A stretch of 38,075 nucleotides of DNA from positions 1 through 38,075 of the forward strand of contig CALGNA010000066.1 of assembly GCA_937958795.1 (NCBI GenBank), read 5' to 3'. The stretch is from an uncultured Bdellovibrionales bacterium. GTDB lineage: Bacteria; Bdellovibrionota; Bdellovibrionia; Bdellovibrionales; UBA1609. This document shows positions 1 to 38,075 of the stretch, in pieces; position 1 is the first letter of the stretch; each line of letters begins with the position of its first letter. Position numbers and translations under genes: made by a program. The notes beneath the pieces are model-generated. The model searched no databases. It was not told the origin of the DNA and saw only the letters and a program-made list of their open reading frames with translations.

Positions 1-459
1 ATCATGCCAGGTCATATTCATATGCCTGGAAGTGTAGGAGTTGTTTCTAGATCTGGAACTCTTACTTACGAAGCTGTTGCACAATTAACAGAACAAGACT
101 TGGGTCAAAGTACTTGCGTAGGAATCGGTGGAGACCCAGTAAATGGAACAAATTTTATTGATGTTCTAACTGAGTTTCAAAAAGACCCAGATACAGAAGC
201 TATCATTATGATTGGAGAAATAGGTGGGACTGCGGAAGAAGAGGCTGCTGACTTTATTAAAAGAGAAGTCACAAAACCGGTCTGTGCTTTCATTGCTGGA
301 TCAACAGCTCCTCCAGGCAAAAGAATGGGCCATGCTGGAGCCATCATTAGTGGCGGCGAGGGTACGGCAGAAGCTAAATTTGAAGCCTTACAGGCTGCTG
401 GTTGCCATATAGCGCGAAGTCCTGCAGACCTAGGCTTAACTTTAAAAAACAACCTTTAA
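1..459 (+). CDS. sucD: Succinyl-CoA ligase (ADP-forming) alpha subunit, C-terminal part (5' end cut by window edge)
   Basis: The frame is open from base 1 and stops with TAA at 457-459. The translation ...[19 protein letters not shown]...[14 protein letters not shown] is typical of SucD. Confidence 0.9.
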
Positions 460-484
460 TTAAAACTGAAAACGGAGTTTAAAC

Positions 485-916
485 ATGGGAATTGAAAACA
501 CATTTAGTATTATTAAGCCAAATGCCATCAATAAAAATGTAATTGGTGCCATTTTAACTAAATTTGAAGAAAAAGGCCTGACTATTGCCGCTGCAAAGCT
601 GACACATTTATCAAAAGAAAAATGTGAAGAGTTTTATAAAGAACATGCGGAAAGACCTTTCTTTGGTGAGCTAGTAAGTTTCATGACGTCTGGCCCAGTG
701 ATGCTGATGGTCCTAAGCGGTGAAAATGCTGTTGCTCTGAATAGAGAAATTATGGGAGCTACAAACCCTGCTGAAGCCAACGAAGGTACTCTACGTAAAC
801 TTTTTGGTGATAATGTAGGCGAAAATGCTGTTCATGGCAGTGATAGCCCTGAAAGCGCAAGTAGAGAGATCTCTCTTTTCTTCGAGTCTAACGAAATTGT
901 AAACAAAAAGGCTTAA
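485..916 (+). CDS. ndk: Nucleoside diphosphate kinase
   Basis: 143 aa. The N-terminus TFSIIKPNA, the GATNP motif and NAVHGSDS (active-site His) are classic Ndk motifs. A GGAG lies upstream of the ATG. Confidence 0.95.
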
Positions 917-936
917 AACAGAATCTATTTTACTCC

Positions 937-960
937 TTAGGGCTGCTCTAGTGGCCCTAA
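937..960 (+). terminator. Stem-loop after ndk (TTAGGGC-N10-GCCCTAA), no clear U-tract
   Basis: A perfect 7-bp inverted repeat was read directly from the sequence 21 nt after the ndk stop. The lack of a T-run makes terminator function uncertain. Confidence 0.25.
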
Positions 961-1003
961 ATGATCTAGACATCACCGAAGAAAAGTCGTAGTTTCTATA
1001 GCT

Positions 1004-1852
1004 ATGAAAAGAATTTTAATTGCTCTCATGTCTCTATTCCTTATCAGTTGCCAATCAACACCCAGTAAAACAAGCTATAATGCTGGTCAAAAAGAACAGC
1101 TCAAAAAAAATCATCTAGAACTTGCTCAAGCTTATACTAAAAAAAATCAGTATGATAAAGCCATGGATCATTACCTCCAGCTTTTAAAAGTTTTACCAAA
1201 CGACAGTGATGGGTTTTACGGGATTGGTGAAATTTATGAAAACGTACGAGAGTATAAAAAAGCCTATTTTACCTACGTCAAAGCACTCAAACTTACGCCT
1301 AAACATTACAATGCATCCATGGCTTTAGGACGTTTGAATATCAAAAGAAAAAAACCAGAACTTACTATTAAATATCTTAAGCCACTCACTAGTACAGCTT
1401 TGGTAAGCCAAAGGCCTGACTTTAATATCCTGTATGGAAAAGCTCTTTATTTAACTAATCAAAAACCTAAAGCTAAAGCAGCCTTTTCTAAGCTCCCTAA
1501 ACAATCCGCTTGGATGTGTCCAACAAGAGTTTTTGTAGCCAAAGAAGACCTCAGAAAAGGAAACACACAGACTATTATAAAATATTTCCCTTGGATCCAA
1601 AAAAACTGTGAATCGACGAGTTCTTATGCCAATGCGCTTTACCTAAGTTCTTTAGCTCATGCTAAGACAAAAAACTTAACAACTGCTAAAATGAGATTTT
1701 TTGCTTTAAAAAACCTTTACCCCCAAAACCCTCTCACTCAACGACTAGAGTATCGTTTATTTAATGCTTCACAAACAGCCGGAAATCAAAACAATTTAAA
1801 ATCAACTAAACCAACACTTAACTCAACCTCTGGAAAAATACCTCAATCATGA
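1004..1852 (+). CDS. TPR-repeat lipoprotein, PilF/PilW-like by position (between ndk and rodZ)
   Basis: The signal peptide has a lipobox (LFLISC). TPR-like repeats are present (AQAYTKKNQYDKAMDHYLQLLKVLPND..., YKKAYFTYVKALKLTPKH). Its stop overlaps the rodZ start (ATGA at 1849-1852). Confidence 0.6.
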   Translation: MKRILIALMSLFLISCQSTPSKTSYNAGQKEQLKKNHLELAQAYTKKNQYDKAMDHYLQLLKVLPNDSDGFYGIGEIYENVREYKKAYFTYVKALKLTPKHYNASMALGRLNIKRKKPELTIKYLKPLTSTALVSQRPDFNILYGKALYLTNQKPKAKAAFSKLPKQSAWMCPTRVFVAKEDLRKGNTQTIIKYFPWIQKNCESTSSYANALYLSSLAHAKTKNLTTAKMRFFALKNLYPQNPLTQRLEYRLFNASQTAGNQNNLKSTKPTLNSTSGKIPQS

Positions 1853-2844
1853 GCTTACAAGAAACATTAATTAAAGCCAGAGAAGATAGGTCCTTAAGTC
1901 TTCAGGAAGTTTTTGAAGAGACTAAAATTTCTATTTCTGTTTTAAAACAGTTTGAAGAAGGTCGCTTTGATGAACTTCCCGCCTTTAGCTTTGCTAAAGG
2001 TCACCTTAAACATTATGCTCAGTTTCTTAACTTGGACCCTAAGCCTCTCATTGAGGAGTTAGCACAATGGAACAAAGAGCAGGATCAGCAAATACTTATA
2101 GAAACACCAAGTGTAGCAGAAAGTAACATTGATTGGATGGGACTCAATAAGTTATTGTTTCAAAAAATTCTTCCTACTTTAGGAATTTTAATTTTAATTG
2201 GCGGCCTCTTTAGTCTTTTTAAATTTTCTGAGAACCTAAATATTAGCGAAACATTAACCCCGGTCTCTAAAGTTGCAACAGATAAAATAAAAAGTTCTGA
2301 TGCTGACTTAAAAGAAACGACTAAGAAACTAACTCCAGAAGATACTGAATCATCACAAATTGCTAAAAAACTTTTGGGATCCAACATAGTTGCAACTGGA
2401 AGCGAAACACTAGCTGGAACGACTCACTCTATAAATACTGCTTTAGCCACAACTAAAAAAACTGAAGACACTACTGAAGTCGCAGCTGAAGACCCCTTTA
2501 AACATCATGTAAAAGTAGAGCCACTAGATGCAACTGTGGGCTTTATCTCTGTTGATGGAGAAAAACCTATTCGAATTTACTTTAAGCCTAATAAGATCAG
2601 GTACTTTAGAGGAAAAGAAAATATTAGTATTCAAGCTAAAGACGGAGGAGCTCTAAACTTTTTTTACAACAGAAAAAATCTTGGAGTTCTTGGTGCTTTT
2701 GGACAAAAACTTTCGGTAGAGTTTCCAAAACAAAGCCTCCCTACTGAAGACCAAAAAAATACAGACTCTACTTTACCAACAAAAGAAGAGTCTTCGCTTA
2801 ACTTACACCTCCCACCCTCTTCAGATCACACTTTATTTTCTTAG
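1849..2844 (+). CDS. rodZ: RodZ-like cytoskeleton protein (N-terminal XRE-type HTH, one TM segment, C-terminal DUF4115-like domain)
   Basis: The N-terminus LIKAREDRSLSLQEVFEETKISISVLKQFEEGRFDELPAFSFAKGHLKHYAQFLNLD matches the RodZ HTH pattern. A hydrophobic segment follows (ILPTLGILILIGGLFSLF), then a beta-rich C-terminal domain. Confidence 0.75.
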   Translation: MSLQETLIKAREDRSLSLQEVFEETKISISVLKQFEEGRFDELPAFSFAKGHLKHYAQFLNLDPKPLIEELAQWNKEQDQQILIETPSVAESNIDWMGLNKLLFQKILPTLGILILIGGLFSLFKFSENLNISETLTPVSKVATDKIKSSDADLKETTKKLTPEDTESSQIAKKLLGSNIVATGSETLAGTTHSINTALATTKKTEDTTEVAAEDPFKHHVKVEPLDATVGFISVDGEKPIRIYFKPNKIRYFRGKENISIQAKDGGALNFFYNRKNLGVLGAFGQKLSVEFPKQSLPTEDQKNTDSTLPTKEESSLNLHLPPSSDHTLFS

Positions 2845-2860
2845 TGCCTTCTATAAATAG

Positions 2861-3916
2861 ATGAAACTAACAAAATGCTTTCTCTATTTTTTCATTGTCT
2901 TATTTTTAATTTTATGTGTCTATGGCTTTTTAATTGGACATTTTTCTTTTAAAGCTTCAAAGCTTGATGTCTCTCAGTCCAACTTATCTTTTCTTCATTC
3001 ACCTGTCATTTCTGGGAATTCCTTTTACACTTACCCTGGGGTTCTATGCGTCCACTCTTCTTTAAACCATGGAAGCGCTTCTCAAGAAAAAATCTTAAAC
3101 ATTGCAAATGAGGAATCCTTATCCTTTGTTGGTTTTTTAGAAAATTTACAGAACTCAGTGCATACAAGAAATAGGAAAGTATTTCGTTTTTCTCATTCAG
3201 ACCTTAGACAAGATTTAGTTGTTGATATTAATTTAAGAAAAGTATGGAAGCTTGCCTGGAATGAAAGACGCTCTAGCTTTATTTCATCTCTATTTTTTTA
3301 CCCGTTTAATAGAAATTTAGCTTTCTTAAATCTTTATACTCAAGATACAAAAACTTTAGAGTCCTGGAAAAATACTCCATCTAAAATAAATTACCTCTGC
3401 TCTGATGCTAGATCAAAATTTAAAGTGTTTAAAGATTTCCATATTAAATTCCCCTCTTACTCTCAAGTATTTATGTTGGCAAAAAATCATATTGTCTTAA
3501 GAAAGCCTCTTTCAGGTCATAAAGATCAAGATAAAAAAATTCTTCTTTCTGCATTAAATAAAGGGCAATTTTTTTACTCATTAGATCTTTTAGGTGTACC
3601 TAAAGGTTTTTCTTTTTTTGCAAACCACATTAATTCTCAGTCAAAAACTCTTATGGGCAACATGATAAGCCAAGAGTCTTTAAAACCCATTGAACTTACA
3701 GTCACAACTCCTCTAGAAACAACAAGACCACTTAAAATACAAATTTTTCGCAATGGCTTTCTTGTAAAAGAAACTCTGAATCAAAAAAGTATAAAATTTA
3801 AAACCTCTGAAGCAGGTTATTATAAAACCCTTATTTCTACTAAGCCAAGCTGGCCATGGCCCTTTAAACAAAAATGGGTTCCATGGGTTTTTTCTAATGC
3901 TATAGAAATTAATTAG
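2861..3916 (+). CDS. Hypothetical N-terminally membrane-anchored protein
   Basis: 351-aa ORF with an N-terminal TM/signal anchor (FLYFFIVLFLILCVYGFLIG). I recognise no family with confidence. A weak PHP-like string (LCVHSSLNHGSAS) is listed under rejected items. Confidence 0.55.
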   Translation: MKLTKCFLYFFIVLFLILCVYGFLIGHFSFKASKLDVSQSNLSFLHSPVISGNSFYTYPGVLCVHSSLNHGSASQEKILNIANEESLSFVGFLENLQNSVHTRNRKVFRFSHSDLRQDLVVDINLRKVWKLAWNERRSSFISSLFFYPFNRNLAFLNLYTQDTKTLESWKNTPSKINYLCSDARSKFKVFKDFHIKFPSYSQVFMLAKNHIVLRKPLSGHKDQDKKILLSALNKGQFFYSLDLLGVPKGFSFFANHINSQSKTLMGNMISQESLKPIELTVTTPLETTRPLKIQIFRNGFLVKETLNQKSIKFKTSEAGYYKTLISTKPSWPWPFKQKWVPWVFSNAIEIN

Positions 3917-3920
3917 CACT

Positions 3921-4526
3921 CTAAAACAAGGCAAATTGCTTTGGTTGTTTTATAATTTCTGGAAATTCATATGGTTTTCTAGGAGTTAACCCTGCGATAT
4001 AATCCCAACTCAGATCTGAAGATTGGTTCAATTGCTTTAAAATTTTTAAAAAGACTCTTCCACAATAAGTAGCATCTTCATGAGCTCTATGCAGAGTCCC
4101 TAGCGGGATATTTAAATGCTGGGCAACAGTACTAAGCTTATAATTTAATAAACCAGGAAATGCGACTTTCCCAAGTGCATAGGTATCGTAGACTTTTCCT
4201 TTTGGACCAGAAATTTCATATTTTTTATAATCGCTTAGCAAAAACTGATAATCAAAAGCAGAGTTATGAGCAACCAAAGGAAGGTCACCACAAAACTGTG
4301 CAAATGGAGCAAGCAAGGTTTCGACAAGTGGCATCCCACTTACCATTTCATTTGTAATCTTATTAACCTTTGTGGCTTCTTCAGGAATAGAACGACAAGG
4401 GTCAACTAAGGTTGAGTAAATTTCATCAACCTTACCACCTACAAATTTTACAGCTCCAATCTCAACAATACTGTCTATTCCTGCCACAGTTCCTGTCGTC
4501 TCTAAATCAAAAGCTATAAAATTCAT
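3921..4526 (-). CDS. DEDDh 3'-5' exonuclease (DnaQ / Pol III epsilon-like)
   Basis: The three exonuclease motifs are present: FDLETTG (Exo I), AHNSAFDYQFL (Exo II), HRAHEDATY (Exo III). Confidence 0.85.
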   Translation of the reverse strand: MNFIAFDLETTGTVAGIDSIVEIGAVKFVGGKVDEIYSTLVDPCRSIPEEATKVNKITNEMVSGMPLVETLLAPFAQFCGDLPLVAHNSAFDYQFLLSDYKKYEISGPKGKVYDTYALGKVAFPGLLNYKLSTVAQHLNIPLGTLHRAHEDATYCGRVFLKILKQLNQSSDLSWDYIAGLTPRKPYEFPEIIKQPKQFALF

Positions 4527-4575
4527 TCGTCTACTCTCCTATAAGCTAATAGAGTCTTGCTTAAAAGGCTTAGAG

Positions 4576-6273
4576 TCAACTTTTAGCTTTATGGTTTAAG
4601 GGCATTCTTCTTCCACGTCCAAATGCATGTTGAGATACTTTAAGTATGGGCGGAGATTGCCATCTTTTAAATTCTGTTTGATAGAGTTTTGTTAAAACCC
4701 ATTTTTCAATTTCAGTATTTGCTGCTTGTCTTTTAATAATAATTTTCTGAATTGCTGCATCTAACTCTTCATAGGATGGCAAAGAATCTTCATCTTTTTG
4801 ACCCTCACGCAGTTCTGCACTTGGTGGCCTTTTAATAACCTCAGAAGTTAGACCCTGTTTTTCTTGCATTAAAAATTTTGACAATGCAAAAACCTGAGTC
4901 TTTAGTAAATCTCCGATGGGGTTGTAAGCCGAACATAGATCTCCATACAAAGTTGCATAACCAACAGCTAATTCTGATTTATTTGAAGTCCCAATTAAAA
5001 GTGATTTATTGCTATTGGAATAGGCCATTAGAATATTGGCTCTTATGCGTGCCTGAATATTTTCATGTGTTAATCCAAAAGCCTTAGGTATAATATCTGT
5101 CGATACTTCTCCAATATAAAATTCAAAAATAGCCTGAATGCTTTGCTCAATGTATTTAAATTCAAGGTTATTTTTTAAGTCTTTAACTATTTTATCACTT
5201 AAGTCTGAAGAAAACTTAGAAGGCATATACAAGCAAGTGACATTTTCTTTACCAAAAGTATCAACACATAACTGGGCAACCAAAGCAGAATCAAGCCCCC
5301 CACTGAGTCCTAAATGAACTTTTTGAAAACCAGCCAAATGAACATAGCTTTTGAGCCCAAACTTTAATGCCTCATATAATTGTTCTTCAGTATCAGGCTT
5401 TATGTGGACTTCAGGTAAGTCTATTTTTGATAAGTTTTGTTTTTTCTCTTTGTCCAATAGATCTAACTCAAAGCACTTAAACTCTTCCTTGAATAAATCT
5501 CCTATCCAAACTGGCTTGCCTTCTTTATTTGTCACCACAGATGAGCCGTCAAAAACCGTTTCGTCTTGCCCTGCAATTTGATTCACATAAACCATGGGCG
5601 CTTCAAAATGCTGAGATGTTTCGCTAATGACTCTTAACCTTGTTTTCTGTTTATTAAACCAGTACGGAGAGGCACTTAAATTGACAATAAGATCTACGGA
5701 ATCTTTTTGATGCTTCAGAGGGTTTTCAGGATAGTAGGATTGGCCCTTTAAATTTTCCCAGGCCCAAATATCTTCACAAATCGTCACAAGAATAGTGTGA
5801 CCTTTCCATATGAGTGTTTGAGGATAATTTAGAGGGTTTGGTTCTATATGCCTGGCCTCATCAAAAATATCATATGTTGGAAGTAAGGTCTTATGAAAAA
5901 CAGTTTCAAAGTTTGATCCATTCCAAAAAAATGCTGAGTTATAAAAGGGCTTACCTTTTAAACTTGGGTTTAAACTTAAGCCCCCAATAAAAATGCCAAT
6001 ACCTGGGTTCAAATTTTCTTTTAAGTAATATTCTAACTCTTTTAAAACATTCAGTTGATCAAGAATAATGGATTTTCTTTCTAAAAGATCCGCTGGATAG
6101 TAACCCATCAAAGTACATTCAGGAAAAACTATAATATCTGGGTTTTCAGCTTTTATTTTTTCAATAGAATCTATAACTTTTTGTTTGTTGGCATCAAAAT
6201 CACCTAAACTTAGCTCTACCTGACAAACACCGATTTTAAGGCTTTTTTCAATTAACTGATTTTCTTGATTCAT
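4576..6273 (-). CDS. nadE: Glutamine-dependent NAD+ synthetase (CN-hydrolase domain + NAD synthase domain)
   Basis: 565 aa. The N-terminal nitrilase-type motifs are VFPECTL.GY and TICEDIW. The C-terminal domain has the PP-loop GLSGGLDSA. Confidence 0.9.
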   Translation of the reverse strand: MNQENQLIEKSLKIGVCQVELSLGDFDANKQKVIDSIEKIKAENPDIIVFPECTLMGYYPADLLERKSIILDQLNVLKELEYYLKENLNPGIGIFIGGLSLNPSLKGKPFYNSAFFWNGSNFETVFHKTLLPTYDIFDEARHIEPNPLNYPQTLIWKGHTILVTICEDIWAWENLKGQSYYPENPLKHQKDSVDLIVNLSASPYWFNKQKTRLRVISETSQHFEAPMVYVNQIAGQDETVFDGSSVVTNKEGKPVWIGDLFKEEFKCFELDLLDKEKKQNLSKIDLPEVHIKPDTEEQLYEALKFGLKSYVHLAGFQKVHLGLSGGLDSALVAQLCVDTFGKENVTCLYMPSKFSSDLSDKIVKDLKNNLEFKYIEQSIQAIFEFYIGEVSTDIIPKAFGLTHENIQARIRANILMAYSNSNKSLLIGTSNKSELAVGYATLYGDLCSAYNPIGDLLKTQVFALSKFLMQEKQGLTSEVIKRPPSAELREGQKDEDSLPSYEELDAAIQKIIIKRQAANTEIEKWVLTKLYQTEFKRWQSPPILKVSQHAFGRGRRMPLNHKAKS

Positions 6274-6292
6274 TTTGCTAGTCTAATCAGAA

Positions 6293-7294
6293 CTAGTCCG
6301 CATTCCAACCCTTTCTTATTGAGATGGCTTGCATTGTTAGGAAAATCACAAAACCTAGAATCATAAGCAACATTAGAATTCTCTTAATCCACTTTAGGGG
6401 GTTAAATTTGAGATCACCTATCTCTGGGCCTGTTTTATCTGATGTTTCTGTTTTAATTTCAAAACTTTGTGCTTTTTCATTGTTTTGATTTTCGATTTTA
6501 ATCGTTTTTGAAGTAAATCTTTGATTTTGCTCTTTATCTATTTCCTGGACGCCAACAATGGAGCGGACCCCTTCACCACTGGTATTCCCAAAAGAGCCTC
6601 CAGATGATGATCTTGAGTTTCCATTCCTAAAGCCTTCATCATCATTCTTTGAATTAGACCCTGAACTAGCCGTTTCAGCTGAGTCTCCTCCACCTGACTT
6701 ATTAAACTCGGCAAGTTCTCCTCTTCCGGCAGCAGACGATCCTCCAGATCCACCCGAGCCTTCTGTTGCACCACCACCAGAGCCTACTCGCGACCTACCA
6801 CTTGTTGATGGACTTCCACTTCTGGATCGAGGGGATGATGATGAGGCTCCTCCGCTAGAAGACCCTCCGCCAGTAGCTCCTCCCGAATTTCCAATATTAA
6901 TGGGTCTTCCTGTTACTAAAGTAAAAGCCTGGTACTGACTATCGCATCTACCAGAAGGGGTCAGACCCCAGGGAAGCTCCCCTCTTTGTACAAGACAGAC
7001 AACATAATCACCTAAATAATTATCAAACCACTGCTTAAAAGAATCATTTAATTGGTAGTTTAAACCCCACACAAGAATCAAACTCACAACGGCAAGGAGA
7101 ATGAACTCTACACTAGCTTGCCCTTTAGGAAAGCGAGAAATAGGACCAGCCGCTTGTACTTTGGGAATGCCAGAAACAAAACCAGGCACACGGCCTTTTG
7201 TTGATTCTAGATTTAAGTCTTGTTCGATACCTAAATCACAAGCACTTAAAAGCCGATAGTTTTTTGTGAAGTACTTTTTAGGATCCTTTTTCAT
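6293..7294 (-). CDS. Pilin/TadE-like membrane protein with Gly/Ser-rich low-complexity core and C-terminal TM anchor
   Basis: A class-III signal-like motif KG-QASV-EF-ILLAVVSLILVWG nearly matches the mature N-terminus of the flp product. A long G/S/R-rich tract follows, then a C-terminal hydrophobic segment (ILMLLMILGFVIFLTMQAI). The ATG at 7294 overlaps the divergent gene at 7266. An in-frame GTG at 7189 would give a 24-aa leader and remove the overlap. Confidence 0.6.
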   Translation of the reverse strand: MKKDPKKYFTKNYRLLSACDLGIEQDLNLESTKGRVPGFVSGIPKVQAAGPISRFPKGQASVEFILLAVVSLILVWGLNYQLNDSFKQWFDNYLGDYVVCLVQRGELPWGLTPSGRCDSQYQAFTLVTGRPINIGNSGGATGGGSSSGGASSSSPRSRSGSPSTSGRSRVGSGGGATEGSGGSGGSSAAGRGELAEFNKSGGGDSAETASSGSNSKNDDEGFRNGNSRSSSGGSFGNTSGEGVRSIVGVQEIDKEQNQRFTSKTIKIENQNNEKAQSFEIKTETSDKTGPEIGDLKFNPLKWIKRILMLLMILGFVIFLTMQAISIRKGWNAD

Positions 7295-8387
7295 ATTTAT
7301 TAGCTTAACTCATGCTTGTGTAAGCCACGCTTCTAACAGTTTGAATCACGCCCAAAGTCTTTATAATTCCAGACAATACTCCAAAGTTATAAAAAAACTC
7401 CAACCCTATTTTAAGCGGTTAGACTATCAACATTTACTTTTGCTTTCATTTGCATATGAAAAAAAAGGCCTCTACTTAGATCAAATCAATTGCTTAAAAA
7501 AAGCTCTTAAACTTAACAAACAAGCTGCCTTTTCACTTCAAGTTAAACTTGTAGAGGTTTACTTAAATTTAGCTGAAAATGGTTTGCCAATATATTCTCA
7601 AATAAATAAAAGCCTTGGCTTAAGCGCAGAAAGTCGCTCCTATGATTACTCTGGACTCTATACTCTTGAAGCTCAAAAATATATTTACAATTTACATACA
7701 ACCTATCCTAAACATCAAAAAGTATGGGAGCTCAAAATTAAGAGCCTTCTTTTAGATGGAAACACAACAGATATTGTTTCAAGCATCCAAGAATCAAAAA
7801 AACACAATCCACATTTATCAAAAGATCTTAATAGACATCTCTGTGTGTGGTCTTCTAAAACAGGCTATACAAAATTTATTTATGAAAGCTGCCAGCGAGC
7901 TCTTCATGAAAACAAAAGAGATGAAAAACTTTATTTAGGATATTGGGATTGGTTAAACAGTCAAAATGATACATTGAAGAGAAAAAATTTTTTAAACAAA
8001 GCTCTCATAATTTTTCCAAAATCTACAAAATGGCTTGATATCGCATATCATTCTACGAACTTAAATTATACAGAACTTCAAAAAAAGAAATGGCTAGAGC
8101 GTTGGATCTCTCTAGATCCTAACTATACAAGTTATTACAAAAAAGCTCTCTATTTATTTAAAAGCAAGGACTACAAAAAGGCCCTTACTTATTTTGAGAA
8201 AGCTTGCCACAAAATCAAAAGACCGCCTCAAGAGTTTTTACATGATTTTCAAAAAAGCATGAACGACTTAAGGCTAAAACAAAACTCTATATCTAAAAAT
8301 TATTATAAATCTTGGAATGAATGCAAAGTTCTAAAGTCAGATATCACCTACAAAGACCGACTCGCTCAAGAGGAGACTTCTCTTTAA
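7266..8387 (+). CDS. Secreted TPR-like repeat protein
   Basis: It has a GTG start and a signal peptide (FLGSFFIFISLTHACVSHA). The body is helical-repeat-like and rich in Y/K/L (AQSLYNSRQYSKVIKKL..., YKKALYLFKSKDYKKALTYFEKA). Confidence 0.55.
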   Translation: MKYFLGSFFIFISLTHACVSHASNSLNHAQSLYNSRQYSKVIKKLQPYFKRLDYQHLLLLSFAYEKKGLYLDQINCLKKALKLNKQAAFSLQVKLVEVYLNLAENGLPIYSQINKSLGLSAESRSYDYSGLYTLEAQKYIYNLHTTYPKHQKVWELKIKSLLLDGNTTDIVSSIQESKKHNPHLSKDLNRHLCVWSSKTGYTKFIYESCQRALHENKRDEKLYLGYWDWLNSQNDTLKRKNFLNKALIIFPKSTKWLDIAYHSTNLNYTELQKKKWLERWISLDPNYTSYYKKALYLFKSKDYKKALTYFEKACHKIKRPPQEFLHDFQKSMNDLRLKQNSISKNYYKSWNECKVLKSDITYKDRLAQEETSL

Positions 8388-8406
8388 CTTCTCTTCAAAT
8401 GCTCTT

Positions 8407-8907
8407 TTAGAGTTTTTCTAGATAACTGCTTTCACCTTTAAAAAAAGGGACAAGGGGACTCTCAGCATTCAGATGAACAAAGAACTCTTTATACTGTTCT
8501 AAAATTTTATTTTCTATAGACAATATCCCATTTATACCACCATGACAAAATTGGACTTCAAGTAGGGAAGATTTTTCTTGTTTCAAATAAACCTGAAGAT
8601 GACTGACCCCATCAGTTAAGCTCTCAAATGAAAAGGCATAGGTATTCTTATAAAACAGCTCTTTTTTTAAGGCATACAACTTATCTATAAAATTATCGGC
8701 TGAATCAAAAAATTGACAGATACTATTATCAACATCTGTTTTCAATTTAAAGTTTTGCTGGAATTCTAAAAAAGCATACATGCCACCTAAAGTGGTTTGA
8801 GAGCAGTCTAAAATCCGAATTATCTGATCTTTATTATTCAAACAAAAATCATTCAGTAACTGAATACCTGTAGCGTAGGTTTTATTTTCTAAAATGATTA
8901 AATTCAT
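8407..8907 (-). CDS. Hypothetical cytoplasmic protein, divergent from flp
   Basis: 166-aa ORF with no signal peptide and no family I recognise. It is called only on ORF length and its fit between neighbouring genes. Confidence 0.45.
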   Translation of the reverse strand: MNLIILENKTYATGIQLLNDFCLNNKDQIIRILDCSQTTLGGMYAFLEFQQNFKLKTDVDNSICQFFDSADNFIDKLYALKKELFYKNTYAFSFESLTDGVSHLQVYLKQEKSSLLEVQFCHGGINGILSIENKILEQYKEFFVHLNAESPLVPFFKGESSYLEKL

Positions 8908-9080
8908 AGCGGCTCCAAAATTAACGACAAGACAAAAGTTTAAAGCTTATATCTTGCTTATTAAACACTTTTATATTCATCATCCATAAATCCTTTTGCT
9001 AAAAGAGGCAATATCTAAAGCCCTGATCGCAACACTTTACTCACAGTCTGCTGAGCCTTTTATATTAATAATCCCATTTT

Positions 9081-9162
9081 GATAATATTATCTGACTTAA
9101 ATTGTTTTTGTTTTACTATTAAGCCGATAGATTTTCATAGGTTAAATCTTAATTATGAAATC
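9081..9162. promoter_or_regulatory. Candidate operator inverted repeats in the flp upstream region
   Basis: A perfect 12-bp palindrome GATAATATTATC lies at 9081-9092. An imperfect inverted repeat GATTTTCATA-N14-TATGAAATC lies at 9130-9162, 36-117 nt upstream of the flp ATG. Both sit in AT-rich DNA, so chance occurrence is possible. Confidence 0.2.
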
Positions 9163-9197
9163 TATCTTGATATATGTACAAAAAGCAGGAGTTATTT

Positions 9198-9395
9198 ATG
9201 AAAAATATTAAAAATTGGGCAAAAAAAGAGTTTAAAAGATTTTGCCAAGAAGAATCTGCTCAGGGCATGACAGAGTACATCTTGTTAGCCGTTGTTGTGA
9301 TTGGTGCACTTATTGCCTTTAAACAACCCATTCAAGATGCATTAAGCGGAAAAACCTCTGATGTAACAAGTGAAATTGGTAACTTCGGTTTCTAA
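9198..9395 (+). CDS. flp: Flp-family type IVb/IVc pilin (prepilin)
   Basis: The sequence MKNIKNWAKKEFKRFCQEESAQGMTEYILLAVVVIGALIAF has a basic leader, the Flp EY motif and a hydrophobic helix. AGGAG at 9187-9191 lies 6 nt before the ATG at 9198, so I prefer this start to the track start at 9174. Confidence 0.85.
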   Translation: MKNIKNWAKKEFKRFCQEESAQGMTEYILLAVVVIGALIAFKQPIQDALSGKTSDVTSEIGNFGF

Positions 9396-9398
9396 GAA

Positions 9399-9578
9399 TT
9401 GACTCTTGAATACGTCCTCCTCTTACTATCAACAGTACTACTCGCCGTGAGCCTCTTTGGACAAGGAAGAGGCCCTATTGATAGTTTTGCAAAAGCTGGA
9501 CCTGCACTTGGTGCTAAGCTAGAATATGTCCTAGAAACAGGCTCTGACTTTGAAATGCTTTGGTCAGAACCCAACTAA
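9399..9578 (+). CDS. Flp-like small ORF (59 codons, TTG start), leaderless, in frame with flp
   Basis: My own translation is (M)TLEYVLLLLSTVLLAVSLFGQGRGPIDSFAKAGPALGAKLEYVLETGSDFEMLWSEPN*. It has the EY motif plus a hydrophobic helix, like a mature Flp. It starts one codon after the flp TAA (9393-9395), has no obvious SD, and at 59 aa is shorter than any ORF in the supplied track. Confidence 0.4.
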   Translation: MTLEYVLLLLSTVLLAVSLFGQGRGPIDSFAKAGPALGAKLEYVLETGSDFEMLWSEPN

Positions 9579-9643
9579 AGTCTTTTTAAATTTCTATCAA
9601 ATTTTTCTACTGACCATCTTATAATCTAAAACTCCCCTGGTCC

Positions 9644-9669
9644 TTAGGCTCTTCTGGCCTGGTTTTTTT
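9644..9669 (+). terminator. Weak intrinsic terminator/attenuator after the pilin gene(s)
   Basis: The stem TTAGGC-N7-GCCTGG has 4 Watson-Crick and 2 G-U pairs and is followed by T7 (9663-9669). Partial termination after the major pilin gene is common in pilus operons. Confidence 0.3.
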
Positions 9670-9694
9670 ACACACACTGATTCAAAATAAAGAG

Positions 9695-10195
9695 ATGATA
9701 ACGGGCTTCTTTTTAACACTTATTATTTTTGTTCTCTTTTTTTCAGGCGTTGCTGAGGATTTTATTTCAAAAAAAATTTCTAATTGGACCAACTTGATTC
9801 GACTTGGAGTAAGCCTTCTTATTGTCCTTTTGATTCTTGGTTTTGATCACTGGACCCTGCGACTGACAAGCATCCCTCTTGTTCTAGGCCTTATGCTTCC
9901 ACTCTTTTTAATCAGGGCTATTGGAGCTGGTGATGTCAAACTTATGGCAGCCCTTGCTGTTTTTTGGGATTGGAAGCAAGTTGTTTTTATTCTACTTTTT
10001 AGCCTTATCTGGGGCGCCCTGTTTGGAGTTATTTCAAGTCTACTAAAAGACAGGGGCAAGACTCTTTTAAAAAATATCTATCTTATTGCTCACAAACACC
10101 TCTACTTTACAGCTCACTATATGCCATTTAGTTTTGCACTCTTTTTAGGTTGGGTGACTGTTCTTATCTTTGGAGTGGATTTTCCATGGCTATAA
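9695..10195 (+). CDS. tadV: Flp prepilin peptidase (A24 family, short TadV/CpaA type)
   Basis: 166-aa polytopic membrane protein. The two aspartate motifs are present: EDFISKKISN (D..(R/K).I(P/S)N type) and GAGDVKLMAAL. Confidence 0.85.
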   Translation: MITGFFLTLIIFVLFFSGVAEDFISKKISNWTNLIRLGVSLLIVLLILGFDHWTLRLTSIPLVLGLMLPLFLIRAIGAGDVKLMAALAVFWDWKQVVFILLFSLIWGALFGVISSLLKDRGKTLLKNIYLIAHKHLYFTAHYMPFSFALFLGWVTVLIFGVDFPWL

Positions 10196-10449
10196 GAACA
10201 TCAACATCACATACAAAAAATAATGCTGGCCAAGGTATGGTAGAAGCCATTTTAATAGCTGTTCTGGTCTTAGGGGTTGCTAAGCTTGTCGTAGGTACTA
10301 TTAAGGGCGAAGAGTATTTAGCTAAAATAACCAACGGTCCCTGGAATAGCATTCGTGGTGTTATAGAATACGGTCGATATAAAAAGTATACATCTGCTGA
10401 TGCAGATACAGATCACCCTCATCTATGGGCTACGGGTAAAGTTCCTTAA
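10186..10449 (+). CDS. Flp/pseudopilin-like protein with class-III signal motif
   Basis: The sequence MAIRTSTSHTKNNAG-QGMV-EA-ILIAVLVLGVAKLVV fits G-x4-E followed by a hydrophobic helix. The ATG at 10186 with GGAG at 10172 is preferred over the TTG at 10150, which lies inside tadV. Confidence 0.65.
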   Translation: MAIRTSTSHTKNNAGQGMVEAILIAVLVLGVAKLVVGTIKGEEYLAKITNGPWNSIRGVIEYGRYKKYTSADADTDHPHLWATGKVP

Positions 10450-11058
10450 ATGAGGCTTTTAAAAAAACAAAATCGAACTCTTCAAGATCATTCAGGTTTT
10501 TTAACGCTTGATTTTATACTAGTAGCTCTTGTCATATTTTCACTTTTTTTGGTTTATATGAATCTTCTTTTTAGCTTTTCGAGTACTTTTCTTTTTCAAT
10601 ATGCCAGTTATTCATCAGCCAGAAGCTATATGGCTGGTGATATTTCTGAAGTCGAGCAGGAGTCAAATGCTGATATAAAGTTTCAAAACCTTTTAAATCA
10701 AAATTTTTTTAGTCTTTTGGATAAAAACAAATGGATCGTGGTTTCTGACTTTAGAATGGGCTATGACAGTACTAAATCTCAACGTTCAAATCCGGGTGCC
10801 TACAAACCTTTTCAAGGTGTCCAGATATCACTTATTTATAAAATGCTGTCCTTTGAACTTCCCATTGCTGGCTCTACTTCGTTTTCTGGCTCTCCTGATG
10901 CCTTTCAAGCAACGGTTAGCTCTTTTTTAAGAAGAGAGCCTTCACAAGAAGATTGTGTCGAGTTTAATAAAAAAAGACCTGATAAAATTTATCAAGTTTT
11001 AGGCGTAAGTGGACAAGTCGCGGCCCCCGTTTTTTTTGCAGGTGAAAATGGCTGCTAA
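10450..11058 (+). CDS. TadE/TadF-like pseudopilin
   Basis: The N-terminus ...QDHSG-FLTL-DF-ILVALVIFSLFLV is a TadE-type motif with Asp in place of Glu. The start abuts the preceding stop (TAA ATG). Confidence 0.6.
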   Translation: MRLLKKQNRTLQDHSGFLTLDFILVALVIFSLFLVYMNLLFSFSSTFLFQYASYSSARSYMAGDISEVEQESNADIKFQNLLNQNFFSLLDKNKWIVVSDFRMGYDSTKSQRSNPGAYKPFQGVQISLIYKMLSFELPIAGSTSFSGSPDAFQATVSSFLRREPSQEDCVEFNKKRPDKIYQVLGVSGQVAAPVFFAGENGC

Positions 11059-11566
11059 ACATAACGCCACTTTATTAAAAAACAATTTTCAAAATTCTGG
11101 GTTTGCTTCCATTGAAATGATTCCCATTTTAATTGTTGTTGTGGGTCTTTTAAGTTTTAGCTTTGGTTTTTTCAGTGTCATTCAAAGAGCCACGCTTTCG
11201 AGTATTTCAAGTTTAAATTCATCTATCTCTACGATGACAAATAGAGCTAATGTAACGCACTTTAACAGTAACCCAGCTAATAATGTAGAGGACCTCTATC
11301 CTCTACGATATAGACTTGTTTATATTAGAAAATCCGGTGCCTCAGTGCTTGGGCCTCAAAAGGATTCACCCGACATTAGTCTTATTCGTGAACCTTCCAG
11401 CCAAGGCTTTTCAAACCCTAGCCTTAATACCAGTGCCGACTTTCATAACCAGGAATTGGAAGCTCATGATCACTTAAATGATCAAACAAGAGGCATAAAA
11501 GGGGTGAATCCTGTTTGGATTAAAACTGCCCTTGGGATATGCCTAAGAGCTGATTGCGGCCTCTAA
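11048..11566 (+). CDS. TadE/TadF-like pseudopilin
   Basis: MAAKHNATLLKNNFQNSG-FASI-EM-IPILIVVVGLLSF fits G-x4-E plus a hydrophobic helix. The ATG at 11048 with AGGTGA upstream is preferred over the GTG at 11009. It overlaps the previous gene by 11 nt. Confidence 0.6.
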   Translation: MAAKHNATLLKNNFQNSGFASIEMIPILIVVVGLLSFSFGFFSVIQRATLSSISSLNSSISTMTNRANVTHFNSNPANNVEDLYPLRYRLVYIRKSGASVLGPQKDSPDISLIREPSSQGFSNPSLNTSADFHNQELEAHDHLNDQTRGIKGVNPVWIKTALGICLRADCGL

Positions 11567-11680
11567 TACATTTATACATGCAAGAAATCTAGACTTATTT
11601 GAAATAGCTTTTTTACCGATAACTTCATTGAAATCCTTTTATTTAAAGGAATTAACTTTAGCTTTTATTGAGGTTTATCA

Positions 11681-12646
11681 ATGGACAACACTTCATCCCG
11701 CAACTTATGGATCTCTTTAGGTTTAGGACTCTTAAGTGTTTTATTACTCTTTAGTTACACTCAGGAAAAAAACCAAGAACTAACTAAAAAGTTTGGCGCA
11801 ACTGATGTTGTTGTCGTAGCTAAAGTAGACATACTTGAACTCCAAACTATAGACGAGACCATGATCGAGGTTGTGGAAAAACCTGTGGATTACATTGAAC
11901 CAGGAGCCATGAAGCGACCTCAAGAACTTGTTGGACAGGTTGCCACAGTTCCCATTAAAAAAAATGAACAGATCCTAAGTACTAAAATTTTACCACCTGG
12001 ACCTTTTACTGGCTTATCCTTACAAATTTCACCAGGTAAGCGTGCTCTAACACTTCCTATTGATGCCATGAGAGGCGTTGCTAAGCTAATCAAGCCAGGT
12101 GATCGCGTTGATTTAATCATCGCAGTCGATCACGGACGTGGACAAAACCAAAAACGTGAAGTCCGAACTCTTATGGAAAATGTTGTTGTACTTGCTACGG
12201 GTTTAAGAATTGCCAATGAACTTCCCCTTCTTTATGAAAAAGACCCTCGTGGTGAAAAGCTCACAGCCTATAACCTAACTAAAGATACCAGCTTTAATTC
12301 TATTACAATTGAAGCAAACCCTCTTGAGGCTCAAAAGCTTGTTTATGTTCTGGCTACAGACCCTAGTAAACTTTTTATGACCCTACGACACCCTACTGAC
12401 AGCTCTCCGACACAGGCTGGTACCATTGGTATTCAAAATATCTTGAGTTCTCAAAACCCAGCAGCAAGAACCACAAGCTCTGTGCGAGCGCCCTCATCAC
12501 AAAGAACTACCTCAAGCTTTAATCGCCCAGCAGCAGGGTCAAATTTTAATTCATTAGGTGCAAGTAAACCTCAAAGTCTTAAACCATCAAAAAGTCTACC
12601 ACGAAAAAGATCCTCAAATAGAACAGGAAGATTTAAATCGCTGTGA
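11681..12646 (+). CDS. cpaB: Flp pilus assembly protein CpaB/RcpC
   Basis: It has an N-terminal TM segment, a SAF-like region (VVVAKVDILELQTIDETMIE) and a CpaB-type core (IKPGDRVDLI...VLATG). It carries an unusual Ser/Thr/Pro/Arg-rich C-terminal tail. Confidence 0.85.
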   Translation: MDNTSSRNLWISLGLGLLSVLLLFSYTQEKNQELTKKFGATDVVVVAKVDILELQTIDETMIEVVEKPVDYIEPGAMKRPQELVGQVATVPIKKNEQILSTKILPPGPFTGLSLQISPGKRALTLPIDAMRGVAKLIKPGDRVDLIIAVDHGRGQNQKREVRTLMENVVVLATGLRIANELPLLYEKDPRGEKLTAYNLTKDTSFNSITIEANPLEAQKLVYVLATDPSKLFMTLRHPTDSSPTQAGTIGIQNILSSQNPAARTTSSVRAPSSQRTTSSFNRPAAGSNFNSLGASKPQSLKPSKSLPRKRSSNRTGRFKSL

Positions 12647-14160
12647 ATTTTTTATACCGTCTCTTTTTTATTTTACTGATAAGTCTGGGAACTTCCTTTT
12701 TCAGCTCTGCTTTGAACTCCAACACCGGAGATCTTACAAAGTATGAAAACCTCTATCTTGTTCAAGGTGTTTATAGTGATCAAAAAATTGAGGGCCTCCC
12801 TACTAACTTTAAACTCGCTAATAGAAGATTTACTAAGATTGTGAGTCTTAGCTATGATTCTAAAGATAAAATTATGAGATTTAAGCCTTTAAAAAAAGGC
12901 AATGCAACTATCACTTTTTTAGATCCTAAAACAGATAATGTGATTAAACAGTTTAATATTTATGTAGCTAAAAGTGAGCTTCAAAGAAAAGCTCATGAAG
13001 TTGAAGACCTTCTCAAAACAGTTGAAGGCGTAAACATTAAAGTTATTAACGATAAAATCGTTGTGGATGGACTTATTGTTTTGCCTTCAGACATGAACCG
13101 AATTGCATCTGTTATCAAACAGTATCCAGATTCTGTTTCCTTAGTTCGCTTAAGTCCTCTTGCCTATCAAAAAATCTCTAGAAGAATAGAACAAGAAATT
13201 AACAATCCAGATGTTTATGTTAAATCTATCAATGGTTGGTTTATCATCGAGGGCCAAGTTGCTACTCCAGAAGAGAAAACAAAAACTATTGAGTTAGCAT
13301 CTGCATTTATACCAGATCAGGTTGTTCAGTTTGCTGAGTCTGGACCCGATGGTGCACGATTAAACGTTAGAAAAAGAAAAACGGTTCCTATTATTGATAA
13401 TTTAAAAATTAAAATACCTCCTCCTGGCCCCCCTCCTCCTGAACCAAAGTTATTTCAAATTACGGTCCATTACGTCGAACTTCAAAAAGATTTCAGCAAA
13501 GGTTTTCGCTTCCAGTGGACTCCAACTATGCTAACAAATACTGAAGTTAGCGCAGGTATAGGTGGAGCTATCACTCAGCCTATAGCTGCTATTCAAGCAA
13601 CCATCTCTAATCTCATCCCTCGTTTGGATTGGGCCAAGGAACATGGCTATGCCAGAGTTTTACAAAGTGGAAGTTTATTAGTTAAAGAAAATGTTATCGG
13701 AAAGTTAAACAGTAAAGAAAGCATACCTTATCAATCCTTTTCTGAAGGACAATTTGGCTCTACCAAAACAGAGTACTTAGATGTGAGCTTTGATTTGACT
13801 GTTCAACCTAAACTTAAAAACCCACGTTCTGACCAAATTGATTTAAATCTTGGTTTTGTTCTTGAGCAATCCTCTGGAAGCTCTGCAGGTCCTAGTAAAA
13901 CTGGTAACTCTATTTCTACAGAAGTTACAGTTAGATCTGGTCACAGTGCAGCCGTTGGTGGAATTATTAAGTCTGCTCACTCAAAGGGATTTAACCGTTT
14001 ACCTACAAGTGTTCCCGCTAATCCACTTTTTAAATTATTTACATCTAAAAATTTCTCAAGTGGACACAGCGAATTTGTTGTTTTTGTCACACCTCAAGTC
14101 AGACATTCGGCAAGTGATAATGTAGATAAAATTAAAAAGAAACTTAGGCTAAAGAGATAA
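12643..14160 (+). CDS. cpaC: Tad secretin CpaC/RcpA
   Basis: The GTG start overlaps the cpaB stop (GTGA). It has a signal peptide and a pilus-N-type domain (RFKPLKKGNATITFLD). A PPPGPPPPEP linker is present, and the secretin C-terminus reads LPTSVPANPLFKLFTSKN...EFVVFVTPQV. Confidence 0.85.
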   Translation: MNFLYRLFFILLISLGTSFFSSALNSNTGDLTKYENLYLVQGVYSDQKIEGLPTNFKLANRRFTKIVSLSYDSKDKIMRFKPLKKGNATITFLDPKTDNVIKQFNIYVAKSELQRKAHEVEDLLKTVEGVNIKVINDKIVVDGLIVLPSDMNRIASVIKQYPDSVSLVRLSPLAYQKISRRIEQEINNPDVYVKSINGWFIIEGQVATPEEKTKTIELASAFIPDQVVQFAESGPDGARLNVRKRKTVPIIDNLKIKIPPPGPPPPEPKLFQITVHYVELQKDFSKGFRFQWTPTMLTNTEVSAGIGGAITQPIAAIQATISNLIPRLDWAKEHGYARVLQSGSLLVKENVIGKLNSKESIPYQSFSEGQFGSTKTEYLDVSFDLTVQPKLKNPRSDQIDLNLGFVLEQSSGSSAGPSKTGNSISTEVTVRSGHSAAVGGIIKSAHSKGFNRLPTSVPANPLFKLFTSKNFSSGHSEFVVFVTPQVRHSASDNVDKIKKKLRLKR

Positions 14161-16382
14161 TGGCAACTCCTAACTCAAGCTCCATTATTACGATCATTGG
14201 CGGAAAAGGCGGCTTGGGGAAAAGCGTCTTTGCCTCTAATCTAGCATGTGCCATTCAAACTCAACTTAAAGCTAAAACGTGCCTCATAGATTCTGATCCC
14301 AATAGCTGTGGCGATCTTAATATTTTGCTCAATTTAAAACCAACAAAAACGTTTTCAGACCTGACAAGTTTTTCAGGAAATGTTTCGCAATCTGTTTTAA
14401 ACTCTCATCTCACAAAGCACTCTTCAGGTTTAAGTCTCTTAGCTTCTGTTGTTGACCCAACACAGTCTCCCGAGCCTGAATCATCAAATATTGGCTTTGC
14501 TCTTAATACTATTGCTCAATCACATCCCTTTATCATTGTTGATCAAGGCCATGAGTGGTCTCCAAGTCTAGAAGCTATGCTTCATAAGACACATTTACTT
14601 ATTTTTGTTTTAACTCCAGATCTTTTAACTTTAAATCATTCAAAAAAACTTTTAAATAAAGTACTTGCCTCAGGAGTGCCTAAAGAGATCATTTACTCTG
14701 TTGTTAACCAAGCAACGCCAAACGGTATTAAGGCATCGGTATTAAGCTCAACCATGAAACTGCCTCTCTTAGGTCAAATCCCTGAAGATAATGCAACTGT
14801 TCAAAGCTCTATTCAAAAGGGAATGCCTTTTGTTCTGACTAGCCGATCACCTGTTGCTGCAGGGTTTACTAGTATTTTAAGACAGCTCCAAGGCGGACTC
14901 TTAGCTAAATTAAAAGCATTTGAAAACAAGAAACCTGCAAATCATTTAAAGGTCTTAAATTCTTCAAATTCATCTCATGATAGCAACAATAACAAATTAA
15001 AACTTATGATCCACGAAGCTCTTATAAAAGAAATGGATCTTAAAAAAGATTTACACAACACCAAAGAAGATCCCAAAAAAGAGACAGAGCTTAGAGAAAA
15101 AACAAAAAAAATGATCTCTCAACTTATTACAAGAATGGCTCCTCAATTAGCCAGAGAGCAAAGGTCTACTATTTTAGAAGAAGTTCTTGCAGAGGCTCTT
15201 GACCTTGGAGCATTAGAAAAACTCTTAAGTGATGATGCCGTTACAGAGATTATGGTAAATGGTTGCGATAGAATCTTTGTAGAAAAAAATGGAAAAGTGG
15301 TTTTAAGCCCCTTAACATTTACATCCAATCAACAACTTCGTAACATCATTGAACGTATTGTGACTCCTCTTGGTCGACGTATTGATGAAAAAACACCTTA
15401 TGTGGATGCGAGACTCAAAGATGGGAGTCGAGTTAACGCCGTCATTGAGCCTCTTTCTATAGATGGTCCAGCATTAACGATTCGTAAATTTGCAAAAGAA
15501 ACCATTACGCCACAACACTATTTAAACTGGGGATCCATGACTCAACCCATGGTTCACTTCTTAAAACTTTGCGTGGAACAGGGCCTTAACGTTGTGATCT
15601 CTGGTGGTACCGGATCTGGTAAAACAACTTTACTTAATGTTCTTTCAAGCTTTATCCCCTCAAACGAAAGAATCGTAACTGTGGAAGATGCAGCTGAATT
15701 GCAACTCTCACAGGAGCATGTTGTTCGACTCGAGACTCGTCCTGCCAACATGGAAGGCACTGGTGCTATTGAAATTAGAGATTTGGTCCGAAACTCATTA
15801 CGTATGAGACCTGATAGAATCATCGTTGGGGAGTGTCGTGATGGAGCTGCTCTTGATATGCTTCAAGCCATGAACACAGGGCATGATGGGTCCATGACCA
15901 CTGTTCATGCCAACAGCCCAAGAGAAGGTGTCTCAAGACTTATGACTTTATGTATGATGGCAGGAATGGACTTACCTTCGCAAGCCATACGTGAACAAAT
16001 TGCTGGAGCAGTTAACCTTTTTGTACAAATCGGTAGATTAAGCGATGGAAGCCGTAAGGTTAAGAGCATTACAGAAGTTGTTGGCATGCAGGGTGAAACT
16101 ATCACATTGCAGGAAGTTTATAGGTTTAAAGAAGAGGGCTTTGATAAAAATAGAAAGATAGTGGGTCAATTTCAAGCAACAGGTCTTATTCCAACTTTTA
16201 TTGAAAAATTTGAAAGAAAAGGTCTCAAAATACCACGTACATTATTTTCAAATGATCCCAGCACACAAAAAGCTGGCGTACAAAAAGCTGGCCTTAAAAA
16301 AACGAGCACACAAAAAGCTCAAGTTAAGTCTTTTAAGCCAAAATCTCTCACTAAAAAAGCAGTTGGAGGGTCTGACGAATGA
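14160..16382 (+). CDS. Fusion protein: CpaE/TadZ-type MinD/ParA ATPase domain + CpaF/TadA secretion ATPase
   Basis: A single uninterrupted 740-aa ORF. Residues ~8-250 carry a deviant Walker A IIGGKGGLGKS and a MinD/ParA-like fold pattern. After an Asn/Ser linker comes a complete CpaF: KLMIHEALIKEMDL..., Walker A SGGTGSGKTTLLN, Walker B/Asp box IIVGECRD and the His box TGHDGSMTTVHAN. Confidence 0.85.
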   Translation: MATPNSSSIITIIGGKGGLGKSVFASNLACAIQTQLKAKTCLIDSDPNSCGDLNILLNLKPTKTFSDLTSFSGNVSQSVLNSHLTKHSSGLSLLASVVDPTQSPEPESSNIGFALNTIAQSHPFIIVDQGHEWSPSLEAMLHKTHLLIFVLTPDLLTLNHSKKLLNKVLASGVPKEIIYSVVNQATPNGIKASVLSSTMKLPLLGQIPEDNATVQSSIQKGMPFVLTSRSPVAAGFTSILRQLQGGLLAKLKAFENKKPANHLKVLNSSNSSHDSNNNKLKLMIHEALIKEMDLKKDLHNTKEDPKKETELREKTKKMISQLITRMAPQLAREQRSTILEEVLAEALDLGALEKLLSDDAVTEIMVNGCDRIFVEKNGKVVLSPLTFTSNQQLRNIIERIVTPLGRRIDEKTPYVDARLKDGSRVNAVIEPLSIDGPALTIRKFAKETITPQHYLNWGSMTQPMVHFLKLCVEQGLNVVISGGTGSGKTTLLNVLSSFIPSNERIVTVEDAAELQLSQEHVVRLETRPANMEGTGAIEIRDLVRNSLRMRPDRIIVGECRDGAALDMLQAMNTGHDGSMTTVHANSPREGVSRLMTLCMMAGMDLPSQAIREQIAGAVNLFVQIGRLSDGSRKVKSITEVVGMQGETITLQEVYRFKEEGFDKNRKIVGQFQATGLIPTFIEKFERKGLKIPRTLFSNDPSTQKAGVQKAGLKKTSTQKAQVKSFKPKSLTKKAVGGSDE
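16261..16320 (+). repeat. Short in-frame direct repeats encoding the Lys-rich C-terminal tail of the CpaE-CpaF fusion
   Basis: ACAAAAAGCTGGC occurs at 16265-16277 and 16280-16292 (15-nt period). GCACACAAAAAGCT occurs at 16261-16274 and 16306-16319. The encoded peptide is STQKAG-VQKAG-LKKT-STQKAQ. Confidence 0.6.
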
Positions 16383-17266
16383 ACTTCTTACAAGAACTAA
16401 TAGGTAAAGAGTGGTTTTTTATTCCAATCTTTGGGTTACTAGTTTTCTTATGTTTATTTTTTGTTCTCCAACCTCTCATTGATTTTATAACAAGAAATCA
16501 TTCTAAGGCTTTTGAAAAGACATCCTTTAACTTAGATCTCATATTTGTAGATGTAGAGCCCAAACAACTTAACGGTCTTATTATTTTCTCAAGCTTTGGA
16601 CTAGGTATCTTGTTTTTTCTACTAGCTTGGCCAAATTTTATAGCCTCTCTTATCCTCTTTGCAGTTATAACTCCCCTTGGCTGGCTTCTGCCCCCCTTGG
16701 TCACTAAATTTTTATGGGAAAAACGCTCTACAGAAATCACCAATCAAATGGTCGATGGGATGACTATTATGGCCAATGGAATTAAAGCAGGACTCTCCAT
16801 AACACAATGCATGGAAAGAGTTTTAGAACATTTAAGCGGCCCATTATCTCAAGAGTTTAAAATTGCCTTAAACAAGGTCAGATTAGGACGAACAGTTGAG
16901 GATGCATTATCTGAAATGGCAGAACGTGTCCCTAAACAAGATGTGCAAATGCTTGTGACTTCTATCAATATTTTAAAAGAGACTGGTGGTAATCTTGGTG
17001 AAACTTTTGAAACCATCAATTTTGTTGTTAGAGAGCGACAAAAGTTGGAGAAAAAAATTCAAGCCATGACAGCAACGGGTACTTTCCAGGGCCTTATTTT
17101 ATCAAGTGTCCCCTTTTTACTCCTAGCTTTTTTTAGTTTTGCAGACCCGACTTATGTTAAGCCCTTATACAATACAATGCCTGGACTTTTGTCCCTAGGA
17201 GGGGTCGTGTTCTTGGTCTGTCTAGGTGGCCTAATGATCAAGAAAATTGTTAGCATAAAGGTCTAA
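16379..17266 (+). CDS. tadB: Tad platform protein TadB/TadC (T2SS F family); only one copy in the locus
   Basis: 295-aa polytopic membrane protein with a cytoplasmic helical T2SSF-like domain (MANGIKAGLSITQCMERV...LGRTVEDALSEMAERVP). The ATG overlaps the preceding TGA (ATGA), and GGAGG lies 9 nt upstream. Confidence 0.8.
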   Translation: MNFLQELIGKEWFFIPIFGLLVFLCLFFVLQPLIDFITRNHSKAFEKTSFNLDLIFVDVEPKQLNGLIIFSSFGLGILFFLLAWPNFIASLILFAVITPLGWLLPPLVTKFLWEKRSTEITNQMVDGMTIMANGIKAGLSITQCMERVLEHLSGPLSQEFKIALNKVRLGRTVEDALSEMAERVPKQDVQMLVTSINILKETGGNLGETFETINFVVRERQKLEKKIQAMTATGTFQGLILSSVPFLLLAFFSFADPTYVKPLYNTMPGLLSLGGVVFLVCLGGLMIKKIVSIKV

Positions 17267-17319
17267 GGTTTTTTAGATAAACTCTGAGAAGCCTTTGTCA
17301 GCTTTATCCTGGGGTTTAT

Positions 17320-18999
17320 ATGTTAAAAAAATTGTTCCGCTTATCTTCTCTTTTATTTTTCCTGTTATTTTTAAGTGTCACTAGTTTTGCACTCATCGAT
17401 ATGAGAAATGCAAACTACACACAGTCTTGGACAGATCTCGATTATGTAGGGACTGGATTTAGAATGCGCCTTGAAAGAACATATAACAGTCGTTCTCAAT
17501 TTAAAGGCCTATTTGGTTATGGCTGGTGTACAGATTTTGAAACTAAATTATTTTCAGATCCAAACGGTGATATAAGAATTAAAAACTGTGGAGCAGGTAA
17601 AACTGTTTTATTTAGAAAAAGAAATAAGCTTCTATCTAACAGACAGGATATGATTGGACAGGTTCTTTCTAAATACCAAAAAACCTACCCTAGTACATCT
17701 ACTCGAGAACTCAAAAAACTAAAGTCTAAACTCACAAAATCTGATCACTTGCTATCTACTATGATAGAAAACCTACAAATGACATCTGCAGCATCAGATG
17801 GAACCTATATTGCTGTTGGTCAAATTGGTGAAACTCTTACAAAAACTTCAACTGGATTTAAAAGAAAACTTTCAGATGGAAGCTATCAGAGCTTTGATGC
17901 TAAAGGCTTTATTAAAGGAATGTATGATCGCAATAAAAACTATATTAAAATTCAGTCTTTAAACGGAAAAATTACGAGTGTTTTAGATAACTCAGGTAAA
18001 AAATTATTATTTAAATACGATGCAAACTCAGGGCTTGTTTCAAGTGTAAAAGGCTACGACGGAAAAACCATTTACTACAAATATAGTGGTGATGATCTCG
18101 TTTCTATTAAAAACACTTTAGGCACTTATCAAATCTCTTATAAACTCCATAATATCACTCAAATTGTTTTCCCCAATAAGAAAACAGAAATCTTAAACTA
18201 TGATTTTGATAAAGACTGGGTCACTTCTTTTAAACATCAAGATGGGTGTAAAGAAACTTATAAATATCAAGCTGATCCAAAAAGTCCAAGAGATCACTAT
18301 TGGTCAGAAGTTAAAAAACAATGTAAAGGAAAGATTGTAAATCAAAGTCGATACGAATTTTGGTATAAACTCAAAAGAAAATCTACTGACAAATATCTAG
18401 CTCGCGTTTTATCTGAAGTAAATGGATATGTTAAAGACATTTCTTATCACGATATTTTTGGTACCCCGACTCGTATTACAGATGGTCCTACAAAAACCTA
18501 CTTTACCTATTTTGATTCTGGCCTGTTAAAGTCTAAAACAGTGGATAAAATTCGATTTAGTTACGACTACAATACAAGCTGCCAAAAGGTATCTCAGGTT
18601 TCGGTTGAAAACCTTAACAGAGCACCGTCAGCTAAAAGCCAAATCATTAATAAAGCAAAGTCTCAGTTTAAGTATTCTTCTCAAACCTGTGATCTTGTTC
18701 AAGCAAGCACGTCAGATGGCAAAGCTTTTATCTTTGAATACGATAAATCAGGCAGGATTAGACAAATTAAAGATAGGGCTCGTAATGTTCTCGCTTTAAA
18801 GTATATAAAAGACTCTTCTCAACCAGCAAGAGTCTATAGAAAAGGTATTGGGCAGATAAATATTGAGTATGATAAAAGTGGTAATGTTAAAAACGTCTTT
18901 AGCCCACAAGGTGGGCAGGCTGCCCTCCAAGTAGCCTCTACTTTTAATCAAGCCCTTGAAGTCATAGCACCAGCAACTAAAAACCTAGGAAGTATCTAA
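17320..18999 (+). CDS. Secreted YD/RHS-repeat protein without recognisable toxin domain
   Basis: It has a signal peptide. The N-terminal signature is Rhs-type: RLERTYNSRSQFKGLFGYGWCTDFE. YD-type repeats follow: FKYDANSGLVSSVKGYDGKTIYYKYSGDDLVSI, FEYDKSGRIRQIKD, IEYDKSGNVKNVF. Confidence 0.75.
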   Translation: MLKKLFRLSSLLFFLLFLSVTSFALIDMRNANYTQSWTDLDYVGTGFRMRLERTYNSRSQFKGLFGYGWCTDFETKLFSDPNGDIRIKNCGAGKTVLFRKRNKLLSNRQDMIGQVLSKYQKTYPSTSTRELKKLKSKLTKSDHLLSTMIENLQMTSAASDGTYIAVGQIGETLTKTSTGFKRKLSDGSYQSFDAKGFIKGMYDRNKNYIKIQSLNGKITSVLDNSGKKLLFKYDANSGLVSSVKGYDGKTIYYKYSGDDLVSIKNTLGTYQISYKLHNITQIVFPNKKTEILNYDFDKDWVTSFKHQDGCKETYKYQADPKSPRDHYWSEVKKQCKGKIVNQSRYEFWYKLKRKSTDKYLARVLSEVNGYVKDISYHDIFGTPTRITDGPTKTYFTYFDSGLLKSKTVDKIRFSYDYNTSCQKVSQVSVENLNRAPSAKSQIINKAKSQFKYSSQTCDLVQASTSDGKAFIFEYDKSGRIRQIKDRARNVLALKYIKDSSQPARVYRKGIGQINIEYDKSGNVKNVFSPQGGQAALQVASTFNQALEVIAPATKNLGSI

Positions 19000-19277
19000 T
19001 GAAAAAAAACTTAACTCTACTTTTACTTATTTTCTCTACGCTTATTTTTTCTCATATTGCTTTTGGAGAAACATCTAGTACCGCTACTGATGTTTCTGAA
19101 GCTGGTTTAGCTGGCGATTGCAACCCTAATGCAAGCTCTGTAGGTATGTTTGATGATACAACACCTAATGTAACATTAAACAGTACTACCTCTCCTACTG
19201 GAGACGGAGCCACAGAAGGCAGCGGTGACTCTTCTATGCCATCGGGGCTTCCAACAGGACGTCCTCAAGGAAGATAA
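18999..19277 (+). CDS. Small secreted low-complexity (Ser/Thr/Gly/Asp/Pro-rich) protein, translationally coupled to the YD-repeat gene
   Basis: The start overlaps the preceding stop (TAATG, 18997-19001). The signal peptide is MKKNLTLLLLIFSTLIFSHIAFG. The mature ~69 aa lack hydrophobic core residues. A strong terminator follows. Confidence 0.6.
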   Translation: MKKNLTLLLLIFSTLIFSHIAFGETSSTATDVSEAGLAGDCNPNASSVGMFDDTTPNVTLNSTTSPTGDGATEGSGDSSMPSGLPTGRPQGR

Positions 19278-19309
19278 TCTTATTTTTCATATCTATTGAA
19301 TTTCGTAAA

Positions 19310-19335
19310 GGCGGCTTTTTAAGCTGCCTTTTTTT
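19310..19335. terminator. Bidirectional rho-independent terminator between the Tad/YD block and the convergent response-regulator gene
   Basis: The stem GGCGGCTT-TTT-AAGCTGCC has 8 bp including one G-T pair. It is flanked by AAA on the 5' side and T7 on the 3' side. Confidence 0.65.
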
Positions 19336-19338
19336 GGT

Positions 19339-19731
19339 TTACTTACTTTTTTCTATGAGACTTGTTAGTCTTTTTACCAAAGCTTCTCTTTGAAAGGGCT
19401 TCTGTAAAAAATCATTAAATCCCGAGCTTAAGGCTTGGCTGACCACATACTCTGTATGATTTGTTGAGCAGGCCAATACTGGGCTTGTAAACTCTAACTC
19501 TCTCAATTTTATAATAGCATCTAGTCCACTCATGACAGGCATGACTATATCTAGAATAACTAAATCAGGCTTAAGTTCCATACATTTTTCAACAGCTTCC
19601 TGACCGTTTTCAGCCTCAGCAACCACTTCAAAAGAAGTGCCTACACTTAAAAAATTAAGAATAATCTCACGAATAAAGGGGGCGTCGTCTGCGACTAGAA
19701 CTGAGTATTTAGAATCAACAGGTTTGTTCAT
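19339..19731 (-). CDS. Stand-alone CheY-like response regulator receiver protein
   Basis: 130 aa. It has the acidic pair VADDAP, the phospho-acceptor context LVILDIVMP, a conserved Ser/Thr region (LACST) and the Lys motif (QKPF). There is no output domain. Confidence 0.85.
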   Translation of the reverse strand: MNKPVDSKYSVLVADDAPFIREIILNFLSVGTSFEVVAEAENGQEAVEKCMELKPDLVILDIVMPVMSGLDAIIKLRELEFTSPVLACSTNHTEYVVSQALSSGFNDFLQKPFQREALVKRLTSLIEKSK

Positions 19732-19784
19732 AGTCTAATCGTCTCATAAATAATTTTTTTATATAATCAAAACTTACATATAAT

Positions 19785-19815
19785 AAAAAAAAACCCGACA
19801 CTAAGTCGGGTTTTT
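19785..19815 (-). terminator. Rho-independent terminator of groESL
   Basis: The stem ACCCGAC-ACTAA-GTCGGGT is a perfect 7 bp. An A-run on the + strand gives a U-tract on the - strand, about 40 nt after the groEL stop. Confidence 0.7.
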
Positions 19816-19852
19816 AACAAAACTAGTTTAAGTTTTAAACTTAAAATGTTTC

Positions 19853-21803
<1,951 letters not shown>

Positions 21804-21830
21804 TGAATAGACCTCCTCTATTTAATTTCA

Positions 21831-21844
21831 GGGATAAATATCCC
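21831..21844. promoter_or_regulatory. Perfect palindrome GGGATA-AA-TATCCC in the groES leader
   Basis: Read directly from the sequence 28-41 nt upstream of the groES ATG. It is not CIRCE. Its function is unknown. Confidence 0.25.
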
Positions 21845-21860
21845 GTTTTGTTTGAGACCA

Positions 21861-21889
21861 ATATGGAACTATCACACAAAGTGTCAAGG
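21861..21889 (-). promoter_or_regulatory. Candidate heat-shock-type promoter of groESL
   Basis: The - strand reads CCTTGACA-N15-CCATAT. This resembles the sigma-32 pattern CTTGAA-N13-17-CCCCATNT and also has a sigma-70-like -35 box TTGACA. It would give a leader of about 58 nt. Confidence 0.35.
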
Positions 21890-21965
21890 TCCCAGTAGAT
21901 GTATATTTTAAATAGGTCTGTTTTTAGAAAAAAACTCAAAAATAATAAAGACTTAAACCTATTCC

Positions 21966-23156
21966 CTAAGCAGTTGGAGGTTTTATATTTGTCTTGATAC
22001 TAGAAGCAACTAATGGCTCTACATCAACTTTTGTAGCAAGCTTTTTTCTACCACCTGATAAAGGGTCTGAATCAGCCGTAAGTGAGCCCAGGTCCTTCAT
22101 TTTTTGGACCTGAGGAATCAGTCTTCTTTGATAACTTCCCTTAGCTTGAGTCCACGACTCCTGAGCTTTTATAAGATGCGACTCTACTTTTCCAAAGTGA
22201 TTTTCAAAGGATTGTACTCTCTCAAACAGCACCTGAGCTTCCTTAAGTATCTGTTGGGCATTTTCATGAACTGCTTTCTCTCTCCAAGCTAACTCAACAC
22301 TCTTTAAAAAAGAAATAAGACTTGTTGGCGAAACAATATGAACACCCTTTTTAATACCATCTTCGAGAAGAGAAGGATCTTCCTCAAAAGCTCTGTAAAG
22401 CAAGGACTCACTTGCTAAAAACATTAAAACAAAGGGAGCTGAGCCTTGAAAAAGCGAGGGGTAGTTTTTCTGAGCAAGGCTCTTCATATGAGCCCTAAGC
22501 CTTTGAGCTGTAGATTGAGCGGAGACTTTATGGCTCTCCTCTTCTTCAAAACCCAAAGCAGGAGTCTTTGCATCTATAATGACTGAACGCTTACTTGGAA
22601 GCCTCACCACCATATCAGGACGCTTCAAAGACCCTTGAGCCTGAGCTTCCTCTTCAAAGTCTACATGAGGCATCATACCTGCTAACTCTACACATCTCCT
22701 TAACTGAACCTGTCCCCAATAGCCTCTCGATTTTGGATGCGACAAAGACTCTCTTAAAGAAGAGGTTTCTTGGCTAAGCCTAGAGTGGGTTTTACCCAAT
22801 TGCTCAACCTGAACTCTTAGCTCTTTGTATGCACCTTCACGCCTAAGCTCAATATCACGAACCAAACCTTCATAATTTTTTAGGCTTTGCTTCATAGGGT
22901 TTACTAAGGCTTCCAAATGGTTTTTTTGCTGATGAGAGTTTTGTTGAAACTGAATATTTTCTTCGTTTTTGATCTGAGAAAAGCGGCTTAAAAGCACATC
23001 TTGGGACTGACTTAAAGTCTTCAAAGAAAGCTCTTCAAAACTCTTCATCATTTTACTCTTTTGAAAAAAATAAACTATCAGAATAATAAAAATAAAAATA
23101 AGTACAAATAAGGTACTAAAAACGATCAATAGAGGATGAGACATTTCATTAAACAT
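21966..23156 (-). CDS. rmuC: DNA recombination protein RmuC
   Basis: It has an N-terminal TM segment, a coiled-coil region and the RmuC nuclease core motif RPDMVVRLPSKRSVIIDAKTP. Confidence 0.85.
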   Translation of the reverse strand: MFNEMSHPLLIVFSTLFVLIFIFIILIVYFFQKSKMMKSFEELSLKTLSQSQDVLLSRFSQIKNEENIQFQQNSHQQKNHLEALVNPMKQSLKNYEGLVRDIELRREGAYKELRVQVEQLGKTHSRLSQETSSLRESLSHPKSRGYWGQVQLRRCVELAGMMPHVDFEEEAQAQGSLKRPDMVVRLPSKRSVIIDAKTPALGFEEEESHKVSAQSTAQRLRAHMKSLAQKNYPSLFQGSAPFVLMFLASESLLYRAFEEDPSLLEDGIKKGVHIVSPTSLISFLKSVELAWREKAVHENAQQILKEAQVLFERVQSFENHFGKVESHLIKAQESWTQAKGSYQRRLIPQVQKMKDLGSLTADSDPLSGGRKKLATKVDVEPLVASSIKTNIKPPTA

Positions 23157-23748
23157 TTTGAAAGAAGTCCTTTTCTTTGAGTTGCATCAATACATAAGGC
23201 TTTTTTAAAACCTCGATCACTTCAACATTTTTTATATTTAACATTTTAGTTTCTAAATGCTTATTCTGCTTTCCCTTCATCCAAATTCCCTTATCTACTC
23301 TTGGGAAAACTTTTAAATCAGAAGAAGAGTCTCCCATATATTCCACATAACTGCCTTTAAATGTCTCTAATATGAGCTTTGCTTTATTTTCAGAAATTAA
23401 ATTTAAAGTATCTGATGATCCATAATAACCATCAAAAAAAGAATATTTATCCGCAATATACTTAACGCATGACTCCTCAGAACCAGATATTAAATAAATT
23501 TTATATCCACATTTTTTTTTCTCTAAAATATAATCCAAAGTTTCTTGAATCACAGGAAAAAGTAATCTTTCCTGTGGATAAAGTAATGCCAGCTTTTTCT
23601 TTAACAATGGACGACCAATAACGAACCAATAAAATAAATGAAAAAAATAGTAAGGTTTATTTTTTAAAACCCAAAAGCATTTTTCCCATGCCAAATCTAC
23701 TGAATGAAACGTATGATCAAGATCTACTGCTAAAATTTTATTATCCAC
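23149..23748 (-). CDS. HAD-superfamily hydrolase (subfamily IB-like)
   Basis: Motif I is AVDLDHT, and there is a C-terminal GDSSSD motif. It overlaps the rmuC start by 8 nt. Confidence 0.65.
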   Translation of the reverse strand: MDNKILAVDLDHTFHSVDLAWEKCFWVLKNKPYYFFHLFYWFVIGRPLLKKKLALLYPQERLLFPVIQETLDYILEKKKCGYKIYLISGSEESCVKYIADKYSFFDGYYGSSDTLNLISENKAKLILETFKGSYVEYMGDSSSDLKVFPRVDKGIWMKGKQNKHLETKMLNIKNVEVIEVLKKPYVLMQLKEKDFFQNV

Positions 23749-23855
23749 TTAAGCAGTCTATTCAAATTACTTACAAGAAACAAAGAAATACTTGATTAAA
23801 AAATGTACCAATTCAATGATGTTGAAAATCTATTGTATCTTAGTTAAAATAGCCT

Positions 23856-24425
23856 ATGAACATAATATTCGGCTTTGTCTTAGTTTTTTTAATTTCAATT
23901 TTTACATTTGCATCAAACAGTCCTTGCTTTACTAATGAGTGGTCAAAACACGCACCGGACATCAAAAGCTTAGGTCATCTCAAGTTTTTAGGACGCTTCT
24001 CGAAGCTAGAGCATACAGATCGTGATCATGCCTATGGCTACACAATTGAAATCCTAAAAAATAATAACAACTGCCAAGCCCTTATTTTAGATTACAATGG
24101 ACTCTTAGAGCCCTATTACTACGCTCTTTCAAATGAGTTTAACTGTCCTAAACCAGGTAAAAAATTTAAATTCTCTACCTCAAAAGCTCACATGCTAGCC
24201 TTTATGGAAATTGGCCCTAAAGAATACTCAGCTGAATTTAAAGGCAAAATTAAAAAGAACTCTTTAATTGGCAAAATCAGGTTTCATAAACTCAATACAT
24301 TAGGAAAGCCCGAAAAAGAAAAGCTACAACTCAAACCCCTTGAGTCTAAGGGTTATTATCTTCATTCAAGTGTTGAAAATATAAGAAAAATAAAAGGAAG
24401 AAACACCTGCTTAGAAAAATACTAA
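23856..24425 (+). CDS. Hypothetical secreted protein
   Basis: 189-aa ORF with a signal peptide (IFGFVLVFLISIFTFA). I recognise no family. Confidence 0.5.
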   Translation: MNIIFGFVLVFLISIFTFASNSPCFTNEWSKHAPDIKSLGHLKFLGRFSKLEHTDRDHAYGYTIEILKNNNNCQALILDYNGLLEPYYYALSNEFNCPKPGKKFKFSTSKAHMLAFMEIGPKEYSAEFKGKIKKNSLIGKIRFHKLNTLGKPEKEKLQLKPLESKGYYLHSSVENIRKIKGRNTCLEKY

Positions 24426-24475
24426 AAAGGAGAATCTTTTGAATTTAAAGTTATGATTTATTCATAAAAAATAAA

Positions 24476-24551
24476 TGGCTCAGGTGGAGAGACTCGAACT
24501 CCCGACAGGGTGATTAACAGTCACCTGCTCTACCAACTGAGCTACACCTGA
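24476..24551 (-). tRNA. tRNA-Asn (anticodon GTT), CCA encoded
   Basis: The reverse complement folds as a cloverleaf. The acceptor is TCAGGTG/CACCTGA, the anticodon arm is GGTGA-CTGTTAA-TCACC, the T-arm is GGGAG-TTCGAGT-CTCTC, and it ends in a 3' GCCA. Confidence 0.9.
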
Positions 24552-24657
24552 ACTGCCGCAGTAGGTTGGTCGATTTTCTTAACCTTGTCAATATGGCAAT
24601 ATGCTGATTCCTTATAATTTCAACAAAGAATTTTAGACAATAAACCTGCGAGTTTTT

Positions 24658-26721
24658 ATGACATCAACAACACCTGTTCCACCTAAGGCTAAAGAAATCC
24701 CTTATACCCATAGCGAGCATGAGGCTCCTCGAAAAGACTCCTACCACTGGCTTAAAGACAGAGATAACCCCAAAGTCATAGATCATCTTAAAGCAGAGAA
24801 TACTTACTTTGACCAGATCATGACTGACTCAGAACCTCTTATCAAAGAACTTCAAGCTGAATATAAATCGCGAATGCTTGAAGATGATGAATCTGTTCCC
24901 TATATCTATAAGAATTTCTTGTATGAAGCTAAGGTTCAAAAAAACCAGCAACATCACCAATACTGGCGTTCTTCAATAAATGACTCGTCTAAAAGAGAGC
25001 TCTTACTAGATCTGAACACCTGGGCCAAAAAAAACGAAAATGTTTCTCTTGGTAATTTAGTAGTCAGTCCGGATGAATCCAAAGTTGCCTTTAGCATTGA
25101 TGCCAAGGGCACAGAAACCTATGCTCTCTATGTTTATGATATAGCCTCGGGAAAAGAGATCGACTCAAATATTAAACAAATGACGGGATCATTTGAATGG
25201 AGTGCTGACTCAGGTGCCATTTTTTATACCACTCATGATCATATGCACAGGCCCGACAAAGCTTTTATACATAAGCTTTGTGAAGACAACTCCCAAGACA
25301 TTCTTTTGTTACATGAAAGCAATGAAGCTTTTTACATGAACCTACATAAAACCTCTGATGAAAAATTTATTATTATTTCGTTTGGAGATATGGAGTCTAA
25401 TGAATCTTACTACTTGAATGCACTTAGTTCTGATTCACCAACAGTTTCTCTTTTTCTAAAAATGAAATCAAACCAGCTCTACAGTTTAGATCATTTTAAT
25501 CATAACTGGTTTATTACTCATAATAAAAATGCTCTAAACTTTATGGTTTCTAAAACTCAAACTGATAAAATTGATATGTCTCAATGGAATGTGTTTATTC
25601 CCCATCATGATGAAGCCCTTTTTGAAAGTCTTCTTTTCTTTGACAACAAATCTTTTTTTATAAGAAGGGAAAACGCTCAAGAGGTGCTTTATTCTCAAGA
25701 TCTAAATAGCTCTGTACCAGTAGAGCTTAATTTGGATTTAACAAGCCCAGGTTTTCTTTCTTTTGGATCTAATGCTGACCCTCATTTAGACTTCCTAAGA
25801 ATCACTCATCAAAGCCCCATTTCTCCCCCCGCAACTTATGATTATTATTTCAAGACAAAAGAACTAAAACTCATAAAGAAAAAAAATATTCCAAATTTCA
25901 ACTCAGATAATTATATCTGTAAGCGCATATTTGTAACTTCAAGAGACAAGGAACAAATTCCTGTTACTTTAGTAGCAAGTAAAAATAGAGATTTAAAAAA
26001 TATAAATGCAGCTTGCCATGTATATGCCTACGGATCATATGGCAGCACTTATACTCCTTACTTTTCTTCCTCATCCTTAAGTCTTTGCGATAGAAACTTT
26101 TTATTTGTAATTGCACATGTAAGAGGGAGCCAAGCAAAGGGAAGATACTGGTATCTCAATGGAAAACTCAAGCATAAACAAAATACATTTTCAGATTTTA
26201 TAGATGTTACCAAACACCTAATCGATGATGGTTATTGTCATCCAAAAAAGGTCAGTGCTGAAGGAGCAAGTGCAGGCGGCCTCCTTATGGGGGTTATTAC
26301 CAATCAGGCTCCTGAACTCTATCAAAGTATTATAGCTGGAGTTCCTTTTGTTGATGTCTTAACAACACTTTTTGATCCGAATCTTCGATTTAGTCTTTTG
26401 GAGTACACAGAGTGGGGAAACCCTCTTAATAAAGAGTATTTTGATATTATTAGGGCCTACTCCCCTTATGATAATATTTCAGACACAATCTACCCTCATG
26501 TCCTTGCTTTGGCAGGATTTCACGATACTAGAGTTAATTTTTGGGAACCCGCAAAATGGGTTCAGAAATTAAGAGACTTTAACAAGGGAACATCAAAACA
26601 GCTTGTTTTAACTGATTTTGATTCAGGACATTCAGGGTCAACAGGGCGTTATGATAGACTCTTAGAGAGAGCTCAGATACATGGCTTTGTTATTAATAAC
26701 CTTAAGATTTCAAAGTCTTAG
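24658..26721 (+). CDS. ptrB: Oligopeptidase B / prolyl oligopeptidase family S9A serine protease
   Basis: 687 aa. The N-terminus has the pattern ..DSYHWLKDRDNPKVIDHLKAEN.Y typical of protease II. The catalytic Ser motif is EGASAGGLLMG, and the C-terminal region contains D..SGHSG. Confidence 0.85.
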   Translation: MTSTTPVPPKAKEIPYTHSEHEAPRKDSYHWLKDRDNPKVIDHLKAENTYFDQIMTDSEPLIKELQAEYKSRMLEDDESVPYIYKNFLYEAKVQKNQQHHQYWRSSINDSSKRELLLDLNTWAKKNENVSLGNLVVSPDESKVAFSIDAKGTETYALYVYDIASGKEIDSNIKQMTGSFEWSADSGAIFYTTHDHMHRPDKAFIHKLCEDNSQDILLLHESNEAFYMNLHKTSDEKFIIISFGDMESNESYYLNALSSDSPTVSLFLKMKSNQLYSLDHFNHNWFITHNKNALNFMVSKTQTDKIDMSQWNVFIPHHDEALFESLLFFDNKSFFIRRENAQEVLYSQDLNSSVPVELNLDLTSPGFLSFGSNADPHLDFLRITHQSPISPPATYDYYFKTKELKLIKKKNIPNFNSDNYICKRIFVTSRDKEQIPVTLVASKNRDLKNINAACHVYAYGSYGSTYTPYFSSSSLSLCDRNFLFVIAHVRGSQAKGRYWYLNGKLKHKQNTFSDFIDVTKHLIDDGYCHPKKVSAEGASAGGLLMGVITNQAPELYQSIIAGVPFVDVLTTLFDPNLRFSLLEYTEWGNPLNKEYFDIIRAYSPYDNISDTIYPHVLALAGFHDTRVNFWEPAKWVQKLRDFNKGTSKQLVLTDFDSGHSGSTGRYDRLLERAQIHGFVINNLKISKS

Positions 26722-26924
26722 GGCTCTAAACTAGCTGGAATCATCATTTGTGGAATACTGGCTTTTTTGTTCCAATCAACTAAAATTTTAGACACTTGTA
26801 CAAAGGCCAAAGTCAGAAATAGAAGTCTAAATACCCACCACTTTAAGGAAAACCCAGTCTTATTATTATAATTCACGCTTACCGCCTCAAGTACTATTTG
26901 ATTATGATCCATCATTGAATTCAA
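26718..26924 (-). CDS. Possible small membrane protein (doubtful)
   Basis: 68-aa ORF with one hydrophobic segment (WWVFRLLFLTLAFVQV). It overlaps the ptrB stop by 4 nt. There is no other support. Confidence 0.25.
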   Translation of the reverse strand: MNSMMDHNQIVLEAVSVNYNNKTGFSLKWWVFRLLFLTLAFVQVSKILVDWNKKASIPQMMIPASLEP

Positions 26925-27057
26925 GGTGAGCAGGACCTAAGCTGGGGCTCAAAAGTGAAAGTTATGACTCAAATTACTTATTTTTTCTTGTCAGATAAGA
27001 CATTAGGCGATCAAATCGTAAATGTTTAGACTTTTGTCTTAAAAAAGGATTTTTTTT

Positions 27058-27963
27058 ATGAAACCTAACCTATTCCTAATAATCTCTTTCATATTCGCTA
27101 GTTTTATTCCTTTCGAGGCCCAATCTAAAAAAAAGCCAAAAATAGAATCCTTTAGTCAATTTGATGCCAAAACACTCGATCAGGATCTCTTAACTCTGGA
27201 TAAATACCATGCACTTGAATGTAGAAAACCAGTTGAACTGGAAGACTCCTGTCTTGATTATCACCCTGGGATCTTTACAGATAGAGTAACAGATCTAACA
27301 TCTTCCATACTATCCAATACTGATTTAAGCTTTATTAATCCACTTGCACAAAACCCAGTTAGATCTCTTATTAATCTCGTCACAAAAAGAATGTCTCGAG
27401 ATGCTGGAATTACTTTTTTTAACCCTCCTGCAAAACTTACTGAAGTAAAGTATTGTGAAACTAAAAACACCTTAAAAGATTTATTAGCCTGGACCATAGA
27501 AAATGACCTTTCAGCAATTGAAGAAATTTTAAATACGAATATGATTCCCATGGTTGGAATTGAGGCCCGCATTATAAGAGCCCAAGAACAAGCAGATCAG
27601 TGTTTAAATCTAAGAGATCGCTCTACGTGCACAAATACAGACCTATTAAATTTAGTAAGCTCTTTAAATATACCAGAGAATTTAGGTTTATTTGATGGCT
27701 TAAAATACGGGGCCCAATTATCCACTATTAAAAACTACCTTATGCAATCCTATGATGGATGTAGCGCATGTTTTTCTTTACAGGATATTTTTATTAATTT
27801 TTCCAATTTAGCACAAACTCTTAATGACCCTGATCTATCGCTCGATATGCTTTTAAAACCTCTCTCTGCTTTTGTTACAGATTGGATCTATGAAACAGAA
27901 AATAGAAATATGAATCGTTTGGAATATGATACAACTCAATATAAGTGTAATTTAAATGAATAA
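27058..27963 (+). CDS. Hypothetical secreted Cys-containing protein
   Basis: 301-aa ORF with a signal peptide (LFLIISFIFASFIPFEA). Nine Cys are spread over the mature part. I recognise no family. Confidence 0.55.
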   Translation: MKPNLFLIISFIFASFIPFEAQSKKKPKIESFSQFDAKTLDQDLLTLDKYHALECRKPVELEDSCLDYHPGIFTDRVTDLTSSILSNTDLSFINPLAQNPVRSLINLVTKRMSRDAGITFFNPPAKLTEVKYCETKNTLKDLLAWTIENDLSAIEEILNTNMIPMVGIEARIIRAQEQADQCLNLRDRSTCTNTDLLNLVSSLNIPENLGLFDGLKYGAQLSTIKNYLMQSYDGCSACFSLQDIFINFSNLAQTLNDPDLSLDMLLKPLSAFVTDWIYETENRNMNRLEYDTTQYKCNLNE

Positions 27964-28017
27964 AAACCAATTCTCTTTTTAAAATTTATTGTAAAATTGT
28001 CTTAATTCATATTCATT

Positions 28018-28761
28018 ATGAACCTTAAATGCTTAGCTAAGGCCTCAAAGATGATTTTTCATACTATTTTTCATTTTATTTTGCTTATCTCATTAATAAG
28101 CTGTACCAGCATTCAAAAAAAATCTATTTCTACCTCAGAATCCAATTTGTCTGCCACTGATCCATCACCTAAAATTTTTCAAAAAAAGATACTTTCAAAA
28201 AATTCAAAAACTAGAACCTCATTTTTAGATTTGATCTATAAAATTCAACCTGATCATAAACAAAAAGGATATACCATATTTAAAGAGAGTCTTAATGAAG
28301 GTTATGCCTATGGCACCGGGCCATACGATGGCCTTTTTATTGAGTTCTTTCTCTTTATAGGGAATCATTCAGATTTTATTATAAAACAATCTTCAGGCTA
28401 TGAACCTAAACCCGAATTAAAAAAATATGGGTACAAATTTGAAGCCTATAAAATTCTGAATCATTCTATTTTTATAAAAGACATCGACTCAGTTTTTCCA
28501 ACTCTTGCAATAAATACTTTATTTACAAAACAAATCTCTAAACTCAAATTATTCCCTAAGTACGTCCATGACTGGGAGTTTTATAAGCTTATAAAACTCC
28601 CCAAAAAAGGAACTCATTCTAGATTATTGGTTTGCAAAAACAAGCCAGACGAACCCTTTTCAGTAACTTCTGAGTGTCTACAAATTGGAGAGCTTGTCTG
28701 GACTCGAAAAAGTTTTACTGTTCAGCCTACAGGCTTTAAAGTAAGTTTAGAAACACTTTAA
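28018..28761 (+). CDS. Hypothetical lipoprotein
   Basis: 247-aa ORF with a lipobox (LLISLISC). I recognise no family. Confidence 0.55.
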   Translation: MNLKCLAKASKMIFHTIFHFILLISLISCTSIQKKSISTSESNLSATDPSPKIFQKKILSKNSKTRTSFLDLIYKIQPDHKQKGYTIFKESLNEGYAYGTGPYDGLFIEFFLFIGNHSDFIIKQSSGYEPKPELKKYGYKFEAYKILNHSIFIKDIDSVFPTLAINTLFTKQISKLKLFPKYVHDWEFYKLIKLPKKGTHSRLLVCKNKPDEPFSVTSECLQIGELVWTRKSFTVQPTGFKVSLETL

Positions 28762-28794
28762 AGAGCTTCATCAAAACCTTGCTCTTGGAAAAAA

Positions 28795-29016
28795 ATGAAC
28801 ATGAAAGATCCCCTTGAAGGAAAAACCTTAGAATCCATTTTACTCGAACTTGTAGAACACCTAGGCTGGGAAAAACTTGGTAGTATCATCAAAGTCCGTT
28901 GCTTTAATAATGACCCAAGTATTAAATCTAGTCTTAAATTTTTAAGAAAAACTCCATGGGCTAGAGCCAAAGTAGAAGAACTCTATCTTTATGAAATACT
29001 AGAAATTTTTGATTAA
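28795..29016 (+). CDS. VF530/DUF2132-family small protein
   Basis: The sequence [59 protein letters not shown] matches the conserved DUF2132 pattern as I remember it. Confidence 0.75.
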
Positions 29017-29036
29017 CTTTTATAAAAATGGCGCGC

Positions 29037-29113
29037 CCTGAAGGAGTCGAACCTCCGACCTCTTGATTCGTAGTCAAGTACTCTATCCAGCTGAGCTAAG
29101 GGCGCACTCTAAA
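29037..29113 (-). tRNA. tRNA-Arg (anticodon ACG), CCA encoded
   Basis: In the reverse complement, the acceptor is GCGCCCT/AGGGCGC, the anticodon arm is CTTGA-CTACGAA-TCAAG and the T-loop is GGTTCGACTCC. Confidence 0.9.
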
Positions 29114-29240
29114 GAGTCTAAATTAGAGTTGAGTTATGATCTTTTTTAACTAAATTGGCAAGTATAAGAAAATCACTTAAGCTCATGTTTTCTATATCTC
29201 GTAACTTAGTTGCTTAATGGTTTCTCGCCTAGGAGTTCTC

Positions 29241-29828
29241 ATGACTAACATTTGGCTAAATAATTTTAAAGAAGCTCAAGATACCCTTGATCGTTTTACT
29301 TCAAATCCTGAGTTACTTAAAAAATGTTCACTTTTTTCAGACCTTCTTATTAAGACCTTTAAATCTGGCGGCAACCTTTTTACTTGCGGCAATGGAGGTA
29401 GTCATTGTGACGCTATGCATTTTGCTGAGGAACTAACTGGCAGATACCGCAAATCTCGTCGCCCCCTAGGGGCCCTAGCACTTGGTGATCCAAGCCATAC
29501 AACTTGTACATCAAATGATTACGGCTTTGATTTTGTATTTTCTAGGCAACTAGAAGGCCTTGCAAGAAAGGGCGACCTCTTAGTTGGCCTATCCACCAGC
29601 GGCAACAGTCAAAATGTCATCAATGCCTTTAAATCAGCAAAAGCATTAGGAGTACCAACAGTAGCTCTTCTAGGCAAAACAGGTGGCACTTTAAAAGATT
29701 TAGCAGATATTGATATTATAGTTCCTGCCGAAACCTCAGACCGTGTACAAGAAATGCATATTAAAATTATACATAACTCCATTGAAGTTTTAGAGAGAGA
29801 GATTTTTCCTGAAAACTACTCAGTATGA
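29241..29828 (+). CDS. gmhA: Phosphoheptose isomerase (SIS domain)
   Basis: The motifs GNGGSHCDAMHFAEELTGRY and STSGNS are present. The ATG at 29241, with AGGAG 5 nt upstream, is preferred to the track start at 29217. Confidence 0.8.
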   Translation: MTNIWLNNFKEAQDTLDRFTSNPELLKKCSLFSDLLIKTFKSGGNLFTCGNGGSHCDAMHFAEELTGRYRKSRRPLGALALGDPSHTTCTSNDYGFDFVFSRQLEGLARKGDLLVGLSTSGNSQNVINAFKSAKALGVPTVALLGKTGGTLKDLADIDIIVPAETSDRVQEMHIKIIHNSIEVLEREIFPENYSV

Positions 29829-29832
29829 AATT

Positions 29833-29850
29833 GCCTTTTAGATAAAAGGC
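29833..29850 (+). terminator. Hairpin after gmhA (GCCTTTT-AGAT-AAAAGGC)
   Basis: A perfect 7-bp stem lies 5 nt after the stop. It is AT-rich and has no long T-run, so function is uncertain. Confidence 0.3.
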
Positions 29851-29905
29851 TGGCATTTATGTGATCTGAATATCAGCTAAAGACGTTGTCTTTTTTCTTC
29901 CTTGT

Positions 29906-29997
29906 GGAGGAGTGGGTGAGTGGCTGAAACCAGCAGATTGCTAATCTGTCGTACGGGTCATACCGTACCGGGGGTTCGAATCCCCCCTCCTCCGCCA
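29906..29997 (+). tRNA. tRNA-Ser (anticodon GCT), long variable arm, CCA encoded
   Basis: The acceptor is GGAGGAG/CTCCTCC. The anticodon loop is TTGCTAA. The variable arm CGTACGGGTCATACCGTACCG is long, and the T-arm is GGGGG-TTCGAAT-CCCCC. Confidence 0.9.
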
Positions 29998-30077
29998 TTT
30001 AAAGTTATTTCTTTAAATCTATTCATAAAATAAGTCCCAAATAGTACTGATATGCTTCATGGTGCTTGATGCATAGA

Positions 30078-30505
30078 CTACAGACTTTTTTTGCTTAGGA
30101 TCAAAAAATCAATAAAGTTTTTCCTCCCGACATACTCCCTGGATGACAATATGTAATGTTTCCTCCCTTTTCTCTTATACGAAGAGCAAGGGAGAGGTTG
30201 TTCATTTTTATCATAAGAAATTTTTAGGGACTTTTTAAATACCTCTTTTAATTCATGAGGAATACTTTCAGGTTCTACAAAAAACTTGCTAAAGGATGTT
30301 AAATCAAAAGTATTTGCTTTTATAGCACCACTTGAATTAAAAACAGACGCATCTAAAACATTTATTTTTAATACACATCACCATTAAGTTTTTTTACAAA
30401 ATCTCTTAACACTATTCTGATAGTTTCACCTTCAACAATATTCATGATGCTCATATAAGAACTTGCAAAATTATGGAGCATGGAAGGGATATTTTTATAT
30501 TTCAT
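30078..30505 (-). pseudogene. Possible frame-disrupted gene relic (unknown product)
   Basis: My own translation of the - strand starts at the ATG at 30505. It gives 45 codons (MKYKNIPSMLHNFASSYMSIMNIVEGETIRIVLRDFVKKLNGDVY) and then TAA at 30370-30368. A second frame is open from 30377 to the TAG at 30080-30078. It spans 99 codons (CVLKINVLDASVFNSSGAIKANTFDL...FIDFLILSKKSL) and has no ATG or GTG start (one late in-frame TTG only). Confidence 0.3.
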
Positions 30506-30556
30506 CTGTTTTACTAAAATTGATTCCTATCAAAATCTCAAAGATCTGATTCGGTC

Positions 30557-32545
30557 CTAAGAAGATTTTTCTTCTAATTCTTTTTTAAGTTGATCTATTT
30601 TAACTAGCTTTGGGTTGTATTCTGACAATACTGATATAGCTCCTGCTTCGACCATGCTTAAATATGACTTCCACTGTTCCGTATTTTTATTTTTAACTAA
30701 AAAACTTTGAAGACCTACTGGAACACCTGTTAACAAAAATCCTCTAGCATACTGCAGATTTTCTGTATCACTTGGATCAATTAACATTCCTTCAGGAGTA
30801 AAGTAGAAAATCTTTACTCCCTTAGTTTTCAGTATATTCTTAACTTCATGCAGTTCCCATTTTTTAGTTTTTGGAAGCCACCCAAAGACCATTCCTGTGC
30901 CAACACTATCACTGATTTTAAATTTAGTTCTTAAATCTTCTAACTTATGAGATGGGAAAACAGGAATTGTTTGTCTTTTAATATTTCTCTGAACAAAGAA
31001 CCTTGAAATTTCAAAGCCTTTCATTTCTGTTTCAGCTTCAATAAGCTCCCAACCTTTGCCAGAATTTAAACTAAAGTTCTGAGAACTCTCAAACAAAGGA
31101 CTCCCCTCTTTTCTTACTGAAGCTACGAGTGAGCCTTTGTTTTGTGAAAAGGGATTATAAACAAGTAGCTCTAAACCTGTTTTTTGTTTAATTGCTTGAA
31201 TATTTACAACAGATACCTGACTAGTACGAACTACAACCATTTGCCTTAGCCACTGCTTCATTTTAGTTGCAGAATCAATCCAGCTAACCTCTAACCAATG
31301 CGGCCCTTCTTCAGCACCAACAACTGAGAACATACCATTTTCCCCAGTCTCAACCTCACTAGTAGCAGGCAAAGGAACCATTCCACCTTTAAAGTATATT
31401 GTATCTGAGGCTCTATTAGATGAAATAACTTGAACTTTTGCACCCTTTATTGGCAACCCATCTAAGCCAACGACTGAACCCCAAATAAGGCTTGTGACTT
31501 CTTTAATTCCAGAAAAAGACTGATACATAGACTGTGGTATGCCAACTAATGACAAACTTTCTCCGGCTGTCACAGATGTTGCTACCGTAGGAACATAGTC
31601 TTCTCTATCTGGAACATAGGTTGAAATCATTTGAGATCCTGCAGCCATCAAATCATCAGGATCCTGAAATCTACCTTTATTATTTACATACACTGAACCA
31701 TCTATACCTTCTATATAGAGCTCACCTTCTAAGTCTTTATGTTTTTTTGAGTCTGAATAATAAGACGTAACTTTACCCGATATTGTTTGTGTTGGCTTGA
31801 TTCCAATAACTAAATTTTTAAAATCTGCTTGTGGTTCAATGACGGTGATTCCTTCACTTAGAACTCTTCCCGATTCATGAACTAACCTTGCTACTAACTG
31901 CGCTGCATTTGTTGGCACTTCGATGCTAAAGCTTCCATCTTCAAGGTTTACTTTTCTTGGCTCAGAACTATGCCCTAAAGCATCTGTTCCAAAAACAACC
32001 AACTCATAACCTTCACCCAAATGTGCGGATCCATCTTCAAAACGTACAGAACCCTTTAAAGCTATCCTTTCTTTAATGGGGCCCTCTTTTTGAACAAGAA
32101 AGGGATCAACTAGGGATGGAGTATTTGGGGTTACCTCTATAATACTAGGGTCTTCTTCAGAGTTATTATAAGCTGTTCTCTTGAGCGAATTTTTTATTTT
32201 GGTATTTGACGCTACTTGATGAGGGAATCTACTTTTTTGGCTAAAGCCTAATTTAAAATTCATTGGTGTTAATGAAATTTCTTTAAATTCAGGCTCTCCA
32301 GCACTCAGTGTTACAGCAGAAGCTACTTTTAAATTTTCATTCTTTAAATTATTTTTTTCTAAAAGACTTAAAGCCACATCAGTTAAGTAAGATTCTTCTA
32401 AAGCCAGAAAAGCCGGAGACTGTCTATTCACTTTTATAACAAGTTGCTTAACTCCAAAATGAGTTCGTATATCTTGAAGTTTTTGACTGGGCACAATACC
32501 TATCAAAAAACTTAAAATTAAAAAATGGAGTCGACTCCAAATCAA
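30557..32545 (-). CDS. Large secreted protein with carboxypeptidase-regulatory-like / Ig-like beta domains
   Basis: 662 aa with a signal peptide (LHFLILSFLIGIVPS). Repeated beta-sandwich-like segments occur, e.g. IWGSVVGLDGLPIKGAKVQVIS...ETGENGMFSV (CarboxypepD_reg-type pattern) and LKGSVRFEDGS...YELVVFG. Confidence 0.6.
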   Translation of the reverse strand: MIWSRLHFLILSFLIGIVPSQKLQDIRTHFGVKQLVIKVNRQSPAFLALEESYLTDVALSLLEKNNLKNENLKVASAVTLSAGEPEFKEISLTPMNFKLGFSQKSRFPHQVASNTKIKNSLKRTAYNNSEEDPSIIEVTPNTPSLVDPFLVQKEGPIKERIALKGSVRFEDGSAHLGEGYELVVFGTDALGHSSEPRKVNLEDGSFSIEVPTNAAQLVARLVHESGRVLSEGITVIEPQADFKNLVIGIKPTQTISGKVTSYYSDSKKHKDLEGELYIEGIDGSVYVNNKGRFQDPDDLMAAGSQMISTYVPDREDYVPTVATSVTAGESLSLVGIPQSMYQSFSGIKEVTSLIWGSVVGLDGLPIKGAKVQVISSNRASDTIYFKGGMVPLPATSEVETGENGMFSVVGAEEGPHWLEVSWIDSATKMKQWLRQMVVVRTSQVSVVNIQAIKQKTGLELLVYNPFSQNKGSLVASVRKEGSPLFESSQNFSLNSGKGWELIEAETEMKGFEISRFFVQRNIKRQTIPVFPSHKLEDLRTKFKISDSVGTGMVFGWLPKTKKWELHEVKNILKTKGVKIFYFTPEGMLIDPSDTENLQYARGFLLTGVPVGLQSFLVKNKNTEQWKSYLSMVEAGAISVLSEYNPKLVKIDQLKKELEEKSS

Positions 32546-32591
32546 GATGATGCCTCACAGAAGTTAAATAGAATATCCAAATATAGAATAC

Positions 32592-33071
32592 CTAGAAAGG
32601 CCTGTAATCGTCAATAATATTAGGCGGAGCCTGTCTGTTGGTCAGGTAGGCATTTAGCCTAGCCAAAAATATTTTGGCTACCTCATCATCAGAAGCGATT
32701 TTAGTATATCCTTTACTTAGAGAAACTTCATTTTTTGCCTGCGAAACAGGCACATTAACTTCAATATTATATGGCCTAGAATGCCCACGAATTATGACCT
32801 CAAGTTGAGCTCTTGCAATAGCATCTTTAGCTTCAACCAAAGTTGTTCCCTCTCTAATAAATGGAACTGACCTGAGTACCCTTCCGTCTTGACTTACATA
32901 CTCAAACGGAACAGGCAAAGACCTTCTACAGCCTTGTCTGATTTCATTAATTGAATAATCAAGATTGTCTAATCTACCAGCACTTATACTTGTACAAGAG
33001 CTGAGAATAATCAGTAAACTTAAAGAAATAAGGCATTTAGACATTTTGACTAAGCAAGAATAACCCATCAT
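32592..33071 (-). CDS. Hypothetical lipoprotein
   Basis: It has a lipobox LIILSSC. The likely true start is the Met at 33044 (MSKCLISLSLL...). I recognise no family. Confidence 0.55.
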   Translation of the reverse strand: MMGYSCLVKMSKCLISLSLLIILSSCTSISAGRLDNLDYSINEIRQGCRRSLPVPFEYVSQDGRVLRSVPFIREGTTLVEAKDAIARAQLEVIIRGHSRPYNIEVNVPVSQAKNEVSLSKGYTKIASDDEVAKIFLARLNAYLTNRQAPPNIIDDYRPF

Positions 33072-33094
33072 TGACCCCTCCTCCTACTCCAAAG

Positions 33095-33742
33095 TTAAGT
33101 ATGAATAGACTTTTGAGCATCTTTCATAAACTGGTCTAGCCCAGACTGAGTAAGTGGATGACGACTCAGCTTTGCCAATACCCCATAAGGAACAGTCACA
33201 ACATCGGCTCCTATAAGAGCTGCCTCTAAAATATGCTGAGGATGCCTGACACTTGCTACAAGGATCTCAGTATCAAAGCCGTAATTATCATAAATGGTTC
33301 TGATCTCTTCTATTAAAACCATTCCCGTTGAGCCTATATCATCTAGACGACCAACAAAGGGAGATACAAAACTTGCTCCAGCCTTAGCTGCTAACAGGGC
33401 TTGAAGAGCAGAAAAAACCAATGTCACATTCGTCTTAATCCCTTTTGATGCAAGCTCTCTCACTGCAATCATACCCTCATCACCCATTGGGATTTTAACT
33501 ACAACCTGTTGCCCTAACTTTGCTAGTTCCAATCCTTCACTGATCATTCCTTCAGCCTCTAGACTTAAGACCTCAGCTGATACTGGACCTTCTACAACTT
33601 CGCAAATTTCTTTAATAAGCTCCTCATGAGTCTTTCCAGCCTTTGCAACTAAAGATGGATTCGTGGTTACCCCGTCAACCCAACCTCTTTTTTGAGCTTC
33701 TTTAATCTCTTCTGTAATTCCGGTATCAATAAAAAACTTCAT
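33095..33742 (-). CDS. tal: Transaldolase (short type 3B) / fructose-6-phosphate aldolase family
   Basis: 215 aa. The sequence [14 protein letters not shown]...[11 protein letters not shown] is present, with the Schiff-base lysine context VVKIP. Confidence 0.9.
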
Positions 33743-33774
33743 TCTCTCGCCTCTTTATATAGAATTTAATAGCC

Positions 33775-34452
33775 TTACTTGTGACTTACTTCTTGAAAAT
33801 AGTCTTCCATTTCATAAAATCTAGACTCTTTATTTACAATCCATTTACTGATGTTCAATGCACCTTGTGCAAAAAGATCTCGACTTAAAGCCTCATGCTT
33901 TATTGTTATCTGCTCAAATCCATTAAAAAATCCAAGCTCATGAACCCCTATAACTTCTCCTACTCTTTGACTACTAATTTGCACATCTAAAGATGAATTT
34001 GATTTTAAGACAGACTCTTTTAAGGTTAAAGCCGTACCACTAGGTGCATCTATTTTTCTTTTGTGATGAATATCAACTAAACTCACATCAACGTCAGGCC
34101 AAGTCGCAAGCAACTCTAAAGACTTCCTCATATAATAGATACCTAAACTCATATTAGAGGCCCAAAATAACGGACCTACTTTAAGGCTTTTCAATAAGCC
34201 AAGTTGTGCGTCATCATAGCCCGTGACACCCGAAACCCAAGGAGTTTTATTTTTTTGAATCCATGGCACAAGAGCTTCCAAACTCGCAGGTAAGCTAAAA
34301 TCTATAACGACATCAGGTATAATATCTCTAGAAAAAGATCCTTTCTTACGGTCCCAGGCGACGACCTCTTGAGAAAATGCCTTATCTTTTTTAGCTAAAT
34401 TTAGAACGGTCTGGCCCATATGCCCTGAGTAACCTACAAGACCCAAAATCAT
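33775..34452 (-). CDS. dapB: 4-hydroxy-tetrahydrodipicolinate reductase (short form)
   Basis: The N-terminus has GYSGHMGQ (NAD(P)-binding G..G.MG) and the signature HHKRKIDAPSGTA. It overlaps the dapA stop (ATGA-type 4-nt overlap). Confidence 0.85.
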   Translation of the reverse strand: MILGLVGYSGHMGQTVLNLAKKDKAFSQEVVAWDRKKGSFSRDIIPDVVIDFSLPASLEALVPWIQKNKTPWVSGVTGYDDAQLGLLKSLKVGPLFWASNMSLGIYYMRKSLELLATWPDVDVSLVDIHHKRKIDAPSGTALTLKESVLKSNSSLDVQISSQRVGEVIGVHELGFFNGFEQITIKHEALSRDLFAQGALNISKWIVNKESRFYEMEDYFQEVSHK

Positions 34453-35315
34453 GGCAAAACTCCCAACTGGTTCAAAATTGTTTCTAGTTTTGCTTTTGCC
34501 TCTTCTGACATTGATACCATCGGAAGCCTTAACTCATCGGACCTAATCAGTCCCATCATCTTAAGTGCAGCCTTAATTCCTATTGGGTTAGACTCTGCAT
34601 AAAGCGCTTTCCAAAAAAAACCCTGGTCTTCAATGGACACATTTATGCTTTCATTTTTTGCTGCTTTAACAAACCAGCCTGGCACAATATGAGTTGCAAC
34701 AGATATGACAGAAGGCTCTACTTTGCTAAAAAACTCAAAAGCCGTACCATCATCACCTGTCCAAAACTTAAAATTCTCAGTACTTTTCTTCCAGGAAGCC
34801 CCTTGAGAAACATCGCCGCTCGCTTCTTTTATACCTACAATATTAGAATTTTTGCTTAAACGAACAACTGTAGCCTGTGACAACGAAGTTCCTGTTCGCG
34901 AGGGTACATTATAAAGTATAACTGGTTTTTCAGACACTTGAGCGCAAAGCTCAAAATGCTCAACAAGCCCTTGCTGCGGGGGTCTATTATAAGGAGGCAC
35001 GACAACCATATGAGCATCTATAGATGCCCAGGCATTCACTTCTTTTAATTGATTTAAAGTCTTTTGAGTTGAAGAACTTCCTGTGCCCAAAACCAACCCA
35101 GCCTTACCTTTAATTTTTTCAGATAAAACTTTATAAAGCTCTCGTAGTTCAGATGCTTCAAGATTTGGACTTTCTCCAGTTGTACCGTTAAGGACAAACC
35201 CTTCGACTCCGTTGTCTAACTGAAACTCAACAAGCTTGTGAAAACTTTCCCAACAAATATCCCCTTTATGAAAAGGAGTTACTAAGGCTGTTATAATAGA
35301 TGGAAGTTGAGACAT
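34449..35315 (-). CDS. dapA: 4-hydroxy-tetrahydrodipicolinate synthase
   Basis: The motifs ITALVTPF, NGTTGESP, YNVPSRTG and the catalytic Lys context VGIKEASG are present. Confidence 0.92.
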   Translation of the reverse strand: MSQLPSIITALVTPFHKGDICWESFHKLVEFQLDNGVEGFVLNGTTGESPNLEASELRELYKVLSEKIKGKAGLVLGTGSSSTQKTLNQLKEVNAWASIDAHMVVVPPYNRPPQQGLVEHFELCAQVSEKPVILYNVPSRTGTSLSQATVVRLSKNSNIVGIKEASGDVSQGASWKKSTENFKFWTGDDGTAFEFFSKVEPSVISVATHIVPGWFVKAAKNESINVSIEDQGFFWKALYAESNPIGIKAALKMMGLIRSDELRLPMVSMSEEAKAKLETILNQLGVLP

Positions 35316-35472
35316 CTTCTAATTCTCCTTTTTTACTTTCATTCATGGGAGCTGGATCTTTAATAGGTGGCAGTGGCGCACTTTTAATTCCACAGGAGGA
35401 CATGAGAATGCAGCTTGCTGAATACCATACAATTTGCTTCCAAAATGAAAGAGTAAAACAAAAAACCTTCAT
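35266..35472 (-). CDS. Small lipoprotein, LptM(YifL)-like
   Basis: The lipobox is followed by the LptM-type string LMSSC-GIKSAPLPP. The gene lies directly upstream of dap genes, as yifL-type genes often do. Its 3' end overlaps dapA by 50 nt in another frame. Confidence 0.45.
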   Translation of the reverse strand: MKVFCFTLSFWKQIVWYSASCILMSSCGIKSAPLPPIKDPAPMNESKKGELEDVSTSIYYNSLSNSFS

Positions 35473-35521
35473 TTAAATGAATTAGGCTTTTTTTTTTCTT
35501 CAGGCAAGTTGATTCAGATTT

Positions 35522-35549
35522 GTAAGCACATACCAAATTATGTGCTTAC
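35522..35549 (-). terminator. Perfect 10-bp stem-loop immediately 3' of ftsK
   Basis: GTAAGCACAT-N8-ATGTGCTTAC starts 2 nt after the ftsK stop. No U-tract follows on the - strand. It may be a terminator-like or mRNA-stabilising hairpin. Confidence 0.35.
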
Positions 35550-35551
35550 TC

Positions 35552-37780
35552 TTATCTCCGAGTATGTAAAACTTTACGTGGCTTGCTCCCCTCTGGCGGC
35601 CCCACAACTCCCTTAGTTTCGAGGAGTTCCATTATTCTGGCTGCTCTTGGGTAGCCAAGACGAAACTTTCTTTGCAGGTAAGATGCACTAACAGTCTTCT
35701 GGTCTTGGACAAATTGATAAATTTCCTCATACATATCATCATCGTCAGAAGAATCATGGGCTCCACCTGTTACCTGACCCGGATTTTGATTTCCTGCTAA
35801 ATAATTCTGAATAGACTCAAAATACTCTGGCGGTCCTTGTTCTCTCCAAAAATCTATAATGGACCCTAAATCTTTATCAGAAATCCAAGGTCCATGTGCC
35901 CTTAAAGTTTGAGGAAATTGAGGTGATTGAAATAATAAATCTCCACGTGCTAAAAGTCTTTCAGCCCCACCTTCATCCAAAATAATGCGACTATCTGTTT
36001 TACTAGCAACTTTGAAGCTAATTCTCCCAGGAATATTTGTCTTAATAAGCCCTGTAACAACATCTTTTCTGGGGCTTTGTAGAGCAAGAATTAAATGCAT
36101 GCCCGATGCTCTTGCCATTTGTGCAAGTCTTACCACAGATGTTTCAACCTGCTGCTTATCAACAGTCATTAAATCTGCAAACTCTTCAATAACAATGACG
36201 AGCCTAGGGAGTTTTTCATAATAATACTTTGAAGCACCAGGAAAACCTTCAGCTTCTTGAATTTTTTTGTGATTTTCAATTTCTTCTTTATTTAAAAGTG
36301 CAACTTTCTCATTATAACTATCCAAATCTCTGGCTCCAAATTCTGCCATTGATCTGTACCTTTTTTCCATTTCATACACAGCCCACTTTAAAACTTTAAC
36401 GGCTTTTTTAGTTTGCTTAACAACAGGAGTTAATAAATGAGGGACTCCCTCAAATAAACTTAAATCCACTTGTTTAGGGTCAATTAAAATTAACCTTAAG
36501 TCTTTAGGACTCTTTAAAAACAACCACTGCGTAACAAGAGAAACAACAAAAACGGATTTTCCAGATCCAGTAGATCCAGCAATAAGCAAGTGGGGAATTT
36601 TTTGTAGATCTACTTGAAAAACCTTTCCTGATACATTTTTCCCCAATAACAACGGGATTTTAAACCCTTCTTTAACATTCTTCAAACAATCCTGTAAGTA
36701 AACAGTTTCCTTATGCACTCTAGAAGCCTCAACACCTACAACATTAGTGCCTGGAATTGGCGCAATAATTCTTATTGATTCTGCAGATAATGCTAAACTT
36801 AAATCATCACTTAATTCCGTAATTCGACTTACTTTTACAGATTGATCAATACTAAGTTCAAATCGCGTAACCAATGGACCCGATTCAATCTTTTTTATAT
36901 GAGATTCAATATTAAACTGACTCAATTTATCTACTAATTTTTGAGCTAAAATTTTCTCTTCTTTATCTAAGTCTGACCTATTGAGTGCTATGGGTTTTTC
37001 TAAATTTTTAATAGAAGGAAACGTCCAGTCTGTTTTTTCACCTGACTCTGTTTTCCCTTTTCTAAGGATCATGCTAGGAGCTTCTTGCACATTTTTTTTT
37101 CCAGCAATCTGTTGTGTCGTTATCTGTTTTTTACTCTGAGTTCTTAGTCTAATTGCATGAGGTTTTTTATTTTTTTTAAGCTCAGTGTTTTTAACATTTG
37201 TGTTTATTTTAGATTTTTTTTCTTTACGTAAAAAAGAGAACCTCATGACACTTATCAATGCCTGAATTTTGTGATCCATAATACTCTCTAGTATGACGGC
37301 TAAGCTCATCAACCATACAAAGAATAATACAATGACCGAACCAATTGTATTTAGGTATTGTGTTAGAAAACTAGCTGATGCTAATCCAATAACTCCCCCT
37401 TGTCGCACATGATTTTCAAATCCATTTAAATCAGTGAGTAAATCAAGAGTTAATGAAATCAAACATGGTATGAGAGAAAGCCACAGCCACTGATATGCTG
37501 AAAATTCAAAAGCTTTAAAACGCTTCACAATATAAAATAAAACCATGACTGGGAAAAACCAAGCCCCCCACCCAAATATTTGATATAAAATATCGGCCAA
37601 GTGAGATCCAATTAAACCAAACCAATTTTGTACAACATGCACCTCTTGGAATAAGTTATTTAAGGAAGGATCTAATGGCGAGTAAGTACCTAAAGAAAGG
37701 CTTAAAAAAATAAAAATAAAAAATAAGCCTAAGTTTACCATTCGTGCTGTAAAATATTCTGCAAATACGATTGTTTTCAT
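35552..37780 (-). CDS. ftsK: DNA translocase FtsK
   Basis: 742 aa with N-terminal TM segments and a basic linker. The motor domain has Walker A AGSTGSGKS and Walker B LVIVIEEFADL. The C-terminal gamma winged-helix reads SASYLQRKFRLGYPRAARIMELLE..GVVGP. Confidence 0.92.
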   Translation of the reverse strand: MKTIVFAEYFTARMVNLGLFFIFIFLSLSLGTYSPLDPSLNNLFQEVHVVQNWFGLIGSHLADILYQIFGWGAWFFPVMVLFYIVKRFKAFEFSAYQWLWLSLIPCLISLTLDLLTDLNGFENHVRQGGVIGLASASFLTQYLNTIGSVIVLFFVWLMSLAVILESIMDHKIQALISVMRFSFLRKEKKSKINTNVKNTELKKNKKPHAIRLRTQSKKQITTQQIAGKKNVQEAPSMILRKGKTESGEKTDWTFPSIKNLEKPIALNRSDLDKEEKILAQKLVDKLSQFNIESHIKKIESGPLVTRFELSIDQSVKVSRITELSDDLSLALSAESIRIIAPIPGTNVVGVEASRVHKETVYLQDCLKNVKEGFKIPLLLGKNVSGKVFQVDLQKIPHLLIAGSTGSGKSVFVVSLVTQWLFLKSPKDLRLILIDPKQVDLSLFEGVPHLLTPVVKQTKKAVKVLKWAVYEMEKRYRSMAEFGARDLDSYNEKVALLNKEEIENHKKIQEAEGFPGASKYYYEKLPRLVIVIEEFADLMTVDKQQVETSVVRLAQMARASGMHLILALQSPRKDVVTGLIKTNIPGRISFKVASKTDSRIILDEGGAERLLARGDLLFQSPQFPQTLRAHGPWISDKDLGSIIDFWREQGPPEYFESIQNYLAGNQNPGQVTGGAHDSSDDDDMYEEIYQFVQDQKTVSASYLQRKFRLGYPRAARIMELLETKGVVGPPEGSKPRKVLHTRR

Positions 37781-37876
37781 TACAAACAGTATAAGACTCT
37801 TGATGTTTTTTTAAAAGCCCAGTAAGGCACAAGAAGGTGTCTTTGAGGCAAAAACTAGCAAAAGGTGAATAAAATC

Positions 37877-38075
37877 TTGAGCCAACTTAAGATCAACGAA
37901 ATTTTTTACAGCATTCAGGGAGAATCCACTCACTCTGGTATTCCCACTCTTTTTATAAGGTTAACTGGCTGTCATTTAAGATGTGTCTATTGTGATACTA
38001 AATATTCGTATTTTGATGGGTCCCTCATGAGCTCTAGTGATTTACTTGAAAGAATCCAAAACACCCCTACTCGGT
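37877..38075 (+). CDS. queE: 7-carboxy-7-deazaguanine synthase QueE (radical SAM), 5' part; runs off the window
   Basis: My own translation is LSQLKINEIFYSIQGESTHSGIPTLFIRLTGCHLRCVYCDTKYS... It contains the QueE N-terminal IQGE motif and the CxxxCxxC cluster. The start is either TTG at 37877 or the in-frame GTG at 37865 (AAAGGTG region). Confidence 0.8.
   Translation, partial: MSQLKINEIFYSIQGESTHSGIPTLFIRLTGCHLRCVYCDTKYSYFDGSLMSSSDLLERIQNTPTR

Follow-up and report, generated by a model that had tools for sequence, protein, structure and literature searches.

Organization of the operon

We analysed a window of 38,075 nt (contig CALGNA010000066.1 of assembly GCA_937958795.1, from an uncultured Bdellovibrionales bacterium), in which positions 9198-19277 form a single co-directional Tad/Flp operon closed by a terminator (Table 1). 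The genes follow one another in the order flp1, trimmed flp2, tadV, three minor-pilin-like genes, cpaB, cpaC, a cpaE::cpaF fusion and one tadB/C, and the 3′ end is occupied by the genes of a 559-aa signal-peptide YD/RHS protein and of a 92-aa protein. The original prediction, made from the letters alone, had proposed this order from flp to tadB/C, and it was borne out by the ORF coordinates and Pfam. The stop/start overlaps were also as described there: cpaB overlaps cpaC in GTGA, cpaC overlaps cpaE::cpaF in TAATG, and the fusion gene overlaps tadB/C in ATGA. The gap between tadB/C and the YD gene was confirmed as 53 nt, and the YD stop codon and the start codon of the 92-aa gene overlap in a second TAATG, read directly in the sequence. 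The bidirectional terminator noted after the 92-aa gene has an 11-bp stem flanked by an A-run on the 5′ side and a T-run on the 3′ side. The response-regulator gene beyond it is a conserved neighbour outside the operon, with the same position and strand in 55 related loci.

Table 1. Coordinates of the operon and of its flanking features in the window.
Feature	Coordinates	Strand	Basis or remark
GCCGATAG box, sigma-28 (FliA) -10-like	9123..9130	+	68 nt before the ATG of flp1
flp1, major Flp-type pilin	9198..9395	+	Ribosome-binding site AGGAG, 9187-9191; hydrophobic stretch after QGMTEY
flp2, "trimmed" Flp-like pilin without leader, start MTLEYVLLL	9399..9578	+	Homologues in 49 loci
Terminator-like hairpin after the pilin genes	9644..9662	+	Consensus scan only
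tadV, prepilin peptidase	9695..10195	+	Pfam Peptidase_A24, E 7e-12
Small pilin-like protein	10186..10449	+	G|QGMVEA motif followed by a hydrophobic helix; homologues in 50 loci
TadE/F-resembling minor-pilin-like protein, GFLTLDF	10450..11058	+	Motif; homologues in 55 loci
TadE/F-resembling minor-pilin-like protein, GFASIEM	11048..11566	+	Motif; homologues in 56 loci
cpaB/rcpC	11681..12646	+	Pfam RcpC 2.9e-19, SAF 1.4e-9; 43-59% identity to related loci
cpaC/rcpA secretin	12643..14160	+	Pfam Secretin 4.7e-18
cpaE(tadZ)::cpaF(tadA) fusion, ParA/MinD-like domain and secretion ATPase	14160..16382	+	Pfam CbiA, T2SSE
tadB/C, sole platform protein	16379..17266	+	Pfam T2SSF 1.5e-17
Bd0109-type exported short RHS/YD protein	17320..18999	+	Pfam DUF6531 and RHS_repeat
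Bd0108-like small secreted disordered protein, core DCNPNASSVGMFDDTTPN	18999..19277	+	Translationally coupled to the RHS gene
Bidirectional intrinsic terminator, common to the operon and the convergent response-regulator gene	19307..19331	.	Sequence
CheY-like single-domain response regulator, convergent	19339..19731	-	Pfam Response_reg 1e-27

All recognisable Tad machine parts of the block lie in one operon. By Pfam and NCBIfam, the Tad/Flp (type IVc) core is complete, comprising the Flp pilin, A24 peptidase, CpaB/RcpC, secretin, TadA-type ATPase, TadB/C and TadZ/CpaE; the Flp pilin was assigned by motif and conservation (47 loci have a homologue in the same place), its score against Pfam Flp1_like being 28 bits (E 1.5e-6), under the cut-off of 33.5. 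A trimmed flp2 is reported to occur specifically in the TAD loci of Bdellovibrio (PMC5430801). The three prepilin-like ORFs had no Pfam or NCBIfam match, and each has a hydrophobic segment after a G-x4-[E/D] motif and is kept in 50-56 related loci. In the 740-aa fusion product, the CbiA/ParA domain spans residues 10-217 and T2SSE residues 346-626, and the TadA-family model of NCBIfam matched at 4e-95. The fusion is conserved in related loci, with alignments of ~720 aa at 52-58% identity.

A FliA (sigma-28) promoter upstream of flp1 has been reported for B. bacteriovorus and B. exovorus, and FliA regulation for the B. bacteriovorus TAD operon (PMC5430801). In the window, the corresponding candidate is GCCGATAG; of 47 related loci, 37 have a CCGATA box ahead of flp1. 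The sigma-28 assignment is tentative because the spacing of the window's -35 TAAA to this box is non-canonical. The hairpin after the pilin genes is possibly an attenuator.

Related loci and placement of the organism

The gene order between flp1 and the RHS gene, continuing through the response regulator to groEL, was the same in all 80 related Bdellovibrionales loci (L001-L080), each with the RHS-type gene at the 3′ end of flp-cpaB-cpaC-cpaE/F-tadB/C, as in the window. B. bacteriovorus was represented by strains Bd16 (L048), s4 (L066) and YOA24 (L039), HD100 being outside the fetched loci. We found a small signal-peptide ORF after the RHS gene in 78 loci, and in the other two the contig stops less than 120 nt past the RHS gene. 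The spacing between the two genes is usually 12 nt, with a 4-nt overlap in eight loci. We found tadV in 37 loci.

Placement by housekeeping genes, suggested as a check, set the organism among its presumed relatives. The best named GroEL matches were all from Bdellovibrionales or Bdellovibrionota (79-82% identity), the top relatives of the RHS protein were likewise all Bdellovibrionales, and the neighbourhood is syntenic with Bdellovibrionales genomes. In the operon tree, the organism forms a long lone branch within the order. The GC content is 36%, against 44-50% in the B. bacteriovorus-clade loci.

The exported RHS protein

The 559-aa protein consists of a signal peptide, as predicted, a DUF6531 N-domain, a three-helix insert, ~370 aa of continuous RHS β-hairpins and a conserved C-terminal helix. 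It aligned over residues 10-556 with the B. bacteriovorus Bd16, s4 and YOA24 orthologues, at 36-38% identity and E-values of 1e-122 to 1e-128, and those orthologues occupy the same operon position. The family spans 540-570 aa; Bd0109 itself has 550 aa (PMC3818213). Judging by its sequence, the exported short RHS protein of the window is a Bd0109 orthologue. The AF2 model had a pLDDT of 85, and Foldseek matched it only to Rhs, teneurin and Tc proteins, with E-values down to 7e-24 and TM-scores of at most 0.38; profile E-values against Rhs proteins in the PDB reached 1e-20. The low TM-scores suggest that the modelled RHS sheet is open or partial.

The small secreted protein

A signal peptide is clearly recognisable in the 92-aa product, and the low-complexity character noted for it was confirmed, as 77% of the mature part is S/T/G/D/P/N/A. 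The disorder prediction, which had been recommended, returned a disordered protein: the charge-hydropathy plot placed it in that class, and in the model only the signal-peptide helix was formed, with the remainder at pLDDT 50-57.

We detected no significant single-sequence homologue of the 92-aa protein among 1.84 billion representative proteins, and phmmer with the same query found nothing in 73 positional equivalents. A Bd0108-clade profile built without the window's protein scored it at 19.2 bits (E 3.5e-4), while none of 2000 shuffles exceeded 11.6 bits; the alignment paired C with C and DDTT with DdTt. By hhalign, the same 31 columns were aligned, with P 0.0011 and a probability of 21%. 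Among 18,950 NCBIfam models, the sole match was hit_Bd0108 (NF053838), at 14.5 bits (E 0.038) and under the cut-off of 40 bits, which leaves the protein outside the curated family; 22 of the 73 positional equivalents matched this model. Among the controls, 0.3% of shuffles and 4 of 5453 decoy ORFs contained the motif C..[LMFIV]xD[DN]T.

Only one Cys is present in the mature part, and CXXC is absent; at least two Cys (a CXXC pair in some form) were found in 67 of 72 relatives. Also missing is NPGEDPNEA, an N-terminal stretch in the B. bacteriovorus clade that corresponds to the region reported to contact Bd0109. The hallmarks shared across the small-protein family are a signal peptide, an acidic disordered N-part, a mid-protein Cys, a G/S/T-rich tail and a length of 70-120 aa, and the genes are tightly coupled to the RHS gene; in all-against-all clustering most members were singletons. 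The 92-aa protein, acidic and Sec-exported, is the positional equivalent of Bd0108. Its similarity to Bd0108, as judged from sequence profiles, appears weak but consistent, and it is probably a remote homologue. Functional equivalence of the two would hold only by analogy, because the 92-aa protein has no single-sequence homologue, scores below the family cut-off and lacks both CXXC and NPGEDPNEA.

Interpretation of the locus

We consider it very probable that the B. bacteriovorus TAD or "Kil-like" type IVc pilus operon (bd0119 to bd0108), with the hit-locus pair at its end, has its orthologue in this block, carried by an uncultured low-GC lineage of the Bdellovibrionales. The original prediction of a divergent hit-locus counterpart in a Bdellovibrio-like organism is thereby supported, by the homology of the 559-aa protein and by synteny in 80 loci. 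It could have fallen on the placement of the organism, on the homology and synteny of the pair or on the presence of the pair in relatives, and the findings favoured it on all three.

The point most open to a different reading is the descent of the 92-aa gene. The operon and the RHS gene could be orthologous to the hit locus while the small gene, filling a slot of rapid turnover or de novo origin, is merely a positional analogue, not descended from Bd0108 and possibly different in function. The empty single-sequence searches, the predominance of singletons, the sub-cut-off NCBIfam score and the hhalign probability would all fit, as would the report by Prehna et al. of no homology for BMS_0183/4 of H. 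marinus (PMC4267844). Against it, three profile methods, independent of one another, converge on the same core, each above composition-preserving or decoy controls, and the hallmarks are common to the whole family; we regard this reading as unlikely.

Two further readings were weighed. Tad loci are widespread and mostly mediate adhesion, and the operon might encode an ordinary adhesion pilus of a non-predatory bacterium, with accessory genes unrelated to predation. This is very improbable given the gene-for-gene synteny with the Bdellovibrionales TAD/Kil-like cluster, the lineage-specific features (trimmed flp2, CpaE::CpaF fusion, single TadB/C and Bd0109/Bd0108-type pair), the role of the cluster's flp genes in B. 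bacteriovorus predation but not adhesion (PMC5430801) and the top GroEL and RHS relatives, all Bdellovibrionales. Next downstream of Rhs toxins there is typically a small immunity gene, and the YD protein, with its RHS repeats, and the small ORF could be such a pair lying beside the pilus operon by chance. This arrangement has been discussed in PMC3818213. The 559-aa protein, however, lacks both a C-terminal toxin domain and the autoprotease motif PxxxxDPxGL or DPxGL of the core end, finishes in the conserved helix and scored 20.8 bits with NCBIfam RHS_core, for which the cut-off is 2000. Its length is about half that of a closed cocoon (~1000 aa or more), and its TM-scores to the cocoons are low. 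Moreover, the downstream product is exported and disordered, whereas immunity proteins are cytoplasmic, and the pair is fixed in one operon slot across the entire order, unlike mobile polymorphic toxins. On this evidence, the toxin/immunity pair is effectively refuted.

For the hit-locus orthologue, a lifestyle-switch or signalling function would be carried over from experiments in B. bacteriovorus (PMC3818213, PMC4267844). By analogy with that organism, the operon would be expressed in attack phase, possibly from a FliA-type promoter, and the pilus would act at the prey-contacting pole and be needed for predation. The open RHS β-sheet may weakly bind its disordered partner in the periplasm or at the cell surface, and the pair may modulate pilus extrusion and retraction, and with them the signal coupling prey contact to growth. 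The published biology behind this reading is found in PMC3818213, PMC4267844, PMC5430801 and PMC8460266. The system itself is already known and its synteny is in the literature; the new part is the divergent member in a low-GC lineage. Its architecture has already been published for other Bdellovibrio-like organisms.

Comparison with known systems

In the hit locus of B. bacteriovorus HD100, Bd0109 (RHS/YD) and Bd0108, a 101-aa secreted IDP, close the TAD operon bd0109-bd0119, and the published synteny spans bd0109-bd0113 (PMC5430801). The flp genes of this cluster are needed for predation and not for adhesion (PMC5430801). The physical interaction of Bd0108 with Bd0109 and the prey-independent growth caused by small-gene mutations are known from B. 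bacteriovorus only (PMC3818213, PMC4267844). The window has the same gene order, with the convergent response regulator and groEL downstream. Its RHS protein resembles Bd0109 in full-length homology, signal peptide and lack of a toxin domain, and the next gene, as for Bd0108, encodes a small, disordered signal-peptide product with the core C...[LMF]xDDTT. The window differs in keeping tadV in the operon, which the B. bacteriovorus clade lacks at that position, in having one Cys instead of the disulfide-forming C56-x-x-C59 of Bd0108, and in that the response regulator follows with no other small secreted paralogues in between.

The B. bacteriovorus cluster was classed as Kil-like by Seef et al. 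2021 (PMC8460266), and through synteny with it the window would also belong to this Tad subclass of predatory bacteria, with Kil systems in Myxococcales, Bradymonadales and Bdellovibrionales. The Myxococcus xanthus Kil system (PMC8460266; Herrou et al. 2025, PMC12075869) likewise has a Tad-type machine with CpaB, secretin, ATPase and platform protein, and both have several minor pilins, candidates for a tip complex. Unlike in the window, an RHS/IDP pair is not reported for Kil (PMC8460266, PMC12075869), and a T3SS* partner was not evident within the window. The YD-repeat cocoons of Rhs, Tc-BC and teneurin proteins share the repeat type of the 559-aa protein, which, compared with these, has neither the aspartyl-protease core end nor an encapsulated toxin.

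Further parallels in architecture come from Halobacteriovorax marinus SJ, in which BMS_0182 (a Bd0109 homologue) has the small signal-peptide neighbours BMS_0183/4 (PMC4267844), and from wastewater Bdellovibrionales MAGs, in which arrays of short secreted genes adjoin Bd0109 homologues (PMC10469934). In these and in the window alike, a tad-terminal RHS homologue is followed by small secreted ORFs with weak or undetectable similarity to Bd0108; unlike BMS_0183/4 as reported, the 92-aa protein gives a sub-threshold Bd0108 signal. The window's version is a stripped-down variant of the system: a single small secreted gene stands where others have two or three, and a single Cys where others have the CXXC disulfide.

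Organization and conservation of the pilus operon

ORF calling reproduced the gene map of the original prediction between positions 9198 and 19277. The GTGA, TAATG, ATGA and TAATG junctions that it had listed are implied by the ORF coordinates, and the last of them, joining the 559-aa and 92-aa genes, was also read directly. The predicted terminator was located between the operon and the convergent response regulator gene. The flp1 product scored below threshold against Pfam Flp1_like, and none of the three prepilin-like ORFs matched a Pfam family.

Features of the pilus operon and its downstream neighbours (window positions)
Feature	Position	Strand	Remarks
flp1	ATG 9198, within ORF 9174-9395	+	AGGAG at 9187-9191
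flp2	9399-9578	+	leaderless, 'trimmed'
tadV	9695-10195	+	Pfam Peptidase_A24
prepilin-like ORF 1	10150/10186-10449	+	G-x4-[E/D], then hydrophobic helix
prepilin-like ORF 2	10450-11058	+	G-x4-[E/D], then hydrophobic helix
prepilin-like ORF 3	11009/11048-11566	+	G-x4-[E/D], then hydrophobic helix
cpaB	11681-12646	+	Pfam RcpC+SAF
cpaC	12643-14160	+	Pfam Secretin
cpaE::cpaF fusion, 740 aa	14160-16382	+	Pfam CbiA/ParA+T2SSE
tadB/C, single	16379-17266	+	Pfam T2SSF
559-aa gene (RHS)	17320-18999	+	53 nt after tadB/C; Pfam DUF6531+RHS_repeat
92-aa gene (sm92)	18999-19277	+	overlaps stop of 559-aa gene
terminator	19307-19331		11-bp stem flanked by A- and T-runs
CheY-like single-domain response regulator	19339-19731	minus	convergent, beyond terminator
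groEL	19853-21493	minus	downstream of response regulator

A terminator-like hairpin with a T-run (9644-9662), detected by consensus scan only, separates the two flp genes from tadV and might act as an attenuator setting the pilin-to-machinery ratio. Upstream of the operon, a signal-peptide TPR protein (7266-8387, + strand), with weak homologues at the same position in two related loci (L056 and L029), could be a TadD-like pilotin. A 166-aa ORF (8407-8907, - strand) had neither a Pfam match nor a homologue in any related locus.

Searching with the 559-aa protein yielded 33 full-length relatives at 28-40% identity; they measure 540-595 aa, or 540-570 aa when the most distant are set aside, and the named ones belong to Bdellovibrionaceae, Pseudobdellovibrionaceae or Bdellovibrio. 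Scanning species-representative genomes with a profile of this family gave 350 relatives, the best 80 of which (L001-L080) were taken as related loci; B. bacteriovorus is represented among them by strains Bd16 and s4, both as complete genomes, and by strain YOA24. All 80 are labelled Bdellovibrionales except two evidently mislabelled MAGs, L032 (CALQIT020000003.1, Streptomyces griseus) and L034 (JBLMWG010000151.1, Bacillota). The tad/hit locus in both is typically Bdellovibrio-like, L034 has a small protein close to the Bd0108-type proteins of the B. bacteriovorus clade, and the two contigs are almost certainly mis-binned or mislabelled.

The 559-aa protein aligned with its counterparts in Bd16, s4 and YOA24 over residues 10-556 with 36-38% identity (E 1e-122 to 1e-128). 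When every operon protein was compared by BLASTP with all ORFs of the 80 loci, the order flp1, flp2, (tadV), three minor pilins, cpaB, cpaC, cpaEF, tadB/C, RHS was found to be kept. By homology and synteny, the operon is orthologous to the related loci, and the proposal that it is a counterpart of the hit locus holds for the 559-aa gene, given its full-length homology to the B. bacteriovorus RHS genes and the same operon order. The downstream neighbours were also retained, the convergent response regulator in 55 loci and groEL in 32; this neighbourhood (19339-21493, - strand) is conserved across the order, B. bacteriovorus included.

In the window, as in most lineages, tadV is part of the operon. 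It had no match in L027, L030, L031, L033, L035, L039, L044-L046, L048, L049, L063, L066-L068 and L074, the B. bacteriovorus clade, in which flp2 abuts the next pilin gene and leaves no space for tadV (in Bd16, L048, these genes start at 2655 and 2846). The prepilin peptidase of that clade was apparently lost from the operon or relocated. The window also has the 'trimmed' leaderless flp2, a form reported only for Bdellovibrio TAD loci and missing in Bacteriovoracaceae (PMC5430801).

The organism was placed by GroEL matches and a tree of operon proteins. The best named GroEL matches (79-82% identity) all came from Bdellovibrionales or Bdellovibrionota, in line with the expected affiliation. In the neighbour-joining tree of concatenated CpaB, CpaC, CpaEF, TadB/C and RHS, the window came out alone on a long branch next to a low-GC clade (L001, L013, L070, L024, L012, L007; 32-37% GC), far from the B. 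bacteriovorus clade (~ 45% identity). The best RHS match among the species representatives reached only 40% identity, indicating that the window lineage is absent from them.

Promoter candidates

The sequence GCCGATAG is located at 9123-9130, upstream of flp1, and a CCGATA box of the sigma-28 -10 type precedes flp1 in 37 of 47 loci, consistent with the FliA control reported for the B. bacteriovorus TAD operon (PMC5430801). Given an atypical -35 spacing in the window, we regard the putative FliA-type promoter as tentative. The promoter and terminator consensus scans gave sites no more numerous than in shuffled sequence, and we used from them only the terminator after the operon and the conserved CCGATA box. 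A sigma-70-like site, TTGTCA-18-TATGTT (17295-17324), from the same scan with its shuffled-level yield, occupies the 53-nt gap between tadB/C and the RHS gene and may be an internal promoter; that would agree with the reported absence of FliA regulation for bd0108/bd0109.

The RHS protein

Bd0109 is a 550-aa signal-peptide RHS/YD protein; its gene, the neighbour of bd0108, stands at the end of the flp/tad cluster and shares a transcript with bd0108 and bd0110 (PMC3818213). The AF2 model of the 559-aa protein (19-sequence alignment, pLDDT 85, pTM 0.70) comprised a signal peptide, a β-rich DUF6531 N-domain (~ 25-100), a three-helix insert (108-151), uninterrupted β-hairpins (161-527) and a conserved C-terminal helix (532-553). 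Conservation of C70, C90, C310 and C335 reaches at least 90%, as would suit an exported protein. Sequence and fold searches of the PDB retrieved only Rhs effectors, teneurins and Tc BC components; the fold-search TM-scores of 0.2-0.38 are those expected for a modelled sheet about half the size of the closed cocoon. We also considered an Rhs toxin/immunity pair and ruled it out, because neither the PxxxxDPxGL core end nor a toxin domain was found in the 559-aa protein, and because the downstream protein is exported and disordered.

The small secreted protein

Comparison of the tad loci, as the original prediction had proposed, revealed the same terminal gene pair: the RHS gene is followed by an ORF of 70-180 aa with a signal-peptide-like N-terminus in 78 of the 80 loci, and in the other two the contig ends less than 120 nt past the RHS gene. 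The intervening gap is at most 100 nt in 73 loci, most commonly 12 nt, and eight loci have a 4-nt overlap. These positional equivalents diverge extremely fast, with all-against-all phmmer giving one cluster of 24, one of nine and mostly singletons. They share a common plan of signal peptide, acidic polar stretch, central Cys pair and G/S/T-rich tail; at least two Cys occur in 67 of 72 relatives, most often as CxxC (n = 34).

Single-sequence searches with the 92-aa protein found no match among 73 positional equivalents and only itself among 1.84 billion representative proteins (phmmer), and jackhmmer seeded from it, or from the small proteins of L071 or L025, did not spread. It was reached solely by a profile whose seed came from the B. 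bacteriovorus clade. Starting from the mature s4 protein, jackhmmer recruited 17 sequences, the 92-aa protein included, from 74 small proteins mixed with 5453 decoy ORFs, and no decoys. A Bd0108-clade profile built without the 92-aa protein scored it at 19.2 bits (E 3.5e-4), against a maximum of 11.6 bits for 2000 composition-preserving shuffles, aligning TDVSEAGLAGDC...GMFDDTTPN with (A)EVAalGiCkeC...RLkDdTt; hhalign against the clade alignment returned the same 31 columns (P 0.0011). The pattern C..[LMFIV]xD[DN]T occurred in 0.3% of the shuffles and in four of the 5453 decoys. Among 18,950 models, the sole match was NCBIfam hit_Bd0108 ('predatory lifecycle switch protein'), at 14.5 bits (E 0.038), below the cut-off of 40; this model matched 22 of the 73 positional equivalents, and every other model at most two. 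The 92-aa protein takes the position of Bd0108 and, judged from sequence, is probably a remote homologue of it; by the curated criterion it is outside the Bd0108 family. The proposed kinship of the two products was borne out over the full length of the 559-aa protein, and for the 92-aa protein was made probable by profile and not by single-sequence search.

The mature protein consists of S/T/G/D/P/N/A to 77% and falls on the disordered side of the charge-hydropathy plot; the signal-peptide helix was the sole structure in the AF2 prediction, the rest having pLDDT 50-57. Bd0108 has a CXXC disulfide, C56-C59 (PMC4267844), whereas the window protein has one Cys. The Bd0108-position proteins L007:10207-10458, L012:11630-11881 and L024:11662-11913, from the low-GC clade nearest the window, have no Cys in the mature part, and L071:11708-11956 and L078:11702-11932 have one, as in the window, indicating repeated loss of the Cys pair.

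An imperfect 10-nt direct repeat, CCTAATGCAA / CCTAATGTAA (19125-19134 / 19164-19173), 39 nt apart and in frame, flanks exactly the conserved core PNASSVGMFDDTT and is reminiscent of bd0108, in which 42 bp are deleted between 10-bp repeats. We dropped it as an analogue of that hotspot, since we estimate that chance alone would give about three 9-of-10 pairs of this kind in a gene of such length and composition; it is probably a coincidence.

The interval from the Bd0108-like ORF to the convergent response regulator contains at least one extra small signal-peptide ORF in 49 of 52 loci (e.g. L027:12142-12336 and L027:12591-12770). Thirty-one of these form one phmmer-linked family rich in basic residues, Ala and Thr, and several have a Bd0108-like core, C-x7-9-[ML]F-[DK]-[NK]-T (e.g. 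CNGQAPVKMFDNT), which suggests a tandem-paralogue relationship between the two small-protein families. The equivalent interval of the window (19278-19338) has no extra small secreted ORF; 62 nt separate the two genes there, and 580 nt or more do so elsewhere. The 92-aa protein matched an HMM of the second family that included signal peptides (E 1.3e-4); membership was rejected, as without signal peptides the score dropped to 8.7 bits, where shuffles reached up to 8.3.

Discussion

Genetic work on how Bdellovibrio switches between obligate predation and prey-independent growth has its classic handle in the hit locus. The window adds a very divergent natural variant, with an RHS partner at ~ 37% identity, a one-Cys Bd0108-like protein, no paralogue array and tadV in the operon. 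Over the window and the 80 loci, sequence comparison shows as invariant the operon order, an open RHS protein of short length that has four near-invariant Cys and a conserved C-terminal helix, and a tightly coupled small secreted protein predicted to be disordered. It would likewise show the CXXC motif, the N-terminal NPGEDPNEA stretch and the second small gene to be dispensable. The comparison helps in planning Bd0108/Bd0109 experiments.

A broader reading, which we put forward as doubtful, is that nearly every TAD/Kil-like operon of the Bdellovibrionales pairs its open, Bd0109-type RHS protein with a hypervariable version of the small secreted disordered protein, with a minimal core Cys ... 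[LMF]-x-D-[DN]-T common to the second tandem paralogue family, and that the single-Cys, single-gene version of the window is the minimal form of this partner. If true, the CXXC disulfide and the paralogue array would both be non-essential. The extreme divergence of the small protein could mean that it faces prey, or is a species-specific lock on the pilus, rather than a conserved internal regulator.

In B. bacteriovorus, the flp genes of the TAD operon are expressed in attack phase and needed for predation, not attachment (PMC5430801), and the cluster has been grouped among the Kil-like Tad systems found in predatory bacteria (PMC8460266, PMC12075869). Bd0108 is intrinsically disordered and binds Bd0109 weakly (Kd about 45 µM); its mutation, often the 42-bp deletion, leads to prey-independent growth and altered pilus extrusion, and deletion of Bd0109 was not achievable (PMC3818213, PMC4267844). 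By orthology, the window operon most likely encodes the same predation-associated pilus, which the 559-aa and 92-aa proteins would modulate as an RHS/IDP accessory pair.

The synteny of bd0109-bd0113 across Bdellovibrio-like organisms (PMC5430801), small signal-peptide neighbours of the Bd0109 homologues of B. exovorus and H. marinus (PMC4267844), and short secreted gene arrays adjoining Bd0109 homologues in wastewater Bdellovibrionales MAGs (PMC10469934) have already been published. The window locus is therefore an unusually divergent example of a known architecture and no new kind of system. Nevertheless, bd0108 has been called 'unique to a subgroup of Bdellovibrio species' (PMC12428579), and many Pseudobdellovibrionaceae were said to be without it (PMC11870529). 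Our 80-locus comparison modestly amends both statements: judging by gene position, a coupled small secreted gene is nearly universal here and too divergent for BLAST, which makes BLAST-based calls of Bd0108 absence unreliable.
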